Of a stretch of DNA of 64,000 nt, positions 1 through 64,000 are shown in pieces. Numbering within the stretch: position 1 is the stretch's first letter; every line of letters starts with the position of its first letter. This DNA comes from Candidatus Heimdallarchaeota archaeon (GTDB taxonomy: Archaea; Asgardarchaeota; Heimdallarchaeia; Hodarchaeales; Hodarchaeaceae), in NCBI GenBank assembly GCA_011364965.1, contig RDOB01000007.1:62335-126334 (forward strand), in the 5' to 3' direction. The position numbers were made by a program, and so were the translations under genes. The notes below the pieces were generated by a model. The model had not been told where the DNA came from and did no database searches. It saw nothing but the letters and a program-made list of their open reading frames with translations.

Positions 1-251
1 GCATAACCACAATCCACCAACCTGTACCGCCATTATATGAGTCATTAGTATCGTAGAACCGACGTGATGATAACTAGAATGCTGATTTCTACCTTTTAAC
101 TAAAATGATTCAGAGGATTATGCAACATTGCGTGATATGTATTTATCATAGTAAAAAAAGTTAAGGAGTACTGACCCTGTCTTGTTAGAACAATAACAGT
201 GAAAATTAGATCAAATAGTCTCTAAACCAATTATTGTCAATCAGCTTCCCA

Positions 252-1085
252 TCAGTACTTAGGTGAAATTGGGTAATTACTGATTAGCAATTCAGTATTG
301 CGTTGAACTGTATTTTTCATATTACTGGAAATTATGTAACTATAAACATAATATTCTGAGAAGAAGTCTTGTATAGTTGGAGAATCTCGATTCGAGAGAA
401 TCCATAAATTAGTTATGTCATCAAGATATGATTTTAAAGTTCTCCAGTCAATATTATTCATCCCTTTTCCATATAAATTCCCTTTTTTCGATGTGTCAAA
501 ATAAGGAGGATCAAGATACCACATTACTTCTTGATCAGTTAAAATTGAAGCACTTCGTTTAAAAACTTCCGAATAGTCCAGATTGGTAATTTCAACTGGA
601 TAACGATTAAGTATCTTATGAATGGATCTCATTTTATCAGGTTTATTAATCTGCCAATTAGAATGAGCTTTTTTAATGCTATATCCCCCTCCAGCTCCAT
701 TAGGAGAACAGCTCAGAATTATTAACTTTTTTATTGCCCGTTCCAAAAGTGAAGTGGGTCTTTTTTGTTTCCACTGGAAATAATCTTCGCGGGTTATCAG
801 GGGAAGTATTCGAATGTATTCGTTTAATTCCTCTAAAAGGTCAGCATCTTGAATACACTTGAGTAGTGCAAATATTTCAGGGTCTTTATCATTCAACCAA
901 GCTTCTTTAGCTTTAGGTGAAACTTGGATGAAAAAATTGGCCAAACCTGTGAATGGTTCAATTAAAAAGGGGATTTCAGGTGGAATTGAACCAAATAAAG
1001 CCCAATATTTTTTTGTATTGCTTTTAGCACCAGGATAACTAGCAATAGTTAGTTTTGAAGGGATTTGCATATTGAAAGCCATCAT
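252..1085 (-). CDS. Dam-like (D12 class) N6-adenine DNA methyltransferase
   Basis: YPGAK, EPFTG, LND and YLDPPY motifs in the order typical of the Dam/D12 family. Confidence 0.85.
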   Translation of the reverse strand: MMAFNMQIPSKLTIASYPGAKSNTKKYWALFGSIPPEIPFLIEPFTGLANFFIQVSPKAKEAWLNDKDPEIFALLKCIQDADLLEELNEYIRILPLITREDYFQWKQKRPTSLLERAIKKLIILSCSPNGAGGGYSIKKAHSNWQINKPDKMRSIHKILNRYPVEITNLDYSEVFKRSASILTDQEVMWYLDPPYFDTSKKGNLYGKGMNNIDWRTLKSYLDDITNLWILSNRDSPTIQDFFSEYYVYSYIISSNMKNTVQRNTELLISNYPISPKY

Positions 1086-1476
1086 ACGTTGCTTCTTTAT
1101 TGTTCTTAAAACAATTGCGTTAGAGTAAAGATATCTTTTTTATATTCAAGGTCACTAAATCTTCCCCAGCTTTTAATTTATTTTCTATGACATACCCTGA
1201 ATTGTTCCTTGAATTAATTTTTATTACCAAATCATATAGCCTTAAAAAAATATATCTGAGGAATATTCAGCTGGAACATTACTGAAAGACCCTTTTGCCT
1301 AGGAATAAGCCCATTTGGAAATAAATGGGTATTTTTGATGTATTTAATTTAGATCAAGCAAATCAAAAATTAAAGCAGTAGGGTGAAGAGGAATGGTTCC
1401 CCTTAACGATTCCTACCTTTTACCTATGATAATGTTCATTCATAACAAATAAAACCTAATCATCTTTTTTGGATTA

Positions 1477-2259
1477 CTAAGTCTTTTCTGCAATAAAGAG
1501 AGCATATCCAATTCCCTTTTTTCTTACAAATTTCATGATCTCTTGGAATTTTTCTTCGTCTTCCATCTCTATTGCACGAACTACTATTAATTTATTTAAT
1601 AGATTTCGATATTCATCTGAAAAATCGATTACTTGGACGTTTACAAAACCTGCTTCTTTCATTATCCTTGTATTATCCTCAATACTGATAGCACCACCTA
1701 CACAATTGCAGTATATTTCATCATCTTCCTTCATTGATCTGGGCAATGGAAGCCATGTGATTACGTCATGTATAACAACTTTTCCTTTCCCTTTTAGTAC
1801 CCGTAAGATTTCCGTAAATGCTTTCATTTTATCAGATATTAATGATATAACACACTCGCTAATGACCCTATCAAAATAATTGTTAGGAAATTGCAGTTCC
1901 GTTGCATTAGTTTTTTGAAATTCAGTCACATTTTCGACGTTGAAAATTTTAGCACTTCTTTGGGCAGCTTCAATTCCTTGAGATGAAAGATCGACTCCAA
2001 TTATCCTGCCATTTGGCTTAATTTTTTCAGCAATATTGATAGCAGTTTCGCCACTTCCGCAACCGATATCAAGGACTTTCATTCCTGATTGTAAGTTTAG
2101 TTCCCTAAAAAGTCTTTCTTTGGCTTTTCCCATCTTCAATTCAGAGTTATCCTTATATTTTGTGTAGTATTCCCTATCATACTTTTCTTCAACAATATTT
2201 TTGATTGATTCATCTGCTTCAATCTCAGCTTTAGGATTACAGCTCGTACATTTCTTCAT
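1477..2259 (-). CDS. Class I SAM-dependent methyltransferase, arsenite methyltransferase (ArsM)-like
   Basis: VLDIGCGSG SAM motif; SECVISL and YCNCVGGA Cys motifs resemble ArsM. Confidence 0.7.
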   Translation of the reverse strand: MKKCTSCNPKAEIEADESIKNIVEEKYDREYYTKYKDNSELKMGKAKERLFRELNLQSGMKVLDIGCGSGETAINIAEKIKPNGRIIGVDLSSQGIEAAQRSAKIFNVENVTEFQKTNATELQFPNNYFDRVISECVISLISDKMKAFTEILRVLKGKGKVVIHDVITWLPLPRSMKEDDEIYCNCVGGAISIEDNTRIMKEAGFVNVQVIDFSDEYRNLLNKLIVVRAIEMEDEEKFQEIMKFVRKKGIGYALFIAEKT

Positions 2260-2304
2260 TTTTAGTTCCTCATATACAATTAGGTGTAGTAATTTTTTTA
2301 AATT

Positions 2305-2331
2305 CTACTACTCCTATATAAGAAGTAGTAG
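2305..2331. promoter_or_regulatory. Palindromic operator straddling a TATA-like box between divergent genes
   Basis: CTACTACT-cctatataaga-AGTAGTAG, a perfect 8-bp inverted repeat around TATATAA. Confidence 0.55.
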
Positions 2332-2386
2332 TAAATTTTTATTAATACTCTCTGCTAGCTACTTCTAAGAATTTGGTAGAAGAAAT

Positions 2387-3136
2387 ATGATTGAAACTGA
2401 AAAATTAATTAATGATAGTTTTATTTCTAAATTGAAAGCCCTTGGATTGTCAACATATGCTGCTAAAGTATACTTAGCCTTATTATCAAATCCTAACAGT
2501 TCCGCTACATTTCTCTGCAATGAAACTGGAATTCCAGACTCTAAAATGTATTATACTTTGAAAGAACTGCATAAAATAGGGATGATAGATGTGAGAGAAG
2601 GTTCACCTAATACGTATAATCCATTACACCCCAAAATGGCGATTAGTCACCTAAAACAGGAACTTCTTGAGAATTATTCTCATAAAGTAAAAGAAGCGGA
2701 TACTCTTATAGCTTCTATATCACCAATATTTGAAAATGCTGAGAATCAGGAAGATATGGAGGTAGCTTACGTTATAAATGGTCAAAAAAATATTCTTAGA
2801 AGGATTATTCATCTAATGTCTAATTCTAATGATGAAATATTAATCATTATTTCAAGTAACAACCTATTTCAGACTCTTCTACCAGTACTAAATAATTTGA
2901 AAAGTAAAATTACTGTTAAATTTGCTGGTTCTATAGAGATTTGTGAAAATAGTGACCTATTTCAAATAAATAACCTTAAGATTTCAACTTGTTCTTGCAA
3001 TATAGTCCTGACAGATAAAAACACACTCATTACTGTGTCTAGTTGGGAAAACGGGATTGCTATCCTTACGAATGACAAAGGTTTGGTATCCATGTGTCAT
3101 GAATTTTATGAAAATCACCTTTGTCAATTAGTTTAG
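2387..3136 (+). CDS. TrmB-family transcriptional regulator
   Basis: LGLSTYAAKVYLALL...GIPDSKMYYTLKEL wHTH plus a C-terminal effector domain. Confidence 0.85.
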   Translation: MIETEKLINDSFISKLKALGLSTYAAKVYLALLSNPNSSATFLCNETGIPDSKMYYTLKELHKIGMIDVREGSPNTYNPLHPKMAISHLKQELLENYSHKVKEADTLIASISPIFENAENQEDMEVAYVINGQKNILRRIIHLMSNSNDEILIIISSNNLFQTLLPVLNNLKSKITVKFAGSIEICENSDLFQINNLKISTCSCNIVLTDKNTLITVSSWENGIAILTNDKGLVSMCHEFYENHLCQLV

Positions 3137-3557
3137 CTATTTTCAACTGATTATCCAAAATTAACGGAAGGTCAACGGTTTTTTGGAAGTTAATCCTGTC
3201 TATATTGATTAATCCTTAGCTATCTCCACTTCAGAAGGATTAGCAATATAATGGGGTGTTGTTACATGGGATTGTTGAATACTCGCTTGCACATCAAGAA
3301 ATTTTACTCTCACCAAATCAAAGCTGTCATTGGGGGAATATATATGGTAAAATATAGTCAAAAGGAAGTTAATATGATTACCGATGTTCTAGAAAGCACT
3401 ATGATTTTCCAAAAACGATTTGGCGATGAAAAAGTGAAACTTTGCCCTGTTGGGACCGAATTCGGATTCAATTAAAGTTCTAGTTGATAATTTCTAATGT
3501 TTGAAAACCAATAGTAGGTACTGATACTTCTTCAGTCCTGAAGAACGAATTCGTCCC

Positions 3558-4181
3558 TCATTCGACCTCATTAATAGAGGAAATGCGTTTAATGTTTTCT
3601 TTTTCTTGCACTGACCTGTTATAGGGATGATCAATCAGCCAGAGGAACTGCTCATCCTTTAAAGTATTCACAATGTAGGGGTTATCATCAATGAATGTTT
3701 TATAGTTAAGAACTGGTTTTTTATCTGGAATATAAACAATAGCTCTGTAATCAATGTTATGAAGATCAAGCCATAACTTAATACCATCTAAAGTATGTCG
3801 GGATGTAACAATATCAAATGGTTTTAACCTATCGGTAGCTTTCTTAATGTTAGCAATTAAGGGTGGAATTTTGGTATAGTTATTGTTCCAAAGATGATCT
3901 GTTTCAAAAAGAAACTTTTCTAGAGTCTCATTCCATTTTCTCAAACTTGTAAAATCCCAATCAGTGACATCATTGATCCGAAATTCTTTCTCATATTCTT
4001 TAACCCACGCTGCAAGTATATCTGCTAAAACCCCTTCAAGATCTAATGCTATCACCATTTTCGAATCAACACTAGTCAATGAATTACTCTCGTAATCAGC
4101 TACTGGCAGAAAACGGAGATTTTTTTTGGGTTTTTTTAGGGTAATCCCAAATATCGTGGAGTTTTTTGGGATATTCTTCAA
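3558..4181 (-). CDS. HAD-superfamily 5'(3')-deoxyribonucleotidase-like protein (true start probably at the later MVIALD)
   Basis: IALDLEGVLAD, IVTSR, FIDDNP and HPYN motifs. Confidence 0.7.
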   Translation of the reverse strand: MKNIPKNSTIFGITLKKPKKNLRFLPVADYESNSLTSVDSKMVIALDLEGVLADILAAWVKEYEKEFRINDVTDWDFTSLRKWNETLEKFLFETDHLWNNNYTKIPPLIANIKKATDRLKPFDIVTSRHTLDGIKLWLDLHNIDYRAIVYIPDKKPVLNYKTFIDDNPYIVNTLKDEQFLWLIDHPYNRSVQEKENIKRISSINEVE

Positions 4182-4673
4182 ATACTGTTTCGTACTCTGT
4201 AGCTAAAAGTGCTTCTTCTAGTAAAACGATTCAATGAAGATCTCTCAAAGTATATATAAAATATAAGAAGGATAAAAGACTCCAAATCGAGTTAGACTAT
4301 CCTATCACTGCCAGACTTCCCATAAAAATTGTCCAGCCAATGTAATTCAGATTTTTTGAATATTGATATATTTTCGTTGTCCCAAGACCCAGATTATATG
4401 CAAAGGAATATAATGCAAGCATTATGATAATTAATCCGATTGTAGAAGCCGTTAAGCCAGGAATAAATAAAATCCCGTACGTTGCTGGAACAAATAAGCT
4501 GATAACAAATCCTTCCATAAGCTAAACTACAGCTGGAACCATAATTTTTTTTGAGCTAATAATTCAGGGTCTTCAAATGGTTTTCTTCGCTTTCTATCAG
4601 CCCATAGCCATAAAGGATACGTTATAGCATAACCTGCAATATAAAATAACCAGAGGTTAATAATATTTACCAT
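4137..4673 (-). pseudogene. Degraded ICMT/PEMT-family membrane methyltransferase
   Basis: Read from ATG at 4673 through a homopolymer frameshift and three in-frame stops, it gives GLGTTKIYQYSKNLNYIGW...LLEEALLATEY...EEY..TPRYL, the ICMT/PEMT signature. The 4297-4518 ORF is an internal fragment. Confidence 0.65.
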
Positions 4674-4705
4674 TCCTAAACATCCAGGGTTTTTTAGCTG
4701 AATTA

Positions 4706-5179
4706 TTATACGCTATAATTCTTAAGAATATCATCAGCCCAGGCGTTTGCTCGTTCCAATTCCCCCTCTTTCAACGGGCCTTTTCGTCCTTTAACAAAAA
4801 ATGCTTCTGGTGATATTATTAGTCTTCCATTCTTTTTCCTCAAATTATCAGCAATTTTTCCAGCAGCATAGCCGAAGATTTTGACTAATCTTGTAGATAA
4901 TCTCGTATCGAACGCAGCAACATTTATATCTTTCATACTAGCCTCTGGAATTTGGTTAAGAAAGTCTTGTATCGCTTCTGTAGGACTGCCTCCATGCGTT
5001 GGTGAACCAATTATTAATAGCTTCAATCCAATTAACTCTGAAAGATTTACACTGTTTACTCGAACTATTTTAGTGTCCATTTGGATCTTTATGGCATTTC
5101 TAATTGCTTTAGCTATTTCTTCTGTATTTCCATAAACTGAATCATAAATTATCATCGCTTGCATCAGGATATACCTCAT
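4706..5179 (-). CDS. Flavodoxin-family protein
   Basis: IYDSVYGNTE, IIGSPTHGG and AAFDTR motifs. Confidence 0.9.
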   Translation of the reverse strand: MRYILMQAMIIYDSVYGNTEEIAKAIRNAIKIQMDTKIVRVNSVNLSELIGLKLLIIGSPTHGGSPTEAIQDFLNQIPEASMKDINVAAFDTRLSTRLVKIFGYAAGKIADNLRKKNGRLIISPEAFFVKGRKGPLKEGELERANAWADDILKNYSV

Positions 5180-5266
5180 TTTTACTACTCATAATCTCAA
5201 TTATGGAGGTAGGAAAATCCTTTTTTAAGCAGCATTATGATAAGAAAATTTTGAATCTGAGTAATT

Positions 5267-5989
5267 TCATTTCATCTGTTCTACTGGGTGGAAAAGGAAT
5301 GTTTTTTCTATTAAAGTGTAAATAATACTTAGAATTGCCAAGATTGTAAAGCTAATCAATGTTAATTCTAATGTATTCGTTAGTATTATAAATATGACAA
5401 TATAAACATGACCATGGGAAACAGGCTGTGATTCTTGGAATAACCAACTTGTGTAAATAGATATAATCGTGAGAAAACCAAGAGAGCTCAAAGTAAGTGC
5501 AATTAAAAACCATACATTGAAACCCCATATCTCTGATGTATATGTTGTAATATTTAATCCTGCTCCAATCCAGAAAAAGATTCCCTTGGCATATTCAAGG
5601 ACAGAATCCAACCATTCACCTTTTCTGCTACTGCATTGTCGTTTTCTAGCTAATTGTCCATCAATGCAATCCATCAGTGCGGATAACCAATACAATAAAC
5701 TTGCGATCACCATATAAGAATAATCTAGGGCTCCTAATACTATTGCTATTGAACTTAGAATGGTTAGAAGCAAACCAAACCAAGTGATCCTATTTGGTGT
5801 AATTAAAGAAAATGGTTCTATAAAGGTTACAATAGGTTCTGCGATTTTCCTATGGAAACCAATAACAGGATCTTCCTTCTTATAGCTGTGTCTTGAGCTT
5901 TTCTCTCCATTTGCCTTACCCATAGTTAATTTGGAGACTATATATTTCAAACTGTACTTATCATGGACTTTCAATAAATCATGTTCCAA
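5267..5989 (-). CDS. CDP-alcohol phosphatidyltransferase family protein
   Basis: TPNRIT and DCIDGQLAR...GEWLD motif; multiple TM segments. Confidence 0.9.
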   Translation of the reverse strand: MEHDLLKVHDKYSLKYIVSKLTMGKANGEKSSRHSYKKEDPVIGFHRKIAEPIVTFIEPFSLITPNRITWFGLLLTILSSIAIVLGALDYSYMVIASLLYWLSALMDCIDGQLARKRQCSSRKGEWLDSVLEYAKGIFFWIGAGLNITTYTSEIWGFNVWFLIALTLSSLGFLTIISIYTSWLFQESQPVSHGHVYIVIFIILTNTLELTLISFTILAILSIIYTLIEKTFLFHPVEQMK

Positions 5990-6629
5990 GATAATTTGCC
6001 CCTAGTTTTAACGAACGAAAAAAAATTCATTTTCTCTGATTTATAAATCCTCCATTTTAGTATTATAAGGTATAATAGCTTATGACTTCACACTTGATTT
6101 AACATCAATTTGATTTTGATATCATTGCAATGTTTTGAAATAATAGTTGAAATCCTATCTAAATCTGTAATATAAAGCATATTTACTTGCTTAAGGACTT
6201 TAAATACTAAGTTAAAATACAATGTTGAACACAGGTTTGATTAGGTTTTTACAGGAATCTGGAATTTTAAAATCAAAAACTTCTTAAAATTTAAAACTAT
6301 CACTTTTTCAAACCTTTCTCTATGAATTATTTTCATCACAATAATCTTTTTGACATTTAGCCCTTTTAGAAGGGAAAAGAGAGGAGAATGGGTATGAGTG
6401 AGTTTGTAAATGAGTACCTGATACATTGAATTAAACAAACTAGAAAAATCACTTCCTATGAGACTGCAATTGAGTATGATCGCAAGTCAGGAAAAGTAGT
6501 GGGTTATCACATATTTGAACCAGAACCCGTGATTACATCCCAATCCTCGCGAAAAGGTTTGAAACAACGATTGAGGGCAAAAAAACTTTCATCTGATGAT
6601 AATGTTTCTGTTCAAAGTGGATTAGTAGT

Positions 6630-7022
6630 ATGGAAACCTCAATAGGAACCTTCTTCGCCTTCGATCCTCAAATGCTAAGTAATCCTCCTCGAAGAGAGTT
6701 AGATAAAGTTTTTGAAAAGCCAAGGATGCTAGATCCAAATCCAGATTTAGAGAAATATATGGAAACTTTTTTTCAAGATTTTCAAGTAATAGATACACTG
6801 AAACGTCGGCGTTTAGTTTGTTCTGTATGTTTGGCGCCGATTGAAGAAGATCAATTCATCGTTTTACCCCATCCGCAATATCCTGAGGATCCTTCTAAAG
6901 TGTCGTACTTCCATTCTAAAAGGAATTGTTCACTGCGTTCAAAGAAAGTCAAGACCGTAAGAGGCCATTGGTTGAAAACACGACTTCAGCAGTCAGCTGA
7001 AGTATGTAAGGAGGAGGAATGA
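6630..7022 (+). CDS. Hypothetical protein with putative Zn-binding CxxC...HxxxxC
   Basis: CSVC and FHSKRNC; 130-aa ORF. Confidence 0.55.
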   Translation: METSIGTFFAFDPQMLSNPPRRELDKVFEKPRMLDPNPDLEKYMETFFQDFQVIDTLKRRRLVCSVCLAPIEEDQFIVLPHPQYPEDPSKVSYFHSKRNCSLRSKKVKTVRGHWLKTRLQQSAEVCKEEE

Positions 7023-7140
7023 GTTCTCTATACTAGACTTAAACCATTTTAGAAAGAAAATTAGTAAGAAGTCTTGAAAATTTTCCATTTCCATGTCCCT
7101 GGGGAAATTAGAGAATTGTACCGTTTTGGCACCATTGGGA

Positions 7141-8457
7141 CTAAAAATCAGTGATAACATCCAAGGAGGTAGAGTGTTTATTATTTGATATAAGCTGGTT
7201 TAAAAAAATATATGGGAGAAAAGCGCCAAGAAGAAAACCAATTTCTACAATAAAGAGTAATGGAAATGACTTATAAACCATGATTAGACCAGCTATTAAA
7301 CTAGCAATTGATCTGCCGAAAGTGGATATTAAACCAAAAAAAGCCAAAAGAAATGTTCTTGACTGAGATTCAGAGCAAATATTCAACATTAAAGTAGTGG
7401 AAGGGGTAGTAACAAGTCCTGCTCCAGCTCCGAAGATTCCTATACTTATTAAGAAGAGATTCTGTAAAGAAATAATATCTGGTATTCCACCTTGGGTTGC
7501 TCCTATACCTATGAATGTAACTAAGAGAAGTCCTAAACTTGAAACACATACTCCCAGCAAAATAACATATGAAGTGCTAGTCCGCTTCTCTAATACTAAT
7601 GCTAATGGGATAAAGATTAAGGTTGTAGTTCCCCATATCGCTGCAACTCTCCCAATATTTCCCTCTGAGAATGCTAGGATCTTAATTGCGAATGGTTCTA
7701 GAACAGCATCCTGAGCAAATAAACCAATCAAAAAGAATAGTAAAAACAAACTCATTAAAATTACTTGTGAATTCATTACTTGATGAGTTGATAACTGTAT
7801 CGTCTCACGAATAGGATGTACAACTTCTGATTTGGCTGATTTATCCTCTTTGATTAGTAAAGCAGGTAGTACTCCCAGAAGTATGCTTAAGAAGCCAAGA
7901 CTGATGAAAAATCCTTCAAATTTTAAGCTTCCATAAAAAATCGCTCCAAATATTCCACCAAGTGCATATCCGAGTAATCTAAAGAATTGAATCGCACCGG
8001 CAGCTTGCCCTCGTGATAGTTCATTAGTTTTATCGAGTAAGTAGGCATCTGACATTGTTGCAACAATAGCTGAGCCGATAACAAACCCGATCATTCCTAT
8101 CAAGATTAGAATCGACCCTAATACCTGAGAGATTAGAAATAAACCTAAAGTTTGTATCAATAGCCCCAACATGACATAAGATCGGCGATTAGATCCAAAT
8201 AATGGAAAATTATCTCCTAAATATCCTATAACTAATCTAAAAAGCTCAAATAGTGTAGTAATTCCAATGATAAATGCTATTGTCGTTGTTTCCCACCCAA
8301 TAATCGCGAGCTGTGCAGGAATAAATGTATTGATACCAATTACCCCCACACTGACTCCTATATGCACAATGGCAATTCCCACTATAGATGATAGGCCTAA
8401 GTATTCAGGTTTGGTATTTTGGATCAATGAGGGATGTGAATCATACAAATTAATCAC
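7141..8457 (-). CDS. MFS transporter, BCD/PucC-like family
   Basis: About 12 TM; GYLGD...GSNRRSY and QDAVLEPF motifs as in the PucC family. Confidence 0.7.
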   Translation of the reverse strand: MINLYDSHPSLIQNTKPEYLGLSSIVGIAIVHIGVSVGVIGINTFIPAQLAIIGWETTTIAFIIGITTLFELFRLVIGYLGDNFPLFGSNRRSYVMLGLLIQTLGLFLISQVLGSILILIGMIGFVIGSAIVATMSDAYLLDKTNELSRGQAAGAIQFFRLLGYALGGIFGAIFYGSLKFEGFFISLGFLSILLGVLPALLIKEDKSAKSEVVHPIRETIQLSTHQVMNSQVILMSLFLLFFLIGLFAQDAVLEPFAIKILAFSEGNIGRVAAIWGTTTLIFIPLALVLEKRTSTSYVILLGVCVSSLGLLLVTFIGIGATQGGIPDIISLQNLFLISIGIFGAGAGLVTTPSTTLMLNICSESQSRTFLLAFFGLISTFGRSIASLIAGLIMVYKSFPLLFIVEIGFLLGAFLPYIFLNQLISNNKHSTSLDVITDF

Positions 8458-8635
8458 GATTCTTTGAATTCTTAAAGATGATAAAAGTGGTTTGGATAAA
8501 ACAATAAATCCTTTAGGTTATGAAAACGTAAGTGGATAATAATACAATTAAATTGCATTTAGCTGATATTATTATTATAAAATCTTGAGAAAAGCAGTTT
8601 GATTTGGAATGATCAATACTTTTTTTGGGAGTTTG

Positions 8636-9841
8636 TTAACTTATCAATTGATAAAATTCCTTTACTTTTTTTAGTATGTTCTTTGAATGAATTCTGTTCT
8701 TTGTTTCAAGAGCAAGATGAACAGCTACATGTCCAAACGGTACGGATGGAGAATACCTATCAAAATCAATATCTACCACGTTACCTTCCATAGAGGCTAT
8801 AATCTTTAATAGCGTCTCTAAACGACCAGGTTTATCTTCCACCAAAGCATTTAGTTCTTGGTATCTTCCTGATTTAATCAATCCTTGCGTTATGATTCTT
8901 CCTAAAATGGTTGTATCGACATTACCGCCACTGACAATTAAAACAACTTTCTCTCCTTCTTTTGCAATATTATGATGCAAAAGTGCTGCGAGGGAAACTG
9001 CCCCTGCTCCTTCTGCTATAGATTTGCATCGTTCCATTAAAAGCAGTATTGCTTCTGCTATCTCTTCTTCATCCACAATTACAATATCATCAAGGAATGA
9101 GTTCATTATTGTAAAAGTTAATTCACTCGGACTCTTAATAGCAATACCATCAGCAATTGTATTACCTTTTCCAGTATTGATAAGGATTCCAGCTTTAATA
9201 GATTGATAAGCAGCATTCATTTCTTTCGTTTGTACACCTACTACCCGACAGGACGATTTCTTGGATTTTATTGCTGTTAATATACCAGAAATTAATCCTC
9301 CTCCACCGATAGGACAAATTATTAAGTCAACTTCCGGTAGGTCTTCTAAAATTTCCAATGCAATAGTTCCTTGTCCTGCAACAACATGATGGTCGTCAAA
9401 AGCATGAATTAAAGTCAATTGATCAGTCTTCGCAATTTCAATTGCTTTGGTATATGCTTCCTCAAAACTCTCCCCATATAGTATTACCTCTCCTCCATAT
9501 TCTTTTGTTGCTTCTATTTTTGGTATTGGGGCACCTTTGGGCATGACAATAGTTGAAGGGATATTGAACATGGAAGCAGCCAATGCAACGCCTTGAGCAT
9601 GATTACCAGTGCTTACAGCAACAACTCCTTTTTTTCTTACTGTTTCATCTAGGTGAGCGATCTTATTATACGCTCCTCGTACTTTAAAAGACCCAGCTTT
9701 TTGAAGATTTTCGTATTTCAAATAAACTTCGCATCCAGTCTTTTTAGAAAAAGTAGTTGAATGATTCAGAGGCGTACGTTTTACTTTCTGCTTCAGGATT
9801 TCCTGTGCTTCTAATATAGATTCAAATGTGGGAAAATTCAA
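8636..9841 (-). CDS. ilvA: Threonine ammonia-lyase with C-terminal ACT domain
   Basis: LKYENLQKAGSFKVRGA PLP lysine, STGNHAQG, GGGGL, SGGN, DKPG ACT motif. Confidence 0.92.
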   Translation of the reverse strand: MNFPTFESILEAQEILKQKVKRTPLNHSTTFSKKTGCEVYLKYENLQKAGSFKVRGAYNKIAHLDETVRKKGVVAVSTGNHAQGVALAASMFNIPSTIVMPKGAPIPKIEATKEYGGEVILYGESFEEAYTKAIEIAKTDQLTLIHAFDDHHVVAGQGTIALEILEDLPEVDLIICPIGGGGLISGILTAIKSKKSSCRVVGVQTKEMNAAYQSIKAGILINTGKGNTIADGIAIKSPSELTFTIMNSFLDDIVIVDEEEIAEAILLLMERCKSIAEGAGAVSLAALLHHNIAKEGEKVVLIVSGGNVDTTILGRIITQGLIKSGRYQELNALVEDKPGRLETLLKIIASMEGNVVDIDFDRYSPSVPFGHVAVHLALETKNRIHSKNILKKVKEFYQLIS

Positions 9842-10036
9842 TAGTTACACCTTAAATTTGATCATTTTGAACTAATTTTATCCTAATAATTTCATTTTAC
9901 ATTTATAATATTTTTCAGTTTAAAGAGTGGGAAACTGGGTTTAGAAAATAAGACTGAAAAATCAAATTCTTATTCTCCTGAGGTCTCCCTGTAATTCGGA
10001 GCGGTTAAAACTCCTTACATCCATAAAACAAATTCC

Positions 10037-10330
10037 TTAGCGGACAACTTTATTGATCTCTGATCCCAAGATCAATGTCGCGGCAATGTCATCAACAGAT
10101 TCTCCTAAGGTTTTAAAGTCCTCCATTTTTTCCGACATTGTCTGTTTCATTGCTTTAAAGACTGCATATTGCTTATCTATTGAATATTTAGAATAGATAC
10201 TAGATGTGACTAAAATTGCTGCAATTCGTGCAGTTTTTCTTGGATCTTTCTTATAATTTTTGTCATCAGCTTTCATAATTTCTTGTAATTTTTGGAAACG
10301 ATCGAATACATCTAAATATGCTTCACTCAT
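10037..10330 (-). CDS. Hypothetical helical protein
   Basis: 97-aa ORF with an upstream GGAGG SD-like element. Confidence 0.6.
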   Translation of the reverse strand: MSEAYLDVFDRFQKLQEIMKADDKNYKKDPRKTARIAAILVTSSIYSKYSIDKQYAVFKAMKQTMSEKMEDFKTLGESVDDIAATLILGSEINKVVR

Positions 10331-10575
10331 ACAAAATGAGCCTCCTATAGAAATTTTTTATGGGTTTGAACTTGTATGGGAGGAGAGAACCAGACTTTGT
10401 GGAAAAGTTTACCTAAGCATAAAAAATTTTATTGTTAAATAGAGAGGATAATTCATTTGGATATATGAATAAATCACCTTTCTACTAATGATATCGAACC
10501 CTAACTAATTAATCGGAAAACTATAGACATTTATTCCTTAAGTTAACAGTTTAATCATATTAATTCAGCTCAATT

Positions 10576-11046
10576 ATGCCGGAAAAACCTATGCTTACAG
10601 AAGATGAGTGGTTAGATAGACTAGCTATTGAGGCTCAAGAACTGGCTCGTGAACAGCCAACTTTTCGCCCTGTAAATAACGATTTAACTCATTGGAGAGG
10701 GGAGATTTTAGGATCAGGCCTTTATGAAGGTGGAGTCTTTTTTATTGAGATCCACATCCCAAGGAAGTACCCATTTGAACCCCCAAAAGTGCGTTTCAAA
10801 ACACCAATTTGGCATGTAAATATTTTCAAAGAAAAAGTTTGCGTGGGTATTTTAGGAAAGGATTGGAGCCCTGCTTACAGTTTAATCCAAGTAGTGGAAA
10901 CAATAAGGTTTCTATTGAATAGTCCGAATCCTGATGATCCTCTTAATGCTGCTGCTTCGCGTCAATGGAAGCGAAATCGTGAGGCATTTATTGATCAAGT
11001 TTCAGACTATATCACTAAATATGCCCACTGGAATCAGAGTTATTAA
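10576..11046 (+). CDS. Ubiquitin-conjugating enzyme E2 (eukaryote-like UBC)
   Basis: YEGGVF, YPFEPPKVRFKTPIWHVNI, catalytic VCVGIL, WSPA, PNPDDPLN. Confidence 0.93.
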   Translation: MPEKPMLTEDEWLDRLAIEAQELAREQPTFRPVNNDLTHWRGEILGSGLYEGGVFFIEIHIPRKYPFEPPKVRFKTPIWHVNIFKEKVCVGILGKDWSPAYSLIQVVETIRFLLNSPNPDDPLNAAASRQWKRNREAFIDQVSDYITKYAHWNQSY

Positions 11047-11068
11047 ATGCTGTAAGATTAGCTGTAAG

Positions 11069-12097
11069 TTATACACCACGATGAATCTCACGCTTAACTG
11101 CATATTTTGGTGGGTGTTCTAAACGAGCAAAAACATGTTCAGCACGAGTATCTTCTTGTAATCGTTTCAACCACGATAAGTCCTCTTCTGATTCTAATCC
11201 CCAGACAAACAGTGCTTTTTTATATCCAGTTTGCTCATATAAAACTGAGCTACGAATAGCACGAATAAGTTGTTCCCATCCAGAAGTATCTGGTTCTGGA
11301 TACATGGGGGAATATGGCATTATATGATAGATTACATAACCACTAATTTCGATAATCTTATCTAAGGAAATGCCAAAATGACGGGTAAAACCTGCATTCC
11401 ATTCAGTTTCTGGATCAACTGGAACTATCATTCCAACATTGAGTCCAGGTTGTTCGGTTTTAGCAGTTTCCACAGCTTCACGAAAAGCAGTTGTAATCAA
11501 TTCCGCACGCCATTCTTCAAACATTTGCATTACATGTGGTGCTTTTTGGATGTCAATATATGTCGTATCTAGGCTGACTCCTGAAATTTCAGAAAACTTT
11601 CGAATACTCCGTCGTGAAAAAGAATATTCTTGACGAGGGTAAAGAAATTCTTGAAAGTTCAGGGTTTCTATGGGATGTCGTGAAATTTCCCTCGCGATGT
11701 GATTCATATGTTTCCAATAACCTTCCATGGAAGGATCAACATAATCATGCACTTTTGTTCCATCAGAACGTACGATAGAATAATTACCATCTTGGCCTAA
11801 AAACGAATCTCCAAAAGCGTACGCAATTGCATGAGTTCTAATTCCCAGATCGTTTGCTAGTTCAGTAAAATCCGTAAAAAATTTTTCATAAATTGGATCG
11901 CTAGGAGCTGCCCCACTTCGATAGGTAACATACCCATCTTCCTTCTTACAGACTATAGCGACTTCTTCAAGAACTCCACCATATTCTGCTAGGAATGAGT
12001 TGGCTCCAGCAGCAGCAGGAGACTCACGAGCTGTTGGATCGATCACAGGAATAAATTTTTGATTAATTAACCCATCAATATTCACTTTCAATAACAT
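11069..12097 (-). CDS. Hypothetical protein, possible glycoside-hydrolase-like TIM barrel
   Basis: KKEDGYVTY, YVDPS, EWRAELIT and MPYSP resemble GHL10/DUF4015-type barrels; weak. Confidence 0.45.
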   Translation of the reverse strand: MLLKVNIDGLINQKFIPVIDPTARESPAAAGANSFLAEYGGVLEEVAIVCKKEDGYVTYRSGAAPSDPIYEKFFTDFTELANDLGIRTHAIAYAFGDSFLGQDGNYSIVRSDGTKVHDYVDPSMEGYWKHMNHIAREISRHPIETLNFQEFLYPRQEYSFSRRSIRKFSEISGVSLDTTYIDIQKAPHVMQMFEEWRAELITTAFREAVETAKTEQPGLNVGMIVPVDPETEWNAGFTRHFGISLDKIIEISGYVIYHIMPYSPMYPEPDTSGWEQLIRAIRSSVLYEQTGYKKALFVWGLESEEDLSWLKRLQEDTRAEHVFARLEHPPKYAVKREIHRGV

Positions 12098-12513
12098 CCA
12101 TTGCGAATCCTAATTTTTTAAATCTAATGAGGAAATAAATGCATTTCCGTATCATAAATATTGTTTGGTCTCGTAAGATAATCTCATTTGTTGAATTAAA
12201 GGCAAAATATTCTCGCAGGGATTATCCATAATTATGCTTCTTATTTGTTATTATATTTTATTTATCTTTTTTATTAGTAAACTAAACTCTACTAATTAGA
12301 ATTTTTAAACCTAAGTTCTATTATTTAATAAGCAAAAAAATAATTAAATCATTTCTAGTTTCGATAGAAGTCAATTTTAGTTTGCTAAAATAAAAACCTA
12401 AACACAGACTTTTATTTCTCCTCCCTCAACGAAAAGGATTAAAAAATACTCATTCTAAGACAGAGCGATTAGCATTATATAATACATTTAATTAAGAATA
12501 AAGGTGATAACTT

Positions 12514-13461
12514 ATGAGTAGGATCATAGAATGGAGCCAAGGGGTTTATCGATTTATAGATGACGTTGGTAAGGGAGGTGAGGAGTATGCCAGCTATTTG
12601 GTCCTAGGTGATGATCAAATTGCCCTAATTGACATTCCAACGCGCTCTCTAGGGAAAGATATAATTTCTTACGTCAAAAAAATAGGACGAGATCCCTCCG
12701 CGATTAAATATTTGGTTTTAACACATTCTCATCCTGATCACTGGGCAGGAATCGATTCCTTGGCGAAAATAAAACCCGAAATCTGGATACATGAGGCGGG
12801 GATTAAAGCTTTGACCGAGGGGCAAAAATATATTCTGCAAACCCAGTTCCATCAAGCCTCACGGTTCAGTTTAGCAATGAAATCCTCTCTATTCTCCAAA
12901 ATCAGTAAAATTGACGAAAAATTCATCCATCCTTTTTCTAGCAGTGAAACACTTGAGCTTGGAGGGGAATCACTTATTCTTCAACATACTGGAGGGCATT
13001 CTGCTGATTCCATTTTAATTCAAGCATATCGGGGACAATGCACATTTATTGGAGATGAAGGTAATATTTATCCTGATCAGCCTGCAGCTTTCTATTTAGA
13101 CGCAACAGGAGATTCTAAAAAGCGCTTAAAACTTCTAGAACTTCTTAAAAATGTCCGTACAGAAGTGATTTGTCCTTCTCATCAAAGTCCTGTTCCGAAA
13201 CCTACCGACATGTATATTCATAACCTAATTTTCGAACATAATCACACAAAAGATACATTATATGATCTTTTACTAAGTGTTGGGCAATCAAAAGTACATT
13301 ATCTCTCTGAGGAGTATCAAAACACCTTGGGAATATCTTGGAAAACGCCTTTCGATGAATTGGGTGTTGCTGAAACCACTGTTACCGTTTTCATGAATGA
13401 GCTGAAAAAAGAAGGAAAAGTGGATTATGAATCGCATAATGAACGCTGGAAAGTAGTGTGA
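12514..13461 (+). CDS. MBL-fold metallo-hydrolase
   Basis: LTHSHPDH, TGGHS, FIGD and CPSH metal ligands. Confidence 0.88.
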   Translation: MSRIIEWSQGVYRFIDDVGKGGEEYASYLVLGDDQIALIDIPTRSLGKDIISYVKKIGRDPSAIKYLVLTHSHPDHWAGIDSLAKIKPEIWIHEAGIKALTEGQKYILQTQFHQASRFSLAMKSSLFSKISKIDEKFIHPFSSSETLELGGESLILQHTGGHSADSILIQAYRGQCTFIGDEGNIYPDQPAAFYLDATGDSKKRLKLLELLKNVRTEVICPSHQSPVPKPTDMYIHNLIFEHNHTKDTLYDLLLSVGQSKVHYLSEEYQNTLGISWKTPFDELGVAETTVTVFMNELKKEGKVDYESHNERWKVV

Positions 13462-13473
13462 GAATAGTACCAC

Positions 13474-13920
13474 TTATTCAGTGAACCAAGCAGATTCTGA
13501 TACTATATCGATATCAATAGAGATCCATTTTTCTTCAGGATGACCTTTTTTTGTCTCTAATAATAATCTGAGATAAATAAAAGTTTCAGGCGAATAAAGG
13601 TAAATCTCCCATGAATGCCCAGAAATAATTTTAAACTCTTTATAACCTGTATTACTGATATCTCCAGATGTAATTGTGAAATGGATTACTTCTCCCTGAA
13701 TTTCCTCCAATTTAGCTTCAATTACATTGAGAAGTTCAGGAATTAGGTACTCTAGAGGAGTTTCAAAAGATGGGTGAATATTCCAAGAGATTATTGTATT
13801 GTTATTTCTTTGCTTTTTTTTTACCTGATGGGTTCGACTTCTATCGTAATGAAACGAGGCTATTTTTGATTCGATTATAGTTACCAACTGCTTGATGACG
13901 TCTTGTTCATAAGTATCCAT
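13474..13920 (-). CDS. Hypothetical protein
   Basis: 148-aa ORF co-oriented with and tightly packed behind the RING gene. Confidence 0.55.
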   Translation of the reverse strand: MDTYEQDVIKQLVTIIESKIASFHYDRSRTHQVKKKQRNNNTIISWNIHPSFETPLEYLIPELLNVIEAKLEEIQGEVIHFTITSGDISNTGYKEFKIISGHSWEIYLYSPETFIYLRLLLETKKGHPEEKWISIDIDIVSESAWFTE

Positions 13921-13931
13921 CTTGGAACCTG

Positions 13932-14294
13932 CTATAAGGGCTGTTTACAATAAGGACAGTACTTCTTTGTCGCGAGCCATCTAAGCATATGCTCTTGGTG
14001 AGCTTTTTGATGGCAATTTGGGCATTCCATAATTTTATCTACATCTTTATAAGAATCTATTGGTTTCCAACATATCATACAACGAATTTTTTCAAATGGA
14101 TCCCATTCACCAATTGTTTTTCCTTTTAAAATGAATCTTGTTTGATTTGACTTATTTTTCGTCAAACTAGCCCAAAACGACCTATCAGGAGTTGAATTTT
14201 TACTCATCAATTGTGAAGGACGTAAAATATATTTATTATTCTTATAAGACATTGTTTTATCCATCCTTATCGATCTGATCATGCAATTTCTCAA
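13932..14294 (-). CDS. RING-finger protein (candidate E3 ligase); start may be a later Met
   Basis: CMIC...CPNCHQKAHQEH...WL....YCPYC. Confidence 0.8.
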   Translation of the reverse strand: MRNCMIRSIRMDKTMSYKNNKYILRPSQLMSKNSTPDRSFWASLTKNKSNQTRFILKGKTIGEWDPFEKIRCMICWKPIDSYKDVDKIMECPNCHQKAHQEHMLRWLATKKYCPYCKQPL

Positions 14295-14637
14295 GTATTA
14301 TAGCGAGTTCTTCTTTTAATGCAACTAAATCTGCTTTTTCGATCATTAGATAAGATGAAGCTTCTGATTGTAACTCTTGCACTTCCTTCTCCTTTTTGGC
14401 CATATAATTGACAAGATTGGCTATTGAGTTGCCAATCGAAGACAGGATATCACTTTGTTTGTTAATTATTTTATGCAATTCTACTATCTGTTCATTTATT
14501 CTTGAGAAGTCTTTTTCAAAATCAGTTGAATCTGGTTTTACTAAATTTATAGCTGTTTCGAGACCTTTGATCGTAGGTACTTCCCCTTTAGGAGTCTTAA
14601 GGGTTTCGATTTCAACTTCTCGGGACTCTTTTACCAT
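14257..14637 (-). CDS. Coiled-coil hypothetical protein
   Basis: Heptad-like L/I periodicity over the C-terminal two thirds. Confidence 0.6.
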   Translation of the reverse strand: MVKESREVEIETLKTPKGEVPTIKGLETAINLVKPDSTDFEKDFSRINEQIVELHKIINKQSDILSSIGNSIANLVNYMAKKEKEVQELQSEASSYLMIEKADLVALKEELAIILEKLHDQIDKDG

Positions 14638-14862
14638 TTGCTTTCAATTTAATACAAAGCTAGTTGGATTACAAAAAGATAATCTTATTGAGTAAGGGAA
14701 AATAAGCTAAGTAAGTTTTTTTCAAAATGCCTTCGAATGGAATTTCTTTTAAACACTGATACCTTTAATGGTAAATTGAAGCTCAGATATCACTTAATAC
14801 AGTGTTAAATCCTTTTTTTCGTAAATAATTTTTAAAAAAATCTTATAAGGGTAGATGTATGA

Positions 14863-15432
14863 ATGCAAAAAAAGACAGATGAAATCTATTCTGTTATTTT
14901 ACTCGGAACTAGCGGAGTAGGTAAATCTACTATTGCATTCTACCTCGAACATGGCTATCCCCCTCCAAGGAGCATCCGTCCTACAATTGCTTTTGGAATA
15001 ACGCATATAGTTATAAATGGAGCGGTTTTAAGCTTAATTGATGTCGGAGGCCAGAGAAAATTTCTAGATATGCGTTTTCATGAACGATTTGTGAGAAGTG
15101 CTGACGGTTTGGTATTTGTAATGGATAGTTCACGGAAGGACTTCAAAGTGGACGAGGAATGGCTTCATCATGCTTTAAGTTTAATGTCTCCCGACATTCC
15201 AATGATCGTAATTGCTAATAAACAGGATTTACCTTCTGCTTTATCTCCAGATTTCTTGGAGGAACACTTACTGCGTGATACCTTGAAAAATCATTTTTAT
15301 AAGGTTTTTGGAACTGTTGCTGCTGATCCCGGAGGCGTTCGCAGTGGGGAAAACGTAGAGTTAGCTTTTCATTACCTTGCCACAGAGATGAATTCTAAAA
15401 GAAAAATAATCTACCAAAAAGAACAGATTTGA
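14863..15432 (+). CDS. Arf/Sar-like small GTPase
   Basis: GTSGVGKS, PT, DVGGQ and ANKQD motifs. Confidence 0.9.
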   Translation: MQKKTDEIYSVILLGTSGVGKSTIAFYLEHGYPPPRSIRPTIAFGITHIVINGAVLSLIDVGGQRKFLDMRFHERFVRSADGLVFVMDSSRKDFKVDEEWLHHALSLMSPDIPMIVIANKQDLPSALSPDFLEEHLLRDTLKNHFYKVFGTVAADPGGVRSGENVELAFHYLATEMNSKRKIIYQKEQI

Positions 15433-15447
15433 TGAGAGGATAGATTT

Positions 15448-16236
15448 ATGTTCGAAAAAGTGCGTGTAACTACGGGGATTCCTTATCTAGATGCTTTGAC
15501 CCAAGGAGGATTTATTAAAGGCAGTACTAACCTCGTAATTGGACCTGCTGGAGCTGGGAAAACTATCTGTGGACTCCATTTCCTCTTGGAGGGTGCTAAA
15601 AAGAATGAAAACGGCTTACTTGTTGCTATGCAAGAACCCCCTTGGGCTATCAGACGAGATGCAAGTAATTTTACTTTTTTCGATCATAATTACTTTGTTG
15701 AACCAGAAAAGGTAGTTATGTTAGATTTCACACCCTCTGGCTGGGAATTATGGGATCCTGACAGCTTATCATATGCTGAAGGATCAGAAATGATATTAGA
15801 GGCTGAAGGAGTACCTTATGACGAAACTTCTCTTCCAACTTTTCTACATAAAGTCTTTTATCACATCTCTGAAGTAATTGAAGAAAAGAAAATAGAAAGG
15901 GTTGTAATAGATCCCCTGGCTGCATTCCGGTTTTATGATTATGGGAATGATTATGGATTCCTCAGAAAACTCACTACAGGTTTCCTTACAAATATAGCTT
16001 CATTAAATGTTACTACTGTTGCTATTTCTGAATTAGCAAGTAGTTCAGAGCAATCTCTCTTTGGAGAGGAGTATATTGCAGATTCTATTTTTCATTTAGA
16101 TATGCTTTCAGTAAGAGGGGAGCTAGTGCGTATCCTTCGTATAAGTAAGATGCGTGGGACAAACCATTCCACTAAAACATTGAGGTATAAAATCACAAAT
16201 AATGGGATAACTTTTATTGAACCAGAAGATGAATAA
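15448..16236 (+). CDS. KaiC/RAD55-family RecA-superfamily ATPase
   Basis: TGIPYLD..GG, GPAGAGKT, RVVIDP, ISKMRGT. Confidence 0.88.
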   Translation: MFEKVRVTTGIPYLDALTQGGFIKGSTNLVIGPAGAGKTICGLHFLLEGAKKNENGLLVAMQEPPWAIRRDASNFTFFDHNYFVEPEKVVMLDFTPSGWELWDPDSLSYAEGSEMILEAEGVPYDETSLPTFLHKVFYHISEVIEEKKIERVVIDPLAAFRFYDYGNDYGFLRKLTTGFLTNIASLNVTTVAISELASSSEQSLFGEEYIADSIFHLDMLSVRGELVRILRISKMRGTNHSTKTLRYKITNNGITFIEPEDE

Positions 16237-16334
16237 AGATACCCAATAACTAGGGATTTCATTCCTCATTCAAAGCATTTTAAAAGTAGATATTAGATTT
16301 CAATTATCAAATTACTAGACCGAAGGAATGAAAA

Positions 16335-16568
16335 ATGCAAATTACCATTGTTCAAGCCATTGGCGGCGGAGAAATAACTCTGGATTGTGAAAAAACAAAC
16401 TCAATTGCTGCGATTAAAGATCAAGTTGCCCGAGAGAAAAAAATTCCTGCTCGCTCCGTCATTTTAGTATTCCAAGGAAAACAATTAGATGAAAGTGAAA
16501 CATTGAAATCTGCTGGAATAGAAGATATGGACAAACTTTACATGATCACACGGACAACAGGAGGATAG
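16335..16568 (+). CDS. Ubiquitin-like modifier
   Basis: 77 aa, beta-grasp pattern LVFQGKQLD, exposed C-terminal TTGG. Confidence 0.92.
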   Translation: MQITIVQAIGGGEITLDCEKTNSIAAIKDQVAREKKIPARSVILVFQGKQLDESETLKSAGIEDMDKLYMITRTTGG

Positions 16569-16601
16569 ATTTTAAAATAGTTTTTTCTCGTCCTACTCCA
16601 T

Positions 16602-17597
16602 ATGAGCGGGAGATACCATAGACAACAATTAATTGATAAATGGGATCAAGAAAAGGTTACTGAAAGTACAGTAGCAATTATTGGGATGGGAGCTTTAGGT
16701 ACGGTCGCTGCTGCCTCACTAGCCATGGGTGGTGTGGGTCATTTAATTTTGGTTGATTTAGATACAGTTGAAATAAGTAATTTAAATCGGCAGTTATTCT
16801 ATCGAAGTACGGATGTAAATAAACCTAAAGTTGAAGTAAGTGCAAAAATTCTAGAGCAGATTAATCCTGATATTAAAATTACTCCGCTCAACATGCCAAT
16901 TGAGGAAGTTTCAACAGAAATTTTATCAAAATGCAACGTAATTGCTGCAGGTCTGGACACATTTCAAACTAGAAGATGGGTTAATTCCTTCGTTGTGTCT
17001 CACAACATTCCCTTAGTTTCTGGAGGAATGTATGGCTTCTATGGAAATATTCAGGTTATTATGCCAAAAGAAACAGCTTGCATAGAATGTCAAACACTCA
17101 TTCCTGAACATGAATTACAAAAGGCTTGCACACCATTCGGGGAGGTTCGAAAAGCAATTAGAGGGGAAGAGGAAGTAGATGCATATCAACCTGCTGTATC
17201 TAGCGTTTCGTTTGTTATTGGGGGTTTAATGGCTCAAGAAGTATTTAAAATAGTTTTAGGACTAAAACCTCTTTCTGAATACTTATTCTGGGATGGAGAT
17301 GCTGGAGTTTTTACTTCCTTGGCATTACAAAGGCGTGAAAATTGTATTATATGTTCAGATCATTATCAACTTCGCGAAACAATAATTCACTCCCCCTCAG
17401 ACCAAACCCTCCTAGATTTTGCCAATCAATTGCGCTACTCCTTTAATCTTGGTCCAAATATGCGAATTCTCTATAAAGCTAAAGAAATCGCTCTTACAAG
17501 TGATTACATGAATACAATTTTCCAATCTGGAGCAATTTTTCGTGTAGTTGACCCTTTACTCTCTTTCCCGGCCAAATTCAAAGTAATTTTGGATTAA
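16602..17597 (+). CDS. Ubiquitin-activating enzyme E1 (ThiF fold plus C-terminal UFD-like domain)
   Basis: GMGALG, DLDTVEISNLNRQ, CIEC and CIIC Zn site, KACT candidate catalytic Cys; directly after the ubiquitin gene. Confidence 0.9.
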   Translation: MSGRYHRQQLIDKWDQEKVTESTVAIIGMGALGTVAAASLAMGGVGHLILVDLDTVEISNLNRQLFYRSTDVNKPKVEVSAKILEQINPDIKITPLNMPIEEVSTEILSKCNVIAAGLDTFQTRRWVNSFVVSHNIPLVSGGMYGFYGNIQVIMPKETACIECQTLIPEHELQKACTPFGEVRKAIRGEEEVDAYQPAVSSVSFVIGGLMAQEVFKIVLGLKPLSEYLFWDGDAGVFTSLALQRRENCIICSDHYQLRETIIHSPSDQTLLDFANQLRYSFNLGPNMRILYKAKEIALTSDYMNTIFQSGAIFRVVDPLLSFPAKFKVILD

Positions 17598-17621
17598 AAT
17601 ACCCTTACTTTAATCTTTTTA

Positions 17622-18368
17622 TTAGATTAAAGCAGGTAGGAAATAGAATACAATGAAAAAAAATGCCACAACTGCTCCAATACCATAGGAGTAATATCGA
17701 TTAAGGAGATGTAAAGATTGTATTCCATTTCCACAATGATAAGCAGAAAGGCCTATAAAGTATAAATATATTAAATCAAAAAAAACGTAACTTCGCCAAG
17801 TATCTGTACTAATTGTTGATATCCCCGGACCAATAATTCCGATTAATAAACTCACAACCAAGGATCCCATTATTAGTGGTCCTAAAGAATACCCGACTAG
17901 TCTATTGGTAAAACGAAACCCTGCTTTTCCTCCAAGTAATTTTGCTATTAACCAAATTGCAATGCTGACTGCATACCATCCAAAAAGCGCAAGAGGAAAA
18001 AAAGCAATCCAAATTATTAATGGAGCTAATAAAAAATACCAGAAATGAAAATCATGCCATGAAGGGTTTGCAGCTTTAAGGGCTAATGCTCCTAGCCTCA
18101 TTGAATAAGTAATTGAGATTAAAATCAGAACAATAAAAATCCCCTTCCTATCAGGATTGACTGCGATCTCATTAAAAAGACGTGGACTAAGTCTAGGATC
18201 ATATAGACTCCGAAAGATGCGTAAAAAGCTTTCCCGAAGCGTAATATTTGTTCTTTCTCTAGCTCGAACGATTTTAGTCAGGTCGTACCCACAATAAGGA
18301 CATAGAATATATCCACCAGGACTTCTTTCACTGCAGTTTGGACAGACGATCGATTCGGAACTTGACAT
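17622..18368 (-). CDS. Zinc-ribbon plus Yip1-family membrane protein
   Basis: CPNC...CPYCG, then about 5 TM with AKLLGGKAGF...VGYSLGP, a Yip1-like motif. Confidence 0.7.
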   Translation of the reverse strand: MSSSESIVCPNCSERSPGGYILCPYCGYDLTKIVRARERTNITLRESFLRIFRSLYDPRLSPRLFNEIAVNPDRKGIFIVLILISITYSMRLGALALKAANPSWHDFHFWYFLLAPLIIWIAFFPLALFGWYAVSIAIWLIAKLLGGKAGFRFTNRLVGYSLGPLIMGSLVVSLLIGIIGPGISTISTDTWRSYVFFDLIYLYFIGLSAYHCGNGIQSLHLLNRYYSYGIGAVVAFFFIVFYFLPALI

Positions 18369-18545
18369 TAATCTTACCTCTTAGGGAAGCTTACTACTAT
18401 TTTTTCGTATTTACTATTCTTAACCATTTCCCAACTGAGTATTTGCCAAACCCTTTCCAGAGAAACCTTAAAAGCACTTTTCAATTCTCAATTAATACTT
18501 ACTTACTTTTGGAAAATTTAACATAATATTTGGAGTGTAAAACAC

Positions 18546-19565
18546 ATGAGTGATTTTCTTTTTGGACCTATTGGTGAAAAATTACTGGAATTAATACAAA
18601 GCTTTTCTAATCCCGTTTTAGATTTATATTTTGGCATTATTACAACCCTAGGTGATACCCTACCGATTCTTATCATAATTATTCTTCTTTATTACACAAT
18701 TAATAAAGAATTTATAAATAAAGTGATTTATGTACTTATTTTTTCTGCTCATTTGAATACTGTCGCCAAAATTATCTTTCATAACCCAAGACCGTTTCAA
18801 TATGATATAAAATACCAAAAAATAACTAACGTGTTCGGTATGGAAACTACGTGGAGTGCTGGGGGATATTCTTTTCCCTCAGGACATTCAAACACGCAAG
18901 GCGCCTTTTGGGGATATGTTTTTTCCCGCTATAGAACACCAGTATATATAATATTAGGATTCCTCCTTCTTACCACCATCCCACTTTCTCGAACATATCT
19001 TGGAGTTCATTGGCCTAGTGATATACTTATAGGAGTGTTATTTGGATTATTAATAGCTTATTCTTTCCTATATGCCGAAAAAAGGTATGGTGAGTCTCTC
19101 CGCAACCAATCAAATGGAAAAAAGATAATATTAGGTTTTTGCGCAAGTTTTGGATTGTTAATCCTTGGATTAATTGCATTATTTTTAGGTACAATATTAC
19201 CATTCAATCAACAGATCTTGATCACTGATCCTTTTGTTTGGGATGAGGCAAATATTGGAACATATCCTGGAATTCTTGCTGGGTTTATTGCTGGGCAAGT
19301 TTTAGAAAAAAAATATGTGGATTTTAAAATCAGAAGAGAAAATAAAAAAATCATTGCTATACGTTCAATAATTGGTTTAGTCACAGTTATTGTGTTATAT
19401 TTGGTAGCTGGAAAAATTGAGGATCTTGCTACTGAGTTTTCAGATCAAATTGCTTGGAGTACAACGATAGCTAATTATTTCTCATATCTATTGATTGCTT
19501 TCTTTTTAGCATTTATAATCCCGTGGATATTTACAAAAATCGAATCTCTTATTTTTTCTGATTAA
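18546..19565 (+). CDS. PAP2-family membrane phosphatase
   Basis: KxxxxxPRP, SFPSGH and SRTYLGVHWPSD motifs. Confidence 0.92.
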   Translation: MSDFLFGPIGEKLLELIQSFSNPVLDLYFGIITTLGDTLPILIIIILLYYTINKEFINKVIYVLIFSAHLNTVAKIIFHNPRPFQYDIKYQKITNVFGMETTWSAGGYSFPSGHSNTQGAFWGYVFSRYRTPVYIILGFLLLTTIPLSRTYLGVHWPSDILIGVLFGLLIAYSFLYAEKRYGESLRNQSNGKKIILGFCASFGLLILGLIALFLGTILPFNQQILITDPFVWDEANIGTYPGILAGFIAGQVLEKKYVDFKIRRENKKIIAIRSIIGLVTVIVLYLVAGKIEDLATEFSDQIAWSTTIANYFSYLLIAFFLAFIIPWIFTKIESLIFSD

Positions 19566-19793
19566 TTACCCTTTTCTTTTTCCTTTTTTTAATTTTTATA
19601 GTTAAGATTCGGTTTTTTGAATAATTTTAGACCTCTAATTTAATATGTCTCTAATTATCATCACTTTCGAAAAGAAATACGACTTTTTCTGAAAACTTCA
19701 CCTGAATTGAATTTTTTAGTAAATGTAAACCCTTAAAGTAGAAAACTGAATATAATCACCTCGAGAATAATGTAAAATTAATAACGTTTAAAT

Positions 19794-21044
19794 ATGAATT
19801 TAAGCGGAGTTCCTTACCCAATGGACGAAAAAAATTCCTCTAATCAACATGATGAACCCAATAAAGAACATCCTGTTGAAAAAAGGATTGATGACGACGA
19901 TCGTTTTGATGAAATGGAGGAATTCGCCCTAAAGGTTCGAGTTGAGCTTGAGGATGCGTTAACAGGACGGGATGACTATTTACATCTCCTAGAGGATGTT
20001 TATGACCTTTCTGACAAAATGCCTAAAAAATATCGGGATGAATTTCATCGTTTTCGTTTGTTGAGTGCGGAGAACACTGAAGAAATTCATATGATCTCCT
20101 GCTTTTTAAGCAGTGGAAAACCATTATTTGATTACTCTGTGTCAGAAAAAGTGGATCCTGAGAAATCTCATGGACTAATATTGAATGCGATTAAAAACTA
20201 TGTTCGTTATAAGCTAGGTGAATTGTTAGAAATTCTCACATTAGAAACATATTCAATTCACCTGTTTCTTGCAGAAAAAACATATATAATAAGCATTATT
20301 ACCTCCAAAAATCTCCCTCGAGATAAAATTGCCCCGCTTGCAATCCAAATGGCTCGAACATTGAAGTATTATCCTAATGAAACACCTTATACCAATAAAG
20401 AATTAAAAGGCGATTTGGATCGTGCAATTAGCGCAACAATTAGTACACTTGTCAAAGAACAACACACGCTAAAGATTATCTTAATTGGTGATGGAGCGGT
20501 TGGAAAAACTTCAATCAGACGTAGATATCTTGGCGAGGGGTTTAAAGATGATTACCAGATGACCATTGGAGCAGATTTAGCAGCAAAAGCTGCACCAACC
20601 ATTTATGCCGGCGGAAAACAAATCAAATATTTAATTTGGGATCTTGCGGGGCAACCTCGATTCAATCACGTCAGAAAAGCTTACTACATGTCTGCAGTTG
20701 GCGCCTTGGTTGTTTTTGATATAACTCGACCCGAAAGTTTTCAGAACATAGTAACCTGGATGAACGAACTATGGAGACATAACGGACGAGGTCCAGTACC
20801 ATTAGTTGTTTTGGGTAATAAAACGGATTTATGCGAACAAGGTCTCACCTGTGTGCCAGAGGAAAAAGCTTTTACGTTTATTAGGCGTTTATCAGATCTC
20901 TCACATAAATATAAGGGTTTCAAGATTCATTTTCTACCCACAAGCGCAAAGACTGGATTGAATATAGATAAAGCCTTTGAACTGCTTGGAGAAGCTATTA
21001 TGGACTTCTTAGGGTCAAGTAAAAACTCAAGAAAACAAATCTAA
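19794..21044 (+). CDS. Rab-like small GTPase fused to an N-terminal longin/roadblock-like domain
   Basis: C-terminal GDGAVGKT, TIGAD, WDLAGQ, GNKTD, TSAK; middle region SSGKPLF...TYSIHLF...IISIIT has a profilin/longin-like pattern. Confidence 0.85.
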   Translation: MNLSGVPYPMDEKNSSNQHDEPNKEHPVEKRIDDDDRFDEMEEFALKVRVELEDALTGRDDYLHLLEDVYDLSDKMPKKYRDEFHRFRLLSAENTEEIHMISCFLSSGKPLFDYSVSEKVDPEKSHGLILNAIKNYVRYKLGELLEILTLETYSIHLFLAEKTYIISIITSKNLPRDKIAPLAIQMARTLKYYPNETPYTNKELKGDLDRAISATISTLVKEQHTLKIILIGDGAVGKTSIRRRYLGEGFKDDYQMTIGADLAAKAAPTIYAGGKQIKYLIWDLAGQPRFNHVRKAYYMSAVGALVVFDITRPESFQNIVTWMNELWRHNGRGPVPLVVLGNKTDLCEQGLTCVPEEKAFTFIRRLSDLSHKYKGFKIHFLPTSAKTGLNIDKAFELLGEAIMDFLGSSKNSRKQI

Positions 21045-21133
21045 TAATCAGATTGATACAGTCCTTCCTTATTCTGAGGCTTTATTAAGTGAAATTGGGA
21101 AGTTTTCCTCAGATAGAATAATCACGTTAATAT

Positions 21134-21922
21134 ATGTATTCACAAAAAATACTATGTGAATCCGAACATTGGTGCAAAAAAATGGATCGAGATTTTATTT
21201 TAGCCCGAGAAGCACAACTAGTCTACTCTAATTCTGCTGCTTCTGGCTTTAACCCTGTAGGAGACTCATTAGAAAAATGGCAAGGAACATTAACTTATAC
21301 AACGAATCGTGGGCGTAATATGTTCACATTTGAGATATTCTTACCTGAATATTTTCCTAATGTTCCTCCTGTTGCTACTGCTATTGGATTTATGGATCAT
21401 CCCAACATAGATAATGATGGATTTGTGCAATTACGGATTCTAGATAATTGGAGAGCGGAGTTTCATCTTTATCAGGTAATTATTGCCTTAAAAAACCTCA
21501 TGTCTAGAGTTCCTCCAACTCCGAGAGGTCAAACTGCCAAAACAGCAAGAGATGTTGTCTCAAGAATTACCCAAGCTCCTCCACAGCAGGAACCAGTACA
21601 AGCACGAAGTGAAGCAGAAAGTACGGCTCTTCGAATGGAACTTACTGCTATAAATCAGCAACTTAGAGAAAAAGAAGAAGAGATTGCCAGATTACGTGCG
21701 CGACAAGTAATTCATTCCGAACCTTCTTCTACTAGTCGTCCCCACCTTTCTGCTGTCGAAGAGCTTGAATCTGAAAAAATTGCAACCTCAGATCTACTAG
21801 CTGCACTAGAAGATCGTTATGCTAGCGGAGAAATTTCAATTTTTGAATATTCTAGATTGTATAAAAAATATTCCAAAGAATTATACGTATTGAAAAAAGA
21901 ACTTGAGTATCTTGGAAGGTAA
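21134..21922 (+). CDS. vps23: ESCRT-I Vps23/TSG101-like (UEV, coiled coil, steadiness box)
   Basis: FPNVPP...HPNIDNDGFVQL (UBC fold without catalytic Cys), Pro/Gln linker, coiled coil, GEISIFEY helical hairpin. Confidence 0.85.
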   Translation: MYSQKILCESEHWCKKMDRDFILAREAQLVYSNSAASGFNPVGDSLEKWQGTLTYTTNRGRNMFTFEIFLPEYFPNVPPVATAIGFMDHPNIDNDGFVQLRILDNWRAEFHLYQVIIALKNLMSRVPPTPRGQTAKTARDVVSRITQAPPQQEPVQARSEAESTALRMELTAINQQLREKEEEIARLRARQVIHSEPSSTSRPHLSAVEELESEKIATSDLLAALEDRYASGEISIFEYSRLYKKYSKELYVLKKELEYLGR

Positions 21923-21928
21923 TATTCA

Positions 21929-22549
21929 ATGAGTTTCCCAGAAAATCTGTCAAAACAATGGACCCTCGAAGGACAGCTCTATGCCTGCATAGGTACATTA
22001 GATTTACTTTCACGTACTTTTGAAAAAGGAGAACTCGACCCGAATATTTTTCATAAACAGCATAAAAACTTACTTACGAGTATTGTTGCCACTCGTTCAG
22101 CTTTATCTGAATATCATTTTGATCTTGACGATTTTATAGAAAAAGAGAATCTACAGCAGCTTTATCCCCTTGGATTAGAAAAATTACGGAAAACTGAAGG
22201 AACCGATGATAATAGTAGAAATCAAATTGATTATTCGCAAATCAAACGCTTACCTGCATTTGCAGCAGAATTTGTAGCAAATGCGATAGAATTGCTTGAT
22301 TTACTGAAACTTGAAGCAATTGCCACAGTAGATCGCATTCTTCCATATCTTGATGAATTATTTGCCATTTTATCTCAAATATCAGTATATGGAAACTCAC
22401 ATTGGGTAAGTCAAGATATTAATCAATGGATTGAGTGGATGGATAGAAAAAAACCTGGTATTTTACTTAAGGAAGATGATCTGAAAAAACTTGAACTTCA
22501 AGTTGCAAGATGGCTCTCTGATTTCAGACGTGAATTAAATAATCTTTAA
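21929..22549 (+). CDS. vps28: ESCRT-I Vps28-like protein
   Basis: LYACIGTLDLL...GELD N-terminal hairpin; AEFVANAIELLDLLKL...ILPYLDEL four-helix CTD; follows vps23. Confidence 0.85.
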   Translation: MSFPENLSKQWTLEGQLYACIGTLDLLSRTFEKGELDPNIFHKQHKNLLTSIVATRSALSEYHFDLDDFIEKENLQQLYPLGLEKLRKTEGTDDNSRNQIDYSQIKRLPAFAAEFVANAIELLDLLKLEAIATVDRILPYLDELFAILSQISVYGNSHWVSQDINQWIEWMDRKKPGILLKEDDLKKLELQVARWLSDFRRELNNL

Positions 22550-22565
22550 CTCTCCTCTTTTTCCC

Positions 22566-24020
22566 CTAATTAAGTAAGTTTGTTTTTCCAGTTCTAATAA
22601 GAAGTTCAGTAATTGCCTCATTAATTTTAGCTAATTCTAATTCAAATTCTTTGATGAGCTCAAAATAATCTCGACTAGCAACTTTCTTCCGTCCTTCTTT
22701 TAGCTCTTGAAGTGCTCTTTCGTTCGCCAGTTTTCGAATTCTTAGGTCTCGGAGTCTATCATCAAGAACCCCAGTTACAAAATCTGGTTCTTCTTTCATC
22801 TGTGAGCTGGAATCCTTCTTACTCTTCCCATCATTCATTTCTGATTGGAAATTAATAGCGGAGAGAATTTTTTCTTGAAAAATTTCGGAAGACCAATCTC
22901 GGAATGGTTCATGTACATAAATATCACTCGGACGACCATAATAGGCTAATTGAAGAGCATCAAAAATCCGCATGAGGGTTTTATGGTCAGATCTAAGTTC
23001 ATAATCATGTTTAATCGTAGTGATTTGTAAAGTATCCCTTTTAATGAATCCTGAGGTAGCTTTCTTTTGAACATCGATCAGATCTTCAGGGGGAAATTCA
23101 TCGTATATCACGGCTTTTTGTCCAACAATATTCGTTCTTTTCTTTTGAAACATAACAATACGATCTGTTGTAATTGATAGATCAATGGGTGTTTTTCTAA
23201 TGCGACCATTATGCAATTCAATCCCTGAAAAGAATCCTATACCCAATTCACCTGGAATGAAGAAAAAAATGTCGAAGTAACGGCCTAATTCTTTAGCCAT
23301 CTGGTCAAATTCATCACATTTTGTTTCAAGAAGGTTAATCATTTCATGAATAGGTTCCAGTTTATTCAAAACGGTCTGATCAAAGCTAGTGACCTGTTTT
23401 TGGAATAATGAAATTTGAAGTGACAGATTTCGATGATCAGTGAAGGCCTCCTCCAGTCCCATAACACTTCGGTATAATCGTTTAAGCTTAGCTGCGAATT
23501 CTAGGAACTCAGTTAGAACAAAGCTTTCAATTTTTTTGGTCTCAAGAAATATCTGATCAATTTCATTTCTTGGATTTAGGAATTGTTTCTTGTATTCCTT
23601 TAATCGTGTATCAAGATGCCCTGTCCGTTTAAGTGCAAGAACTGGCCGATATCCAACCTGTTTCAATGATTTTTTTAATTCAAAAATAACTTCCACAGCT
23701 TCAGCTTTCGGTCCATTTTCTATTGGAGAAGGTTCTATTTCACTAGAACCACATGGACATTTAAGTCCCCTGCCATTAATTTCTAAATGGGACGCACATT
23801 TCTGACAGAAGGAAGCTCCGCATCGTACGCACTTCTGGGAATCAGATTGACGAATCATAGAACCGCAAAAAGAGCAGTAAAGAGATATAATTTCAGTGAC
23901 CAATCTCATCATCACGTGAGTCCCAGTATGAATAATCCTAACTTTGTTATTTTTAAGCATACAAATTCTTGTCATGATATGACGAGATACAAATTGGATG
24001 AGTAATGTCAGAATTAACAA
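22566..24020 (-). CDS. FYVE-like Zn finger / coiled coil / PH-like / steadiness-box-like protein (start probably downstream of the called one)
   Basis: CxxC-x11-CxxC-x4-CxxC-x12-CxC; LSITTDRIVMF PH/GRAM-like region; C-terminal hairpin resembling that of the neighbouring Vps23. Confidence 0.6.
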   Translation of the reverse strand: MLILTLLIQFVSRHIMTRICMLKNNKVRIIHTGTHVMMRLVTEIISLYCSFCGSMIRQSDSQKCVRCGASFCQKCASHLEINGRGLKCPCGSSEIEPSPIENGPKAEAVEVIFELKKSLKQVGYRPVLALKRTGHLDTRLKEYKKQFLNPRNEIDQIFLETKKIESFVLTEFLEFAAKLKRLYRSVMGLEEAFTDHRNLSLQISLFQKQVTSFDQTVLNKLEPIHEMINLLETKCDEFDQMAKELGRYFDIFFFIPGELGIGFFSGIELHNGRIRKTPIDLSITTDRIVMFQKKRTNIVGQKAVIYDEFPPEDLIDVQKKATSGFIKRDTLQITTIKHDYELRSDHKTLMRIFDALQLAYYGRPSDIYVHEPFRDWSSEIFQEKILSAINFQSEMNDGKSKKDSSSQMKEEPDFVTGVLDDRLRDLRIRKLANERALQELKEGRKKVASRDYFELIKEFELELAKINEAITELLIRTGKTNLLN

Positions 24021-24186
24021 AAGCTCTATAAAATTAAATGAATTACAGGAAAGCTCCCTTAAGATGGTTATTTGACTCCAAATTAGAATGAGAACTGATA
24101 TTAGGTATCGAATTCTAAAGGATTATAAATTCAATCGAATATACTTCGTTTGAGATTTATCTCTATTCAATAGGATAGCTTGTAAT

Positions 24187-24903
24187 ATGGGATTACGGAA
24201 TATTGAAGACAAACTCAGTCGAGAGGCCGAGATGAAACGAAAAGGAGCAGAATTGGCAATTAAATCCCTAGAAGAGATGAGTAAAAAGGTTCAAAACCTC
24301 CATAGAGATTTAGAAAAATTAGAAAATAAATTTGAGGCTGATTTTAAAAAGAATCCAGAACTAGCTCAACATCTTATGTCTATTAGGGAAGAGCTGGGAT
24401 TACCTCTATCCATCGGACTCTATGAAGTTGGGCCCAAACCTAGTTTTAAAGATCGGCTGACAGGGAAGGATGAGTTCCATAATTATCTAGCTCTTCGTAT
24501 TCTGGAAATAGGTAATAAGCTTAGAACGAAAACTGGAGGAATTGTTAGCGCTTCAGAGTTAATTTTGCGAATAAATGAAGAAAATAAGGGAATAACAATA
24601 GGAATTTCGGATCTCATGAAATCCCTAGACCTTTTGAAGCAAAATGGAATGATCCATTCTATTCGTGAATATTCAGGATTAAGAGTAATTGAATTTATAG
24701 ATCCGAATCTTTCAGATGATCACCATAAATTATTAGAAATCGGTGCTCGCTTCCGTGGAGAAATAAGTTTAACTGATTTGATAAGAGAATCAGGGTGGTC
24801 TCTAGAGCGAATAAACCAATCCATCAATAGTTTAATAAACCAGAAAATCGCTGTGAAGTCGGAAACCCTTGATGGAATTATTATTTCATTCCCTGGCCTT
24901 TAA
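24187..24903 (+). CDS. vps22: ESCRT-II Vps22/EAP30-like protein
   Basis: N-terminal coiled coil, FHNYLALRILEI...TGGIV, tandem winged helices (GWSLER). Confidence 0.85.
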   Translation: MGLRNIEDKLSREAEMKRKGAELAIKSLEEMSKKVQNLHRDLEKLENKFEADFKKNPELAQHLMSIREELGLPLSIGLYEVGPKPSFKDRLTGKDEFHNYLALRILEIGNKLRTKTGGIVSASELILRINEENKGITIGISDLMKSLDLLKQNGMIHSIREYSGLRVIEFIDPNLSDDHHKLLEIGARFRGEISLTDLIRESGWSLERINQSINSLINQKIAVKSETLDGIIISFPGL

Positions 24904-25158
24904 GTTATCTGTTTTTCACATTCAATACCTGTTCCAATTTTTTCTTCCTGATTCTTTTCATTCAATTCTGGAAACAACGGAGTTATGTTAAGTAAGGCGT
25001 TCAAATATGCTACTTATGGGAAGTTTTAATAAGAGCAAAGCTGAGTATAACTTGAAGAGCTACTTAAAACTTAAAATCAATATGATTACCAATAAATAAA
25101 ATCAAAAGTTTTGTTACCAAAAGTAATAAAAAACCAAGAATAGTGAGATGAATAAATC

Positions 25159-25821
25159 GTGAAACGATTCAAAGGCTTCCTTACTGGAAAAAAACCAAGT
25201 TCGTCCACAGAAACGAAAGCTAAATTAAAACGGACAATTAATCAGATGGAAGTGAAAATTAAAAATTATAATCGCCAAGCAGATGAACAATACGAGCTAG
25301 CACGCAATCTCTTGAAATCGGGGAATAAAACAGGAGCACAACAGGCATTAAAACGACGAGAGTTATATCTAACGCAAATTACAAATACACATGCTAAAAT
25401 TGCTAATCTTCAGCGTACTATAGATACTTTAGATGTATCTGCAGACAATGTGTCGTTAACACAAACTCTTGGGGAAGCTCAAGTTGCAATTGATCAAAAT
25501 ATAGCTTCAGCATCCCCCGAAAAAACTGAAGAAATCATGATGGCTTTGGAGGATTCAATAGAACAAGTTTCAGATATGGAGGAAGCATTAACAGACACTA
25601 CAATCACCGAGATAGGGATGGATGTGGAAGTTGATGATCGGATTTCTGCCCAAATGGCAGAATTAGAAGCTGAAATTGCTTCAGGCTCTCTTCCAAGTAC
25701 TGGTGTGAGAACATCAGAACCCCCCATTCCAGTAAGTTCTGATACACCGGAAAAGAGGGAAGCTGAGAAGAAAAAGATAGATGAGATGCGGAAACAGATT
25801 GAAGAAGGGTTGAGATCTTAA
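25159..25821 (+). CDS. ESCRT-III subunit, Vps20/32/60 (Snf7) class
   Basis: GNKTGAQQALKRR, basic N-half and acidic C-half, LPS...PPIP MIM2-like segment. Confidence 0.85.
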   Translation: MKRFKGFLTGKKPSSSTETKAKLKRTINQMEVKIKNYNRQADEQYELARNLLKSGNKTGAQQALKRRELYLTQITNTHAKIANLQRTIDTLDVSADNVSLTQTLGEAQVAIDQNIASASPEKTEEIMMALEDSIEQVSDMEEALTDTTITEIGMDVEVDDRISAQMAELEAEIASGSLPSTGVRTSEPPIPVSSDTPEKREAEKKKIDEMRKQIEEGLRS

Positions 25822-25823
25822 AA

Positions 25824-26435
25824 ATGGTATTTGATAAATTCGGAAATTGGTTGAAAGGAGGAAGTAACAGCCAGAACACTCGGAAATGGATTGTTCGTCT
25901 ACGTATGGTCGAGAAACGTATGGTCAGGCAGCGAAACAAGCTGATAAAAGAAGAAAGACAAATGTTAAAAGAAGTTGAGCATGCTATCGAACAAGGTGAT
26001 ATGTCTACAGCTCGTTTATTAGCTCGTGATGTCGCTAAAAATCGATCCATGGCCCGAGGTTGTCAACAAATGGCCAGTCGTGTGAAAGCAATCAAATTTA
26101 AACTTGAACAAGCTGCAGCAACCCAAGCCATTGGGAAAGATCTGAAAGGACTCGTCCGTACTCTACACACTATGAATGCTCAGTTGAAAATACCCCAACT
26201 TGAAGGTGTTCTACAACAAATGGAAATCGAAACTGAACGTATTGACATTGCCACAGAGGCTATGGATGAAGGTTTCGAGATGATGACTACAAGTGAAGAA
26301 GAGGATGAAGTGGTGGATAAGATAATAGGAGAATTGAGTGCTTCTAAAGCAGCAACAGCTGATTTCGGGCTACCTTCCCCTGATATCCGCTCTCAAGAGC
26401 TCCAAAAAGAACTTGAAAAGATAAAAAAGGGATAA
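25824..26435 (+). CDS. ESCRT-III subunit, Vps2/24/46 class
   Basis: GDMSTARLLARDV, EEEDEVVDKIIGE, C-terminal ELQKELEKIK MIM1-like helix. Confidence 0.88.
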   Translation: MVFDKFGNWLKGGSNSQNTRKWIVRLRMVEKRMVRQRNKLIKEERQMLKEVEHAIEQGDMSTARLLARDVAKNRSMARGCQQMASRVKAIKFKLEQAAATQAIGKDLKGLVRTLHTMNAQLKIPQLEGVLQQMEIETERIDIATEAMDEGFEMMTTSEEEDEVVDKIIGELSASKAATADFGLPSPDIRSQELQKELEKIKKG

Positions 26436-26505
26436 ATTCCTCCCCTCTCTTTTCCTTTCAGAATTTCACCTTAATCTCTAAAAAAAATTTATTAGTGGAT
26501 GAATT

Positions 26506-27651
26506 ATGAGTTCCCCTTTATTCGAAGCAGCAAAGAAGAATGCAGAAAGAGCATATCAGCTCGATCAAAGTGGCCAGAGTCATCAAGCAGTTAGATATTA
26601 TGTTAATGCCGCAGAACAGCTTCAACAGCTAATTAATTTTACTGATGATCCTAATATGAAGAATTTATACTTTCAGAAAGCAATGGAGTATATTTTAAGG
26701 GTAAAAGAAATACGTGGAATTATTGAACCCTCTGAAAACAAACCTAGATCTTCTAGGGCTCCTCCCGAAGAATCAGATGAGATTTCAGATGCTATTTCGA
26801 GTGTAATTGTAAGAGAAAAACCCAATGTGAGGTGGGAAGATGTTGCAGGAATGGAAGAAGCAAAACGTGCCCTTAGGGAAGCAATAATCTTACCAATGAC
26901 ACGTCCTGATTTGTTTAAGGGTTCACGTAAACCTTGGAAGGGTGTATTAATGTTTGGACCACCAGGTTGTGGAAAAACCTATTTGTGCAAGGCCGTTGCA
27001 TCAGAAGTAGAATCAACCTTTTTTTCTGTCAGTGCAGCGAATCTTATTAGTAAATGGTTAGGAGAATCAGAAAAACTCGTGAATGAGTTATACGAACGAG
27101 CAGTTGAAGAAGCTCCTTCAATTATATTTTTCGATGAAATCGATGCGTTAGCAAGTGCAAGGGGAGGAGCATCGGAAAATGAAGCAATGCGACGGGTTAA
27201 AACTCAATTATTGCAAGCTGTAGAAGGTTTTGCAACAGGTGATGAGTTACTAGTCACAGTTGGAGCCACTAATACACCATGGGATATTGATGCGGCAATG
27301 AGACGCAGATTTGAAAGAAGAGTTTACATTACATTACCCACTTCAGAAGCTCGAGAAAAAATGTTTCAGATTCATACACGAGGAGTCGATCTAGCCTCTG
27401 GTGTGAATTTTTCTGAGCTATCTTCCTATACTGCTGGATATACAGCTGCAGATATAGCGTTATTATGTCGCGAGGCTTTGATGCGCCCGATTCGAGAACT
27501 AGATGCCGAAGGTGCACTCAAAGATTTGAGTGTGCAACCCCGGGCACCAGATATTGACGATTTTCTTCAAGGAATGGAGCACATTAAACCCTCCGTCTCA
27601 CCTAAAGAGTTAGCAAGATATGAAGATTGGAGAGACCAGTTTGGAGGATAG
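26506..27651 (+). CDS. vps4: Vps4 AAA ATPase with MIT domain
   Basis: N-terminal MIT, EKPNVRWEDVAG, GPPGCGKT, SKWLGESEK, FFDEID, RRRFERR. Confidence 0.95.
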   Translation: MSSPLFEAAKKNAERAYQLDQSGQSHQAVRYYVNAAEQLQQLINFTDDPNMKNLYFQKAMEYILRVKEIRGIIEPSENKPRSSRAPPEESDEISDAISSVIVREKPNVRWEDVAGMEEAKRALREAIILPMTRPDLFKGSRKPWKGVLMFGPPGCGKTYLCKAVASEVESTFFSVSAANLISKWLGESEKLVNELYERAVEEAPSIIFFDEIDALASARGGASENEAMRRVKTQLLQAVEGFATGDELLVTVGATNTPWDIDAAMRRRFERRVYITLPTSEAREKMFQIHTRGVDLASGVNFSELSSYTAGYTAADIALLCREALMRPIRELDAEGALKDLSVQPRAPDIDDFLQGMEHIKPSVSPKELARYEDWRDQFGG

Positions 27652-27683
27652 GCCTTTTTTTGGATTTCTAGGAGTACAAGTAA

Positions 27684-28463
27684 ATGGCTGAAGTCCAACG
27701 TGAAAGAAAAAAGAAAAAAACCAAGGAAAAAACATCAGAAACAGTCGATACTCTTGCAGCAATATTGGATGAGGTCACAAAACCCGAGGAACCTAAATTT
27801 GAGCCAGATTTAACAAAAATCCAGCAAAAAATAATCCATTCATCCCAATCTAGCCAAAATAAACAGATTTCTCTCCCAGAAATTTCTATTCAAGTTTCTT
27901 CTGAAAAAGAGGAAATGGAATCTCAACTTGTCCCTGGAAAGGTTGATGTTCGAATAAAACCTATACTTCCCTCATGGGTACAAAAACCTTGGAGATGGAT
28001 GGTACCTGAAGAACCTAATTTGAAACAGCAGTGGCTTTTAACTTGGGGGGAATTTATTTTAGACTTTTCGCGAGTCCTCAATCTCCATATAATTGATTTA
28101 CAGGAGATCAGCCTTGTATATCCATTCCAAAATCAGATTCTGAATAAAAAACTTACGCTTCCCCAGTTGATAATGATTTCTGATCATTTAATCGAAATTG
28201 AGAAAGCAAAATGGTGGGATTCGGAAAAAACCCGTCTTCGTGTCTATTGGAAGACCTTAAATTCATTTGCAGATGATTTATTTGAATTCGCGTTTCAGAA
28301 TGGTTATGATATGGTAACTGCCTATGATATAGTCAAGATGAATCAATCGTGGTCAGATTTGCCTCCTTCTGATGTACGGGTACTTATGCGATTATTAGTT
28401 GAGTTGAAACGTGCCTCTTGGGCCGACTCAGATAAGAAAACCATTCAATTTCATTATGAGTAA
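27684..28463 (+). CDS. vps25: ESCRT-II Vps25-like protein with low-complexity N-terminal extension
   Basis: QQWLLTWGEFIL, PFQNQILNKKL, KAKW...RVYWKT tandem wH pattern. Confidence 0.82.
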   Translation: MAEVQRERKKKKTKEKTSETVDTLAAILDEVTKPEEPKFEPDLTKIQQKIIHSSQSSQNKQISLPEISIQVSSEKEEMESQLVPGKVDVRIKPILPSWVQKPWRWMVPEEPNLKQQWLLTWGEFILDFSRVLNLHIIDLQEISLVYPFQNQILNKKLTLPQLIMISDHLIEIEKAKWWDSEKTRLRVYWKTLNSFADDLFEFAFQNGYDMVTAYDIVKMNQSWSDLPPSDVRVLMRLLVELKRASWADSDKKTIQFHYE

Positions 28464-28622
28464 TTTTTACTTCTATCTATGAATAGATTTTTTTTCTATT
28501 TTACATTTTACTTCTGTTTATTCTGAAAGGGGACAAACTCCAAAACTTCTTAACTCTTTTTTTTGTTGGATTCTATGAGAATATAAGAGTGATAAGCTGG
28601 AACTCTGAGGAATTACTATCAA

Positions 28623-29279
28623 ATGTTAAACCCTGATGATGAAGGGGAGCTATTGGCCCCCTTAGAGGATTATTTGAAGGCAGGCGTTCATATTGGTACA
28701 TCTTCTGGGATGAAAAGTATGGACTGGGCAATTTATCGAACCAGGAGTGATGGGTTGTATGTTCTTGATGTTCATAAAACAGATGAACGCATCCGAGTAG
28801 CAGCAAAGTTCCTTGCTAGACAACAGGATATGAAAAGAGTCGTTGTATGCAGTGTACGTGCTTATGGGATATATCCTGTAGAAATGTTTGCGAAGGTTTC
28901 AGGTGCACAATCAATTACTGGCAGATTCATTCCTGGAATATTTACGAATCCTAGTATAAAAGGCAGAAATGATTATTTGGAACCAACAGCAGTTCTAATC
29001 ACAGATCCTCACTTTGATCGTCAAGCATTGAAAGAGGCGTCACGTGTGGGAATCCCTGTGATCTCTCTTGTAGATACAGATAACGTGATTCGGTATGTTG
29101 ATCTCGCGATTCCCTGTAACAATAAAGGCCGAAATTCTCTAGCAATGATATTCTGGTTGTTAACTAAGGAAATCCTACGAGAAAAAGGTGAATTAACACC
29201 AGAAAAAGACGCACAGCTTCGAATTGAGCTTTTCCGTGCACCTAGAGGACGCAGACCCCTTCAAGTGGGCGATATCTAA
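28623..29279 (+). CDS. rps2: 30S ribosomal protein uS2
   Basis: YLKAGVHIG, GRFIPGIFTNP, DLAIPCNNKG. Confidence 0.97.
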   Translation: MLNPDDEGELLAPLEDYLKAGVHIGTSSGMKSMDWAIYRTRSDGLYVLDVHKTDERIRVAAKFLARQQDMKRVVVCSVRAYGIYPVEMFAKVSGAQSITGRFIPGIFTNPSIKGRNDYLEPTAVLITDPHFDRQALKEASRVGIPVISLVDTDNVIRYVDLAIPCNNKGRNSLAMIFWLLTKEILREKGELTPEKDAQLRIELFRAPRGRRPLQVGDI

Positions 29280-29302
29280 ATTTAATGAGGTGAAATCACA
29301 CC

Positions 29303-29506
29303 ATGATGATTCCAATTCGCTGTTACACATGTGGGAAAGTCATTGCTCAATATTATGACGATTATATCAACGGTTTAAAAGAAGGGAAATCCGCTCAAGA
29401 ACTTCTGGATGAATTTGGCCTAGAAAGGTATTGTTGTCGTCGAATGCTAATAACACATGTAGAATTAATAGATGATATTCTTACATTCTCTAATCCGACC
29501 CGATAA
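29303..29506 (+). CDS. rpoN: RNA polymerase subunit N (Rpo10)
   Basis: IPIRCYTCGK...RYCCRRML. Confidence 0.97.
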   Translation: MMIPIRCYTCGKVIAQYYDDYINGLKEGKSAQELLDEFGLERYCCRRMLITHVELIDDILTFSNPTR

Positions 29507-29633
29507 GTTGTTACTCTCCACCTGCTGCTAAGCTAGGGAAGTAATTTATTTACCAATTTATTTTCGAGTTTATTTACTAATTTCATATAGTATTGGTTGA
29601 CAAGAAAAGGATAATCCCCGTTAAGGTGTCTTA

Positions 29634-30542
29634 ATGGATCAAATCGGTGTGATGAGCAGAAATCGTGAGTATTTTCCTACAGCTCAACTTTTAACTGAAC
29701 TAAGCAGGCGTAAAGATCTCTCTGGTATTTTTTTAGCTACACAGGTGATCTCTCCACTCATTACCAGTGATTTAGTTGATACTTTGTTTGCTGGACAATC
29801 ATTACAAACTATTGCTGGAATTATTCCTCGAATAGGGCGGTCTCAGACTGATTTGGGAATGGTGTGTCTAAAACACTTTGAACTCATGGGACTTCCTACA
29901 ACGCTTTCATCAAATGCGTTATTTCTAGCTCGCGATAAATTCCGCTGTTTTCAGTCACTAAAAAGCATTCCAGGAATTCAATTACCCCGAACGTTACTAA
30001 TCAATCATACATACGCATTTAAACGAGTCATTAATTCCTTCAAGTTTCCAATCGTTATCAAAATACCCAATGCCACTAGAGGAGCAGGAACGATATTAGC
30101 TCACAATTCCCGTGTTGCTCAAGAGATCATTGATGCCCTATTCCTCAGGTTTGAATCTCCTGTAATTGTTCAAGAGTTTATAAGATCAGGAAGAGGAGTT
30201 AATAAACAAGAGGCGATGGATGTCCGAGTTCTGATAATAGGAGATAATATACTTGGTGCGATGGCTCGTACTGCACAAAAAGGTGAATGGCGCACTAATT
30301 ACGCATTAGGCGCGGTGTGTACACCATATACACTTAATGCTGAGGATGAAGAGTTGATTAGAAAGATTATCGACACGATTGAAGTGGAAGTAGCAGGAAT
30401 TGATATATTTCCGACAAATGAAGGATCTTATATATTAGAAGTAAATGCCTGTCCAGGGTGGAAAGCATTTGAATTCGCGCATCCAAATATACAGGTAGCA
30501 AAGCATATTGTCGATTATCTTTTGAAAAAAATACGGTCTTAA
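29634..30542 (+). CDS. RimK/LysX-family ATP-grasp ligase
   Basis: ARDKF, QEFI, DVRV, WRTNYALG, AGID, LEVNACPG. Confidence 0.88.
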   Translation: MDQIGVMSRNREYFPTAQLLTELSRRKDLSGIFLATQVISPLITSDLVDTLFAGQSLQTIAGIIPRIGRSQTDLGMVCLKHFELMGLPTTLSSNALFLARDKFRCFQSLKSIPGIQLPRTLLINHTYAFKRVINSFKFPIVIKIPNATRGAGTILAHNSRVAQEIIDALFLRFESPVIVQEFIRSGRGVNKQEAMDVRVLIIGDNILGAMARTAQKGEWRTNYALGAVCTPYTLNAEDEELIRKIIDTIEVEVAGIDIFPTNEGSYILEVNACPGWKAFEFAHPNIQVAKHIVDYLLKKIRS

Positions 30543-30655
30543 GCTGTTTAGATTTGAAAAAATAGCTAAATCTTTAAAAGCGCCAAGTTTCAATTCTTGA
30601 TTAAAGTGCCAAAACCCCGCGTTCCTCCGTATTAACAAAATACTATGGGATTTAT

Positions 30656-31612
30656 ATGACCAACAAAGCGGATTATTCCTCGTTAAAGGCGTCTGAGGAT
30701 ATTAAAGAGCGATTGCAAGAAGAATTTCCTACATTGATTTCCCTTGCTGCCAGTCCCCCAGACGAAATTGTACGTCGTTGCGAAATTAATAGAAGTACTG
30801 CAGAACGATTGGTAAACCAAGCCCGGAAATTACTAGGAAAAGCTGAACCAATCACCGCTGCTGAGCTTTTAGAACAGAGACTAGCTAAACCCCGAATCAC
30901 GACCTCTTCCCAACAACTCGATGAAATACTCGGAGGAGGAGTTGCCGTTGGGGCAATAACTGAGTTTAGCGGAGCATTTTCTACTGGGAAAACTCAACTG
31001 GCGTTTCAATTATGTATCAACGTTCAGAGATCATTCGATGAAGGAGGACTTGAGGGAACGGCTCTATTCATTGATACTGAAAATACCTTTTCACCAGCTC
31101 GAGTGGCTGAAATGAGTTATTCTTTCACATCAGAACCGAAAGAAATTTTGAAAAAAATATTTGTTAGCCGAGCATATAATGCTGATCATCAAGTACAGAT
31201 TGTACAAAAATCAGATAAACTCATTCGGTCAAATGATGTGAAGTTAATAGTTGTGGATTCGATGGCTTCTCATTTCAGAGCAGAATTTCCCGGAAAAGAT
31301 AACTTACCTCGAAGACAACAAATGCTCATGGCCCATGCTGAGGTATTGCAAAGATTGGCCGAAGCATATGATCTCGCTGTAATGACAACCAACCAGATCT
31401 TAAGTAATCCAGATAGCTTATTGTCGAATAATATTGAACCAGCGCTAGGATTTGCATGGGGACATCGTCCAACTCACCGAATCTTGTTACGGAAATCACG
31501 AGGTACGACACGAATCGCGCGAATCTTTGATTCTCCTGAACTAGCAGAACGAGAAGCAGTTTTTCATATTACAGCACAGGGGATTCGAGATGGCCCTCCC
31601 TTGGATTATTAA
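30656..31612 (+). CDS. radA: RadA/Rad51-family recombinase (RadA or a close paralog)
   Basis: N-terminal HhH-like domain, GAFSTGKT, FIDTENTF, VVDS, RIFDSPEL. Confidence 0.8.
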   Translation: MTNKADYSSLKASEDIKERLQEEFPTLISLAASPPDEIVRRCEINRSTAERLVNQARKLLGKAEPITAAELLEQRLAKPRITTSSQQLDEILGGGVAVGAITEFSGAFSTGKTQLAFQLCINVQRSFDEGGLEGTALFIDTENTFSPARVAEMSYSFTSEPKEILKKIFVSRAYNADHQVQIVQKSDKLIRSNDVKLIVVDSMASHFRAEFPGKDNLPRRQQMLMAHAEVLQRLAEAYDLAVMTTNQILSNPDSLLSNNIEPALGFAWGHRPTHRILLRKSRGTTRIARIFDSPELAEREAVFHITAQGIRDGPPLDY

Positions 31613-31749
31613 AAATCCCTCTATCAAGTAAAAATTAGTTTTCATGATCATTTTTTCCAAATAAATTGGAATTGTTCCGAAGAAGCAAAGGGAGAGATTG
31701 TGCGTGTAAAGGTAGTCAATAAATCACATTGTCGAAAAGGGTCATATGA

Positions 31750-32526
31750 ATGACAATGATGCAATCAGACAATGGTGGTATGTTTACATACATTCATAAG
31801 AAAGCAGATGTGACAATAACAGAACCTGCAGTGATTATACAAGGCCTTCCTGGAATGGGCCTCATTGGGAAGATTGCAGTCAATTTTCTAATCAAAGAAT
31901 TTAAAGCTATAGAAGTAGCGCGTGTATATAGCTCTTTCTTTCCTCCCGTAGTTCAAATAGATAGTAAAACAGGAGTAGGACGTTTATCTAGAATGGAAAT
32001 CTATATCATCACCGCAACCTCTCCTAATATTATTTTACTTACAGGAGATGCCCAACCACACGATATTGGAATAATTCAAGTCTTAAATAATGTCCTAGAT
32101 TTCCTCATGCAATACAAAGCAGATACTTTGATTTGTTTAGGGGGACTACGAGCACACGATGATGGACCAGAAATAGCTGGATTTGGATATAATGAAGAAA
32201 CTACAAACTGGCTTCAAGAACACGAAATTGAACTGCTAAAAGGTGGGGAAGTAACTGGAGCAGTGGGAGTTCTTTCCGCATTAGGTGCAGAACGAAATAT
32301 GCGAAGCTTTGGATTATTAGGTAAGTTAACTTTGGCAGGAGCAGATCCCATCGCAAGTAAAAACATCTTAAAGAAACTTGGGGAATTATACAATCTCAAT
32401 TTTGACTTAAAAGATTTGGAAAGCAGTATTAAAGAAGCTCAAGAGAAAAATGAGCGACTAGCAAGTTTAGCACAAGACTTCCTAGAACCTGAAGATTCTG
32501 GTGAGGATCCAGGGTACTATATCTAA
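31750..32526 (+). CDS. PAC2-family proteasome assembly chaperone
   Basis: GLPGMGLIGKIA, GDAQP, ADPIAS; C-terminal YYI HbYX-like tail. Confidence 0.85.
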   Translation: MTMMQSDNGGMFTYIHKKADVTITEPAVIIQGLPGMGLIGKIAVNFLIKEFKAIEVARVYSSFFPPVVQIDSKTGVGRLSRMEIYIITATSPNIILLTGDAQPHDIGIIQVLNNVLDFLMQYKADTLICLGGLRAHDDGPEIAGFGYNEETTNWLQEHEIELLKGGEVTGAVGVLSALGAERNMRSFGLLGKLTLAGADPIASKNILKKLGELYNLNFDLKDLESSIKEAQEKNERLASLAQDFLEPEDSGEDPGYYI

Positions 32527-32740
32527 TCTGAAACATCCAATACATGTTCTGATCATTTTTTTAAATTGAAATTGACTTCTGAGAACAGAGGAGAGATATT
32601 TCCAACCAATAAATATCTAATTTCTAGTTAAAAAATCTCTCACTATCAAATAATGGGTAAAAATTTAAAAAAATTCTAAAAAATTATAAGGGGATGTAGG
32701 TAAGTCACATGAGATCCAGATTCGCTAGTGTTAGCCCTAG

Positions 32741-34354
32741 GTGGTTAAGATCCCTCATAAATATATTATTATAACAGGAGGAGTAATGTCAGGATTAGGA
32801 AAAGGATTATTAGCTGCCTCTCTCACAAAATTGCTTTCTTCATCCAGTTTTTTGATTCTTCCAATCAAATTTGATGGTTACTTGAACATTGATGCTGGAA
32901 CTATAAATCCATACAAACATGGGGAGGTATTTGTACTTGATGATGGAACCGAAACAGATATGGATTTAGGGGAGTACGAACGCTTTTTAGATCAATCATT
33001 GGACTCCTGGTCTTCTCTGACTGGAGGAAAAATTTTTCAACGGGTTATTGAAAAAGAGAGGAAAGGAGATTATTTAGGACAAGATATCCAGTTTATCCCT
33101 CACGTTACAAATGAGATTATTAATTGGATACGTGAGAAAGATAATAATTGCGATATAACTCTAGTCGAAATCGGCGGGACAGTTGGAGATATTGAAAATG
33201 CCTATTTTATAGAAGCTATGCGTCAGCTTCATCTTAAAGTAAATCGATCCGATCTTTGTTGGATCCATGTTACTCTGGTACCTGTATTAAATGTAGTAGG
33301 AGAACAGAAAACAAAACCCACACAAGCAAGCGTAAAAACACTGCAGGGGATGGGAATTCAGCCACATATCTTGTTATGTCGATCAGAAAAACCATTGAAA
33401 CCAGAAGTACGCGAAAAAATTGGAATGTTTTGCAATATTTCAGTCGATAATGTAATTTCTGGTCATGATGTCAGAAATAAATACGAATTTCCATTGTTAT
33501 TAATAAAAGAACATCTACTACCTCCATTATTTTCACAATTGGGCTTAAAACCAAGATTTGACCAGAAACTAGCATTATGGAAAAAACTAGTCCATAACAT
33601 TGAAAATCCTTCAACTTTAGTCAGAATCGGAATCGGAGGAAAATATACTCGATTAAGCGACGCTTATATATCTATAACTACTGCATTGACACATGCTGGA
33701 GCTAATTTAGGAATCCTCGTGGAACCGGTATTTATTGATACTGATATCAATGATAATCTCGTGAAAGCTCATTTAACAAAATTAGATGGTTTAATAATCC
33801 CTGGAGGATTTGGATCTCGTGGAATAGAGGGTAAAATTAATCTTGTGAAAGAAGCACGGATGAATCAGAAACCTTTTCTTGGTATTTGTTTAGGTTTACA
33901 GTGCGCAATTATCGAATATGCTCGAAATGTGTGTAATTTAAATGCGAATTCAACAGAGTTTGATTTAAATACTCCGCATCCAGTTATAGATCTACTCCCT
34001 TCTCAGAAATCTGTATATCGAAAAGGTGGAACAATGCGTTTAGGTTCTTATACTATAAAAATAATAGAAGGAACTCTAGCACAGAAAATATACCAACAAT
34101 CCCTCATTGAAGAACGTTTTCGACATAGATATGAAATTAATCCAAAATATGTCTCTTTACTTAAATCAAAAGGATTTAATTTCTCTGGTCTTTCATTAAA
34201 TGACGAAATTATACATATTGGTGAGCTTCCTGAGCATCCATTCTTTTTAGGCACTCAATTTCATCCAGAATTCAAATCACGTTTTGAAAATCCCTCAAAA
34301 GTATTTGTTGAGTTTATTAAGGCATGTTTACTAGAAAGAGGAGAACTAAAGTGA
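32741..34354 (+). CDS. pyrG: CTP synthase
   Basis: [27 protein letters not shown]. Confidence 0.97.
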
Positions 34355-35310
34355 ATGATTCAAACCTAGATAAGCGACATATCATTAGGATAAGAGATAT
34401 GTCAGAGGAGTTTATCCAGACTATTATAGATGAGACTTATCAAATAAAAAACCATCCAAATGATTTTAATGACGTGTTAAAAGGAAAGATTTTAGCTCTT
34501 GCATTCTGGGAGCCAAGTACTCGGACACGATTATCTTTTGAAAGTGCAATGCTTAGACTTGGGGGACAAACCATGGGTTTCAGTAGTCAATCTGGAACCT
34601 CTATTGAAAAGGGAGAATCCCTATCTGACACAATTACTATGTTAGCAAGTTATGCTCATTGTATCGTCCTTAGGCATCCCAAACGCGGATCTGGTGTTCT
34701 TGCTGCAAAAGTTGCGGATAAATATGGAGTTCCAGTTATTTCCGGAGGTTCAGGAAGTCAAGAACATCCAACTCAAGCATTATTAGATATTTTTACAATC
34801 CATGAGTATCATAAACGACTCAGTGGTTTGAAATTGGGAATTATGGGTGATCTACGTTATAGTCGCACTATCTCTTCTCTTCTCTATGGACTCAGTAAAT
34901 TTGGCAAGAATGAGATTTATTCGATTTCTCACCCTTCATTGGGTCTTCAAGAGGAGTTATTGTTTGATTTGAGTGAAACCCAACTTGAAATAACAACTTC
35001 AGCGTCATTAACAGATGTCATTGCAGATTTAGATGTTCTGTATGTAACTCGGCTTCAAAAAGAGCGTTTTCCTGATCCAATGTTATATAATAAGGTTAAA
35101 GGGGCATATCAGGTTCAACTGGAGATGATTAGATTAGCAAAGGATGATTTAATTATCATGCATCCTTTACCGCGGGTAGATGAAATTCCTTATGGAGTAG
35201 ATCGATTACCACAAGCCAAATATTTTGAACAAGCTAAAAATGGTGTGTACACTCGAATGGCACTATTAAAAAGGATAATTACTGACTCAAAACAAAAAGC
35301 AAGAGGCTAA
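34324..35310 (+). CDS. pyrB: Aspartate carbamoyltransferase catalytic subunit (likely GTG start at 34351)
   Basis: EPSTRTRLSF, HPTQ, HPLPR. Confidence 0.97.
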   Translation: MFTRKRRTKVNDSNLDKRHIIRIRDMSEEFIQTIIDETYQIKNHPNDFNDVLKGKILALAFWEPSTRTRLSFESAMLRLGGQTMGFSSQSGTSIEKGESLSDTITMLASYAHCIVLRHPKRGSGVLAAKVADKYGVPVISGGSGSQEHPTQALLDIFTIHEYHKRLSGLKLGIMGDLRYSRTISSLLYGLSKFGKNEIYSISHPSLGLQEELLFDLSETQLEITTSASLTDVIADLDVLYVTRLQKERFPDPMLYNKVKGAYQVQLEMIRLAKDDLIIMHPLPRVDEIPYGVDRLPQAKYFEQAKNGVYTRMALLKRIITDSKQKARG

Positions 35311-35820
35311 ATGCTTATGGAAGAATTAAAAACCAATGAAAAACAACTTATCGTTAAAAAAATAGATAATGGTATTGTTATTGATCATATTCGACCTCCT
35401 GGCCGCGCTTTTCACCTTCTGAAGGCATTGAATATAGATGAAAATTATCCACACTCTGTCTTTGTAGCTATCAATGTTCCTTCAAAGAAATACGGGAGGA
35501 AAGATGTCCTAAAAATTAGAAATGTATCAGAAGATCTATTACATCAATCACTAGATGTACTTGGCTTATTAATAGCAGGAAGCAACATTGTTTATATCGA
35601 GAATTATGAAGTTGTGAAGAAAGAAAAAATCAAAGCGCCTGAAAGAGCTATTGGATTAATGAGTTGCCCTGGGATCAGCTGTATTACTAATTTAAGAGAA
35701 GATGTAGAGACTGACTTCATAATTCTTCCCATTCAAGAAAGTCTAGAAGGATTGAAGCTACGATGTACATATTGTGATAAAATTTTCAATGTCCAAGAGC
35801 ATATATCTTTACTCCTCTGA
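35311..35820 (+). CDS. pyrI: Aspartate carbamoyltransferase regulatory subunit
   Basis: IDNGIVIDHI, CPGISCITN, RCTYC. Confidence 0.93.
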   Translation: MLMEELKTNEKQLIVKKIDNGIVIDHIRPPGRAFHLLKALNIDENYPHSVFVAINVPSKKYGRKDVLKIRNVSEDLLHQSLDVLGLLIAGSNIVYIENYEVVKKEKIKAPERAIGLMSCPGISCITNLREDVETDFIILPIQESLEGLKLRCTYCDKIFNVQEHISLLL

Positions 35821-35833
35821 CTGAGAAAGAACA

Positions 35834-36778
35834 ATGAGCTCACTTAAAATAGCCATTGGAAGCATCTTGCTAAGAAATCCGTTGATTCTCACAGCTGGAA
35901 TTCTTGGAACAACTTTTTCAAGTTTAAATCGGTGTTATGCTGCTGGATTTGGCGCGGTTACAACTAAATCTATAGGAATAGAACCAAGAGAGGGATATGC
36001 AAATCCATCAGTCATTTATATACCTGAGATTGATTCAATTATCAATGCAGTAGGATTAGCTAATCCCGGATATATTACTTACGGGCAGGAATTGAAAAAA
36101 ATTGATTCTGAAGTGAAGTACATAATGTCAATTTTCGGATCAACCCCTGATGAATTTCAATTAATCATTAAATATATTCAATCACGAAATTTAGTCAATC
36201 CACCTAAAGCATTTGAACTTAATCTAAGCTGTCCTCATGCAACCAAAGGAGGTATCTCTGTTGGAACAGATCCTGAAATTGTATATGAAATTGTCAAAGG
36301 AGCAACATCAGTAAGTAGAATACCAATATGGATTAAATTAACACCCAATATAACCGATATAAAATCAATCGCAGACGCAGGGGTTAGGGGTGGAGCAACT
36401 GGCATTGTAGCAATTAATACAGTAAAAGCAATGTTAATCGATATTACAACAAAAAAGCCGATCTTGGCTAATATTCGTGGTGGATTGTCTGGACGAGCAA
36501 TTAAACCAATAGGAATTCACGCAATTTATGATTTATATGAATATCTAGGAGCTAAAACACCTCTTATTGGAACTGGAGGAATATGGAACTGGCAAGACAT
36601 CATTGAATATATTCTTGCAGGTGCAACAGCTGTAGGAATGGGTTCCTTGCTTTTTAACTATAATAATTTAGAGTTGAGTGTAAATAAGCTCATTACGGGG
36701 ATAAAGAAATATCTCGAGACTCAAGACATGTCCATTTCAGAAATTAGGGGGCTTGCGCATGAACACGCACAAATTTGA
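35834..36778 (+). CDS. pyrD: Dihydroorotate dehydrogenase family 1B catalytic subunit
   Basis: TTKS, NAVGLANPG, ELNLSCPH, KLTPN, GGLSG. Confidence 0.95.
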   Translation: MSSLKIAIGSILLRNPLILTAGILGTTFSSLNRCYAAGFGAVTTKSIGIEPREGYANPSVIYIPEIDSIINAVGLANPGYITYGQELKKIDSEVKYIMSIFGSTPDEFQLIIKYIQSRNLVNPPKAFELNLSCPHATKGGISVGTDPEIVYEIVKGATSVSRIPIWIKLTPNITDIKSIADAGVRGGATGIVAINTVKAMLIDITTKKPILANIRGGLSGRAIKPIGIHAIYDLYEYLGAKTPLIGTGGIWNWQDIIEYILAGATAVGMGSLLFNYNNLELSVNKLITGIKKYLETQDMSISEIRGLAHEHAQI

Positions 36779-37604
36779 TCTACCTCTTGTATTACCCGTT
36801 GCTTTTCTAAAATTTGAGACTAAAACTCAAGCAACAATTACTCTTGAAGTGGTAATCCCAAAGCAGTACTCTCTTTCTATTCAACCTGGGCAATATTTTA
36901 TGCTCTGGTTACCCCAGATAGACGAAATTCCAATTTCAGTAAGCAATTTTGAGAAGAATCGACTTGCATTCACAATCTGTTCCAAAGGATACACCTCAAA
37001 ACAAATGATGACTATGCAAAAGGGTGATTTATTAGGATTACGAGGACCTTTTGGGAAGGGATTTGAAATCCATCCCGAAAATGTAGCTATTATCGTCGCA
37101 GGAGGAATGGGGATCACACCACTTCGGTACTTGATCTATAATTTATTGAAGATAAAAACTAAGCAAATCATTTTGCTGCAAGGGGCAAAAACTGCATCTG
37201 AATTATATTTTCAGGAAGAATTAAAATATCTCGATATTAAGACGTTTTTCTATACTGATGATGGATCCTATGGACAGAAAGGATTTCCTACACAGAAGTT
37301 GCTAGCTCTATTAAATAACACTCAAAATCACAACGAACTAGCACTATATGGTTGCGGCCCAGAAATCATGCTGAAACAGATCCTAGAAATCGCTAAAACT
37401 AATCATATACAGCATCAAGTCCAACTAAGTTTGGCGGATAGATATATCAGATGTGGATATGGAATCTGTGGATCTTGTTATCTGGACGATATTGGTTTGA
37501 GTGTATGTCATGATGGGCCAGTATTTCGTGGTGATATCCTTGAACAAATTAAAGATTTTGGGAACTTTGGCCGAAAAGCTGATGGATCAAAATATAAACT
37601 TTAG
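36753..37604 (+). CDS. pyrK: Dihydroorotate dehydrogenase electron transfer subunit
   Basis: RGPFGKGF, GGMGITP, CGP, CGYGICGSC 2Fe-2S motif. Confidence 0.93.
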   Translation: MRMNTHKFDLPLVLPVAFLKFETKTQATITLEVVIPKQYSLSIQPGQYFMLWLPQIDEIPISVSNFEKNRLAFTICSKGYTSKQMMTMQKGDLLGLRGPFGKGFEIHPENVAIIVAGGMGITPLRYLIYNLLKIKTKQIILLQGAKTASELYFQEELKYLDIKTFFYTDDGSYGQKGFPTQKLLALLNNTQNHNELALYGCGPEIMLKQILEIAKTNHIQHQVQLSLADRYIRCGYGICGSCYLDDIGLSVCHDGPVFRGDILEQIKDFGNFGRKADGSKYKL

Positions 37605-37614
37605 GAGATAAGAA

Positions 37615-38391
37615 ATGGACTTTCTTGGACAATTGAATTACAGTAAAAAACAAACAAACAGTCAAATTTGCGTTGGACTAGATCTTGCGGAGTATGGGAC
37701 AAGATCTCATAATACACTAAAAGAAGGAGAAAAGAAATCAGAAAAACTTATTGATTTGGTTGATAAACTAGCTCCATACTGTATTGCGTTTAAAATTAAT
37801 CGCCAATATATTTTAGATATCAGTATGAAAGAAATTCAGGGTATAACAAAACAAATTCATCAACTTGGAAGGCCAGTGATTATTGATCATAAGATCTCAG
37901 ATATTGGGTCTACAAATCAACAAGCTATATTTTATTTCCAACGAGAAGGATTTGACGCATTTACTGCTAGTCCATTTCCTGGAAACGTCAAAGAAATCTG
38001 CGAAACAGGACATAAATACGGATTAGCCTCAATAATATTAGTACTTATGTCCAATCCAGAAGCAATATGGATGAAAACCACTCAAACTGCTGAGGGGCTA
38101 CTGATGTACCAATTCCTTAGTCAAGAAGCAAAAAGGTATGCAGACGGGCTGGTTGTAGGTTCAACGAACTACATTGAAGAGGATGATTTACGATATATTG
38201 CAGATACCAATAAGGGTCAAATAATTTTAACTCCTGGAATCGGCGCTCAGGGAGGAAAATTAAAGCAAGTCTTAACACTTTTCCAAGATAAAGTGATTTT
38301 CAATGTTGGACGAGCTATCATTTATAACGATGATCCTGTAACCTGTTTACAGCAATATAATGATCAAGTGAATTGCCTCATTGGGAAATAA
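37615..38391 (+). CDS. pyrF: Orotidine 5'-phosphate decarboxylase
   Basis: CVGLD, DHKISDIG, TPGIGAQGG, VGRAI. Confidence 0.93.
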   Translation: MDFLGQLNYSKKQTNSQICVGLDLAEYGTRSHNTLKEGEKKSEKLIDLVDKLAPYCIAFKINRQYILDISMKEIQGITKQIHQLGRPVIIDHKISDIGSTNQQAIFYFQREGFDAFTASPFPGNVKEICETGHKYGLASIILVLMSNPEAIWMKTTQTAEGLLMYQFLSQEAKRYADGLVVGSTNYIEEDDLRYIADTNKGQIILTPGIGAQGGKLKQVLTLFQDKVIFNVGRAIIYNDDPVTCLQQYNDQVNCLIGK

Positions 38392-39631
38392 ATTGAGACT
38401 TGTAAATGGGAGAATCTGGGTAAAACGAAAATTAATAGAAGGAGACATTGTTATTGACGAAGATCAGGGTATTATTACGTATCTAGGAAAAGATTCCCAT
38501 CATATTACCTACGAAGCTCCTTATGATCTTAAAGGCAAAATTGTTGTCCCTAGTTTGATTGATATTCATTGCCATTTAAGAGACTTTCAAGAGAGTCACA
38601 AAGAGACATTTGAAAGCGGAGCGAATGCAGCAGCCGCAGGAGGATACACTCATCTATTCGATATGCCAAATAAGTTCCCTCCAGTGAATTCAAAGATAAT
38701 GGTTGAAAAAATCTCTGATAAAATAAAGAAAATCTCTTCATGTATTATTACTCCATATATTCTACTGAATTCTAAAACTGAACGACCCTTAATTTATGAA
38801 TATCCCTACATTAAAGCATATATGGGATATACAACAGGAAATTGCCTTACAACGCAAGAAGAGTTAAAAGAATTTCTTTTGAAATCAAGCACATTTCTTT
38901 CTATTCATTGTGAAGATAATGAAACTATAGCGAATAACAAAAAAAGATTTAAAGATTCCTTGGAAAACCATTGCGAAATTAGAGGTTCAGAAACCGAGCT
39001 GAGATCACTAGAAAAGGTCAAGTGGCTTCTTAATGATTTAAACCTCCAAAAACACCCACATATAGCCCACGTGACTTTAGAAAAATCAATAAAACTCATA
39101 TCTAAGCTAAATTTAACATTTGAGGTCACACCACATCATTTATTATTAAATACAGACGATTATAAAAAATTGGGAATATGGGGGAAGATGAATCCTCCAT
39201 TACGTCCAAAGGAAGATCAATTGAAGCTTTTAAAACTCTTTTTGGAAGGTTTTATTCCAGTAATCGCAACAGATCACGCACCTCATACGATGGTAGAAAA
39301 GGAGGTACAACAGCTTAGTGGGGTACCAGGATTGGAAACTTCATTATCAACAATACTAAACACACTTCAACCACTCACCCCCGAGAAAATTAATCTGATT
39401 GTAGAAGCATTTTCATTGAATCCCCGCAAATTAATGAATATCAATAGTACTAGTAAACTACAACAAGGTGAGGTAGCAGATTTAACTATAATTGATCCTA
39501 ACCTGAAAACCAATGTAAAAGGAGAATTATTACATACTAAATGCAAGTGGAGTCCCTGGGAAGGCCAAGAATTACAGGGTTGGCCAGTTATGACAATTCA
39601 TAATGGAATAATAACTCATTCAATTATCTGA
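38381..39631 (+). CDS. pyrC: Dihydroorotase
   Basis: DIHCHLR, DMPN, EVTPHHL, NPPLR, ATDHAPH. Confidence 0.93.
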   Translation: MGNKLRLVNGRIWVKRKLIEGDIVIDEDQGIITYLGKDSHHITYEAPYDLKGKIVVPSLIDIHCHLRDFQESHKETFESGANAAAAGGYTHLFDMPNKFPPVNSKIMVEKISDKIKKISSCIITPYILLNSKTERPLIYEYPYIKAYMGYTTGNCLTTQEELKEFLLKSSTFLSIHCEDNETIANNKKRFKDSLENHCEIRGSETELRSLEKVKWLLNDLNLQKHPHIAHVTLEKSIKLISKLNLTFEVTPHHLLLNTDDYKKLGIWGKMNPPLRPKEDQLKLLKLFLEGFIPVIATDHAPHTMVEKEVQQLSGVPGLETSLSTILNTLQPLTPEKINLIVEAFSLNPRKLMNINSTSKLQQGEVADLTIIDPNLKTNVKGELLHTKCKWSPWEGQELQGWPVMTIHNGIITHSII

Positions 39632-39639
39632 CAAAATAG

Positions 39640-40215
39640 ATGAAAAAAATGAAAAAATTACCAATGGAACAAAAGAGACGTTTTGTAAACCTCCTAAAAG
39701 AAGTTGAAATTATAAAATATGGTAATTTTATCTTAAAAGATGGGTCAGAATCAAGTGTGTACATTGATCTGCGTATTCTCCCAAATTTTCCTGCGATTTT
39801 TAAGGAAATTATTAAGATAACAGCTCAATATTTCATACAAACGAGATTAGTAGAGACATTTGATGGAATTATTACCCCTCCCTTAGCAGGAATACCTTTG
39901 GGGGTTGCATTAGCCCAAGAACTGAATAAAGCGTTTTATCTAGCAAGAGAAAAACCAAAAAACCACGGCCAACGAAAATTAATAGAAGGGGAAATCGCCT
40001 CTAAACGTATATTAGTAATAGACGATGTAATTACTTCAGGTAGTAGCAAAATAGGGATTTTTAAGGCGATAAAAGAACATAATGGACAACTTGTAGGATT
40101 ATTTGTATTTATAAATCGGATGACTTCCCCTAAAAGATTGGATGAAATATTAAAAGAGTATGGAATCCAATTCTTCTCTCTTCTATCTCTAAATGATCTA
40201 TTGTTACAGGAATAA
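39640..40215 (+). CDS. pyrE: Orotate phosphoribosyltransferase
   Basis: YIDLR, REKPKNHG, VIDDVITSGSS. Confidence 0.93.
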   Translation: MKKMKKLPMEQKRRFVNLLKEVEIIKYGNFILKDGSESSVYIDLRILPNFPAIFKEIIKITAQYFIQTRLVETFDGIITPPLAGIPLGVALAQELNKAFYLAREKPKNHGQRKLIEGEIASKRILVIDDVITSGSSKIGIFKAIKEHNGQLVGLFVFINRMTSPKRLDEILKEYGIQFFSLLSLNDLLLQE

Positions 40216-40225
40216 ACTTGGTTAT

Positions 40226-40906
40226 TTAATCTAATTTTATTATATTCTTACGATGCACAGTTACGAATATTATTCCAGTACAAATTAAGAAAAATGGACT
40301 AAATGAGATCGAAACAGAATGATGTGATTGAAGATACTGATAAAATATCAAATCTTCAGTTCCACAATATAGAACTTCGAGTTTAACATAACTGCTACTT
40401 ACTTTGGCAGTTGTATACCATTGCAATTTAGCAGTAAATGTGCAATAAGCATGATTTGCAGCTGCAAAACTTTCATACGAATCCTCCCATACTTTCCCCT
40501 CTGTCATGGAAGTTATGGTTTCAAAATTAAAGGAAGAATTGAATGTTGAATTATCACCAATTTGTTGCTTAAAACAATAATAAGAGTTTGAATGAATCAC
40601 ATTATCGATATTATATACATAAGTAGCTAAGAAATGAAAAGTAACATTACTTTGGGCTTGGAATTCCTGAACATCAACAAAAATATACCCTGTTAAATTA
40701 TAAGGAAATAGATCCAAGATGCCGTGCCATTCGGATACTTTCAGCTCAATACCATCATAATCCGCGTTATTTAAGTTAAAAGCAAATAAAAAACTTTTTT
40801 CTATGGGGTTACGAGCTGAAGGGTAATTCTCGCTGTCACATGGTGATAATAGAAGAATTAAAACAAATAAACAACCAATTAATCCTTGAAATGAAACTTG
40901 TTTCAA
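40226..40906 (-). CDS. Exported, C-terminally membrane-anchored hypothetical protein
   Basis: N-terminal hydrophobic signal, beta-rich body, C-terminal TM followed by basic residues. Confidence 0.65.
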   Translation of the reverse strand: MKQVSFQGLIGCLFVLILLLSPCDSENYPSARNPIEKSFLFAFNLNNADYDGIELKVSEWHGILDLFPYNLTGYIFVDVQEFQAQSNVTFHFLATYVYNIDNVIHSNSYYCFKQQIGDNSTFNSSFNFETITSMTEGKVWEDSYESFAAANHAYCTFTAKLQWYTTAKVSSSYVKLEVLYCGTEDLIFYQYLQSHHSVSISFSPFFLICTGIIFVTVHRKNIIKLD

Positions 40907-41023
40907 ACTAATCCATATTATATTAAATATTATAACTTAAAAACCTTAGTAAGTAAGAGTATTCAATGAAAAACTGTACTCCCATAATTAAAAGCTAGAA
41001 AAAAATTAGTTTCTATACTTATG

Positions 41024-41431
41024 TCAAGCTTCCTCCCATGCCCAAACACCTACTTTTCGCCAACGGCAATACGCCCAAATCCAGGTTTGAATCATCAGAG
41101 CTGCATCGTAAGCAGTGAAAGAGAAATGCCAGTCTTTTTGTGGTCTTAAATAGCAAATTTCAGTATGGCCATATTCATCGGTACCATACACATGGTGAGT
41201 CTTCGCAGCTATTCGTGGTTTTGTAATCCAGGCCCTAGGAGGAGCGGTAGGATAGTTATGGGGAAATTCAATCAAGACATGAAAAGTACCACAGGCAAAG
41301 CTTCCAGTAGTGACATATTTCACCTTTACACAGATATTACCGTTTTCTAAACGATAAAAATCATCCCGAGTTAACCCAGGAAATACTCCTTGTAATTCAT
41401 GTAGTTCCTGTTCAACTGTACGATCATACAT
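41024..41431 (-). CDS. Prokaryotic-type E2/UBC-fold protein (copy 2)
   Basis: FPHNYPTAPP, HHVY...EICYL...DW, WIWAYCRW...GVW. Confidence 0.8.
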   Translation of the reverse strand: MYDRTVEQELHELQGVFPGLTRDDFYRLENGNICVKVKYVTTGSFACGTFHVLIEFPHNYPTAPPRAWITKPRIAAKTHHVYGTDEYGHTEICYLRPQKDWHFSFTAYDAALMIQTWIWAYCRWRKVGVWAWEEA

Positions 41432-41448
41432 TTTGATTCATCCAATTT

Positions 41449-41904
41449 TTATAGAAAATGGTTCCAGAATCCTGCTTCTGGAAAACCCCAAGAACCCGTT
41501 TTTGTCCAGCGACAGTATGTTTTGAGCCAAACCTCAACCATTTTTGCAGTTTCATACGAAGTATAGGATAAATGCCAGTCTTTTTTGGGACGTAAGTAGC
41601 ATATGAGGGCATGGCCTTCTTTATCCCATTCATACACATGAGGTGTTTTTTCGGGGATTTTAGGTTTTTGTACCCAAACCTTAGGAGCATTAATAGGATA
41701 ATTATATGGGTATTCAATAAGAACGTCAAAATAACCACATGCATATTTACCTGTGGTAATAAAGCTAATTTGAACGCAGTAATTACCATTTGCCAATTGC
41801 TGAAAGTCCTGCTCCTTAACACTGGGAAAAAGCTTTTGCAAGGGTTTCAATTCCCGATCTGAAATTCTTTGGCGTAATGACAAGTTTGAAGCTCCATAGC
41901 TCAT
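41449..41904 (-). CDS. Prokaryotic-type E2/UBC-fold protein (copy 1)
   Basis: YPYNYPINAP, PHVY...LICYL...DW, WLKTYCRW.KTGSW. Confidence 0.8.
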   Translation of the reverse strand: MSYGASNLSLRQRISDRELKPLQKLFPSVKEQDFQQLANGNYCVQISFITTGKYACGYFDVLIEYPYNYPINAPKVWVQKPKIPEKTPHVYEWDKEGHALICYLRPKKDWHLSYTSYETAKMVEVWLKTYCRWTKTGSWGFPEAGFWNHFL

Positions 41905-43163
41905 TAATCAGGATTGTTAATATCTGAAGAGAAATTAGGAACTGACGATGTGCTGTGAAAAGGACAGGTAGGATCAGTGGTCAAATCCTCATAATAATAA
42001 AGCTCAAGACCATCATACTTAATGGCAGTTTGATCTGAAGTTTTGATAGTACGATTATACCACATATAGAAGTTGTAAGGAAAATGATACAATCCATGGG
42101 GAATTCCTGTTAAAAGTAAATCCAAACAGAATTTTGCTAATAGTAAGGTTAAGTTATCCACATCTAATCCCAATCCTGGTTGGGCAAGCTGTTCTTGCAA
42201 AGTGCGGTCGTATGTAATTTTGTGTTCTAATTCGATAGTGGTCGGTATAGAGCTAGAACCAGTCTCAGGTTTGGCATAGACACAATGATAACAATAATCT
42301 CCTTTCCGCGGGTCAACCTTAAACATTAAACCTCCTTTTACTCCAGCAAATGTTCCTGCATATACTAGGGGAATGGCTAATTGATTGGTATGAACGAAAT
42401 CATTGATCGCATAATTGACATCGTGCTCTCCAGAAACAGCAGCGATTAAATCTATTCCTTGGAGTGACTCAAGGAAGAAATCAAAGTCTTTTTTGGTATG
42501 TAAAACGAACTTCTGTTCTATAGTTTCAATTTGAACATCAGGAATTCGAGCTAGGATATAATCTTTCACTGCTCGAGTTTTAAAGCGACCAAGTTGGGAC
42601 AGATCGCAAATATGACGAATAATATTGTGAGTCTCAAGCAAATCGTCGTCGATAAAGATAAAGTTTTTCACTCCAGACTTAGCAAGATATAATGCTAAAA
42701 GCGATCCTCCAGACCCCATACCAATGATAGCTACTTTTTTCTTCTTCAACTCTCCTAAGGGTGTTTCTTTTTGATCAATTCGGACAAATAAGCGATCTAA
42801 ATTCACAAATTCGAATTCAACTTCAGTATTACCTTCTGAGAGATAAAACCTGAATTTAAGATTGATAAAATCTTTAGTACTAGTTGCATGAAGAAAAGGA
42901 AAATTAAAAATCGATTGAAGCTTAGAAACATCAAGAGGAGAGTCCTCTAAAGTTAAGACACCGATCGATTGGGGAGATTGGACAGTAGTCAAGCCAGTAA
43001 CATGATAGAGAGTATAATCATCAAAATATCGGCCAGAAAGCCACAATGTTGAACTTTTAGCAATCTGTTTTCTTTTAACTTGATAATCATGTTTAAATGA
43101 CGGATAAACTAGAATTTTAAGAGGTTTAGCAAAGGTCAATTCAACCCCTCCATTATTTTCCAT
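41904..43163 (-). CDS. ThiF/E1-like adenylyltransferase with an extra N-terminal domain
   Basis: VAIIGMGSGGS, IDDDLLETHNIIRH, GRFKT, CYHC and CPFH Zn ligands. Confidence 0.88.
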   Translation of the reverse strand: MENNGGVELTFAKPLKILVYPSFKHDYQVKRKQIAKSSTLWLSGRYFDDYTLYHVTGLTTVQSPQSIGVLTLEDSPLDVSKLQSIFNFPFLHATSTKDFINLKFRFYLSEGNTEVEFEFVNLDRLFVRIDQKETPLGELKKKKVAIIGMGSGGSLLALYLAKSGVKNFIFIDDDLLETHNIIRHICDLSQLGRFKTRAVKDYILARIPDVQIETIEQKFVLHTKKDFDFFLESLQGIDLIAAVSGEHDVNYAINDFVHTNQLAIPLVYAGTFAGVKGGLMFKVDPRKGDYCYHCVYAKPETGSSSIPTTIELEHKITYDRTLQEQLAQPGLGLDVDNLTLLLAKFCLDLLLTGIPHGLYHFPYNFYMWYNRTIKTSDQTAIKYDGLELYYYEDLTTDPTCPFHSTSSVPNFSSDINNPD

Positions 43164-44101
43164 AAAGGTTCGGATAATAATTCCAAAACTTCACCTTCAA
43201 GAGAAGCTTTGAGTGAAAGTAAAAATGGATGGAGTAAATCCGGGTCTACCAGTAAATTTGCCGGATGTTTTTCAACAGTAAAGTTCCGAGACATATCAGA
43301 AGATGAGATATCTATGTATAATTGACCCTCAGGAAAATTAGACGGAAAAGAAAGAAGAACCAAAACATTCACAGAAAGTTCACTCCCCTCAACGATAATA
43401 GTAAATTTATAGGGGAATGAGATAATTTTTTCTCCCCGAGTAGATCCAGGAAACTCCTGAATGTCGTTTAAAGTAAAAGTAGTGTCAAATACTTCAATTA
43501 AAGCTTCTTTTATGGGAAGAAGTTGTTCAGGTAAGATTCCTATCGGTTTTAGCGGGGAAATCTCCATACCCGCGGACATAATTCTGATATTCGACACAGG
43601 AATCCGTAATGTTTCAAAATTAGCACTACTAGGTTCCGTTGCCAAAGCTTGGTCTCTTCGATATAATTCAATGATTACTTCAGGATCTGAATCTGGAAGA
43701 AAATCCACTATTAGGGCAAGAATTAGGTTCCTATGAGGATTCAACATAAAAAAATCACTAATTTCCCCATGATCCCTATGACTGGGCCCTCCATATCCAA
43801 GATGTTTGTGCCAATTCCCTAAATATAGTGTTGTTTCTTGTTCTAGGAGCTGTTTTGCATATTCGGGATCAATTTCGAAATACATATGTTCTCGAACAGC
43901 AAGATTGTCGGGTGGTATTTCCATCCTCTCAATGCAGATATCTAATCCCCCATTAATATTTCGAATGGTTCCAAATAGCATTCCTCCAGTTTCCCTTCCT
44001 ACCCATTTGGTTGCTTCTTCAATAATCTGGTCATAGATATCTTGACTTAAATATAGAAAAATACTGTCCTCTGGTTCAGGAAACATCAAAACTACCCTCA
44101 T
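43136..44101 (-). CDS. JAB/MPN+ metallopeptidase fused to an RWD/UEV-like domain
   Basis: ETGGMLFG and WHKHLGYGGPSHRD JAMM motif; C-terminal SFPSNFPEG E2-fold-like motif with no Cys. Confidence 0.85.
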   Translation of the reverse strand: MRVVLMFPEPEDSIFLYLSQDIYDQIIEEATKWVGRETGGMLFGTIRNINGGLDICIERMEIPPDNLAVREHMYFEIDPEYAKQLLEQETTLYLGNWHKHLGYGGPSHRDHGEISDFFMLNPHRNLILALIVDFLPDSDPEVIIELYRRDQALATEPSSANFETLRIPVSNIRIMSAGMEISPLKPIGILPEQLLPIKEALIEVFDTTFTLNDIQEFPGSTRGEKIISFPYKFTIIVEGSELSVNVLVLLSFPSNFPEGQLYIDISSSDMSRNFTVEKHPANLLVDPDLLHPFLLSLKASLEGEVLELLSEPLWKIMEGLN

Positions 44102-44139
44102 TGGTCTAGAGTGTATATCAAGGAAAGATAAGAAAGAAT

Positions 44140-44241
44140 CTAGTAATGCTTTGAGATTGGAACTGTATCTACATTCTTTTCAGCATCTTCAGTCGCATTT
44201 TCTTTTGTTTCAGTATCTACGCGTTTAACAGGTCGAGGCAT
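44140..44241 (-). CDS. 33-aa peptide MPRPVKRVDTETKENATEDAEKNVDTVPISKHY heading the JAB-E1-E2-E2 operon
   Basis: Read manually: ATG at 44241, TAG at 44142-44140, AGGAG SD 9 nt upstream, TATA-like TTTAATAAA near 44287-44295; below the ORF-track size cutoff. Confidence 0.65.
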   Translation of the reverse strand: MPRPVKRVDTETKENATEDAEKNVDTVPISKHY

Positions 44242-44393
44242 ACTTTTACACTCCTAAAAATTGCAGGTATACAAAAAAATTCTGAATTTATTAAACTTTA
44301 GATATGAGACGAGGTGATTGCAGAGAAATGAACGCAAAGGCCTCCATAATTTCAGCAGTTATGAGAAAAATGTTTCTAACGAGAGAAAAAAGT

Positions 44394-45900
44394 TTATACC
44401 AGCTTCTTGCGACTTCTGTAATTTAGAAGGATTATAAGAAGAATAAATATTAGAAGAAACAATATTCCCTCCAAAAAATAGAGAGGTTCCTCCGAGAAAG
44501 GAGGAATGATTGTAGGGGAACAAGAACAAAGGAAGAAAATATTTATACACGGAAAAGAATAAGAATTTTGAGCTTCTCCAGGAATTTGATAAGCAGAATC
44601 TATAATTCCATCATTATTATTATCAATTGCGATCCAGTCATCCCAGTAATTGCAATAAAAAGAGTTATTAGTACCATCATCATATCCCTGAACAGGGTTA
44701 CTCAAAAAAGCGTAGAAACAGATTATATTATTACTAGAAAGAGAATCAATAAATTTACCTGGATCAGTACTATTGACAATAATATTATCAGAAATTAGGT
44801 TTACGCTAGAGGAACGTAAAATTATCCCTTCATTCTTACTTGTATTAACAATGTTCTCTCTTAAAAGGCATTCATTAGAATTTAAGAGTTGAATACCCCT
44901 ATAAGTACACAAGAGAGAATTATAGGTGACATTGATTTGCGTGCAAAATAGAATCGTGACACCATAAGAATTACACAAACTCTGATTTGTAATTGCGATA
45001 TTCACACAATTTAATAGGACAATCTGCCCCATATTGGGTGGAACAGAAAGATTAGCTTACTCCAGCCAGAAAATGATTAGCTGACCATTAAAATAATTAT
45101 GACAAACTTCAAGCTGACGAATAAAGGAAAGATCGGAACCTAAGATCATAAATCCACTCTGAAGGAACTTATTATTCCGAATCGTATTATTTGCTGAAAG
45201 TGAAAGATAAAGCCCTAAAATGTCATTAAAAAGAAATGAATTGTTAGTAATCAAGTTATAATGGCATACTAGAAGGTTAAAACAACAATTACCACACCCT
45301 GATATTGTATTATTGATAAAAGAAAGATTAGATGCTAAGGTGGCACTTACACCAATATAAAAAGCCTCAGAAACTAAATTATCCATAATAGTAATATTAT
45401 ATCAAGGTCTTAGCTCAATCCCTACAAAACATTCAATGAAAGAATTATTGCAAATCAACGAATTATTGACCCCAATAAGGTTCACATCAGTGCTACTATA
45501 AGAGAGATCAAAATAATTAGAAGAAAGTCCACCATGAGTGCAATTCGCAAGATAGACCCCAGGATGTTCTCCAAAATAACACTGGAAGAAGTGAAAATAG
45601 ATATCCACATTCACCAAGGTTATCATATTGCCAGAACCGTCTGAAAAAGTTCAATCCTGAATAAGAATAGGAGCTTTAGCAGAACCATTACCTTACCAGC
45701 CTTCAATTTGCGCCATGGATATGAAATAATCATTACCATTGATAAATATGGTAGAATGAACTTGATAGGAAGAGGAGGAAGATTGAGTAAGGGTAGATCT
45801 TTTTAAAAAAGGAAAATATTGAGTTGAGAACGCTGAAGAATGGATAAGAGATAAAAAAAATGACAAGAACGAGAAAACAAGAGATATAGAAACGTTTCAT
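44394..45900 (-). pseudogene. Fragmented NosD/parallel beta-helix surface protein
   Basis: Consecutive fragments (44394-45032, 45057-45386, 45402-45626) with GI.L..S..N.I..N repeats, NYWDDW...DNNNDG and a C-terminal TM; a signal-peptide-like start at 45900; broken by stops and frameshifts. Confidence 0.75.
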
Positions 45901-46114
45901 ATATCTCAATCTTTACTCTCAAGCTACCTAAATATTCATCCATGACTTGCAATAACAATACAAAACTCAATTAGCAGAATTGTTTGTCTAGAGAAGATGA
46001 AACGGAAGCAAACCAGAGGTTATAGATGATCTTACGATAATTTATTTAATTACATATTTATAGATGGGGTGTTAGTGTTTAATAAAACATAAAGACGGGA
46101 GATTTTATTACCAT

Positions 46115-46894
46115 TTGGCATCCACGATAGATAATGATCACAGCGAGCCTTCTCAAACTGGAAAAGGACATCCATTAGTATTATTACATGGCTATTCAGG
46201 AAATTCTGAGATACACTGGAAAAATCAAATAAATAACTCTCTAATAAGAGCAGAATATCATATAATTACTCCTAATATGTTTAGTTTTACGAATAAAAAC
46301 CGAATGGAAATTCAAACAAAAACAAATTCGACGAATGAGGTTAAAAAGCTTAGATATTTCTTAAAAAAGCATATAAAAATATCTAAACCCTTATTTTTAG
46401 TTGGATACTCTATCGGAGGAGCACTTGCATTAACATACGCCTCATTCTTTCCTCAAGATGTACTAGGAATAATTCTTGTAAGTCCACTTGCGTTCTTGAA
46501 TTCCTTTATTCCTACTGTCCCCACACTTCCGAAACGGACCATTACTAAAAATTTCACTAGAAAAGAAAGCTCATTTTACAAAGCAACTTGGGTTGTTTTC
46601 AAACGTATTATCAAAACTCTGTCTACTCTGAATCTGAAATTAAATGATGAAAGAGTAGTGAAATCCCTAAAAAACTTGCATCTACTAAATATTCCAATTT
46701 TACTCACATACGGTCTGGAAGATAGCATTAATCCATCACAAAACTATGAATTATTAAAAAAATATCTACCATTGAGGACTCAAATTGTCCCATTCCAAGG
46801 AGATCATAGTTTTCATGATACAGAACCTGAAAAATTTAATGAAGTCCTCTTATCGTTCTGTAAGGATGTTCGCAGCAAAAAAAACAAACATTAA
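46115..46894 (+). CDS. Alpha/beta hydrolase (lipase/esterase-like)
   Basis: LLHGYSG, GYSIGG nucleophile elbow, GLED acid, GDH His. Confidence 0.88.
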   Translation: MASTIDNDHSEPSQTGKGHPLVLLHGYSGNSEIHWKNQINNSLIRAEYHIITPNMFSFTNKNRMEIQTKTNSTNEVKKLRYFLKKHIKISKPLFLVGYSIGGALALTYASFFPQDVLGIILVSPLAFLNSFIPTVPTLPKRTITKNFTRKESSFYKATWVVFKRIIKTLSTLNLKLNDERVVKSLKNLHLLNIPILLTYGLEDSINPSQNYELLKKYLPLRTQIVPFQGDHSFHDTEPEKFNEVLLSFCKDVRSKKNKH

Positions 46895-47034
46895 TAAGGG
46901 GTTGAAGTTCACTTCCGTAATCATTCCTTTTTTCAAGGTAAGATAAGCTTTTAGAGATAAGCTATTTAAATCTGAATTGATCGGAATTCGGATAAACTAG
47001 AAATCCTCAAGAAAAGTATAAGCTAGAGAAGTAA

Positions 47035-48066
47035 GTGGTATATGAGATGTCAGAGGATGATTTTACTCTAATGGATTATAAGATATATCCAGAGGTCATT
47101 CTCCCCTCTGAACTCGTTTTCATGTTGCAAAACTCCTTAAAAAAACTAGAACAATATCGTAGCTTATTAAATTCCATAAATGTTTTCCCAGTGCCTGATG
47201 GGGATACAGGAACCAATTTGGTGCAAACATTCCGATCAATTATTCATGAACTTTCGAATGTTGGCATCAAAAATAATTGTGGGGAAATTATTTCGTTTGC
47301 ATCGCAAGGTGCATTCACCAATTGCGCGGGAAGTTCAGGAAGTATTTTATCCGAGTATTTTAGGGGACTAGAAATAGCTTGGAAAGACCAAAAGACGCTC
47401 AGCAATCATGATCTGGTGACAGGCTTAAAAAAAGGAGCAGAATTTGCATATAAAGCAGTAGTACGACCTCGGGAAGGAACAATATTAACAGTCGCGCGAC
47501 AGATTGGAGAATCAGCAGCAATCCTAGAGGAAACAGTAACAACCCCATTTGAATTACTATTGCTAATTTTTGAAGATGCTAAGGTCGCTTTAAAAAATAC
47601 CCGAAATATACTCAAAGAAGCAAAGAAAGCAGGAGTTGTTGACGCGGGAGCAATGGGATTAGTAATCATGTTTGAAGGATTTCTCGAAACATTGAAGGAT
47701 ATTTATGCAGCTAAAATCAGCATTACTCCCGTAAGTGAAGATATCAGTGATTATCTAAATCCTGAATTGCCCACGGACGAAATCCAGAAAGAATATGAAG
47801 TAATAATACAGATAACAGCATTAAAATATCCAATAAGTGTATTAATCGCAGAATTGCACCAACTTGGGAAAGCACTCGTTATAAATAAAACAAATCAGGA
47901 AGCAGTAATAAAAGTCCATATTCATTGTAAGGATCCAAAAGAGGTAATAAAAAAGATAGGACATTTAGCAGAATCAGTTATTATCATATCGATACAATCA
48001 ATACACGAACAGGCCATGGAATTTATGAGAATATCAAATCAGGATATAGGAGAGACACCTGGTTGA
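47035..48066 (+). CDS. fakA: DAK2-domain fatty acid kinase subunit A-like protein
   Basis: INVFPVPDGDTGTNL, GSSGSILS, AYKAVVRPREGTILTV, GVVDAGA, KVHIH. Confidence 0.85.
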   Translation: MVYEMSEDDFTLMDYKIYPEVILPSELVFMLQNSLKKLEQYRSLLNSINVFPVPDGDTGTNLVQTFRSIIHELSNVGIKNNCGEIISFASQGAFTNCAGSSGSILSEYFRGLEIAWKDQKTLSNHDLVTGLKKGAEFAYKAVVRPREGTILTVARQIGESAAILEETVTTPFELLLLIFEDAKVALKNTRNILKEAKKAGVVDAGAMGLVIMFEGFLETLKDIYAAKISITPVSEDISDYLNPELPTDEIQKEYEVIIQITALKYPISVLIAELHQLGKALVINKTNQEAVIKVHIHCKDPKEVIKKIGHLAESVIIISIQSIHEQAMEFMRISNQDIGETPG

Positions 48067-48950
48067 AAATAGGTATAGTTACGGACTCTATGAGCGATCT
48101 GCCAGCTCAAATAGCTGAAAAATATCAAATAAAGATAATCCCAGGAGATATCTATATTAACGAGGACAGGTACAAGAGTGGAATCGATTTAGATACAGAA
48201 GAATTAACAAAAATAATAACCGACAAAAATAAATCTTTTAGAACAGGAGCACCGTCACCCGGGGAGTATTATACTGCTTATAAAGAAATTCTAAATGAAG
48301 TAGACCTCATAATTAGCTTACATCCGCCAAGAAGGCAATCTGGAGCCTTGAATTCAGCTAACATCGCCCTACAAAGGGTTCCAGATGCCTCAAGAATAAA
48401 AATATTCGAAACGGGGGTAGCAACTCTGGGACTAGGGTTAACAGCCATTGCGACCGCTATAACAGCGCAAAAAACAAGCAATCAAACCGAGCTATTGACT
48501 CAAGTCCAAAAATACTGTGATCAAATTCAAGTCATAGGAACATTAGATTCGCTAAAATATGTAAGTAAAACAGGACGAATCAGTATAAAAATAGCCACAA
48601 TGATGGCAGATGCATTATCCATCAAACCAATCCTAGTAATGAGAAATTCAGATATCATCCTAGCAGAAAGACCCAGAAAAAGATCAACTGCAATACACAC
48701 AATAGTAAATATGCTATCAGAAACTTTGGATAGAGAGTTAATCCCCTCAATCATTGGCATAAGCAACTTCCTATGTGAAGCAGATGCTCAACTGATGAGG
48801 CAGGAAATAGAAAAAGAATTTCCCAAATATCTAATTATCGAAGGGAATGCAGATCCCATGATTGCAGCAAACACTGGGCCTGGGTTATTATTAGTGGCTT
48901 GTTTTGCAGCTGCAAATAAGCAAATTGGAGGTAGAAAAATTAATTTTTGA
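48063..48950 (+). CDS. DegV-family fatty-acid-binding protein (FakB-like)
   Basis: IGIVTDSMSDL, TGAPSPG, SLKYVSKTGRI, LSIKPIL, ANTGPG. Confidence 0.9.
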   Translation: MKIGIVTDSMSDLPAQIAEKYQIKIIPGDIYINEDRYKSGIDLDTEELTKIITDKNKSFRTGAPSPGEYYTAYKEILNEVDLIISLHPPRRQSGALNSANIALQRVPDASRIKIFETGVATLGLGLTAIATAITAQKTSNQTELLTQVQKYCDQIQVIGTLDSLKYVSKTGRISIKIATMMADALSIKPILVMRNSDIILAERPRKRSTAIHTIVNMLSETLDRELIPSIIGISNFLCEADAQLMRQEIEKEFPKYLIIEGNADPMIAANTGPGLLLVACFAAANKQIGGRKINF

Positions 48951-49593
48951 ATTACTGTTAGGTGGAGGAATAGGATATCTCATAGGCTCTGTATTTATCA
49001 CATATATTTGGGGGCAAATAAAGGGAATTGACCTAACACAAGAAGGAACAGGACAGTTAGGCGCTACAAACGCGGGGCGGTTACTAGGCTGGCCATTATT
49101 GATAATAGGAGGGATATTTGATATTCTAAAGGCATATACTGCTCTAGTTCTAATTTACACTGTTTTTGGACTCTGGCTTAAAGTAAACTATCTGGAAATA
49201 ATGTTAGCCAGTGGAAGCATAGGAATCCTGATAGGCCATATAAAATCCATCTGGATATGGATTGAAAAACATCAATGGCACGGTGGAAAAGGAGGTGCAC
49301 CACTAGGTGGGATACTCCTATTCTATTCATGGCAAACGTTTCTCTTCCTCTATATTGGCCTGATGACCTTGATGCAAATCATCAAAAAAATCATAACAAA
49401 GGAAAAAACATATGAAAACTTCATAACAAATAGCGTCGTTTTTGTGTGTATCCCCCCTATAATTTTCCTGTTCACCAGTAATATCTTCTATTTTGGATTA
49501 ATACTACTTCTCGAAGGGATAATAATATATAGCGAGAGGGAAAAACTTTGGAGCATAATCAAGCAAGTTAAAAACCCCCCTCCTACAAAATAG
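48904..49593 (+). CDS. plsY: Acyl-phosphate:glycerol-3-phosphate acyltransferase PlsY-like (start uncertain)
   Basis: GYLIGS, GTGQLGATNAGR (motif 1), DILKA, GHIKS, GGKGGA (motif 2); multi-TM. Confidence 0.8.
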   Translation: MQLQISKLEVEKLIFELLLGGGIGYLIGSVFITYIWGQIKGIDLTQEGTGQLGATNAGRLLGWPLLIIGGIFDILKAYTALVLIYTVFGLWLKVNYLEIMLASGSIGILIGHIKSIWIWIEKHQWHGGKGGAPLGGILLFYSWQTFLFLYIGLMTLMQIIKKIITKEKTYENFITNSVVFVCIPPIIFLFTSNIFYFGLILLLEGIIIYSEREKLWSIIKQVKNPPPTK

Positions 49594-49691
49594 ACTCATA
49601 GATCATCAGAAATGCATCATAGAACAATGTTCGGATAGTTTCTCTGGTAACATTTTTATGGTCTCAATCATAGAAAGAATAGCATTCTGGA

Positions 49692-50330
49692 ATGTCGTCG
49701 GGAAAAACAATGAGCTTTTTTGAGATTAAAGACGATTTATATAAAGTCTGTCTGATCGGGGACGGGGGTGTGGGGAAAACGGCTATAGTAGAGCAACTCC
49801 TAGGAAAAGGCTTCTCCTCAACCTATAACCTAACAATAGGAACAAATATCTGTACATGTGCAGTTGAAATTGATGAGCGAAGGATCAAATACCAAATTTG
49901 GGATCTAGCGGGACAACAACGTTTCGAATTTGTCCGAGCGTCTTTTTATCGCGGATCACACGCTATAGTAATGGTATTTGACGTTACCAACCCAAATTCC
50001 TTTATAAATTTACGTGAGTGGAAATTTGAAGTTCTTCAGAACCTAAGAAAAAATCCTCCCAACATTCCAGTCTTATTATTAGGAAATAAATGCGATTTAC
50101 AAGAAAAACAAGTGATTGATTCATTAACGATAGAAAATTTTAGAGAAGAACTGAAGTTCGATTTTCAATCGGGAGAACCAGGGTTTCTATATACTAGCGC
50201 CCTCTCAGGGATGAACGTATTGGAAGCATTCGAAATCCTTGGCCATCAGTTATTGAAAAATAAGAAAGCAACCCCCTATCTAAATAGAGCACCAGATATA
50301 GTACCGGGGTCACTTGAAACAGTAGAATAA
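49692..50330 (+). CDS. Rab-like small GTPase
   Basis: GDGGVGKT, TIG, WDLAGQ, GNKCD, TSA. Confidence 0.92.
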   Translation: MSSGKTMSFFEIKDDLYKVCLIGDGGVGKTAIVEQLLGKGFSSTYNLTIGTNICTCAVEIDERRIKYQIWDLAGQQRFEFVRASFYRGSHAIVMVFDVTNPNSFINLREWKFEVLQNLRKNPPNIPVLLLGNKCDLQEKQVIDSLTIENFREELKFDFQSGEPGFLYTSALSGMNVLEAFEILGHQLLKNKKATPYLNRAPDIVPGSLETVE

Positions 50331-50390
50331 TTTCTCCAATTGTTTTGCTGTATAGAGATTATAGTAGTAATGCTTAGATCTATTCAATAC

Positions 50391-53033
50391 CTACTCCTCT
50401 TCCGAATAAGGACTTAAAATTCTTTCAGAATTGGAAGTATCCACATACTCCTCTTGAGGAGGAGATACAACGGTCGGAGGAGTCTTCTTCTTCGGAGCTT
50501 TACGGATACGATAAATAAGCAATATTAGAATTAAACCTAATGAAAAACCAAGGGTTTCAAGAGCATCTGAGATCATAGCAACGAGCAGGAGAATGGAAAA
50601 GGGATCACTTAGAATGACACTAAAAGGAAAGCTCGGAACCCCCAGAGGGATAAGTAATAGGAGATGTAAAGTACGTAGAAAAATCACGAACATCCCTAAA
50701 AGAAACAACCCAATCCGAATGAGGATTTTAGCTAGGCCAGATCCAGACATAATACGTCGAATCACAGAGGGAAAACTAGTATAAATCACCCAAGCAAAAA
50801 AAATACCTTGTAATTCAAAATACAGGCCATATAAAACAGATGTACTAATAAACGTCTCTTGACTAATCCAAGTAACCAGTTGATGCCACCAAGGGAGCTC
50901 AGAGAGTTGGATAAAGAAAAAAGTAGGATTTTCAACAAAAAAATAAGAAAGGAGGAAATTAAAGAGGTTAGAAATAACCCGATACAGCTCAAGGAGAAGG
51001 CTAATACCTAAAATTATGGTTTTATAATTCCAGTGGCTTTTAGACGCATCCAAAGGGCGAAAAATGTTACGTACCGAGGTACCGCCTGCAAAATTAAGAA
51101 GAAACATATAACAAATAAGAGGAAGACTAAAAACAATAAAAAGAAGCTCTAAAATTCCTAACTGAGATAAAAGGATAAATTGATTAGGAGAAGGAGGAGT
51201 AGAAAGATCTGTAGCAAAAAAAGTCTGAAAAAGAGTTAAAAGATCAGGAAGAAAAGTAGAATTAGAGATAATGGGTTCAAAAAAGATAAGAAGTTGCACA
51301 AAAAAAAGCCAAAGAGCAAAATAAATCCCAAAAATAATAGAGATTTTCATAAGAAAAAGAAAACCACGTCGAATCCATGATCGGTGAGGGGGCATTGATG
51401 GAGAACGAATGCGATCACGAGTCCAGAAGAAGAACGATAAGAGAGAACCAAGGAAAATAAGCGTAATCGCAAGGAAGAAGAGTCGATATCCAAGATCCAC
51501 AAAACTCTTAGCTGTTAAAAATGATACCTGATTCAAAAATTTTTCCCGACTGAGTTCACTAAACAAAATCACCATGAAAAAAAGCACGAAACTAGAAAAA
51601 AGCCACTCAATAAACCCCACTTGGACAACAATTGGAGGAGAAACCTTAGGAAGAGACTCAGAAATCACATCCTCTAAACTTTCCTGTGCTAATTGTGCCT
51701 GCAGTTTTTGATGCTTCTTAGTCAAACGACGATTTTCCCAACGCAGAACAAGAAAGAACATAAACGGTAACCCAAGAAAGATGAGGAAATTGATGGATAA
51801 AGATAAAACGGGTAAATAGGAAGCAATAGGGGTATCATCAATCCAAAGGGAGTAAAAAGAACTACTAGAAAAACCCGTGTTGATCTGAATTACCAAAAGC
51901 TCAACAGCTAAGGGAATTGGAATTTCTACAACATAGGGAAAAGCGTTAGGAAGATAAGCAGAGGAACTAAAAGCTCTAGCACCTGAACCTGCCATGAAAT
52001 TCGCGAAAGTAATCTCTTTCGTGAGATTCACGCGGCCTTCGAGATCAAATATCTGAATACAAACTCCTGGAAGATGAGTTTGAATAAAAACCGTACTAGT
52101 AGTTCGAATCGCTGAACTAAACAGATACACATCCGTTTGATCCTCTAAACCCGTGACTAGTTCGCTAACAGTTCCGATAATCCATGAACGCCCCTTAATA
52201 TGAGTATGAGCGATTAAAGCGGTCTCTAGATCATCAGGGGTATCAGTAGCTAAATCACCAAATTGTAATGAGGCACCCATTAAACTATTAGTCGGTAACA
52301 AAGGATTTGTATCCAATAAAAATTCAAGATAGTCAGATAGACCGTCATTGTCCGAATCAGGAGACAAATCAGCACGAACAGTGAACTGATAGTACAAACC
52401 CGCCCAATTTCCTGCAAGGTCACTCGCATATAGGTACAAATCATGACGACCCTCTTCCCGAGGAAACACGAGAAGATAGGGTTCTTCTAAACTTTGATTG
52501 CCTCCAGTATCCCACTGGTAAATCACACGATCAAGAAAAGGTTCATCAATCAGAAGCTGAAATAGAGTATCAGGAATCTGTATACTGTTATTCATAATAG
52601 GATCTAGGAAAATAAGAGGAGGAGAATCATCAGTAATAAAGTGGAAATGTTTATACTCCCAGGTATCAGCAACATCACGCGCATAGACATGAAGAATATG
52701 AGGGCCGTCACCTAAAGGTAAAGTAACGACATAGGGGGAAAAAAATGTCATATTAGGCTGAAAATCCCAGTGAAACGTGACCTCAGATAAAGAAATATTC
52801 CAAATAGTTAAATGGATTTCCGTACCAGATCGAAGAATCGAATTATTAGCAGGTGCGTCTAGAAAAATAGAATCTTCAGTAACTGAAAGAATCTTAAACT
52901 CCAGTTGGCTAGTTAAATCTCTGAGAGGAGAATAAGAGTCCTCTGCGGGTTGAAATAATTCGAGATGGAAGAAAAAAGGAGAAGAAAGCAGGAGGAATAC
53001 AAACAATAACATAACTACAGGTTTTTTCACCAA
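50391..53033 (-). CDS. Large membrane protein: extracellular Ig-like repeats, Ca-binding motif, multi-TM C-terminus
   Basis: Signal peptide, two related G.H.L..YA.D repeats, DSDNDGLSD..E, then many hydrophobic helices. Confidence 0.7.
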   Translation of the reverse strand: MVKKPVVMLLFVFLLLSSPFFFHLELFQPAEDSYSPLRDLTSQLEFKILSVTEDSIFLDAPANNSILRSGTEIHLTIWNISLSEVTFHWDFQPNMTFFSPYVVTLPLGDGPHILHVYARDVADTWEYKHFHFITDDSPPLIFLDPIMNNSIQIPDTLFQLLIDEPFLDRVIYQWDTGGNQSLEEPYLLVFPREEGRHDLYLYASDLAGNWAGLYYQFTVRADLSPDSDNDGLSDYLEFLLDTNPLLPTNSLMGASLQFGDLATDTPDDLETALIAHTHIKGRSWIIGTVSELVTGLEDQTDVYLFSSAIRTTSTVFIQTHLPGVCIQIFDLEGRVNLTKEITFANFMAGSGARAFSSSAYLPNAFPYVVEIPIPLAVELLVIQINTGFSSSSFYSLWIDDTPIASYLPVLSLSINFLIFLGLPFMFFLVLRWENRRLTKKHQKLQAQLAQESLEDVISESLPKVSPPIVVQVGFIEWLFSSFVLFFMVILFSELSREKFLNQVSFLTAKSFVDLGYRLFFLAITLIFLGSLLSFFFWTRDRIRSPSMPPHRSWIRRGFLFLMKISIIFGIYFALWLFFVQLLIFFEPIISNSTFLPDLLTLFQTFFATDLSTPPSPNQFILLSQLGILELLFIVFSLPLICYMFLLNFAGGTSVRNIFRPLDASKSHWNYKTIILGISLLLELYRVISNLFNFLLSYFFVENPTFFFIQLSELPWWHQLVTWISQETFISTSVLYGLYFELQGIFFAWVIYTSFPSVIRRIMSGSGLAKILIRIGLFLLGMFVIFLRTLHLLLLIPLGVPSFPFSVILSDPFSILLLVAMISDALETLGFSLGLILILLIYRIRKAPKKKTPPTVVSPPQEEYVDTSNSERILSPYSEEE

Positions 53034-53224
53034 AGAAGACCTCCTATGAGGTTAACGAGACACCCAGAATCTTCACTTATCTTAGCTTATCTACCCAACC
53101 AAGACTTAATTAAATTGATGGCCAAACATTATCGTGACTAACCAAAGAAAACAGTACAATTCAGGTAGATAATAAACAAAAAAGGAAAAAAAAGAAATAA
53201 AAAAGCGTGAAATCGGTGTTGCGT

Positions 53225-54115
53225 TCAATCAGCAATGGGAGCATAAAGATCTAACACAAAAGTATTGGGATCCATATTATGAGGATTGATATGATGCTCT
53301 AGCCATTGATGAGTCTTCACAAGCCTATATTTGGAAGCTTCAACACGTTTTACTAGCTTGCTCCAAGTAGGGCCAATATTTTCAGCCCCGCGGCAGGTCA
53401 TCACCGCATATAATCCCCCATCAAAGGATTTGACTGGTAAATCTGCATCCACTTGGAAATCATCATCAATCGTAATCCAGAATTCATAACCATAGCGAGG
53501 ATTATCTTTAGTGGGGTTGGGATTATTGAAACCATAGATTTGATGTTTATCAGGCCGATCAAATAAGCCTTTAGGTTTAGCCCAAGCTTCTAACCTGCCC
53601 CAAGCATCAAGTTCAGGGGATTCACTATCCTGCGCGTGAATGGATATGACACGCAAAGGAGGAAGACGAACAATTTTCAAAACTTCTTTTTCTTGAACCA
53701 TAGGAGTAACCTCAATGTCAGGATAGGGAGAGGTCTTCCCTATCATCTGTAACAACTGCTCCAGTCGCGCCTGCTCACGAAACTTGGCCTCCAGAAAGCT
53801 ATGGGCAATCCGCTCCAATAAATCATCCCCATCAAGTGTAATTTGATAAACTCCTTTCTCGGTCTTCTCAACCAAAGATTTATCCACTAAGACACTCAAA
53901 TGATGGGCTAAAGCACTTTTTTGGAGATCAATTTGCTCCTGCAACTCCTTAAAGGAAATAGGCCGACCACCAAGCATGTATAGTAGCAGCTCCATACGTC
54001 TTGGATGAGCTAAAGAATTGAGGAGATCCAGAATACCATCCAGTGATTGCAACATAAATTCTCGAAGCTTTGCTTTCGAGGTAAAGGGTGAATCAGAGGC
54101 AGTCATATGAAACAC
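53225..54115 (-). CDS. ArsR-type wHTH regulator fused to a GyrI-like effector domain
   Basis: LAHPRRMELL...LAHHLSVL; YGFNNP...YGYEFW, GGLYAV, WLE. Confidence 0.85.
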   Translation of the reverse strand: MFHMTASDSPFTSKAKLREFMLQSLDGILDLLNSLAHPRRMELLLYMLGGRPISFKELQEQIDLQKSALAHHLSVLVDKSLVEKTEKGVYQITLDGDDLLERIAHSFLEAKFREQARLEQLLQMIGKTSPYPDIEVTPMVQEKEVLKIVRLPPLRVISIHAQDSESPELDAWGRLEAWAKPKGLFDRPDKHQIYGFNNPNPTKDNPRYGYEFWITIDDDFQVDADLPVKSFDGGLYAVMTCRGAENIGPTWSKLVKRVEASKYRLVKTHQWLEHHINPHNMDPNTFVLDLYAPIAD

Positions 54116-54309
54116 ATTCCCAATATTCTAAAGCCTTGTTCCCGGAATATAAGTAGTTTTGGATTTCAAGCGAATCCAACTTCCAGTAAATAAGTAGAGG
54201 ACGGAGGCCAAAAACAAACGGAAGATTTGAACAAATAAGATAAAACAGGAAAAATGAAGGAAAGAAAAACTCGAATACATTCAAAAGGTAAAACGAATTC
54301 GGAACTGTT

Positions 54310-54756
54310 ATGTCACTCAAAGAGTACAATTACGGACATTGTGGAGTGTTCTGTGAAATGTGCCCCACAGGGAATCAGAAGATCGCAACACTGGCCATGG
54401 AGTTGCAAAAACTGACACAAGGAGAGTATGAATGGGCACAAGACAGTGTAAACTTTAGGTTTGAAGACTTAACAAAAGGATTGGACTGGCTATCGAAAGT
54501 TAACTGCCCAGGATGTCATCACATCACTGAACCGTGGTGTGAAGTGCTAAAATGTCGAAAAGCAAATACCCTATCTAGTTGTTTGCTGTGTTCAGACTTC
54601 TTAAAGTGCGAGCGGACAGAATACCATCGCAATCGGTATCCATTCGTAGTAGAACATCATGCTCGGGTAAAAGAGGTAGGATTAGAACAGCATCTAAAAG
54701 AAGAACGATGTAAAACCCAAAGAGGGGTTCAGCTGATCGATATCAGAAGCTTCTAA
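54310..54756 (+). CDS. Cys-rich DUF3795-like protein
   Basis: CGVFCEMC, CPGC, CEVLKC, CLLCSDFLKC. Confidence 0.75.
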   Translation: MSLKEYNYGHCGVFCEMCPTGNQKIATLAMELQKLTQGEYEWAQDSVNFRFEDLTKGLDWLSKVNCPGCHHITEPWCEVLKCRKANTLSSCLLCSDFLKCERTEYHRNRYPFVVEHHARVKEVGLEQHLKEERCKTQRGVQLIDIRSF

Positions 54757-54775
54757 GGATTAATCACTCCACTAT

Positions 54776-57700
54776 TTAACGTCTCTTTCTACGAATGATT
54801 ACTAAAAAAATACAGCAGAAGATTTGTATAGACCCTATAGGCCAAAGGACATTTTTTGTTGTCAGGGGAGTACTACTAGAAGTTCGAGTAGTAGAGGTGG
54901 AGGTTGGTACTAACAGGGTAAAAGATACTTCAGCAGAACCCAAATTCCCCGCAAAGTCAACAACCTCAATTCTAAGAGTATATATCCCAGAAGTGGAGAT
55001 TTCCACAAGATCAGAACCATTTAATTTAAATCCAATATCAATATTGTTTAGAAAGACAGTAAGAGAATAATTATACACTTCAACGACAGTATAGCATAGC
55101 TTAATGGGGATATCAGAGGTATAATATATACTACCATCTGCAGGAGACATTATTGTTACCCCAGGGGCAGTTAAATCAGATGATAACGAAAAAGTGGCCG
55201 AATCAATAACGATATTCCCTTCAGCATATAATTTCATCTGATAATATACCTCAAAACCATATACACCATCCGATAAATCATAGAATGCAGCGATACCATC
55301 AAAATCAGAAGTAACATTAGAAATGAAGGAACCATCGATATGATAAAGACTGACCATCATACCAGCAAGATTAGTAGCCTCGGAGACATCGGAAATTTGA
55401 ACCTGAAGATCAGCAGCATCTCCCTGTCTATCATAGTTATCAACCCGAGTAAAAATAGCTAACTCAACCCCATCAGTCATAATCTGGCCTGAACCGATTG
55501 TACGAGCATTATAAATCGCTTCCCAAGCACAGAGACCATCAGGGAGGTCAAAATAATTATAAATCCCGTCAACATTACTATAACCTGAAGAAAATATTGT
55601 ACCATTGAGAAATCGCAGAATAATCTGAACATCTGAAATAGGAGAGTAAACAGGAAACATAGAACTGTTATAAAAATTAATAAAGCAATCATCATTGTCC
55701 AGCTCTTCATCCAAAAGACCAATGGAGACTATTGTAACAATGCCAGTCTGTGTATCCAAGGATTGAGTTGATTCCGTCTCGATTGAATACTGAATTAAAG
55801 AACGCTTAGAAATGAAATTTAATCGAGTTACAGCACCAAATCCTGCAGTATAACTCTCATCCCCGATGTAAAGATTTGAATCACCTCCTATAAAACCAAC
55901 CCAACGTTGTGGGTGTTGATCCTGATTTTTAGTAACTTGAACCCAATGTTTCGCATAATCATATAATTCATATAAAGAAATTTTGGCATTATTGTCGTCA
56001 TCAGCAGTATCCGCGTCATAAAAAGGATCTAATGCGCGTTTGGTTGCACGAGGCCAATAAGAATGCTCATAAAACGCATGTGCAATCTCATCCCATTTAC
56101 AGGAGGTATAAATAGCCCGATTGGACTCCCCATCTAATTTCCCAATCCAATAACCAGAATGACAAGGCCCGAGGAATATATACATACGATCACAAGTGAT
56201 ACCATCAATCAAGGTATCAAATGCAGTTCCAGTGATTGTGTCACCATTTAGGGTGAAAGAACCATCTAAAATGGCAGCAGTAGTCTGATGAAGACTAAAA
56301 CCCCCATGACCTGTCCACCAGATTAAAACTTCATCCTCACCGTCCGCTTTTGAGGCAATATCATTAATAGCCCATGTTAAAGTCGATAGACTGGAGATGG
56401 CATCATAAGGAACAGGTACATTAGCAACCCAATCCATCGCTTCACAGGTCAAAAGATAGGTGTTCTCAGGAGTAAAACCATAATAATTAGTTAGGGTAAG
56501 ATACATCCCACGGGCATCATGGGTGAATCGATCCTCGGTTCCTCCACCAACAATCAACGCAAAATGCTCCTCTATGCCATTACCCCCAGGAACAACTAGT
56601 GGAAAGTGTAGAACATGAAAATCACCTGCAATATACGTTGTGAAATTCTGATACTGCCATTCATACCCACCAGTGATAACACAAAATTCATAGACTCCTA
56701 CAGGCAAGTTGTTAAAACGCCGAAAACCAGTATTATCACTCATATACACTGAACTCCAAGGCTCAGAGTTCCAGCGGTAACGAATCCAACCTTGATAGGG
56801 GTCACCAGTAAGAGCCTCTGTAATATAGACCTCAACATCATAAGTCGCACGGTAAAGATAAAGACTGGCGGCGCTAGAATCGCCAGCATAATCAATCGAA
56901 TGGTAAACAAAAGTATCCACAAATCCCGAATGTTGGGCAGTTACCTCGTACATACCAATATGGAGGCCCGTAATATTGACAAAACCATTCTCATCAGTGA
57001 TGCCTGAATAATACACATCATACTGACTTTTGGCAGTCACATAACAGGAAGGAATGGGACCCACATTGAATTCATAGACAGTAAATTCCATATACCCCGA
57101 TGTGTCTATCTGCTCCGTAACCTGATCAGCATAAATAGAGTTCACATCCCCCAGCCAATTAATGCTACTACTATGTGATTGAATACCCTCCTCAGAATAA
57201 ATATCAATAATATAATCTCCAATAGCAAGATTAGGAATTGAAAACGACCCAGAAGAACTGAAACCTGAAAAAAGGAGTTCTTCATTAGCATTACTGACAG
57301 TTATAAAGGAATTTGCAAGAGAATAGATATTTATAATCCCTGTACCAGCCGCGGGGATAAATTTATGGGAAATACCTTCATTAAACTCTTTGAAAGGATT
57401 AACATTAAAAAACCATTTCTTTTGAAACCCTGATTTTGAAATTTCAAGATTATATATGTCTAAAGGAAGATCAGAAAGCGTTACCATGCCAGTATCGTCA
57501 GACCAACCAGCTTGAACAAAAATATTATTAGAATCATAAAGCTTGACGAGAGCTCCACCAACAGGACGATTATAGGGGTCAGCAAGAGAAATCTGGAGAG
57601 GTATAACGCCCTCACGGTTAGTTAGGGAAAAATCTAGGGCTCGCGAATCATTGATCCAGCGAATTATCACCTCTTGTGTTTGATCAAAATAAAGAGGTGC

Positions 57701-58894
57701 ACTCACTGAAACACGATACATACCAGTTTCTAACGCAGAGAAGCTATAAGTACCAAAATCATTGGTGGAACCAGTCCGAAGAAATGTATCATCTGAAGCA
57801 TATAAATCCACTACCGCATTGATGATCGGAGTGGCATCCTCAGTAAGAACTTTGACAGTAATCGCCCCCTGATTTAAGGAACTGGATGTTAAAGACACAT
57901 ACAGACATTCAGAATCCAAGGGGTAATGGAGCTTGACTAATTTTTCTAAATCATTATAACTGTCCAAGTGGAAGAAAACAGAATATAATCCCATGTCTAA
58001 ATCAGTAATATTGACAAATCCCAAATCATCAGTCTGCTGATTAGCCACTATGTGGCCGAATTGATCCTGAACCTCAATGAACACGAAAGGTAACGTAGCT
58101 TTAGAAAAAATATCTCGAATATACATTTCAATAAACGCAGAGGCGGTATTAGCAGGAGATAGACACAGGGGGATGCGTATAGACTGGCCAAACCATTCAA
58201 CCTGAAAAGAGTGACTTTGATTTTGGAATCCAGTCTTGGAAGCAATAATCGTATACGTACCAACCGATAACGGAGTGAAGATAGTAAAACCTGAAGAATT
58301 AGTCCAATCAGAAGAAATAATTCCTAAATCCTCATCGAAGAGGGTAACCAATGTAGCCTCCAACGGAATTTGTTCTAAATCCTGAACCAGTACCTCAACA
58401 GCGGCCTTAAGAGCAGAATAAGGAATCAAAAAGATAGTTAGCTGTTTAAATTCTCCCTCAACGTCAAAAATTACCAGTTTTTTCTCAAGAGAATAAATCC
58501 GAGAATAACTCACCTCCACACGGTATTGCCCCAACTCCAAATCCGTAATATTAAGAAAACCATTCATATCAGTGAGACCAGAAGCCACCGAATTATCTGA
58601 AGCATTAAAAACCTCCACAAAAGCAGAGGCAAGTAAACTCGAATTAGTTGCATCCTTAACAGTAATTTCAAGAAAAGGTGGTTTAGATAAGACACTAGAG
58701 GTGTGAGCGGAAGATCGCATTAAAGAAGCAGAGGGAAAAATATATTCAGTCTCAGTAGGTGCAGATATACTCACAAGAAAAGGAGTGGACGAATACAAGA
58801 CACAAAATCCAAATAAAAAGAAAATTAAGAAAACAGAGCTTTTACTAAACAAAAAAGTAATCCTATAACGGGGCAAAATATCTTGGAGGGACAT
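54776..58894 (-). CDS. Surface-anchored protein with repeated prealbumin/CarboxypepD_reg-like domains and a clan CD (C13/caspase-like) peptidase domain
   Basis: Repeated TD..G...ITDL..G.Y units; FALIVGG, WWTGHGG, FLGPCHSG, ISLYELY, QHPQ; Thr/Ser linker, TM and RRKRR tail. Confidence 0.8.
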   Translation of the reverse strand: MSLQDILPRYRITFLFSKSSVFLIFFLFGFCVLYSSTPFLVSISAPTETEYIFPSASLMRSSAHTSSVLSKPPFLEITVKDATNSSLLASAFVEVFNASDNSVASGLTDMNGFLNITDLELGQYRVEVSYSRIYSLEKKLVIFDVEGEFKQLTIFLIPYSALKAAVEVLVQDLEQIPLEATLVTLFDEDLGIISSDWTNSSGFTIFTPLSVGTYTIIASKTGFQNQSHSFQVEWFGQSIRIPLCLSPANTASAFIEMYIRDIFSKATLPFVFIEVQDQFGHIVANQQTDDLGFVNITDLDMGLYSVFFHLDSYNDLEKLVKLHYPLDSECLYVSLTSSSLNQGAITVKVLTEDATPIINAVVDLYASDDTFLRTGSTNDFGTYSFSALETGMYRVSVSAPLYFDQTQEVIIRWINDSRALDFSLTNREGVIPLQISLADPYNRPVGGALVKLYDSNNIFVQAGWSDDTGMVTLSDLPLDIYNLEISKSGFQKKWFFNVNPFKEFNEGISHKFIPAAGTGIINIYSLANSFITVSNANEELLFSGFSSSGSFSIPNLAIGDYIIDIYSEEGIQSHSSSINWLGDVNSIYADQVTEQIDTSGYMEFTVYEFNVGPIPSCYVTAKSQYDVYYSGITDENGFVNITGLHIGMYEVTAQHSGFVDTFVYHSIDYAGDSSAASLYLYRATYDVEVYITEALTGDPYQGWIRYRWNSEPWSSVYMSDNTGFRRFNNLPVGVYEFCVITGGYEWQYQNFTTYIAGDFHVLHFPLVVPGGNGIEEHFALIVGGGTEDRFTHDARGMYLTLTNYYGFTPENTYLLTCEAMDWVANVPVPYDAISSLSTLTWAINDIASKADGEDEVLIWWTGHGGFSLHQTTAAILDGSFTLNGDTITGTAFDTLIDGITCDRMYIFLGPCHSGYWIGKLDGESNRAIYTSCKWDEIAHAFYEHSYWPRATKRALDPFYDADTADDDNNAKISLYELYDYAKHWVQVTKNQDQHPQRWVGFIGGDSNLYIGDESYTAGFGAVTRLNFISKRSLIQYSIETESTQSLDTQTGIVTIVSIGLLDEELDNDDCFINFYNSSMFPVYSPISDVQIILRFLNGTIFSSGYSNVDGIYNYFDLPDGLCAWEAIYNARTIGSGQIMTDGVELAIFTRVDNYDRQGDAADLQVQISDVSEATNLAGMMVSLYHIDGSFISNVTSDFDGIAAFYDLSDGVYGFEVYYQMKLYAEGNIVIDSATFSLSSDLTAPGVTIMSPADGSIYYTSDIPIKLCYTVVEVYNYSLTVFLNNIDIGFKLNGSDLVEISTSGIYTLRIEVVDFAGNLGSAEVSFTLLVPTSTSTTRTSSSTPLTTKNVLWPIGSIQIFCCIFLVIIRRKRR

Positions 58895-59017
58895 TGATAT
58901 TCCTCAGCGAAACAATAAATCCCTCTGTTAATGACGAGAGACTATAAATCATTTTACATTTCCAAAAAGAAACTTTATATCAGGGAAGAATGATGCAGAT
59001 CGTATTTCAAGGTATGA

Positions 59018-59599
59018 ATGAGGATGAAACGATTGCGAAAACTTCCCCTATTTTTAAGTATACTCATACTAGGAAGTGTATTTGGAACAATACAAGGATT
59101 AAGTGAACCAAGGGCTAGAATACCAACAGAAAGGATCGCACGAGACCCCAGTATCTTAATCTGGTCAGAAAATGGAAACATGGATTTAGAATTAACAGGT
59201 ATTCAAACAAATGCCACTATTTGGGGATATAGCATCAGGACAAACGAAGGTATCTTAACCCAAGACATCCTAGAAGAAGTAGTAGTACTGATCGTGAATG
59301 TACCACTATATCTAACAGTGACTCAAATAGTAGATATTGTGGATTGATATAACGAGGTATCAGGCAGTACCATCTGGATCATAGGAGATTCAGACTTTGG
59401 GGGATACTGGTATCCATGGGGAACCACTGCAGAACCACTGGGTGTAAACCACCTGATAATGGAACTAGGAGGACATATCTATCTGCAAGATGATGCAATG
59501 GAAGACCAAGTGATAAATGATAACGCTTATTATCGTGTGATAGCCAATGTCCCCAATACTACTGAAAATCCCGCTAGAACTATCACTAAGAAGTATTAG
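59018..59599 (+). pseudogene. Interrupted, probably truncated exported protein
   Basis: Signal peptide; the frame stays open for 83 further sense codons past TGA 59345-59347 (YNEVSGSTIWIIGDSDFGGYW...) to TAG at 59599. Confidence 0.6.
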
Positions 59600-59851
59600 G
59601 GAAGATTTGGGTGAATTGAAGGAATAAGCGAGCTATAGGATCGATTTTGCTAACCATCCATGAGGAGATTTCAAGGAGATTTCAGGATTATTTCAGGGGT
59701 ACTCTGTAATTATGGACTCATTTCACAAACTAGACTAAGAACAATCAGTCTATTCCCAATAGTATGGAAACAACTAAATACAAGAAGTCAGGTAAAAAAC
59801 AAGAATGTTGCGTTTAAGTTAACAGACAAGCACTCAAGGATATGAAAAATT

Positions 59852-60310
59852 ATGACACAAATGCAGGCTGGAAGGTCCAAAACATTGTCCATCGTAAAAT
59901 ATCTAAGTATATTAGCATTTCTAGTGCTTATCCTCGGGATAATGATTTATGACTACTTCTATTATGAGACAACTCTACTATATAGCGCATTAATGCCGTT
60001 CTCAGTGCTGGGAACTCTCATCCTGGTGCTAATTATGGCCTATTCAATCCGCCTGACCCATCCCAAGTGGAGAAATCGGTGGAGTCTATTCCTCCTAATA
60101 CTCGGATTCCTGCTGATCTTACTTGCCGTCTCAGCAGAAAAATTATTCTTGGGACTCCTATTACAGCTAGTGGTACTTGATGTAAATCTAGCAACAATGG
60201 TCACAGAAAAGCTCCTACCAATGCTAGGAAATTTCATCTGGATAGGAGGTGCCATAACAGCCCTCGGAGCACTAACATATCAACGTCATCGGTATGGAGG
60301 AAAATTATAA
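59852..60310 (+). CDS. Hypothetical membrane protein (about 4 TM)
   Basis: Four hydrophobic stretches in 152 aa. Confidence 0.65.
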   Translation: MTQMQAGRSKTLSIVKYLSILAFLVLILGIMIYDYFYYETTLLYSALMPFSVLGTLILVLIMAYSIRLTHPKWRNRWSLFLLILGFLLILLAVSAEKLFLGLLLQLVVLDVNLATMVTEKLLPMLGNFIWIGGAITALGALTYQRHRYGGKL

Positions 60311-60781
60311 GACTAAATCTCTCCTGAAAAACCAAAACACCCAATGCACACTCTGAGAACAAGTGCACTTAATAATAGCTAGAGAAATCCTTACATTTCG
60401 AAAATCCCAGCCTCAACTTTAAAAAGCCCTCACTTGTAGAAACGCAGAGAAATGCTCAGAGAATCCAACTAGGGAAAAATACACCCCGTAACAGCCCCCA
60501 AAGGACAAAAAAGTCGAATTTCCAGATGTAAATACTTCATCACTATATAAACTTTGCGAAAAGGTTTATAAGGGTGAAAGGAAAAAGTCTATCTATCGGA
60601 TGTAGAGCGAAGCGAACGGTCTCGGTGACACTGATTTTTCTTGCTGAATGAATTTTTATAAGCAAATGCTATCCCGCGAAGAGCGGAAATGTAATAAATT
60701 ACACTCCCTGCAGCAACCCCAGCAAGCCAGCATACACTACGACCAGACGAGCGCTCAAAAACAGAGGAGCAACCGAATAAT

Positions 60782-61750
60782 ATGGCACTTATCAAAGGGG
60801 AAAAAAGTAAACCCCAGAAAAAAAGCTCGGCAGAAGAAGAAGATGAAGTCCTCGAATGCAAAAACTGCGGGTCAACAGACATAGTAGCAGATGAAAACCG
60901 GGGAGAACTGATCTGTGAAAAATGTGGATACGTCCTGGAAACACGCTTGATCGATGAAGGACCCGAATGGCGAGCATTCAACTCAGAAGAACGTGATAAA
61001 CGGAGCCGAGTCGGATCCCCCTCCACATTCTCAGTACACGACAAAGGGCTGTCCACAATCATAGGATACGAAAACCGAGACACATTCGGAAATAAATTGA
61101 CAGCATCCCGCCGCGCACAAATCTACCGCTTACGCAAATGGCAAATACGTACCCGCGTCCATTCTTCAATGGATCGTAACCTGGCATTCGCCATGAGCGA
61201 AATGGATCGGCTGGCATCCCAGCTGGGCATCCCCCGCAATGTAAAAGAAACAGCTGCTATCATCTACCGAAAGGCGATAGAAAAACGCTTGGTTCGAGGA
61301 CGATCGATAGAAGCCATGGTGGCAGCAACAATCTATGCATCAGCACGTGTACGCCGAGTACCCCGAACTCTGGACGAAATCGCCAAAGAATCCCGGATCA
61401 CAAAGAAAGAACTGGGCAGATGTTACCGACTCCTCCTACGAGAACTATACCTGAATATCCCCTTGGCATCCCCCATAGACTATCTAGTGCGCTTTGGGAC
61501 AGAACTCCGCCTTTCAGGAGTCTGTCAACGCAAAGCAGCCGATATACTGAAACGCGCCAAAGCGGCAGGACTAACAGCAGGCAAAGATCCAACGGGCCTC
61601 GCAGCCGCCGCCATCTATATCTCAGGCATCATCAACGGGGAACGACGGACGCAACGGGAGATAAGCGAGGTAGCTCATGTTACGGAGGTAACTGTCAGAA
61701 ACCGTTACAAGGAATTGGTCCGAAAACTGAGTATTGAGATCACTGTTTGA
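60782..61750 (+). CDS. tfb: Transcription initiation factor IIB
   Basis: CKNC/CEKC Zn ribbon, GPEWRAF B-reader, GRSIE and GKDPTG cyclin repeats, TEVTVRNRYKEL; GAGGAG SD at 60764-60769. Confidence 0.97.
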   Translation: MALIKGEKSKPQKKSSAEEEDEVLECKNCGSTDIVADENRGELICEKCGYVLETRLIDEGPEWRAFNSEERDKRSRVGSPSTFSVHDKGLSTIIGYENRDTFGNKLTASRRAQIYRLRKWQIRTRVHSSMDRNLAFAMSEMDRLASQLGIPRNVKETAAIIYRKAIEKRLVRGRSIEAMVAATIYASARVRRVPRTLDEIAKESRITKKELGRCYRLLLRELYLNIPLASPIDYLVRFGTELRLSGVCQRKAADILKRAKAAGLTAGKDPTGLAAAAIYISGIINGERRTQREISEVAHVTEVTVRNRYKELVRKLSIEITV

Positions 61751-61775
61751 ACAATCATTTGAGGAGAAGGGAGTA

Positions 61776-61822
61776 CACCCGTTTTAGGGTGCTTTACTTT
61801 TTCTTTTTTACTTTTCATTTTT
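61776..61822 (+). terminator. Putative tfb terminator
   Basis: CACCC-gtttta-GGGTG hairpin followed by a long T-rich tract. Confidence 0.5.
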
Positions 61823-61927
61823 CTAGCTAACATTCTTTTGCTTTAGTATACTCGCAATTCTTGGGTTATTATAAACTAATTCTTTATTAAATTTACAGGA
61901 TTGGTGTATTTGGTTATTTAAGGTTAA

Positions 61928-62335
61928 TTGATGATAAATATGGTCCCTGTAGAACCAGATGATTCAGAATTTGTAACAATAGTTTATTTTCATAAAAATT
62001 CTTCCATTAAAGATGGATTAATTATGAGAAATGAAGTTAAATTAAAGGAGTGGATTTTAGAAGAGAATATTTCTCAATATTTACAATTTAAGCCCGAATT
62101 TTTCATTAGTTTTCATAATTGGATTGATTCTACAAATTCATTTGAAAAAATTCACAATTTTTTATTAGAACAGGTTAATGCTTTAAAACAGATGGAAAAA
62201 TGGCGTAATCAAGGTGATCTTATTGTTACGCACATTGAAGAAAGACCTAGTATGATTTTCTTTGATGTATCTCCAAGGATCTTTAAGAAAGTCTTACATT
62301 CTAAAGGGATCGCTTTCTCTGTAAAAGAAGAATAA
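61928..62335 (+). CDS. Hypothetical protein
   Basis: 135-aa ORF, no recognisable motif. Confidence 0.5.
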   Translation: MMINMVPVEPDDSEFVTIVYFHKNSSIKDGLIMRNEVKLKEWILEENISQYLQFKPEFFISFHNWIDSTNSFEKIHNFLLEQVNALKQMEKWRNQGDLIVTHIEERPSMIFFDVSPRIFKKVLHSKGIAFSVKEE

Positions 62336-62400
62336 AGTATCCCGAGGTATTTTGAAATTATAAAAAAAGAAAAAAGGAAGGGAAAAAGAATTAATGACTT

Positions 62401-63981
62401 CTAGATTCGATTTTTTTTCTTCTGTAATTGCTGATGCTTTTGCAGAAGGAGTTTTAAATCAGAGCGTCGATAGAACACCTGCCTAGAAAATCCACCTTCT
62501 TTTGCAACATTTGATGGAGTTAGTTCAATATTTTGGGCTATACATTGATAAATTGCAGTGATTGCAACATCTGTTGTAATATCTTTTCGTTTATATGATT
62601 GTTTATGATTACGCTTTCCGAAATTCGCCAAAAATATCTCTTGAGCCTGCGTAAATGAATATTTTTCAGGCATTTTCCAGAATTTTGGTCGTTTTGACTT
62701 ACCGTTAGGTTTGACCTCGATAAACAAACGTAGTTTCTGGAGCGATCTGATTCGATCTTTGAATAATTTTGCTCCAGTCTCTGTAGATTTGTGATAAAGA
62801 GGTTGAATTAGTGGTTTTATCGATGGATGGTTATTAAGCTCAAGAGTTGATCGGATTTTATGATCGCTCATTATTGAGAGTAGTTGAATATTGACTTGAG
62901 TGGCAAGCTTGTTCGATTCTAGTCGTTCATTGGATACATTATTAACAATTTCACGTATTTTTCTTCGCTTCGACCAAAGACCTAAATAAAAATTGCTGAT
63001 AGAATCATCACAGATTTTCCTCAGGTCTTTATCAAACGATTGAATTCCTTCTGAGAGGAGTCTAAAACTCCAAACCTTGTCTCGCTTATGAAAATACAGC
63101 TCATTTGGATTTTTATAGTTTAACTGGTTACACAATTGTTGAACTAATTTCAGCTTTTCTGATGAAGACTGAAAATAATTTATTACATGATTTACTCCTG
63201 CATCATCTAATGCAAATGCTGCAAGAAACTGAACTTTGTAGTCTTTGAATTCCATTGGCAAATCTATGATAAATTGGATAAATTTAGGTGTACGTAAGTC
63301 ATCTAGTATCAATGTAGGAATTGCTCCTATTAAGGCATAACTAAGAGCTTTGGGATAGTTGACATTATTCCCTTTACCATAAGGTCTTCGAGAAAGCTTT
63401 TCCAATAATGCACGCATATAACATTGCGTTTTAGGTGGTAAATCAAATCGAAAGATTTCTTTTTTTGATCTTAGCTGAGTCCAGCGGAGATCAGGATAGG
63501 CTCGTCCTTTTTTATGCACATTTCCATCACCAGATATATGACAGAGTGCCCTCCAAGCAGAAATGTCCATTTGAAATGGGAACTGAATGTATTCCAGTTC
63601 ACCTGACATATTGAATCGTACAGCCTTCACTGATGCCTCAATCCCTGTAGGATCCAAGTTGACTGTCCGACACAATTTTTTCAATGTAGGGACACTGATA
63701 GATTGTCGAGGGTTGTCACGAATATTGCATACCGTGCTGTGGCTCAGTTTTAACCATCGTGCAAGTGCTGCGAGATTATGATGGTTGCGTAAGAACACTG
63801 AGATTTTGCTCCATGCATTCTGTCGTAAGACGACATACAGCAATGGAAACTCCCAAATGTGCACCGTATGGAATGGGTAGCCCATCTGGGGAAGCCAGTC
63901 TTTAGGAACTCCCTGAATTGCGCGTTCAGGCAAGGGTGGAAGCTCCTCATGTGTAAACATATTAGTATATGTTTTCGCCAT
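62401..63981 (-). CDS. HTH plus LAGLIDADG-like endonuclease-domain protein
   Basis: Cro-like HTH (LAALARWLKLSHSTV), ALCHISGDG and FLAAFALDDAG LAGLIDADG-like helices, C-terminal HTH (TPSNVAKEGGFSRQVFY). Confidence 0.6.
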   Translation of the reverse strand: MAKTYTNMFTHEELPPLPERAIQGVPKDWLPQMGYPFHTVHIWEFPLLYVVLRQNAWSKISVFLRNHHNLAALARWLKLSHSTVCNIRDNPRQSISVPTLKKLCRTVNLDPTGIEASVKAVRFNMSGELEYIQFPFQMDISAWRALCHISGDGNVHKKGRAYPDLRWTQLRSKKEIFRFDLPPKTQCYMRALLEKLSRRPYGKGNNVNYPKALSYALIGAIPTLILDDLRTPKFIQFIIDLPMEFKDYKVQFLAAFALDDAGVNHVINYFQSSSEKLKLVQQLCNQLNYKNPNELYFHKRDKVWSFRLLSEGIQSFDKDLRKICDDSISNFYLGLWSKRRKIREIVNNVSNERLESNKLATQVNIQLLSIMSDHKIRSTLELNNHPSIKPLIQPLYHKSTETGAKLFKDRIRSLQKLRLFIEVKPNGKSKRPKFWKMPEKYSFTQAQEIFLANFGKRNHKQSYKRKDITTDVAITAIYQCIAQNIELTPSNVAKEGGFSRQVFYRRSDLKLLLQKHQQLQKKKNRI

Positions 63982-64000
63982 TTTAAATACACCAAACTTT

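Follow-up and report, generated by a model that had tools for sequence, protein, structure and literature searches.

Introduction

What completes the ESCRT-I complex of an Asgard archaeon, and what anchors it? Eukaryotic ESCRT-I needs three hairpins, contributed by Vps23, Vps28 and Vps37, and we know of no Vps37 in Asgard archaea. A related question is how membranes are found without ESCRT-0 or the GLUE domain of Vps36. Both questions are raised by a gene from the Hodarchaeales, the proposed sister group of eukaryotes, which lies in a stretch of 64,000 nucleotides from Candidatus Heimdallarchaeota archaeon (contig RDOB01000007.1, hereafter the window). A sequence-only reading of this DNA had proposed that the gene encodes a third ESCRT-I subunit, a Vps37-like or ESCRT-0-like membrane-targeting adaptor composed of a FYVE-like finger, a PH-like region and a steadiness-box-like hairpin.

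An ESCRT-I adaptor role for a family of Asgard proteins is already in print (Hatano 2022, PMC9192718; Makarova 2024, PMC10936438). Hatano 2022 drew the Asgard steadiness-box (SB) protein as RING-CC-PH-SB, gave RING finger, coiled-coil and PH among the domains of Asgard ESCRT-I-like proteins (Supplementary Fig. 8 legend), and reported from yeast two-hybrid assays that Vps28 interacts with the Loki and Thor SB proteins, and Vps22 with the Loki one. In the same work, a Vps23 dimer from Odinarchaeota bound one Vps28. Makarova 2024 named the family Znr_CC_PH_SB (asCOG cog.011556), described it with three zinc ribbons, reported that steadiness boxes are similar to CdvA, and proposed that the family belongs to ESCRT-I and binds membranes through its PH domain. 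Among the rows listed in the neighbourhood table of that paper, no ESCRT-locus gene of Heimdall LC_3 (Hodarchaeota) stands under cog.011556.

Results

A reverse-strand gene between vps28 and vps22

The open reading frame at 22566..24020 on the reverse strand is present in the ORF list of the window, and the claim that it lies antisense between vps28 and vps22 was borne out, with both neighbours identified by Pfam. Ahead of it on the forward strand are a UEV-Vps23 gene (21134..21922; Pfam UQ_con/UEV), within which nucleotides 21752-21919 encode the Vps23 steadiness-box hairpin, and vps28 (21929..22549; Pfam VPS28, 7.2e-13), which is convergent with the gene and lies 16 bp from its stop codon. 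On the other side, the gene for the ESCRT-II protein Vps22/EAP30 (24187..24903, forward strand; Pfam EAP30, 5.2e-21) diverges from it across an unstranded intergenic region (23913..24186) where, from the sequence, the promoters are presumed to lie. Both peptides quoted by the sequence-only reading were found in the window translations. The locus also encodes E1, ubiquitin, E2 and a separate RING E3, and a Ras-family GTPase gene (19794-21044) lies two genes upstream.

The N-termini of 28 homologues begin about 10 residues ahead of the first CxxC, which points to ATG 23912 or GTG 23915 as the start and to a length of 448-449 aa. Using the ORF list, the translation and these N-termini, we set the coding sequence at 22566..23912 on the reverse strand (448 aa plus stop), with GTG 23915, ATG 23960 and TTG 24020 as alternative starts on the same strand. 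TTG 24020 is probably too far upstream to serve as the start, and ATG 23960 is the choice of the public gene call (464 aa). A single metatranscriptome run, covering part of the stretch, yielded one 242-nt contig over vps22 (24358-24598) and none over the antisense gene, which is uninformative either way on the latter.

Synteny with ESCRT-I and ESCRT-II genes, which the sequence-only reading had named as a check, is strict. The order Vps23-Vps28-antisense gene-Vps22-Snf7-Snf7-Vps4-Vps25 is the same in 20 other Hodarchaeales species (20/20 loci, not counting those truncated at a contig end).

A divergent member of a near-universal Asgard family

Searched as a whole, the protein has no family match in Pfam (none at E<=0.1) or NCBIfam. 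Its relationships emerge from profile comparison: hhalign of 29 Hodarchaeales sequences against 11 members from other lineages gave Prob 99.5% and E 1e-22 over 416 columns, which extend from the first CxxC through the whole of the C-terminal hairpin. The 11-member alignment includes Thorarchaeota locus L055, which by eye belongs to the same family as ThorAB25_08990|SB from the Supplementary Data of Hatano 2022 (PMC9192718). A Hodarchaeales-centred profile matches ORFs of about 500 aa elsewhere among the Asgard archaea, with E-values as low as 2.7e-25, and the ESM Atlas places the protein beside Asgard clusters of 519-698 aa. The family was detected in 274 of the 301 Asgard genomes sampled and in 67/70 genera. 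The Hodarchaeales form is divergent, and at E<=1e-6 a profile built from non-Hodarchaeales members recovers only 11/20 genomes of the protein's own genus.

The features that define Znr_CC_PH_SB are found in the protein: a zinc module, long helices, a PH domain, a steadiness box recognisable at family level, and collinear homology. With ThorAB25_08990 and the 650-aa Lokiarchaeum GC14_75 protein it shares domain order, end-to-end homology, an ESCRT gene neighbourhood and the proposed role of an ESCRT-I-associated membrane adaptor. The Hodarchaeales form differs in having two zinc sites instead of three, in its length (about 448 aa against about 500-730 aa), in carrying the most diverged hairpin of the family, and in having its gene flanked by vps28 and vps22, not by ESCRT-III genes.

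In most lineages outside Hodarchaeales, the family gene stands beside ESCRT-III/Vps4 genes and not beside vps23/vps28. Such genes adjoin 10 of the 14 distant family members, and at loci such as L053, L056, L058, L069 and L070 the neighbours are two Snf7 genes and Vps4. Small-GTPase genes adjoin the family gene in three Heimdallarchaeia families. The orthologue of one family lies between Rab-like and MglA-like GTPase genes, away from ESCRT, in 4/4 genomes sampled, and in another a Rab-like GTPase gene comes after it.

A generic two-zinc finger at the N-terminus

An 8-Cys module with two predicted zinc sites occupies residues 10-60 (23733..23885, reverse strand), as delimited by conserved Cys columns and by profile matches in the PDB. 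Its eight conserved cysteines (C13/C16, C28/C31, C36/C39 and C52/C54) are spaced CxxC-x11-CxxCGxxFCxxC-x12-CxC. The sequence-only reading had described this N-terminus as FYVE-like but lacking the PI3P motif. The eight cysteines, the FYVE-fitting spacing and the missing motif all stand; the likeness is not specific to FYVE, since at sequence level RING and B-box fingers fit the spacing equally well, RING fingers score better, and all Pfam scores fall below their cut-offs. With the FYVE domains of EEA1 and Hrs/Vps27 the protein has in common the eight cysteines and the CxxC...CxxCGxxFCxxC...CxC pattern. None of the FYVE motifs WxxD, R(R/K)HHCR and RVC is present in it or in 29 homologues; the protein reads ...RQSDSQKCVRCG... 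and ...LKCPCG..., and SDSQKC, not R(R/K)HHC, precedes its second Cys pair.

The Pfam FYVE model gives the protein 10.4 bits against a cut-off of 27.8 and finds only sub-threshold matches among its relatives (20/29, best E 1e-3). Every other Pfam match to the module is likewise sub-threshold; zf-RING_2 reaches 16 bits against a cut-off of 27.3, and scores close to those of the RING models come from B-box, double zinc ribbon, FYVE and C1. Compared with the PDB, the N-terminal profile matches RING fingers best (8ams_C TRIM2, 3.2e-6; RNF4, 7.6e-6; RING1B, 2.4e-5), with FYVE (RUFY1, 3e-3; EEA1, 7e-3), B-box, PHD and C1 domains weaker, a ranking to be read in light of the proneness of Cys-rich profiles to compositional matches. 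The top phmmer match of the single protein is the TRIM23 RING (E 0.035). A separate AF2 model of the module (pLDDT 71.6) has no Foldseek fold match at E<=1e-3. In VIA it scores no higher than Z 5.4, against an archaeal zinc protein with two pockets, and RING, ZZ, B-box and zinc-ribbon proteins tie. What sequence and model support is a generic Cys finger with two zinc sites; between FYVE, RING, B-box, ZZ and double zinc ribbon they do not discriminate. The module of relatives has three sites, and the Cys pairs of the Hodarchaeales protein align to their pairs 1, 2, 3 and 6; the middle ribbon is absent from the Hodarchaeales form, which leaves it with two sites.

Long helices and a PH-like domain

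The AF2 model of the whole protein has a mean pLDDT of 77.5. After the zinc module comes the 'CC' region (23283..23711, reverse strand), modelled as three long helices at residues 68-108, 114-150 and 160-210 (pLDDT 80-95). It holds a family-wide motif of invariant columns, R108-x2-F111-x2-P114-x4-D119, and by VIA residues 68-200 match the designed helical bundle 5j0l_A (Z 11.0).

The PH/GRAM/GLUE-like region put forward by the sequence-only reading is present, extending over about residues 208-330. Its modelled core, a seven-stranded beta-sandwich with capping helix of the GRAM/GLUE/bacterial-PH type, covers residues 221-330 (22923..23252, reverse strand), and DSSP assigns strands over 224-308 followed by a helix at 310-325. 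The closest VIA-align match is the MTMR2 PH-GRAM domain (1lw3_A; Z 13.4, rmsd 2.9, 111 aligned), followed by the EAP45 GLUE domain (2dx5_A; Z 11.2, rmsd 3.0), Lam6 (5yqr_A; Z 11.2) and many others at Z 11-12. The PH domains of relatives give sub-threshold Pfam matches to bPH_3, GRAM and Vps36_ESCRT-II (the latter in 4/19), and against PDB sequences the sole eukaryotic match of the PH profile is the Vps36 GLUE domain, at a non-significant E of 0.18. The basic beta1-beta2 loop is conserved (N-x-R-I-R-K, residues 235-240), and the modelled fold alone suggests that the domain may bind lipid.

Beyond the PH-like domain lies a segment with a short helix (residues 335-358; 22839..22910, reverse strand) in which R338, D339, W340, S342 and E343 are invariant across 29 Hodarchaeales sequences; W340 is retained in distant relatives. 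A poorly conserved, variable linker with pLDDT below 50 follows (residues 359-375; 22788..22838, reverse strand). The protein ends in the tail TGKTNLL(N) (residues 442-448; 22569..22589, reverse strand), where G442, K443 and N445 are invariant in the 29 sequences.

A steadiness-box hairpin at the C-terminus

The C-terminal helical hairpin spans residues 377-441 (22590..22784, reverse strand), with AF2 helices at 377-406 and 414-441. The sequence-only reading had called it steadiness-box-like on the strength of a parallel with the hairpin of the neighbouring Vps23. The helices appear in the model and a link to Vps23 is found through the family profile, whereas the pairwise parallel does not rise above chance: BLASTP between the two hairpins found nothing at E<=100, and hhalign restricted to Hodarchaeales gave Prob 0.5%. 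We have dismissed this parallel as standalone evidence. Searched alone, the Hodarchaeales hairpin has no Pfam match, Vps23_core included, and no direct significant similarity to the hairpins of its own Vps23 and Vps28.

The family profile tells more. Its top four PDB matches are the steadiness boxes of yeast Vps23 and human TSG101 (2p22_A at 1.1e-4, then 2f66_A, 2caz_A and 6vme_B; E 1e-4 to 3e-3), and across the 3-Mb genome that the window comes from, its strongest match outside the family protein itself is the Vps23 C-terminus (E 7.4e-6). Pfam Vps23_core is reached by 7/17 family members (best E 3.7e-7), and Pfam CdvA is also matched by 4/17 family hairpins (best E 2.6e-4). With hhalign, the non-Hodarchaeales hairpin matches the local Vps23 C-terminus at 93.6% (E 2e-7) and the N-terminal hairpin of the local Vps28 at 72.6%, with the controls Snf7, Vps22 and CC at 1% or less; the Hodarchaeales hairpin aligns to it in the same register (59.8%, E 9e-5). 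On these sequence comparisons the hairpin is a homologue of the Vps23/TSG101 steadiness box, significantly so only via the wider family profile. The profile match between the family hairpin and Vps23/TSG101 (Vps23_core; 2p22, 2f66, 2caz, 6vme) covers about 56 residues and takes in the central G-x-I...Y/F turn region. The protein differs from Vps23/TSG101 in lacking a UEV domain and a stalk helix, and taken alone it shows no significant similarity to Vps23_core. The steadiness-box profile has a third match in the genome (E 0.014), which falls in the C-terminal tail of a Na+/H+ antiporter; this is no ESCRT protein, and the match was set aside.

The description of the protein as Vps37-like found no support on closer comparison. 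The hairpin matches Vps23_core and not Mod_r, and in the AF2 model a short helix and the disordered linker 359-375 take the place of a stalk helix directly upstream of it. The likeness to Vps37 is one of proposed position only, that of a non-UEV donor of a steadiness-box-like hairpin beside Vps23 and Vps28; Vps37 for its part lacks the zinc, helical and PH domains found here. A search of the whole genome for Vps37/Mod_r (PF07200) gave no match over the cut-off and none at this locus, which makes a different donor of the third hairpin plausible.

Discussion

We consider it reasonably probable that the protein is the divergent Hodarchaeales orthologue of the Asgard steadiness-box protein, Znr_CC_PH_SB, and that it acts as a membrane adaptor of ESCRT-I. 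Its C-terminal hairpin would pack on the steadiness-box hairpins of Vps28 and/or Vps23, tying the protein to ESCRT-I, where it may fill the place held by Vps37 in eukaryotes. The GRAM/GLUE-like PH domain would bind the membrane, while the zinc module, together with the conserved helices, may engage one more partner, with ubiquitin or cargo, Vps22 and a small GTPase as candidates. Acting together, these parts would place ESCRT-I/II on the membrane, in much the manner of the yeast Vps36 GLUE domain and zinc fingers. The N-terminus of yeast Vps36 (2cay, 2dx5) likewise joins a GRAM/GLUE-type PH-like domain to zinc fingers within an ESCRT protein. In contrast to Vps36, the Hodarchaeales protein carries an ESCRT-I-type hairpin and lacks a winged-helix ESCRT-II core, and its zinc module stands at the N-terminus rather than inside the PH domain.

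The wider suggestion of the sequence-only reading, a Vps37-like or ESCRT-0-like membrane adaptor, is reasonable, matches the published hypothesis and is partly supported here. A seat in the ESCRT-I headpiece may be assigned to the protein as a candidate. Given the Odinarchaeota Vps23 dimer with its single Vps28 (Hatano 2022), a headpiece of three hairpins needs no third gene. Counting against a headpiece role are the divergence of the hairpin, the lack of a stalk helix and the position of the gene outside Hodarchaeales, mostly beside ESCRT-III/Vps4.

A family so widespread among Asgard archaea is an obvious candidate for completing or anchoring ESCRT-I, as has been published before. What our analysis adds is that Hodarchaeales do possess the protein, in a diverged version with two zinc sites that is easily missed; that in all Hodarchaeales species examined its gene keeps the same place between vps28 and vps22; and that its resemblance to FYVE is unspecific. 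These results are of use for annotation and for the choice of constructs for biochemistry, and do not describe a new kind of system.

The CdvA matches of some family hairpins also suit a membrane adaptor of another kind, one whose hairpin and helices self-assemble or directly recruit ESCRT-III or ESCRT-II and which is not a stoichiometric subunit of the headpiece, the third hairpin there being supplied by a second copy of Vps23. Such a recruiter would agree with the usual position of the gene outside Hodarchaeales next to two Snf7 genes and Vps4, with the reported similarity between steadiness boxes and CdvA (Makarova 2024, PMC10936438), and with both the Odinarchaeota dimer and the Loki SB protein-Vps22 interaction (Hatano 2022, PMC9192718). 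We nonetheless judge it unlikely: Vps23 and TSG101 outscore all else in the PDB for the hairpin profile, the hairpin matches the local Vps23 and Vps28 rather than Snf7 or Vps22, SB proteins interact with Vps28 in yeast two-hybrid assays (Hatano 2022, PMC9192718), and no E3B-like or wH-binding peptide was identified in the protein. The N-terminal finger invites a different proposal, in which a RING-type cross-brace would recruit the E2 of the locus so that ESCRT-I, for instance at the Vps23 steadiness box, or cargo becomes ubiquitylated at the membrane. The TRIM2, RNF4, RING1B and TRIM23 matches speak for such an E3 or E2-docking function, as do the RING finger among the domains drawn by Hatano 2022 (Supplementary Fig. 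8 legend, PMC9192718), the E1, ubiquitin, E2 and RING genes of the locus, and a 2023 preprint in which an Asgard Vps23 steadiness box is ubiquitylated by an E1/E2/RING cascade. However, every Pfam RING model stays sub-threshold with B-box, double zinc ribbon, FYVE and C1 comparable, the profile matches of so Cys-rich a sequence may be compositional, and the module's model lacks a fold match and scores low in VIA. The third zinc ribbon inserted in the module of relatives fits tandem ribbons better than a RING, and the locus already has a separate RING E3. To this proposal we give very little credence.

Equally improbable in our view is that the helices and PH domain form a DH-PH or effector module for neighbouring Rab/Arf-like GTPases, through which GTPase signalling would lead to ESCRT recruitment. 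The top Foldseek matches of the whole model are indeed DH-PH tandems (Ephexin4, Trio and Dbs, E about 5e-6), the Ras-family GTPase gene lies two genes upstream, and GTPase genes flank or follow the orthologue in two other Heimdallarchaeia families. Against this, the tandems superpose badly, with TM 0.2-0.36 and an rmsd of about 20 A in Foldseek and an rmsd of 8-20 A in VIA; the PH domain and generic long helices drive the matches, there is no Pfam RhoGEF signal, and most lineages have no GTPase neighbour. In view of these superpositions, the lack of a RhoGEF Pfam match and the plain three-helix bundle of the helical part, we did not count the protein among the DH-PH RhoGEFs. A GTPase-effector role could, moreover, coexist with the ESCRT-I membrane adaptor that we favour.

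Two further, related readings are, taken jointly, decidedly unlikely. One is that the protein of Heimdallarchaeia, Hodarchaeales included, couples small GTPases with ESCRT: its PH domain and helices would sense a Rab/Arf/MglA-like GTPase or some locally produced lipid, and its hairpin would dock ESCRT-I/II there. The other is that eukaryotic Vps36 owes its GLUE and zinc-finger N-terminus to the PH-plus-zinc-finger module of this protein, whose gene stands back to back with vps22 in the archaea most closely related to eukaryotes. Behind both lie the GTPase gene neighbours and the weak GLUE/GRAM signals of the PH domain.

A conserved gene within the ESCRT locus

The window contains a textbook Asgard ubiquitin-ESCRT locus, running from E1 (16602), a zinc-ribbon membrane protein and a PAP2 phosphatase through an N-terminally extended Ras-family GTPase (19794-21044, +; Pfam Ras, 9e-39) to UEV-Vps23 (starting at 21134), Vps28 (21929), Vps22/EAP30 (24187), two Snf7 genes (25159 and 25824), Vps4 (26506) and Vps25 (27684-28463, +; Pfam ESCRT-II, 7e-15 over residues 113-221). 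The target gene lies on the opposite strand (22566-23912, -). The sequence-only reading had placed it between vps28 and vps22, and that observation as a whole is confirmed, with caveats for the start codon and for a non-significant pairwise hairpin match. The reading frame extends upstream as far as a TTG at 24020, but the likely start, judging from 28 aligned homologues, is ATG 23912 or GTG 23915; the resulting 448-aa protein (P0001) matches no Pfam or NCBIfam family.

This is a real, conserved gene. Hodarchaeales metagenome bins supply around 50 near-full-length homologues (49-71% identity), and the expected synteny with ESCRT genes holds within Hodarchaeales: when one genome per species is sampled, all 20 further loci show the target tail to tail with vps28 and head to head with vps22, the 12-gene order being unchanged. 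It is single-copy in the window's own genome and has changed more rapidly than the genes around it (45-70% identity, versus 66-77% for Vps28 and 80-85% for Vps4). Elsewhere in the locus, the GTPase extension measures ~215 aa, and in all Hodarchaeales loci vps23 immediately follows this gene; Vps25 carries a Lys/Glu-rich N-terminal extension of ~110 aa outside its domain model. Part of vps22 (24358-24598, +) is 100% identical to one 242-nt metatranscriptome contig from a soil or sediment library. No RNA contig covers the target in this single run, which is uninformative on it either way.

A divergent member of a known Asgard family

Exhaustive HMMER searches, genome scans and fetched loci yielded distant full-length relatives, ~470-530 aa long, that combine three zinc ribbons with helices, a PH domain and a clearly recognisable steadiness box. 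The Hodarchaeales alignment matches these along 416 columns that begin at the first CxxC and reach the hairpin's end (hhalign 99.5%, E 1e-22). The target's family is the published Znr_CC_PH_SB, or steadiness-box protein, family (asCOG cog.011556), described as Asgard-specific, probably ancestral and a likely ESCRT-I component whose PH domain is expected to place it at the membrane (Makarova et al. 2024, PMC10936438). The name "freestanding steadiness box protein" is used by Hatano et al. 2022 (PMC9192718), whose Supplementary Fig. 8 legend names a RING finger, a coiled coil and a PH domain among the domains of the depicted Asgard ESCRT-I-like proteins. ThorAB25_08990|SB from their Supplementary Data is, judged by eye, an orthologue of our Thorarchaeota locus L055.

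A non-Hodarchaeales profile finds the family in 274 of 301 sampled Asgard genomes and 67 of 70 genera, although some matches near E 1e-7 may span the zinc ribbon or hairpin alone. Hodarchaeales stand apart: with this profile, E 1e-6 is reached in just 11 of 20 genomes from the window's genus, and the window's own genome falls short. Among the genes listed for the LC_3 (Hodarchaeota) ESCRT neighbourhoods, in the part of the source considered here, none is assigned cog.011556 (Makarova et al. 2024, PMC10936438). Together with the poor profile detection, this suggests that the Hodarchaeales form may have been missed before. The target adds a divergent new member to a family already known.

Domain architecture

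An AlphaFold2 model built from the family alignment (mean pLDDT 77.5) comprises a small zinc module (residues 10-60), three long helices (68-108, 114-150 and 160-210), a seven-stranded sandwich with a capping helix (224-325), a conserved short helix (343-358), a disordered linker (359-375) and a helical hairpin (377-406 and 414-441). The PH-like region proposed from the sequence is borne out, with residues 208-330 superposing on PH-like domains in an all-against-all structural search. The best match is MTMR2 PH-GRAM (Z 13.4, rmsd 2.9, 111 residues), and others include Bcr, Exo84, TAPP1, the GRAM-like Lam6 and EAP45-GLUE (Z 11.2); as these mostly lie within ~2 Z units of one another, no PH subtype is singled out. 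Sub-threshold Pfam matches of the relatives' PH regions are similarly spread over bPH_3 (bacterial PH, 9/19), GRAM (6/19) and Vps36 GLUE (4/19), and the sole eukaryotic PDB match of the PH profile, Vps36 GLUE, is non-significant (E 0.18). The beta1-beta2 loop is basic and conserved (N-x-R-I-R-K).

DH-PH RhoGEF tandems top the Foldseek list for the whole model, but a DH assignment for the helices was rejected, with rmsd of 8-20 A and designed bundles matching the helical part equally well. The family's most conserved motif spans the helix 1/helix 2 junction (residues 99-109; 23586-23618, -; equivalent in loci L052-L064), reading R-x2-F-L-x-P (R-K-Q-F-L-x-P…D) in Hodarchaeales and LRxxxFLHxPxxE in other members. 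Outside both PH domain and hairpin, it may be a partner-binding site. Also invariant in Hodarchaeales are an R338-D-W340-S-S-E343 helix directly after the PH domain (22839-22910, -), whose W340 is retained in distant relatives, and the extreme C-terminal tail TGKTNLL (22569-22589, -).

The zinc module contains eight conserved Cys in four pairs, to which non-Hodarchaeales relatives add two CxxC pairs between pairs 3 and 4, making a third zinc site. The spacing, including CxxCGxxFCxxC, is compatible with the FYVE-like module first proposed, but the FYVE signature motifs are missing, the PI3P motif among them as originally noted, and the best PDB matches of the family profile are RING fingers (TRIM2, 3.2e-6, then RNF4 and RING1B), with B-box, PHD, FYVE and C1 weaker (1e-4 to 1e-2). 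Since every Pfam model falls below its own cut-off and residues 1-68 modelled separately (pLDDT 71.6) give no Foldseek match at E<=1e-3 (best VIA, Z 5.4), no single zinc-finger class is assigned; the evidence favours "FYVE-like" no more than "RING-like" or "two zinc ribbons".

The steadiness-box hairpin

The proposed parallel between the hairpin and that of neighbouring Vps23 fails pairwise, where BLASTP finds no match and Hodarchaeales-only hhalign gives a non-significant 0.5%, but emerges through the family. The top four PDB matches of a profile built from 17 C-termini (4 of them from Hodarchaeales, 13 from elsewhere) are steadiness boxes, from yeast Vps23 (2p22, 2f66 and 2caz; 1e-4 to 2e-3) and human TSG101 (6vme; 3e-3), and its best non-self match in the window's own genome is the Vps23 C-terminus (21752-21919; E 7.4e-6). 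Non-Hodarchaeales hairpins align with the local Vps23 C-terminus (hhalign 93.6%, E 2e-7) and Vps28 N-terminal hairpin (72.6%), versus <=1% for the controls Snf7, Vps22 and CC, and, without any shift of register, with Hodarchaeales hairpins (59.8%, E 9e-5). Seven of the 17 profile members reach Pfam Vps23_core. Judged by these sequence comparisons, the link to Vps23 is real through the family profile.

Two further hairpins were seen. In the window's own genome, a 622-aa Na+/H+ antiporter-like membrane protein (L066 5075-6943, minus), not itself an ESCRT protein, has in its cytoplasmic C-terminal tail a steadiness-box-like hairpin (G000:C12:119518-119685) that includes LLNAREKGEISEAAYKRTKNRYTEELIDL and scores E 0.014 against the family hairpin profile. 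A distant family member (L060 9456-10811, +) ends in two tandem G-E-I-x-x-P-E-Y-M-R steadiness-box halves, apparently an internally duplicated hairpin.

Proposed function and alternatives

With architecture, family membership, family-level steadiness-box homology and conserved ESCRT context established, we favour, on balance, a mechanism in which the hairpin would dock on Vps28 and/or Vps23, perhaps occupying the Vps37 position, the predicted membrane-binding PH domain would hold the complex at the membrane, and the zinc module and conserved helical region would bind another partner. In yeast two-hybrid assays, Loki and Thor steadiness-box proteins interact with Vps28, and the Loki protein also with Vps22; Vps37 is absent from Asgard archaea, and dimeric Odinarchaeota Vps23 binds a single Vps28 (Hatano et al. 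2022, PMC9192718). No Vps37 (Mod_r) match exceeds the cut-off in the window's own genome (87% complete). The membrane-adaptor interpretation is partly supported, and essentially repeats an already published hypothesis.

A CdvA-like recruiter of ESCRT-III/II, rather than a headpiece subunit, seems unlikely. Pfam CdvA is reached by 4 of the 17 hairpin-profile members, and ESCRT-III/Vps4 genes adjoin 10 of 14 distant members, as in the order E1-Vps23-Vps28-Vps22-Vps25-Vps4-Snf7-Snf7-target at L053 and L069. We give little credence to a RING-type E3 role, for which the RING matches of the zinc module would speak, set beside its unassigned class. Equally improbable is a role as GTPase effector or exchange factor, which could coexist with docking on ESCRT-I. 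In one Heimdallarchaeia family (4/4 genomes; L054 1438-3644, L057 8748-13003, L067 4838-7907, L068 5173-8242) the family gene is flanked by a divergently oriented Rab-like GTPase gene and, downstream, a gene for an MglA-like GTPase of 187 aa, and in a second (L061 9171-11591) a Rab-like GTPase gene directly follows it; no ESCRT genes lie near these five loci. The Rab-like GTPase of L057 continues into a long acidic tail, fused to it together with a zinc ribbon at the C-terminus.

Follow-up and report, generated by a model that had tools for sequence, protein, structure and literature searches.

The window analysed here is a 64,000-nt stretch of the Candidatus Heimdallarchaeota archaeon contig RDOB01000007.1 (positions 62,335-126,334; assembly GCA_011364965.1). 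The open reading frame list gives five co-oriented genes on its minus strand, from position 44241 to 41024. They code, in this order, for a 33-amino acid peptide (44241-44140), a 321-amino acid JAB protein (44101-43136), a 419-amino acid ThiF-type E1 (43163-41904), and two E2 proteins, E2a (151 amino acids; 41904-41449) and E2b (135 amino acids; 41431-41024). The last 28 nt of the JAB gene are also the first 28 of the E1 gene, and base 41904 is common to the E1 stop codon (TAA, 41906-41904) and the E2a start codon (ATG, 41904-41902); the first-pass annotation of this DNA had noted both the overlap and the shared base. Domain searches and models also agree with its claim that no β-grasp or GG-ending gene is present among the five. 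The modelled domains of the operon are of the MPN and α/β types, and the E2s (135-151 amino acids) carry no extra domain. In the literature searched, no description of this operon or of the peptide was found.

All signals described next are also on the minus strand. An A/T-rich box, TAAAGnTTAATAAAT (44286-44300), lies ∼45-60 nt 5′ of the peptide ATG and resembles an archaeal TATA/BRE promoter element. The box is near-identical and equally distant from the gene in 9 orthologous loci, and the sequence between box and ATG varies; it is a candidate promoter. An AGGAG ribosome-binding-like motif (44251-44255) precedes the peptide start codon by 10 nt, and AGGAG or GGAG occupies the equivalent place in the orthologues. 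A T7 tract (40999-41005), ∼20 nt past the E2b stop codon, is a candidate archaeal oligo-T terminator. An Rfam search of 40800-44600, peptide gene included, returned no RNA family. Elsewhere, the window contains a canonical 77-amino acid ubiquitin with a GG end (16335-16568) and its own adjacent E1 (the pair at 16335-17597). Because this ubiquitin has an E1 of its own, the canonical set and the peptide operon are taken to be separate systems, a distinction that the first-pass annotation had drawn.

Domain architecture of the JAB, E1 and E2 proteins

The first 180 residues of the JAB protein (43562-44101) form a JAB/MPN+ metalloprotease domain, which matched Prok-JAB in Pfam (1.5e-5) and JAB models in PADLOC (down to 1.2e-8). 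The start of the protein may be Met6, at 44086. The JAMM motif is intact, and none of its residues E37, H98, H100, S107 and D110 varies among 41 homologues. The AF2 model of the domain (pLDDT 87) superimposed in VIA on Pyrococcus furiosus JAMM1 (Z 15.1) and on Cap3 (chain 9ild_A, Z 15.0), and the Foldseek matches were Rpn11, BRCC36, AMSH and CSN5. The C-terminal α/β domain (residues 185-321; 43136-43549) was modelled confidently by AF2 within the JAB protein as a helix, five strands and a long helix; it has a conserved SFPxxFP motif and no cysteine. Its VIA matches were weak, the best (Z 6.6) being to unrelated small α/β proteins, with a VPS37A UEV-like fold at Z 5.2. Comparison with the E2 profile by hhalign gave a probability of 2%, and there was neither a Pfam match nor a usable lead in the protein Atlas. 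From its topology and FPxxFP motif, this domain may at most be called UBC/RWD-like. Hence, of the "JAB/RWD" label given to this protein at first, the JAB half is borne out by Pfam, PADLOC and fold, and the RWD half (fold Z 5-6.6, hhalign 2%) is not established.

The E1 has an N-terminal domain (residues 1-133; 42765-43163) whose AF2 model (pLDDT 83) is most similar to inactive MPN partners, KIAA0157 (Z 12.2) and Rpn8 (Z 11.2), followed by BubCD (Z 9.1). In the alignment of this domain the JAMM Glu, HxH and SxxD are all absent, and it is predicted to be a catalytically dead MPN (MPN-minus) domain. The MPN assignment comes from the predicted fold alone, as hhalign detected no sequence relationship between the profiles of this domain and of the JAB protein (probability 0.4%).

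The remainder of the E1 (residues 134-419; 41904-42764) is the adenylation domain, with GxGSGG, N180/R183, K195, an acidic residue at 246, a CYHC...CPFH zinc site and Y318/R320. A single ThiF domain was found by Pfam (residues 137-302 of 419, 4.5e-25), and CBASS E1-E2 models by PADLOC (down to 8.6e-29). The adenylation residues are conserved in the homologue alignment and in the alignment to the window's canonical E1. A missing Mg-binding Asp was suspected, since the Cap2 alignment puts an Ala there, but this was rejected: an acidic E/D246 (SGEH/TGDH/TGDN) is found in all clades, 1-4 positions away by alignment. In the crossover region, from the CYHC motif to PGLG, there is no conserved cysteine, and Y318 and R320 are invariant in the sequence alignment; a phmmer search of the PDB with the C-terminal half of the E1 yielded nothing useful for placing the crossover loop. 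When the adenylation profile was compared with the PDB, Cap2 (3.5e-15), MccB (2.4e-12), PaaA (8.9e-12) and ThiF (1.3e-10) were matched, and BubCD only weakly (7.7e-4). The three closest of these solved relatives all act on linear peptides. The substrates of MccB and PaaA are short ribosomal peptides. Cap2 adenylates the disordered tail of a CD-NTase, which ends in ...RFA in Enterobacter cloacae (10.1101/2022.03.31.486616).

Both E2s matched PADLOC E2 models (E2a, 7.5e-9; E2b, 1.5e-9) and, weakly, Pfam UQ_con. The E2 profile hit many solved UBCs, and against UBE2W its PHVY...ICY was aligned with HPHVY...IC. Among orthologues H89 is invariant and C102 nearly invariant in both paralogues. These profile matches place E2a and E2b in the UBC/E2 superfamily, with a His-containing motif ∼12 residues before the Cys, in line with the UBC relationship first suggested for them. 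Domain models and invariant residues likewise uphold the first reading of the operon as coding for an intact JAMM peptidase, a ThiF/E1 enzyme and two Cys-bearing E2-fold proteins. E2a and E2b are 50% identical. E2b is 75-81% identical among orthologues, and E2a has a conserved C-terminal PEAGFW-type tail. Against the single E2s of other clades, E2b scored 94-122 bits and E2a 62-92 bits. We propose that E2b, the counterpart of these single E2s, may be the ancestral copy, and that the diverged E2a may be a Hodarchaeales-specific duplicate.

Conservation of the peptide and of the gene cassette

The peptide of this window starts with MPRP and ends in ...TVPISKHY, with the stop codon directly after Tyr33. 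Its gene is single copy in this genome. Among orthologues the peptide is 79-91% identical, the highest value of the five operon genes, with pS 0.64, pN 0.051 and pN/pS 0.08; at 22 of the 33 codons the codon varies and the residue is kept. These values indicate that it evolves as a protein under strong purifying selection. In the wider family, collected by profile searches, peptides from different clades begin with MPR(P/D) and share T-[VI]-P-x-x-x-H-[YF] towards the C-terminus, with 0-14 unconserved, unrelated residues after it. A conserved C-terminal motif with a variable tail is the pattern that a protease-trimmed modifier precursor would show. The length is 33 residues here and 33-59 in relatives, and the middle region differs between clades. 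The peptide has several lysines, K6 being nearly invariant, and an invariant N-terminus. A search of sequencing runs returned DNA runs only (sediment, mangrove, estuary and soil) and no RNA run.

Of 22 genomes from one Hodarchaeales genus, 13 have the same cassette with the peptide gene at its head. A version with a single E2 is present in at least 14 Nitrososphaeraceae genomes and on several metagenome contigs. The order peptide-JAB-E1-E2(-E2) was found in all Hodarchaeales loci that extend far enough upstream, in distant homologues with ∼46% E1 identity, and in 14 Nitrososphaeraceae loci; in 13 of these 14, the end of the peptide gene runs 4-11 nt into the JAB gene. All orthologous loci examined have this gene order, and the arrangement is not due to chance. 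Homologous operons lack a Ubl or CD-NTase and always carry the peptide, which answers the synteny question posed by the first-pass annotation.

When the flanks of the cassette were compared in three clades, no common Ubl, CD-NTase, effector or other gene was found, and no conserved exporter, immunity or tailoring gene lies beside it. The flanking genes differ by species and the distribution of the cassette is patchy, both in partial support of the accessory status once suggested for it, but the Hodarchaeales flanks are ordinary metabolic genes. An antiviral role, also raised at first, finds no support in the Hodarchaeales lineage because these flanks are metabolic and not defence islands. Some distant homologues adjoin TIR-NACHT, bacHORMA plus AAA, or transposase genes.

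Relation to known conjugation and peptide-modifying systems

The operon corresponds in full to none of CBASS, Bil and Bub. With type II CBASS Cap2/Cap3 (operon class 6b, Iyer et al. 2006) it shares Cap2 as the closest solved relative of the adenylation domain (3.5e-15), E2s that match CBASS E2 models, a Cap3-like JAB (Z 15.0), and a presumed substrate that is a linear C-terminus rather than a β-grasp domain. In contrast to CBASS, it has neither CD-NTase nor effector; E1 and E2 are separate, and the MPN domain of the E1 sits where Cap2 has its E2 and linker; the E1 lacks the crossover cysteine; and the presumed modifier is a free 33-amino acid peptide. In addition, the His, the Pro-rich motif and the Trp after the Cys, all reported to be absent from the Cap2 E2 (10.1101/2022.03.31.486616), are present in the operon E2s.

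Type I Bub (6E.1) consists of BubAB, BubCD and BubE; its peptidase matures the modifier and its E1 forms an oxyester on a Tyr (PMC11601596). As in type I Bub, an MPN/JAB domain is N-terminal on a homodimer-type E1 without a cysteine in the crossover region, where the invariant Tyr318 of the sequence alignment may correspond to the Bub Tyr. A cysteine-free UBC/RWD-like module may also be common to both; an inactive E2/RWD domain is listed for class 6e (PMC1779556). However, the E1-fused MPN is predicted to be dead here and the active JAB comes from a gene of its own, the operon E2s have an invariant Cys where Bub E2s use Ser, and neither a β-grasp Ubl (BubA) nor DUF6527/BubE was found by Pfam or in the cassette flanks.

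The Bil (6C) and the Caldiarchaeum/Asgard ubiquitin systems likewise combine E1, E2 and a JAB/Rpn11-type protease into a conjugation and deconjugation set. The β-grasp modifier of Bil and of the eukaryote-like archaeal systems ends in Gly and their E1 has a catalytic cysteine, whereas the E1 of this operon is one ThiF domain with an N-terminal MPN and, unlike in Bil, there is no Ubl. The eukaryote-like archaeal sets add a RING E3, and their GG-ubiquitin and cognate E1 are absent from this operon.

With microcin C7 (MccB/MccA) and pantocin (PaaA) the operon shares an E1-type adenylase encoded together with a short ribosomal peptide, which is the substrate in those pathways and the presumed one here. 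Those pathways have neither E2 nor JAB, carry an N-terminal peptide clamp or RRE instead of an MPN, and make antibiotics, not protein conjugates. Pup is also a short, probably disordered, non-β-grasp peptide tag, but the likeness is an analogy only: Pup is ligated by the glutamine-synthetase-like PafA via a side-chain carboxylate, not by E1/E2 via a C-terminal carboxylate. Finally, the operon resembles the Rpn11-Rpn8, CSN5-CSN6 and BRCC36-KIAA0157 pairs in that the E1 MPN best matches the inactive partners and an active MPN-plus protein is encoded beside it. Here, in contrast, the pseudo-MPN is fused to an E1, a fusion that we do not know from the eukaryotic pairs, and the heterodimer is a conjecture.

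A short peptide as candidate modifier

We consider it slightly more probable than the contrary that the operon forms a conjugation system complete in itself, in which E1 and E2s use a short, linear, non-β-grasp peptide as the modifier. Both a self-contained tagging system and the upstream peptide as its probable modifier had been put forward by the first-pass annotation; the co-conserved cassette supports the former, and from strong comparative support we infer the latter. In the loci compared the peptide is always present and always first, and the nearest solved E1 relatives act on linear peptides, not on β-grasp domains. The JAB domain is intact, with Cap3 and JAMM1 among its closest folds. 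By analogy, BubCD offers a precedent of a cysteine-less E1 with a crossover-loop Tyr and a JAB-E1 fusion (PMC11601596).

In the mechanism that we propose, every chemical step, the JAB-E1 docking and the existence of targets are what we infer. The first gene would provide the peptide (33 residues here, 33-59 in relatives). Where a tail follows ...H-[Y/F], the JAB protease would cut it to expose an aromatic C-terminus; the peptide of this window has no tail and ends at Tyr33, and therefore JAB maturation would not be needed here. The E1 would then adenylate the C-terminal carboxylate. Since the E1 lacks a crossover-loop cysteine, the acyl-adenylate is proposed to pass to the E2 cysteine directly or via an oxyester on Tyr318. 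E2b and E2a would hold the peptide as a thioester on Cys102 and pass it to an amine of a target, and the JAB protease might also reverse the conjugates. The dead MPN of the E1 probably docks the active JAB, as an MPN-minus/MPN-plus pair, keeping protease and E1 together. The peptide may in this way be a tag on proteins. A complex prediction of E1, peptide and ATP (score 0.13, mark 0.32) is evidence neither way.

Several observations do not sit easily with a peptide modifier. Known E1 substrates end in Gly or Ala, not in a bulky aromatic residue, the model assigns no part to the invariant N-terminal MPRP, the length and the middle region vary between clades, JAB processing of the tail-less peptide would be superfluous for maturation, and the genome's canonical ubiquitin could in principle be charged by the operon E1. 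We think it unlikely, though worth weighing, that E1 and E2s charge and transfer a substrate from outside the operon, for example the ubiquitin of 16335-16568 or some other protein by its C-terminal tail, with the peptide as a regulator, adaptor, inhibitor or assembly factor. The same genome does encode that ubiquitin, Cap2-family E1s can take the tail of a full-size protein, an aromatic C-terminus is atypical of E1 substrates, and the invariant MPRP would suit a binding motif; but an E1 of its own lies next to the ubiquitin, the cassette has no linked candidate substrate gene in any of the three clades, and a peptide that served only for binding would hardly be expected to show a conserved C-terminal motif with a variable tail.

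A RiPP-like pathway, in which a MccB/PaaA-like E1 activates the peptide C-terminus (for amidation, cyclisation or nucleotide attachment), the JAB acts as maturation peptidase and the product is a small molecule or a free modified peptide and not a protein tag, seems to us improbable. In its favour, MccB and PaaA rank second and third among the solved relatives of the adenylation domain, and RiPP precursors are typically short peptides with conserved ends, encoded beside their enzymes. Yet the E1 has an MPN fold at its N-terminus in place of a peptide clamp or RRE, the cassette lacks a conserved neighbouring exporter, immunity or tailoring gene, and, to our knowledge, MccB/PaaA-type pathways have no Cys-bearing E2s. 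It is very improbable that the peptide is an acceptor or scaffold, with its lysines or N-terminal proline as possible sites of modification, or a decoy substrate by which the E2s stay discharged, with another molecule as donor: its several lysines (K6 nearly invariant) and invariant N-terminus would fit, but the conserved C-terminal H-[Y/F] and variable tails would be left unexplained, and the cassette has no donor gene.

New here are the conservation and distribution of the peptide, its precursor signature, the dead MPN and cysteine-free crossover of the E1, and the kinship of its adenylation domain with enzymes that act on linear peptides. Whether a peptide modifier of this kind represents a previously unrecognised class we judge an even matter: its members, of ∼33-50 residues, without a β-grasp and with a His-Tyr or His-Phe end, would be matured by JAB and attached by E1 and E2, the E1 acting via Tyr or without a covalent intermediate, and would occur beside ubiquitin in Hodarchaeales and also in ammonia-oxidising Nitrososphaeraceae. 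The hypothesis makes a directly testable prediction, namely that lysines carrying the tag retain His-Tyr after digestion with trypsin. Cultured ammonia oxidisers may give access to the Nitrososphaeraceae version. All E1/E2-driven tags that we know of are β-grasp proteins, except the CD-NTase tail in CBASS. If the peptide is indeed the modifier, the E1-E2-deubiquitinase machinery would not depend on the ubiquitin fold, and Hodarchaeales, which recent phylogenies place nearest to eukaryotes, would have a second conjugation system. The dead MPN on the E1, paired with the active JAB, may be a prokaryotic equivalent of the MPN-plus/MPN-minus pairs known from eukaryotes.

Layout of the operon and conservation of its peptide gene

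Five ORFs arranged in tandem on the minus strand make up the operon. A 33-codon peptide ORF, read from the window (44241-44140), is followed by the genes for a 321-aa JAB protein (44101-43136; Pfam Prok-JAB, 1.5e-5; PADLOC JAB, 1.2e-8), a 419-aa ThiF-type E1 (43163-41904; Pfam ThiF, 4.5e-25), and two E2s, E2a with 151 aa (41904-41449; PADLOC E2, 7.5e-9) and E2b with 135 aa (41431-41024; PADLOC E2, 1.5e-9). The top PADLOC matches of the E1 were the CBASS E1-E2 models (8.6e-29), and the two E2s are paralogues that share 50% identity. The first-pass annotation had claimed an overlap of the JAB and E1 genes and a base, 41904, shared by the E1 stop and the E2 start. Both were recovered: the former overlap is 28 nt when read from the sequence, and the E1 TAA and the E2a ATG do overlap at that base. 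An A/T-rich box ∼45-60 nt upstream of the peptide ORF and an AGGAG 10 nt upstream of it are conserved in orthologous loci, and a T7 tract lies downstream of E2b, a set of signals that would fit one transcription unit. No Rfam family matched the operon region. The G+C content of the operon is similar to that of the remainder of the window, and its named homologues place it in the Hodarchaeales/Heimdallarchaeia; the source genome is 2.97 Mb and 87% complete.

In a tblastn search, the order peptide, JAB, E1, E2a, E2b was found in all orthologous loci that extend far enough, and full-length E1 orthologues within the same genus are 55-67% identical. Relative to the window, identities at the orthologous loci were 44-51% for the JAB protein, 56-63% for the E1 (tblastn loci), 62-74% for E2a, 75-81% for E2b and 79-91% for the peptide, which is the most conserved gene of the cassette. 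Changes among the peptide ORFs are mostly synonymous (mean pS 0.64, pN 0.051, ratio 0.08), and 22 of the 33 codons encode a fixed residue with a varying codon. This substitution pattern argues that the peptide gene is translated and strongly constrained, rather than a chance ORF.

When two large protein collections were searched with a profile of the peptide, just a small family emerged (20 and 8 matches). Sequence upstream of related JAB genes yielded a further 14 members from Nitrososphaeraceae, mostly missed by gene callers. All members have an N-terminal MPR, followed by P or D, and T-[VI]-P-x-x-x-H-[YF] near the C-terminus; the middle region differs among clades. In the Hodarchaeales form the stop usually comes right after the Tyr, as it does in the window, and some orthologues carry an extra S, RN or GN. 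Longer forms extend 2-14 residues beyond the motif, and these extensions are unrelated from member to member. The gene is single-copy in the genome from which the window derives. A conserved C-terminal motif with a disposable tail is also the pattern of ubiquitin-like precursors, in which a protease trims the tail and exposes the reactive end. In BubAB, trimming of the tail by the JAB domain of BubCD has been shown (PMC11601596).

Predicted properties of the JAB protein, E1 and E2s

Across 41 homologues, the JAMM residues of the JAB protein (E37, H98, H100, S107 and D110) do not vary. Its AlphaFold2 model (mean pLDDT 87) gave the best structural alignment with Pyrococcus JAMM1 (Z 15.1, rmsd 2.0 over 125 residues); Cap3 scored Z 15.0, BRCC36, Rpn11 and the Caldiarchaeum Rpn11 homologue were also among the best fold matches, and the bacterial Ubl-deubiquitinase 8tyy scored Z 13.6. 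Residues 185-321 form a second confident domain (helix, five strands, long helix), which is cysteine-free and carries a conserved SFPxxFP motif. With weak fold matches (Z 5-6.6), an hhalign probability of 2% and no Pfam match, the modelled domain is weakly compatible with the UBC/RWD-like module that had been proposed for it.

The model of E1 residues 1-133 (pLDDT 83) has an MPN fold. Its best matches were KIAA0157 (Z 12.2) and Rpn8 (Z 11.2), the catalytically inactive partners in eukaryotic MPN pairs, followed by BubCD (Z 9.1) and Cap3 (Z 9.0), with lower scores for the ATG7 N-terminal domain and the Cap2 linker (Z 5.5-6.7). Since all JAMM residues are missing from this stretch, the modelled N-terminal domain is a dead MPN domain. 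The GxGSGG loop of the adenylation domain is retained, as are K195, an acidic residue at 246, the zinc site CYHC...CPF(H/C), and N180 and R183, whose counterparts in the canonical E1 of the window belong to its NxxR motif. From the zinc site to the PGLG, which is itself invariant, the alignment showed no conserved cysteine. The Hodarchaeales, Nitrososphaeraceae and metagenomic clades all share an invariant Tyr318 and Arg320. The cysteine is absent from Bub E1s too, and they need an invariant crossover-loop Tyr (Y370 or Y342) for conjugation (PMC11601596), and Cap2 is functional in vitro without its E1 cysteine (10.1101/2022.03.31.486616). By analogy, the transfer of a modifier from a cysteine-less E1 to an E2 thus has precedent. 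When solved adenylation domains were ranked with the E1 sequence profile, the closest were Cap2 (3.5e-15), MccB (2.4e-12) and PaaA (8.9e-12), ahead of ThiF (1.3e-10), MoeB (1.6e-8), UBA5 (1.7e-8) and BubCD (7.7e-4). The substrates of the three nearest are linear peptide termini or short peptides, not beta-grasp proteins.

Both E2s, in all orthologues, carry a PH(V/I)(Y/F/H) motif with a cysteine (ICY) 13 residues on, a Pro-rich YPxxxP motif and a KDW beyond the cysteine. In the profile alignment the His and Cys match the HPH motif and the subsequent IC of UBE2W. Comparison with the single E2 found in other clades gave bit scores of 94-122 for E2b and 62-92 for E2a. E2b is thus the nearer of the two, and E2a, which has a conserved aromatic C-terminal tail, is a lineage-specific duplicate. 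An 83-aa ORF antisense to E2a (41611-41862, plus strand) is also open in two orthologous loci, L022 and L023 (47-54% identity), and most likely exists only because the E2a coding sequence is conserved. In one metagenomic subfamily with long peptides (L018:6494-7615 and L027:9535-10575), the single E2 forms a fusion with a low-complexity Pro-rich, Asn-rich linker and a hydrophobic C-terminal region that resembles several membrane helices. This region is probably membrane-spanning, which suggests a membrane-anchored E2.

Distribution and genomic context

Among 400 Asgard genomes searched at E ≤ 1e-15, many of them incomplete, the JAB protein was detected in a single genus, in 13 of its 22 genomes, and was not found in the other 378. 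Besides the Hodarchaeales loci, a scan of species-representative genomes recovered a second clade, found in Nitrososphaeraceae, whose cassette consists of peptide, JAB, E1 and one E2; the same four genes occur on low-GC metagenome contigs. In the Nitrososphaeraceae loci (L054-L068, e.g. L061:3733-6570), where G+C is merely 25-31%, the peptide gene has ∼52 codons, starts with MPRD, and overlaps the JAB start by 4-11 nt in 13 of 14 cases; its product ends in ...TIPNIKHF followed by 2-6 variable residues. A more distant version (L019:1513-4898) encodes a two-domain JAB protein, an E1, an E2 and then an 86-aa zinc-ribbon protein with an MPKP start, two CxxC pairs and a YY end. A bacHORMA_2 gene and an AAA gene adjoin this cassette on the opposite strand. 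Proteobacterial and planctomycete contigs (L069-L071, L073 and L074) carry single giant ORFs of ∼1170 aa that match E1 and then JAB profiles and resemble the class 6a E2-E1-JAB triple fusions.

The flanks of the compared loci have nothing in common beyond the cassette. Given these flanks and the scattered distribution, the cassette behaves as a self-contained, patchily distributed module, in agreement with the self-contained system envisaged in the first-pass annotation. Its Hodarchaeales neighbours are metabolic genes, and some distant homologues adjoin TIR-NACHT, HORMA plus AAA, or transposase genes; the biological role cannot be read from this context. Downstream of E2b, a 226-aa ORF (40226-40906, minus strand) is hydrophobic in an N-terminal segment and in its C-terminal tail and gave no Pfam match, and its absence from orthologous loci rules it out as a cassette member. 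Upstream of the operon are two adjacent Asn/Ile/Cys-rich ORFs of 212 and 109 aa (44394-45386, minus strand), previously described as a decayed surface-protein gene. One relative, weakly similar at 28% identity, lies close to the operon of L025.

Proposed mechanism and comparison with known systems

The most economical model in which all parts are used is that of a conjugation system with the peptide itself as modifier, and we regard it as somewhat probable. The JAB protein would trim the peptide, the E1 would adenylate its C-terminal aromatic residue, and an E2 cysteine would take it, directly or via Tyr318, and pass it to a target amine; the JAB protein would later remove it from conjugates. 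Through its dead MPN domain the E1 may keep the JAB protein tethered, in a way resembling BubCD, in which the JAB domain is docked rigidly on the E1 (PMC11601596). The invariant N-terminal MPRP and the presence of two active-type E2s find no explanation within this model.

In the main alternative, which we consider rather unlikely, the substrate of the enzymes is encoded elsewhere and the peptide serves as a cofactor or regulator. However, a canonical 77-aa ubiquitin with GG directly before the stop is followed by its own 331-aa E1-like gene (16335-17597, plus strand). These two genes represent a eukaryote-like system of their own within the window, from which the operon is distinct, as had been proposed. 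A RiPP-like pathway, to which the similarity of the E1 to MccB and PaaA could point, is improbable, because it fits poorly with two Cys-E2s and export genes are lacking.

The enzymes belong among the known prokaryotic E1/E2/JAB operons, which comprise classes 6a-6e of Iyer et al. (PMC1779556), CBASS, Bil and Bub. The adenylation core of the E1 is similar to that of Cap2, its MPN-E1 layout with a putative crossover Tyr is similar to that of Bub, and the Cys-E2s are comparatively like canonical E2s. In contrast, the operon lacks the CD-NTase and E2-E1 fusion that define CBASS, the Ubl, Ser-E2 and BubE that define Bub, and the Ubl and multidomain E1 that define Bil; a short peptide stands in the place of the Ubl or cyclase of other systems. 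Full-text literature searches found no description of the operon or the peptide. If conjugation of the peptide were shown, it would represent a new class of modifier.

Follow-up and report, generated by a model that had tools for sequence, protein, structure and literature searches.

To our knowledge, the modifiers of E1/E2 cascades are beta-grasp proteins, except in CBASS-type systems, where the tail of a complete enzyme takes their place. Tags without the beta-grasp fold occur in the form of Pup and UBact, which are small, charged and probably disordered, and whose genes are located beside those of ligation and deligation enzymes. In CBASS, Cap2 binds only the disordered last seven residues of its substrate and then adenylates the substrate, which in E. 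cloacae has Phe-Ala as its last two residues; Cap3 cuts exactly after the last residue, and the E1 cysteine of Cap2 is dispensable in vitro (10.1101/2022.03.31.486616). In the Bub system, an E1 without the cysteine uses a tyrosine, and the Bub JAB processes the precursor, exposing a reactive C terminus (PMC11601596).

The window, by which we mean the whole 64,000-nucleotide stretch of Hodarchaeales DNA that was analyzed, carries an operon in which a small ORF is followed by genes for a JAB peptidase, an E1-like enzyme and two E2-like proteins (Table 1). The enzymes are new members of known families. Based on the sequences of the operon and its relatives, we propose, with somewhat better than even confidence, that the product of the small ORF is a free-standing peptide modifier that lacks the beta-grasp fold. 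It would be a "tail-only" analogue of ubiquitin, which the JAB protein would trim, the E1 would adenylate and the E2 cysteine would carry.

Table 1. Coordinates of the operon and its signals in the window
Feature	Position	Strand	Description
TATA-box-like element	44287..44301	-	Block kept in 12 same-genus loci; putative promoter
Shine-Dalgarno-like AGGAG	44251..44255	-	9 nt before ATG; read from sequence
Small ORF	44140..44241	-	33 residues; candidate peptide modifier; M-P-R start, K-H-Y end
Spacer between small ORF and JAB gene	44090..44139	-	Short, T-rich; GAGGG ribosome-binding site for JAB at 44099-44095
JAMM/JAB metallopeptidase	43136..44101	-	321 residues; extra C-terminal alpha/beta domain; Pfam Prok-JAB, PADLOC JAB models
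E1-like adenylating enzyme	41904..43163	-	419 residues; MPN-like N-terminal domain without metal ligands, then ThiF domain
E2-like protein a	41449..41904	-	151 residues; PADLOC E2 7.5e-9; predicted catalytic cysteine Cys102
E2-like protein b	41024..41431	-	135 residues; paralogue of a; PADLOC E2 1.5e-9; predicted catalytic cysteine

The small ORF starts with an ATG at 44241 and stops with a TAG at 44142-44140 on the minus strand. Chance alone produces many ORFs of this size in this DNA (117 with 25 or more amino acids in 12 kb), and the authenticity of this one was therefore judged by comparative evidence. The ORF was in frame at all 12 assessable orthologous loci, including the window, with 33 to 35 codons and one TTG start; G017, whose locus is cut by a contig end, was left out of this count. 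Pairwise differences among the 12 orthologues gave a pS of 0.62 and a pN of 0.05 (pN/pS, 0.08), and Ser30 was encoded by TCN as well as AGC codons, thereby indicating selection on the protein and not on an RNA or DNA element. A search of Rfam at the small ORF returned nothing meaningful. Judged from these alignments, the small ORF is a genuine gene under strong purifying selection.

The earlier note on this DNA had described an AGGAG Shine-Dalgarno sequence and a TATA-like box in front of the small ORF. Both are present exactly so, and the signals are kept in 12 loci: in the alignment of the same-genus loci, a block with the consensus TAAAGATTAATAAA, about 46 to 60 nt upstream of the start codon, and a GGAG were conserved at the same spacing. 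The gap between the small ORF and the JAB gene was 29 to 43 nt at the same-genus loci, with a GAGG-type site in the spacer. Because the upstream block and the GGAG stand at fixed spacing and the spacer to the JAB gene is short, the small ORF is placed as the first cistron, which bears out the claim that it is the first ORF of the operon. The note had also called the peptide uncalled, which was only partly true: the exact peptide and its relatives are present in public collections, where they appear solely as unnamed "hypothetical proteins." The 20 public sequencing runs listed for this DNA are all DNA metagenomes (sediment, soil and mangrove), and none is RNA. The spacer (44102-44139, minus strand) and the aligned spacers of 11 relatives are T-rich in all loci. 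Oligo-T tracts terminate transcription in archaea, and the message for the peptide may therefore outnumber that for the enzymes.

Within the genus, the order peptide-JAB-E1-E2-E2 was unchanged wherever a contig spanned the operon, and the JAB protein was found in 12 of the 21 other species. It was found in none of the 39 genomes of the class outside the genus. Searches of whole genomes with the peptide gave one copy per JAB-bearing genome of the genus where the contig allowed the check, and no significant match in the nine same-genus genomes without the operon or in the 39 other genomes of the class. Identity to the window within the genus was 79 to 91% for the peptide, 75 to 81% for E2b, 62 to 74% for E2a, 55 to 63% for E1, and 44 to 51% for JAB. 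The peptide is the best-conserved product of the operon, above every enzyme.

The flanks of the operon varied between genomes and carried housekeeping genes; among the genomes compared they included genes for a MoxR ATPase, CcmE/CcmF, a prolyl oligopeptidase, DinB and HAD proteins. These neighbors speak neither for nor against an immune role or a conflict with viruses. In the window, co-oriented ORFs on the plus strand (35834-40215) adjoin the operon on its downstream side and are not common to the flanks of the other genomes. By eye, their translations resemble pyrimidine biosynthesis proteins, namely dihydroorotate dehydrogenase with an electron-transfer subunit, OMP decarboxylase, dihydroorotase and orotate phosphoribosyltransferase. 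Two neighboring ORFs (212 and 109 residues; 44394-45386, minus strand) that lie immediately upstream of the operon both match NosD/right-handed beta-helix repeats and look like one surface protein gene that is broken or mis-assembled.

Beyond the genus, a search with a JAB profile recovered full-length relatives at 25 to 36% identity, together with many proteins of about 327 residues that have the JAB domain alone in common (37 to 39% identity), many of them from Nitrososphaeraceae. The earlier note had suggested looking for small ORFs with a conserved C terminus upstream of homologous JAB/ThiF genes, and had regarded related loci with no equivalent small ORF as evidence against its idea. Such ORFs were found across very distant lineages: a small ORF precedes the JAB gene at all 15 Nitrososphaerales loci from a species-genome collection, where it overlaps the JAB gene, and, among metagenome loci, at all 40 whose JAB match reached E 3e-14 or better. 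At weak metagenome matches (E 1e-8 or worse), it was seen at none of six. The Nitrososphaerales loci were found with an alignment-based scan of genome contigs, and a scan with a single JAB protein gave no match. The system was present in 14 of the 201 Nitrososphaeraceae species searched; with this frequency, and with 12 of 21 species in the genus, it is an accessory system.

The loci of the JAB and E1 relatives showed a small gene directly upstream of the JAB gene in several further lineages; the JAB proteins of such distant relatives had an identity of only 24 to 36%. This gene encodes 33 residues in L057, L058, L059/L060 and L061/L062, 52 residues in L065, and 44 residues in L098. The peptide copies in L093 and L094 are cut off at the contig end, and the contigs of L095 to L097 begin too late for the presence of a small ORF to be judged. 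In the high-G+C loci L063/L064, JAB, E1 and E2 were present with no recognizable small ORF in the 540 nt upstream or in the 8-kb locus scanned; the enzymes may therefore work without the peptide there, or the gene may lie elsewhere.

Several relatives showed individual peculiarities. L063 (2913-3995, minus strand, and 4472-5000) holds a divergently transcribed ORF of 360 residues with a C-terminal E2 domain. Twelve residues past its listed start, this ORF has an internal M-P-R-D followed by an acidic stretch, which resembles the start of the peptide and reflects either a fusion or chance. In the metagenomic relative L093 (132-2162), one protein of 676 residues comprises both JAB, C-terminal domain included, and E1; this fusion is still preceded by a small ORF ending in K-H-Y plus a two-residue tail. 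In L065 (7226-7688), from Nitrososphaeraceae, two ORFs (88 and 58 residues) stand in place of the single E2 gene, which is intact at the other loci of this family; the split is probably a frameshift or an assembly error. The E2 of L097 (1887-2756) has 289 residues and a C-terminal extension that looks membrane-spanning, which may hint at membrane-located conjugation in that lineage. Two Nitrososphaeraceae genomes, G493 (C330 and C250) and G502, have two JAB-profile matches each. Both matches in G493 are full-length and lie on separate contigs, and this genome may therefore hold two copies of the system.

Next, we examined the sequences of the peptide family in an alignment of 21 representatives (A7). 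The peptide is 32 to 55 residues long in relatives and 33 in the window. The N terminus was M-P-R in all complete copies but one; the middle varied in length, was acidic and rich in lysine, and contained an invariant Asp. An alignment of 13 sequences showed no variation at Lys6 and Lys13, which were mostly kept in the wider alignment. The C-terminal block was of the V-P-I-S-K-H-Y type, in which the His was invariant and followed by Tyr, Phe or Trp in all 21 sequences. After the aromatic residue, the peptide either stopped or continued for one to eight non-conserved residues, which differed even between close relatives. These tails were none, S, RN or GN in Hodarchaeales, and at least eight different ones were seen in Nitrososphaeraceae. 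As read from the alignment, the conserved His-aromatic end with its disposable tail looks like the pattern of a processed, ubiquitin-like precursor. The variable residues fit the proposal, made when only the window had been read, that the peptide serves as substrate after JAB trimming; the observation that it ends in KHY and not in GG was likewise correct and concerns its key conserved feature. The VDT motif that had been noticed twice in the peptide is not a conserved repeat, since relatives carry VDT and KDT or KET.

The peptide differs from beta-grasp modifiers in two respects. It is too short for the fold, which takes about 70 residues or more, and its end is His plus Tyr, Phe or Trp in place of Gly-Gly or a small residue. 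Its gene is linked to those of an E1, an E2 and a deconjugating peptidase, as for such modifiers, and the E1 is its candidate adenylating enzyme. Searches of the peptide against Pfam, NCBIfam, PADLOC and PDB sequences gave nothing meaningful (the best Pfam match was DUF5633, E 0.064), and a look-up in the ESM Atlas returned an unnamed cluster of 52 residues (0.88), which is a lead only. The conserved operon contained no beta-grasp or other candidate modifier besides the peptide.

The JAB protein matched Pfam Prok-JAB barely at the cut-off (25.3 versus 25 bits), and its metal site, a Glu and H-x-H...S-x-x-D, was invariant in 24 diverse members. The PADLOC models matched by the JAB and E2-like proteins were those for CBASS. 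Its structural model (pLDDT 87) was most similar in VIA-align to Cap3 from a complex with its CD-NTase (9ild_A, Z 14.7), with PfJAMM1 at Z 14.5. The C-terminal alpha/beta domain has no cysteine. It matched an E2 profile at 25% probability in hhalign and reached Z 5.9 to the Tsg101 UEV among unrelated folds in VIA-align, so that the model weakly suggests a likeness to the UEV/E2 fold. The start of the JAB gene is probably the TTG at 44089 or the ATG at 44086 and not the ATG at 44101 (region 44084-44101, minus strand), because the orthologues start at the aligned TTG and the GAGGG would then lie at ribosome-binding distance.

The E1-like enzyme matched Pfam ThiF (4.5e-25) and the PADLOC models of Cap2-type E1-E2 proteins (8.6e-29), and its match to the NCBIfam 6A-MBL model cap2_3 (2.5e-16) was below the cut-off of that model. 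In Foldseek, the top structure was Cap2 with CdnD (7to3_A), followed by Atg7, MccB, UBA5 and BubCD; PaaA was also among the structural matches. Neither the glycine-rich ATP loop nor the acidic and basic residues of the active site varied. The cysteines of a CxxC...CxxH motif are all gone together in one lineage, thereby indicating a structural zinc site, and no E1 cysteine outside this site was conserved across the family. Three invariant tyrosines lie in or adjoin the flexible crossover region. Residues 10 to 121 have an MPN fold (Z 10.4 to 5cw3_B, the BRCC36-partner chain) from which the metal ligands are absent, and the whole E1 model aligned to the JAB-E1 fusion BubCD over both domains. 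This modeled structure suggests a pseudo-JAB-E1 architecture similar to BubCD, with the E1 and the neighboring JAB protein forming an active/inactive MPN pair. For the E2-like proteins, the predicted catalytic cysteine (Cys102 in E2a) and an upstream His were invariant in all 29 sequences, and the orthologues of E2a in relatives matched Pfam PF26395 (E2-CBASS). Relatives outside Hodarchaeales usually have one E2. By sequence, the catalytic residues of JAB, the ATP site of E1 and the E2 cysteine are intact.

These features can be arranged into a putative cascade. The peptide would be made as the first cistron, and JAB would cut tailed precursors after the aromatic residue, exposing its carboxylate; the window peptide already ends at the aromatic residue and would need no trimming. 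The ThiF-domain E1, of the Cap2 type, would then bind the last residues (V-P-I-S-K-H-Y) as an extended strand and use ATP to adenylate the C-terminal carboxylate. From the acyl-adenylate, the peptide would pass to the invariant E2 cysteine, either directly or via a conserved loop tyrosine as in the Bub E1, because no E1 cysteine is conserved outside the zinc site. The E2 would finally move the peptide onto an amino group of target proteins, and JAB would reverse this step. The active JAB protein probably binds to the metal-free MPN-like domain of E1, in the manner of the Rpn8-Rpn11 or BRCC36-Abraxas2 pairs. The strict linkage in the genus, the same arrangement in distant relatives and the lack of any other modifier candidate in the operon argue for this cascade. 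A complex prediction for the E1 dimer with the peptide, made with our own alignments, scored 0.02 and counts neither way. As counterpoints, the role of an E1 substrate alone does not account for the invariant N-terminal M-P-R, and the L063/L064 lineage shows the enzymes without a recognizable small ORF in its 8-kb locus. In addition, we know of no E1 substrate with an aromatic C-terminal residue.

Other roles of the peptide have to be weighed against that of a modifier. The peptide might be a non-covalent subunit or regulator, such as a pseudo-substrate inhibitor, an adaptor or an assembly factor, while the E1 acts on the C terminus of another protein encoded elsewhere. The strict co-occurrence and high conservation would fit any obligate partner, the invariant N terminus suggests a second binding surface, one lineage (L063/L064) has no visible small ORF, and the substrate in CBASS is a full enzyme (10.1101/2022.03.31.486616). 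However, variable extensions past an unchanging His-aromatic pair are not readily accounted for by a non-covalent partner and are typical of C-terminally activated modifiers, and no other gene with a conserved C terminus travels with the operon; we consider this role unlikely. It is highly improbable that the peptide is the acceptor, or donor and acceptor at once in chains through its conserved lysines or N-terminal proline, with E1 and E2 loading something else. Lys6 and Lys13, invariant in the 13 sequences, and the M-P-R of all complete copies but one would suit an acceptor, but the operon encodes no other donor, and a conserved C terminus with a precursor-like tail points to donor chemistry in the peptide itself.

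The two remaining explanations take the peptide out of protein conjugation altogether. The earlier note had offered a RiPP-like precursor as an alternative, of which the E1 would modify the C terminus as MccB and PaaA do, with JAB as maturation protease and a small bioactive compound as the product. ThiF-family enzymes with short peptides as substrates do exist, the structural matches of the E1 include MccB and PaaA, and the peptide is short, co-encoded and the product of the first gene. MccB chemistry needs a C-terminal Asn, whereas the last residue here is aromatic, and the entire peptide is kept across phyla in place of a conserved leader and a variable core. Moreover, the conserved gene set always includes one or two cysteine-bearing E2s, which have no role in known RiPP pathways, and also a JAMM peptidase, and the flanks of the compared genomes have no exporter, immunity or tailoring gene in common. 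The N-terminal domain of the E1 is MPN-like (Z 10.4) and not the peptide clamp of MccB, although a role as a clamp would still be compatible with it. On these grounds we disfavor a RiPP-like precursor and regard it as very unlikely. The small ORF could instead be a regulatory leader (an upstream ORF or arrest peptide): its product would have no function itself, and its role would be to control how the enzyme genes are translated or transcribed. Its place as first cistron, at a distance of 29 to 43 nt to the JAB gene or, in Nitrososphaerales, with an overlap, would allow this, and the T-rich spacer behind it could attenuate archaeal transcription. Leader peptides, however, rarely keep their sequence between phyla, while both ends of this peptide are kept between phyla despite differing DNA, spacer and length, and purifying selection acts on almost every residue with synonymous change saturated; we give a leader hardly any weight.

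In a literature survey that covered few subscription-journal papers, no description was found of a peptide modifier with E1, E2 and JAB or of such an operon type. The family of peptides appears new, as does the concept, drawn from these sequences, of an E1/E2 modifier no larger than a peptide. A fuller claim, which we hold to be evenly balanced, is that this would be the first E1/E2 cascade with a free, disordered ribosomal peptide of about 30 to 50 residues as its modifier, recognized solely by a short His-aromatic C-terminal motif, matured and removed by a JAMM peptidase of its own, and covalently attached to proteins. If true, the dedicated peptide modifier would add a class to the known post-translational tags, E1/E2 tagging would be possible without the beta-grasp fold, and the system would offer a minimal model for C-terminus recognition by E1 enzymes. 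Its hosts are Asgard archaea (Hodarchaeales) and ammonia-oxidizing Nitrososphaeraceae archaea of soil. Because a Lys precedes the His-aromatic pair, trypsin would leave a dipeptide remnant on modified lysines, with expected masses of about +300.12 Da for His-Tyr, +284.13 Da for His-Phe and +323.14 Da for His-Trp. If the proposal holds, protein engineering could also make use of the peptide as a ligatable tag of 33 residues that has a ligase and an eraser of its own.

Among the known systems, the SAMP/UbaA/JAMM1 system and the ubiquitin operons of Caldiarchaeum and Asgard archaea are similar in that they provide archaeal E1-dependent tagging, in which a JAMM protease processes precursors and removes tags. 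In contrast, their modifiers are beta-grasp proteins with a Gly-Gly end, and SAMPylation proceeds without an E2. The MccA/MccB (microcin C7) and PaaP/PaaA systems share a ThiF-fold enzyme that acts on a short ribosomal peptide encoded by the first gene, but E2 and JAB are missing from them, they make antibiotics for export, and MccA is a heptapeptide ending in Asn. Here the end is aromatic, no exporter is conserved nearby, and the E1 carries an MPN-like N-terminal domain. Pup ends in GGQ or GGE and is ligated through the side chain of its C-terminal Glu by the glutamine-synthetase-like PafA, with no E1/E2 cascade, whereas the five conserved genes of this operon include neither PafA nor Dop and encode ThiF, E2 and JAB enzymes.

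The type I Bub system (6E.1; BubCD JAB-E1 and BubAB Ubl-E2) likewise has a JAB/MPN-fold domain at the N terminus of an E1 that lacks a catalytic cysteine. Bub, however, relies on Ubls with the beta-grasp fold, on serine E2s and on a DUF6527 protease, and no Ubl or DUF6527 was found among the Pfam matches of the operon. In the operon described here, the MPN domain of E1 has no metal ligands, the JAB is a separate protein that is predicted to be of the active type, and the E2s carry cysteines. Type II CBASS shares the E1 adenylation domain of Cap2 (PADLOC 8.6e-29; 7to3_A), an E2 of the E2-CBASS type with its cysteine, and a Cap3-like JAMM peptidase. In CBASS and the related Pycsar and 6A-MBL systems, the substrate is also a non-beta-grasp protein recognized by a short disordered C-terminal tail. 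Unlike those systems, the conserved five-gene set contains no nucleotide cyclase, metallo-beta-lactamase or effector gene. In addition, E1 and E2 are separate proteins here, and the E1 has no conserved catalytic cysteine but an MPN-like N-terminal domain. The hosts are archaea, and the presumed substrate is a free peptide of 32 to 55 residues that ends in His and an aromatic residue.

Follow-up and report, generated by a model that had tools for sequence, protein, structure and literature searches.

A FakA-DegV-PlsY gene cassette in Asgard archaea as a candidate route for the activation and esterification of fatty acids

Introduction

In the Firmicute FakA/FakB system (S. aureus, S. suis and B. 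subtilis YloV/DegV; structures 7w7h, 7rm7 and 4x9x), a kinase of ~550 aa, composed of a Dak2-type ATP-Mg domain, a middle domain with an HxH motif and a C-terminal FakB-docking domain, works with a separate DegV-fold binder that has T, S and R residues as carboxylate ligands, and the genes are adjacent and translationally coupled. The dihydroxyacetone kinase DhaL-DhaK likewise consists of a Dak2 nucleotide subunit and a separate EDD-fold subunit that carries the substrate. The best comparison for the acyl transfer step is PlsY of Aquifex aeolicus (aaPlsY; 5xj5-5xj9), a multi-helix membrane protein.

Homologues of plsY and plsC in Asgard archaea are already in print (Villanueva 2017; Coleman 2019, PMC6431249; Manoharan 2019, PMC6737245), and since 2017 the occurrence of plsY in archaea has been taken as a hint that the relatives of eukaryotes might contain lipids of the bacterial type. 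Because archaea lack PlsX, archaeal plsY has stood without a known acyl donor, and the three studies treat it as an orphan in this sense, with no mention of DegV, FakA or an altered acceptor pocket. Our literature search found no published work linking Fak to Asgard plsY. Here, we address the same gene family, superphylum and ester-lipid question, starting from a locus of Candidatus Heimdallarchaeota archaeon (contig RDOB01000007.1) within a stretch of 64,000 nucleotides, which we call the window and to which all positions refer.

Results

The locus comprises four co-oriented genes on the plus strand, encoding an alpha/beta hydrolase (hydA, 46115-46894), a truncated FakA-like kinase made up of a Dak2 N domain and a FakA middle domain (47035-48066), a DegV/FakB-like putative fatty-acid binder of 295 aa (48063-48950) and a predicted integral membrane acyltransferase of the PlsY family whose acceptor pocket is remodelled (48904-49593). 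The last three form an overlapping triad, and hydA is ~140-150 nt apart from the kinase gene. The FakA/DegV junction is a 4-nt overlap in which TTGA is common to the FakA stop and the DegV start, preceded by a Shine-Dalgarno-like GGAGAG (48049-48054, plus strand) read from the sequence. The overlap of the DegV and PlsY-like genes measures 8 to 47 nt, according to the choice of start: the likeliest is ATT 48943, with TTG 48925 as an alternative. A second Shine-Dalgarno-like element, GGAGGT (48927-48932, plus strand), lies ~10 nt ahead of this ATT, and the Hodarchaeum mangrovi orthologue is annotated from the matching ATT. For the kinase, ATG 47047 is the probable start, giving 339 aa. The gene identities and coupling proposed in a sequence-only reading of this locus were borne out by the Pfam and NCBIfam matches given below and by the overlapping start and stop codons, and the archaeal (Asgard) setting proved correct as well.

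The product of hydA (259 aa; Abhydrolase_1, 73 bits) is an alpha/beta-fold serine hydrolase and candidate esterase/lipase with a GYSIGG nucleophile elbow; the Asp in GLEDS and the His in GDHSFH are probably its other catalytic residues. It reached no NCBIfam equivalog, and its protein-language-model look-alikes belong to clusters automatically named 'Lipase 1 family', which serves as a lead only. In Ca. Hodarchaeum mangrovi, an orthologue with 61% identity lies at the corresponding place upstream. A single conserved hydrolase as the fourth gene of the cassette was considered and rejected: two non-orthologous alpha/beta hydrolases, one upstream and one downstream, flank the triad in two subclades, and one subclade is without any.

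Within the family of 21 species, the cassette is accessory. The triad shows conserved synteny in nine related species, with twelve others lacking it; kinase and acyltransferase genes come and go together, the PlsY-like gene occurring in 9/21 and the short FakA in eight of the same nine. At every related locus with enough contig the order FakA-DegV-PlsY is kept, so that the genes are linked in relatives, one of the points on which the sequence-only reading had made itself depend. In the sister family, a single protein of 585/587 aa unites PlsY, Dak2 and FakA_M and is followed by DegV.

In the kinase, Pfam recognized Dak2 (115 bits) and FakA-like_M (33 bits), and the NCBIfam models YloV (232 bits) and FakA_VfrB (165 bits) scored under their cut-offs of 396 and 975, respectively. 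When the kinase sequence, NVFPVPDGDTGTN, was aligned with S. suis FakA (7w7h) and S. aureus FakA_N (7rm7), the motif N-x5-DGDTG was found to be kept, as was HxH in the form VHIH, and the equivalents of the Dak2 ATP-(Mg)2 ligands Asn32, Asp38, Asp40 and Thr41, the same as in the Firmicute enzymes, were invariant in 16 sequences. The middle-domain set Cys240/His282/His284, a Zn site in S. suis, is incomplete, with the Cys replaced by Glu in 10/10 close Asgard homologues and still present in other Heimdall-class short FakAs. S. aureus FakA needs this Cys (C240A, 200-fold down). Unlike Firmicute FakA, the Asgard kinase (343 aa in the longest frame) is devoid of the C-terminal DegV-like FakB-docking domain (PF13684), for which no match was obtained genome-wide at E 0.1. 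The same combination of domains makes up S. aureus FakA_NL, a fragment with kinase activity in vitro and a ~10-fold higher Km for FakB (PMC9136124). The predicted complex of the short FakA with DegV scored 0.27 against a mark of 0.32, which is uninformative either way on their pairing.

The DegV domain is full-length and exceeds both cut-offs (PF02645, 164 bits vs 27; TIGR00762, 193 vs 99.7), and the protein is the sole DegV in the genome. Compared with the reference carboxylate ligands Thr61, Ser93, Arg170 and His264 (S. suis numbering), it keeps T61, S93 and R172, together with R205 and R207; the docking arginines are kept. At the position of the carboxylate-binding His, the present protein has Asn. 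A clade-wide change from His to Asn was rejected, since the position varies between N, H and Y across the Asgard clade. The sequence-only reading had seen a Firmicute-type Fak module; this held for the presence of Dak2/FakA-like and DegV genes, but the domain for FakB docking and the Cys of the middle domain are both missing, and unlike the Firmicute system the Asgard module shares one operon with its acyltransferase. The truncated FakA plus DegV amounts to a return to the two-part layout of DhaL-DhaK, from which it differs in having DegV rather than DhaK as the binder and in possessing the FakA middle domain (DhaL models, 33 bits vs 232 for YloV).

The PlsY-like protein matched Pfam G3P_acyltransf (PF02660) with 79 bits (gathering cut-off 24) and NCBIfam TIGR00023 with 64.1 bits, under the equivalog cut-off of 137.2. 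Its AF2 model (pLDDT 84.9) retrieved PlsY structures only in Foldseek (5xj5-5xj8; TM 0.68/0.79), indicating the same multi-helix membrane fold as the Aquifex enzyme at ~20-30% identity. Shared with the latter are T41, N42, R45, H92 and the GGKG loop with K104, and the acyl-phosphate site (Thr41 as T/S, His92 and the GGKG loop) is invariant in 16 clade members. The acceptor side differs. Two of the four phosphate-clamp residues are kept (R45, K104) and the other two replaced (S35T, N180K), the glycerol 2-OH ligand is replaced as well (H177E), and these substitutions, together with N37Q, lie within the G3P pocket or adjacent to it and are invariant in the clade. Moreover, the RYSSLAS region (S142) is replaced, and there are two insertions, one of 10 residues with Y(D/E)NFxTN and one of five residues ahead of GGKG. 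Among 170 family members, only this clade shows the resulting signature T-Q-(S/T)-N-R...H...K...E-x-K. In aaPlsY, the activity of G3P acylation is 17% with S35T, 9.5% with N37Q and 1.1% with H177E, and N180A, D, H and Q each give <5%, with N180K not in the tested set. Since such pocket mutants cripple aaPlsY, the PlsY-like enzyme could be slow or do something else; with the clamp and 2-OH ligand residues replaced and two insertions present, it and bacterial PlsY probably differ in how they handle the acceptor.

The rest of the genome, which is 87% complete, was searched for the acyl supply and for both glycerol phosphates. It yielded neither PlsX nor ACP, as the sequence-only reading had supposed, and with FakA_C also not found, no source of acyl-phosphate other than Fak is visible. 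The search for plsC, gpsA and glpK elsewhere, which that reading had suggested, was successful in part: a bona fide GlpK (705 bits, cut-off 590) and a PlsC-like acyltransferase gene are present, but GpsA was not found in the 87%-complete genome, a weak match being rejected as a 3-hydroxyacyl-CoA dehydrogenase. From the PlsX/PlsY/PlsC phosphatidic acid pathway set, the rest of this genome thus contains, as far as found, the PlsC-like gene only. G3P is obtainable from glycerol by GlpK, a GlpD-type dehydrogenase is encoded, and there are two G1P dehydrogenase-like genes; judging by these annotations, either glycerol phosphate could come from the genome's own genes. GGGPS (PF01884) was not found in the genome, nor by tblastn with the GGGPS of a relative, and because 19/21 relatives have it, we attribute its absence to a gap in the assembly rather than to a loss of ether-lipid synthesis.

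Discussion

We favor, with some reserve, the explanation that these genes form an Asgard cassette, native and accessory, through which free fatty acids are activated and esterified, a chemistry that we infer from the gene identities, their coupling and conservation, and the residue patterns. The DegV protein would bind a free fatty acid, which the adjacent alpha/beta hydrolase may free from an ester; the two-domain FakA would phosphorylate the bound carboxylate with ATP-Mg, and the PlsY-like membrane enzyme would move the acyl group from the acyl-phosphate onto a phosphorylated alcohol. As acceptor, we consider sn-G3P (bound in a co-adapted pocket), sn-G1P or a different phospho-alcohol possible. 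Several observations count against this explanation: the kinase has neither the FakB-docking domain nor the Cys (now Glu), the DegV His is Asn, and the cassette is missing from 12/21 related species; furthermore, the lipid analysis of a cultured Lokiarchaeon, as cited in a passage of PMC13400652, showed archaeal lipids only.

The sequence-only reading had assigned the last enzyme as a standard G3P acyltransferase, an assignment contradicted by the altered G3P pocket. The corresponding bacterial route, in which PlsY would acylate sn-G3P with Fak-derived acyl-phosphate to lysophosphatidic acid and the PlsC-like enzyme would complete phosphatidic acid, leading to bacterial-type ester phospholipids, appears unlikely to us. 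It could draw on GlpK for G3P, on the encoded PlsC-like acyltransferase, on the kept R45 and K104 and on the tolerance of bacterial PlsY to backbone stereochemistry (PMC13400652), but it has to contend with four conserved pocket substitutions, of which the three assayed in aaPlsY each strongly lower G3P activity (N180K is not among them), with the score under the equivalog cut-off (64 vs 137 bits) and with the accessory distribution. Moreover, GpsA was not found, the GlpD-type dehydrogenase suggests mainly catabolic G3P, and PlsC normally requires acyl-ACP or acyl-CoA, while ACP was not found.

Another substrate or purpose, namely activation of a different lipid carboxylate, such as an isoprenoid acid, or detoxification and turnover of free fatty acids instead of membrane building, would suit the variable DegV His ligand (N/H/Y), the joint remodelling of kinase and acyltransferase, the accessory distribution and the beta-oxidation-type enzymes encoded in the genome, e.g. 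3-hydroxyacyl-CoA dehydrogenase. We regard it as improbable, given that the fatty-acid carboxylate site retains T61, S93 and R172 and that tight coupling, and fusion in relatives, to a membrane acyltransferase favors a membrane acceptor over catabolism.

Bacterial contamination, a chimeric contig (which the sequence-only reading had named as what would overturn it) or a recent transfer without a role in the archaeon can practically be dismissed, even though all three families are typically bacterial and FakA finds its best matches outside Asgard in Clostridia (~36% identity): GC content is even throughout the region, a Ras-family small GTPase lies directly downstream, for each of the four genes all close homologues are Asgard, the relatives' cassettes sit on contigs of up to 410 kb, a branch with SH-aLRT 97 separates 18 Asgard from 54 bacterial FakA sequences (plus two short unassigned ones; the bacterial sample consisted of the best Firmicute matches only, and DPANN were left out), and at E 1e-30 the PlsY-like profile matches just 5 of 1.84 billion cluster representatives. 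The cassette is a native feature of the Heimdall/Hod-type Asgard lineage.

For a cassette that activates and esterifies fatty acids, as we favor, the clade-specific changes on residues that position the glycerol phosphate make the choice between G3P, G1P and another acceptor a concrete question. It is conceivable, though doubtful, that in Hodarchaeales-type Asgard archaea the remodelled PlsY and the two-domain Fak acylate sn-glycerol-1-phosphate or an ether lysolipid, so that lipids with ester bonds, or with both ether and ester bonds, would form on the archaeal backbone; if true, this would be a natural crossing of the lipid divide. The direct bearing on the lipid divide in eukaryogenesis that had been claimed for the locus is weak. 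Eukaryotes have no homologues of PlsY (PMC5700162), published trees show no specific Asgard-eukaryote tie in lipid genes (PMC6431249), and the locus has no direct bearing on the origin of the eukaryotic lipid enzymes because these are not PlsY-type. What the conserved, sometimes fused Fak-PlsY cassette does supply is a candidate acyl donor for archaeal plsY, encoded by three small, clonable genes, and its acceptor preference would reveal whether such archaea produce ester lipids and which backbone these carry.

An overlapping gene cassette in the Heimdallarchaeota window

The four co-oriented genes proposed by the sequence-only reading were borne out by open reading frames and by Pfam and NCBIfam matches. 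They encode, on the forward strand, a hydrolase (46115-46894; Abhydrolase_1, 73 bits), a FakA-like kinase (FakA-short, 47035-48066; Dak2, 115 bits, and FakA-like_M, 33 bits; NCBIfam YloV, 232 bits), a DegV/FakB-like protein (48063-48950; DegV, 164 bits; NCBIfam DegV, 193 bits, above its cut-off) and a PlsY-like membrane acyltransferase (48904-49593; G3P_acyltransf/PlsY, 79 bits; NCBIfam PlsY, 64 bits, below the cut-off of 137). The fakA stop codon overlaps the degV start within TTGA, and the DegV and PlsY-like reading frames overlap too. The PlsY-like protein probably starts at a non-canonical ATT at 48943, which is preceded by GGAGGT, agrees with the annotated ATT start of the Ca. Hodarchaeum mangrovi orthologue and yields an 8-nt overlap with the degV stop, as in relatives (48925-48945). 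Elsewhere in the window, two adjoining NosD/beta-helix ORFs of 212 and 109 aa (44394-45386, reverse strand) may derive from one gene, split or frameshifted, and the sole match of an 880-aa protein (50391-53033, reverse strand) is a weak bacterial TSP3 repeat.

Conservation in Asgard relatives

The expected linkage was also found in relatives: the overlapping order FakA-short, DegV, PlsY-like is kept at every related locus with enough contig. Nine of the 21 species in the window's GTDB family carry the PlsY-like gene and eight of these nine FakA-short (the ninth is on a 2-kb contig), neither gene was found in the other 12, and the cassette genes travel jointly as an accessory module. Within the same order, a sister family combines PlsY, Dak2 and FakA_M in one protein of 585/587 aa (ORFs of 585-602 aa: G078:C472, L029 3598-5355, and G079:C247, L030 2717-4513; genome, contig and locus), and the DegV gene comes next, overlapping by 4 nt. 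This fusion is strong comparative evidence that kinase and acyltransferase function jointly. A PlsY with canonical motifs accompanies FakA-short and DegV in yet another family of the class.

The association of the hydrolase is looser than the linkage inside this triad. H. mangrovi has an orthologue (61% identity) upstream of the triad, a second subclade has a non-orthologous alpha/beta hydrolase (DUF7379/DUF676-like) just downstream, and in a third no hydrolase was found at the triad locus.

For family f20, the phylum search also returned ~403-aa ORFs with a PlsY-like domain (30-38% identity; e.g., G187:C1:1084625-1084978) in 31 of 135 genomes, closed ones included, with no FakA-like match in any of these 31. 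For family f4, it returned two Dak2-only ORFs per genome (~215-245 aa) that lack the middle domain and may be DhaL-like.

A contaminated or chimeric contig, which would have undermined the sequence-only reading, is very unlikely as the source of the cassette, given that GC content is uniform throughout the region, a Ras/Rab-family small GTPase (Ras, 138 bits; 49692-50330, forward strand) adjoins it directly 3′, and the close homologues of its proteins are all Asgard, with H. mangrovi the closest named organism. The FakA-like protein has ~10 short relatives (335-367 aa, 42-58% identity), after which the best matches are full-length FakA of Clostridia at ~36%; the PlsY-like protein has ~20 clusters at 47-60% identity, beyond which the E-value drops to 1e-8, and DegV follows the same Asgard-first pattern. 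Only 5 of 1.84 billion cluster representatives reached an E-value of 1e-30 with the PlsY-like clade profile. In a tree of the Dak2 N and FakA middle domains, 18 Asgard and 54 sampled bacterial sequences (plus two short unassigned ones) were split by a branch with an SH-aLRT of 97, and the close clade, i.e., the Asgard relatives nearest the window's genes, was monophyletic (SH-aLRT 96); as the bacterial sampling was narrow, we name no donor.

Predicted activities of the triad

The window kinase retains the middle-domain HxH and the residues known to bind ATP-Mg in S. aureus FakA_N. It differs from FakA in having Glu for Cys and in lacking the C-terminal FakB-docking domain, which was not found elsewhere in the genome either. 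This loss need not abolish kinase activity, because the S. aureus fragment FakA_NL, with the same domain set, has kinase activity, its Km for FakB being raised ~10-fold (PMC9136124). The replaced Cys belongs to the Zn site/catalytic cluster; it is Glu in 10/10 close homologues and is retained in other Heimdall-class short FakAs and in the fusion proteins. In most sequences of the Glu clade, HxH is immediately followed by Cys, which suggests that the metal site may have been rebuilt there.

The DegV protein is a credible putative fatty-acid binder, judging from its conserved residues: T61, S93 and R172, the fatty-acid carboxylate ligands in FakB, are conserved, as are the arginines through which FakB docks on FakA. 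At the position of the FakB His ligand, the window protein has Asn, and clade members have N, H or Y.

An AF2 model of the PlsY-like protein (pLDDT 84.9) matched PlsY structures only. The protein shares with Aquifex PlsY the residues that bind acyl-phosphate, namely T41 (S/T), H92 and the GGKG loop, as well as R45 and K104 of the phosphate clamp, and differs from it in S35T, N37Q, H177E and N180K, all invariant in the clade, in a replaced S142 segment and in two insertions. Among 170 family members compared, this signature is confined to the Asgard clade; the others have S-N...H-x-N or close variants. In the Aquifex enzyme, S35T leaves 17% of activity, N37Q 9.5% and H177E 1.1%, the last with its Km for G3P raised 30-fold, while N180A, D, H and Q, a set of mutants that did not contain N180K, each leave <5% (PMC5700162). 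Since the mutated residues hold the phosphate and 2-OH of G3P, the donor site is conserved and the acceptor site rebuilt, which would reflect either co-adapted G3P binding or another acceptor. In the fusion proteins, the pocket of the PlsY domain differs again (T35, N37, D at position 177).

Lipid genes elsewhere in the genome

Of the genes that the sequence-only reading had suggested seeking, a true GlpK and a PlsC-like acyltransferase are present, but GpsA was not found in this 87% complete genome, and neither were PlsX and ACP. The PlsC-like gene is convergent with an adjoining SCP2 lipid-carrier gene (contig C11, L040 5782-7257). The inventory further holds a GlpD-type G3P dehydrogenase, two G1PDH-like genes, CarS and seven UbiA-family genes. 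Both sn-G3P and sn-G1P are plausibly available, so genome context does not decide the acceptor. GGGPS (PF01884) was not found, even by tblastn with a relative's GGGPS, probably because of an assembly gap, as 19 of 21 relatives have it.

Discussion

Asgard plsY and plsC have been published and discussed as orphans (PMC6431249, PMC6737245), and a 2026 paper that names Asgard plsY reports that bacterial PlsY takes G1P as well as G3P (PMC13400652); our literature search found no paper tying FakA or DegV to archaeal PlsY. The cassette is no evidence for bacterial membranes in these archaea. It is a real, conserved, accessory Asgard module, which most likely converts free fatty acids to acyl-phosphate and then acylates a putative phospho-alcohol acceptor.
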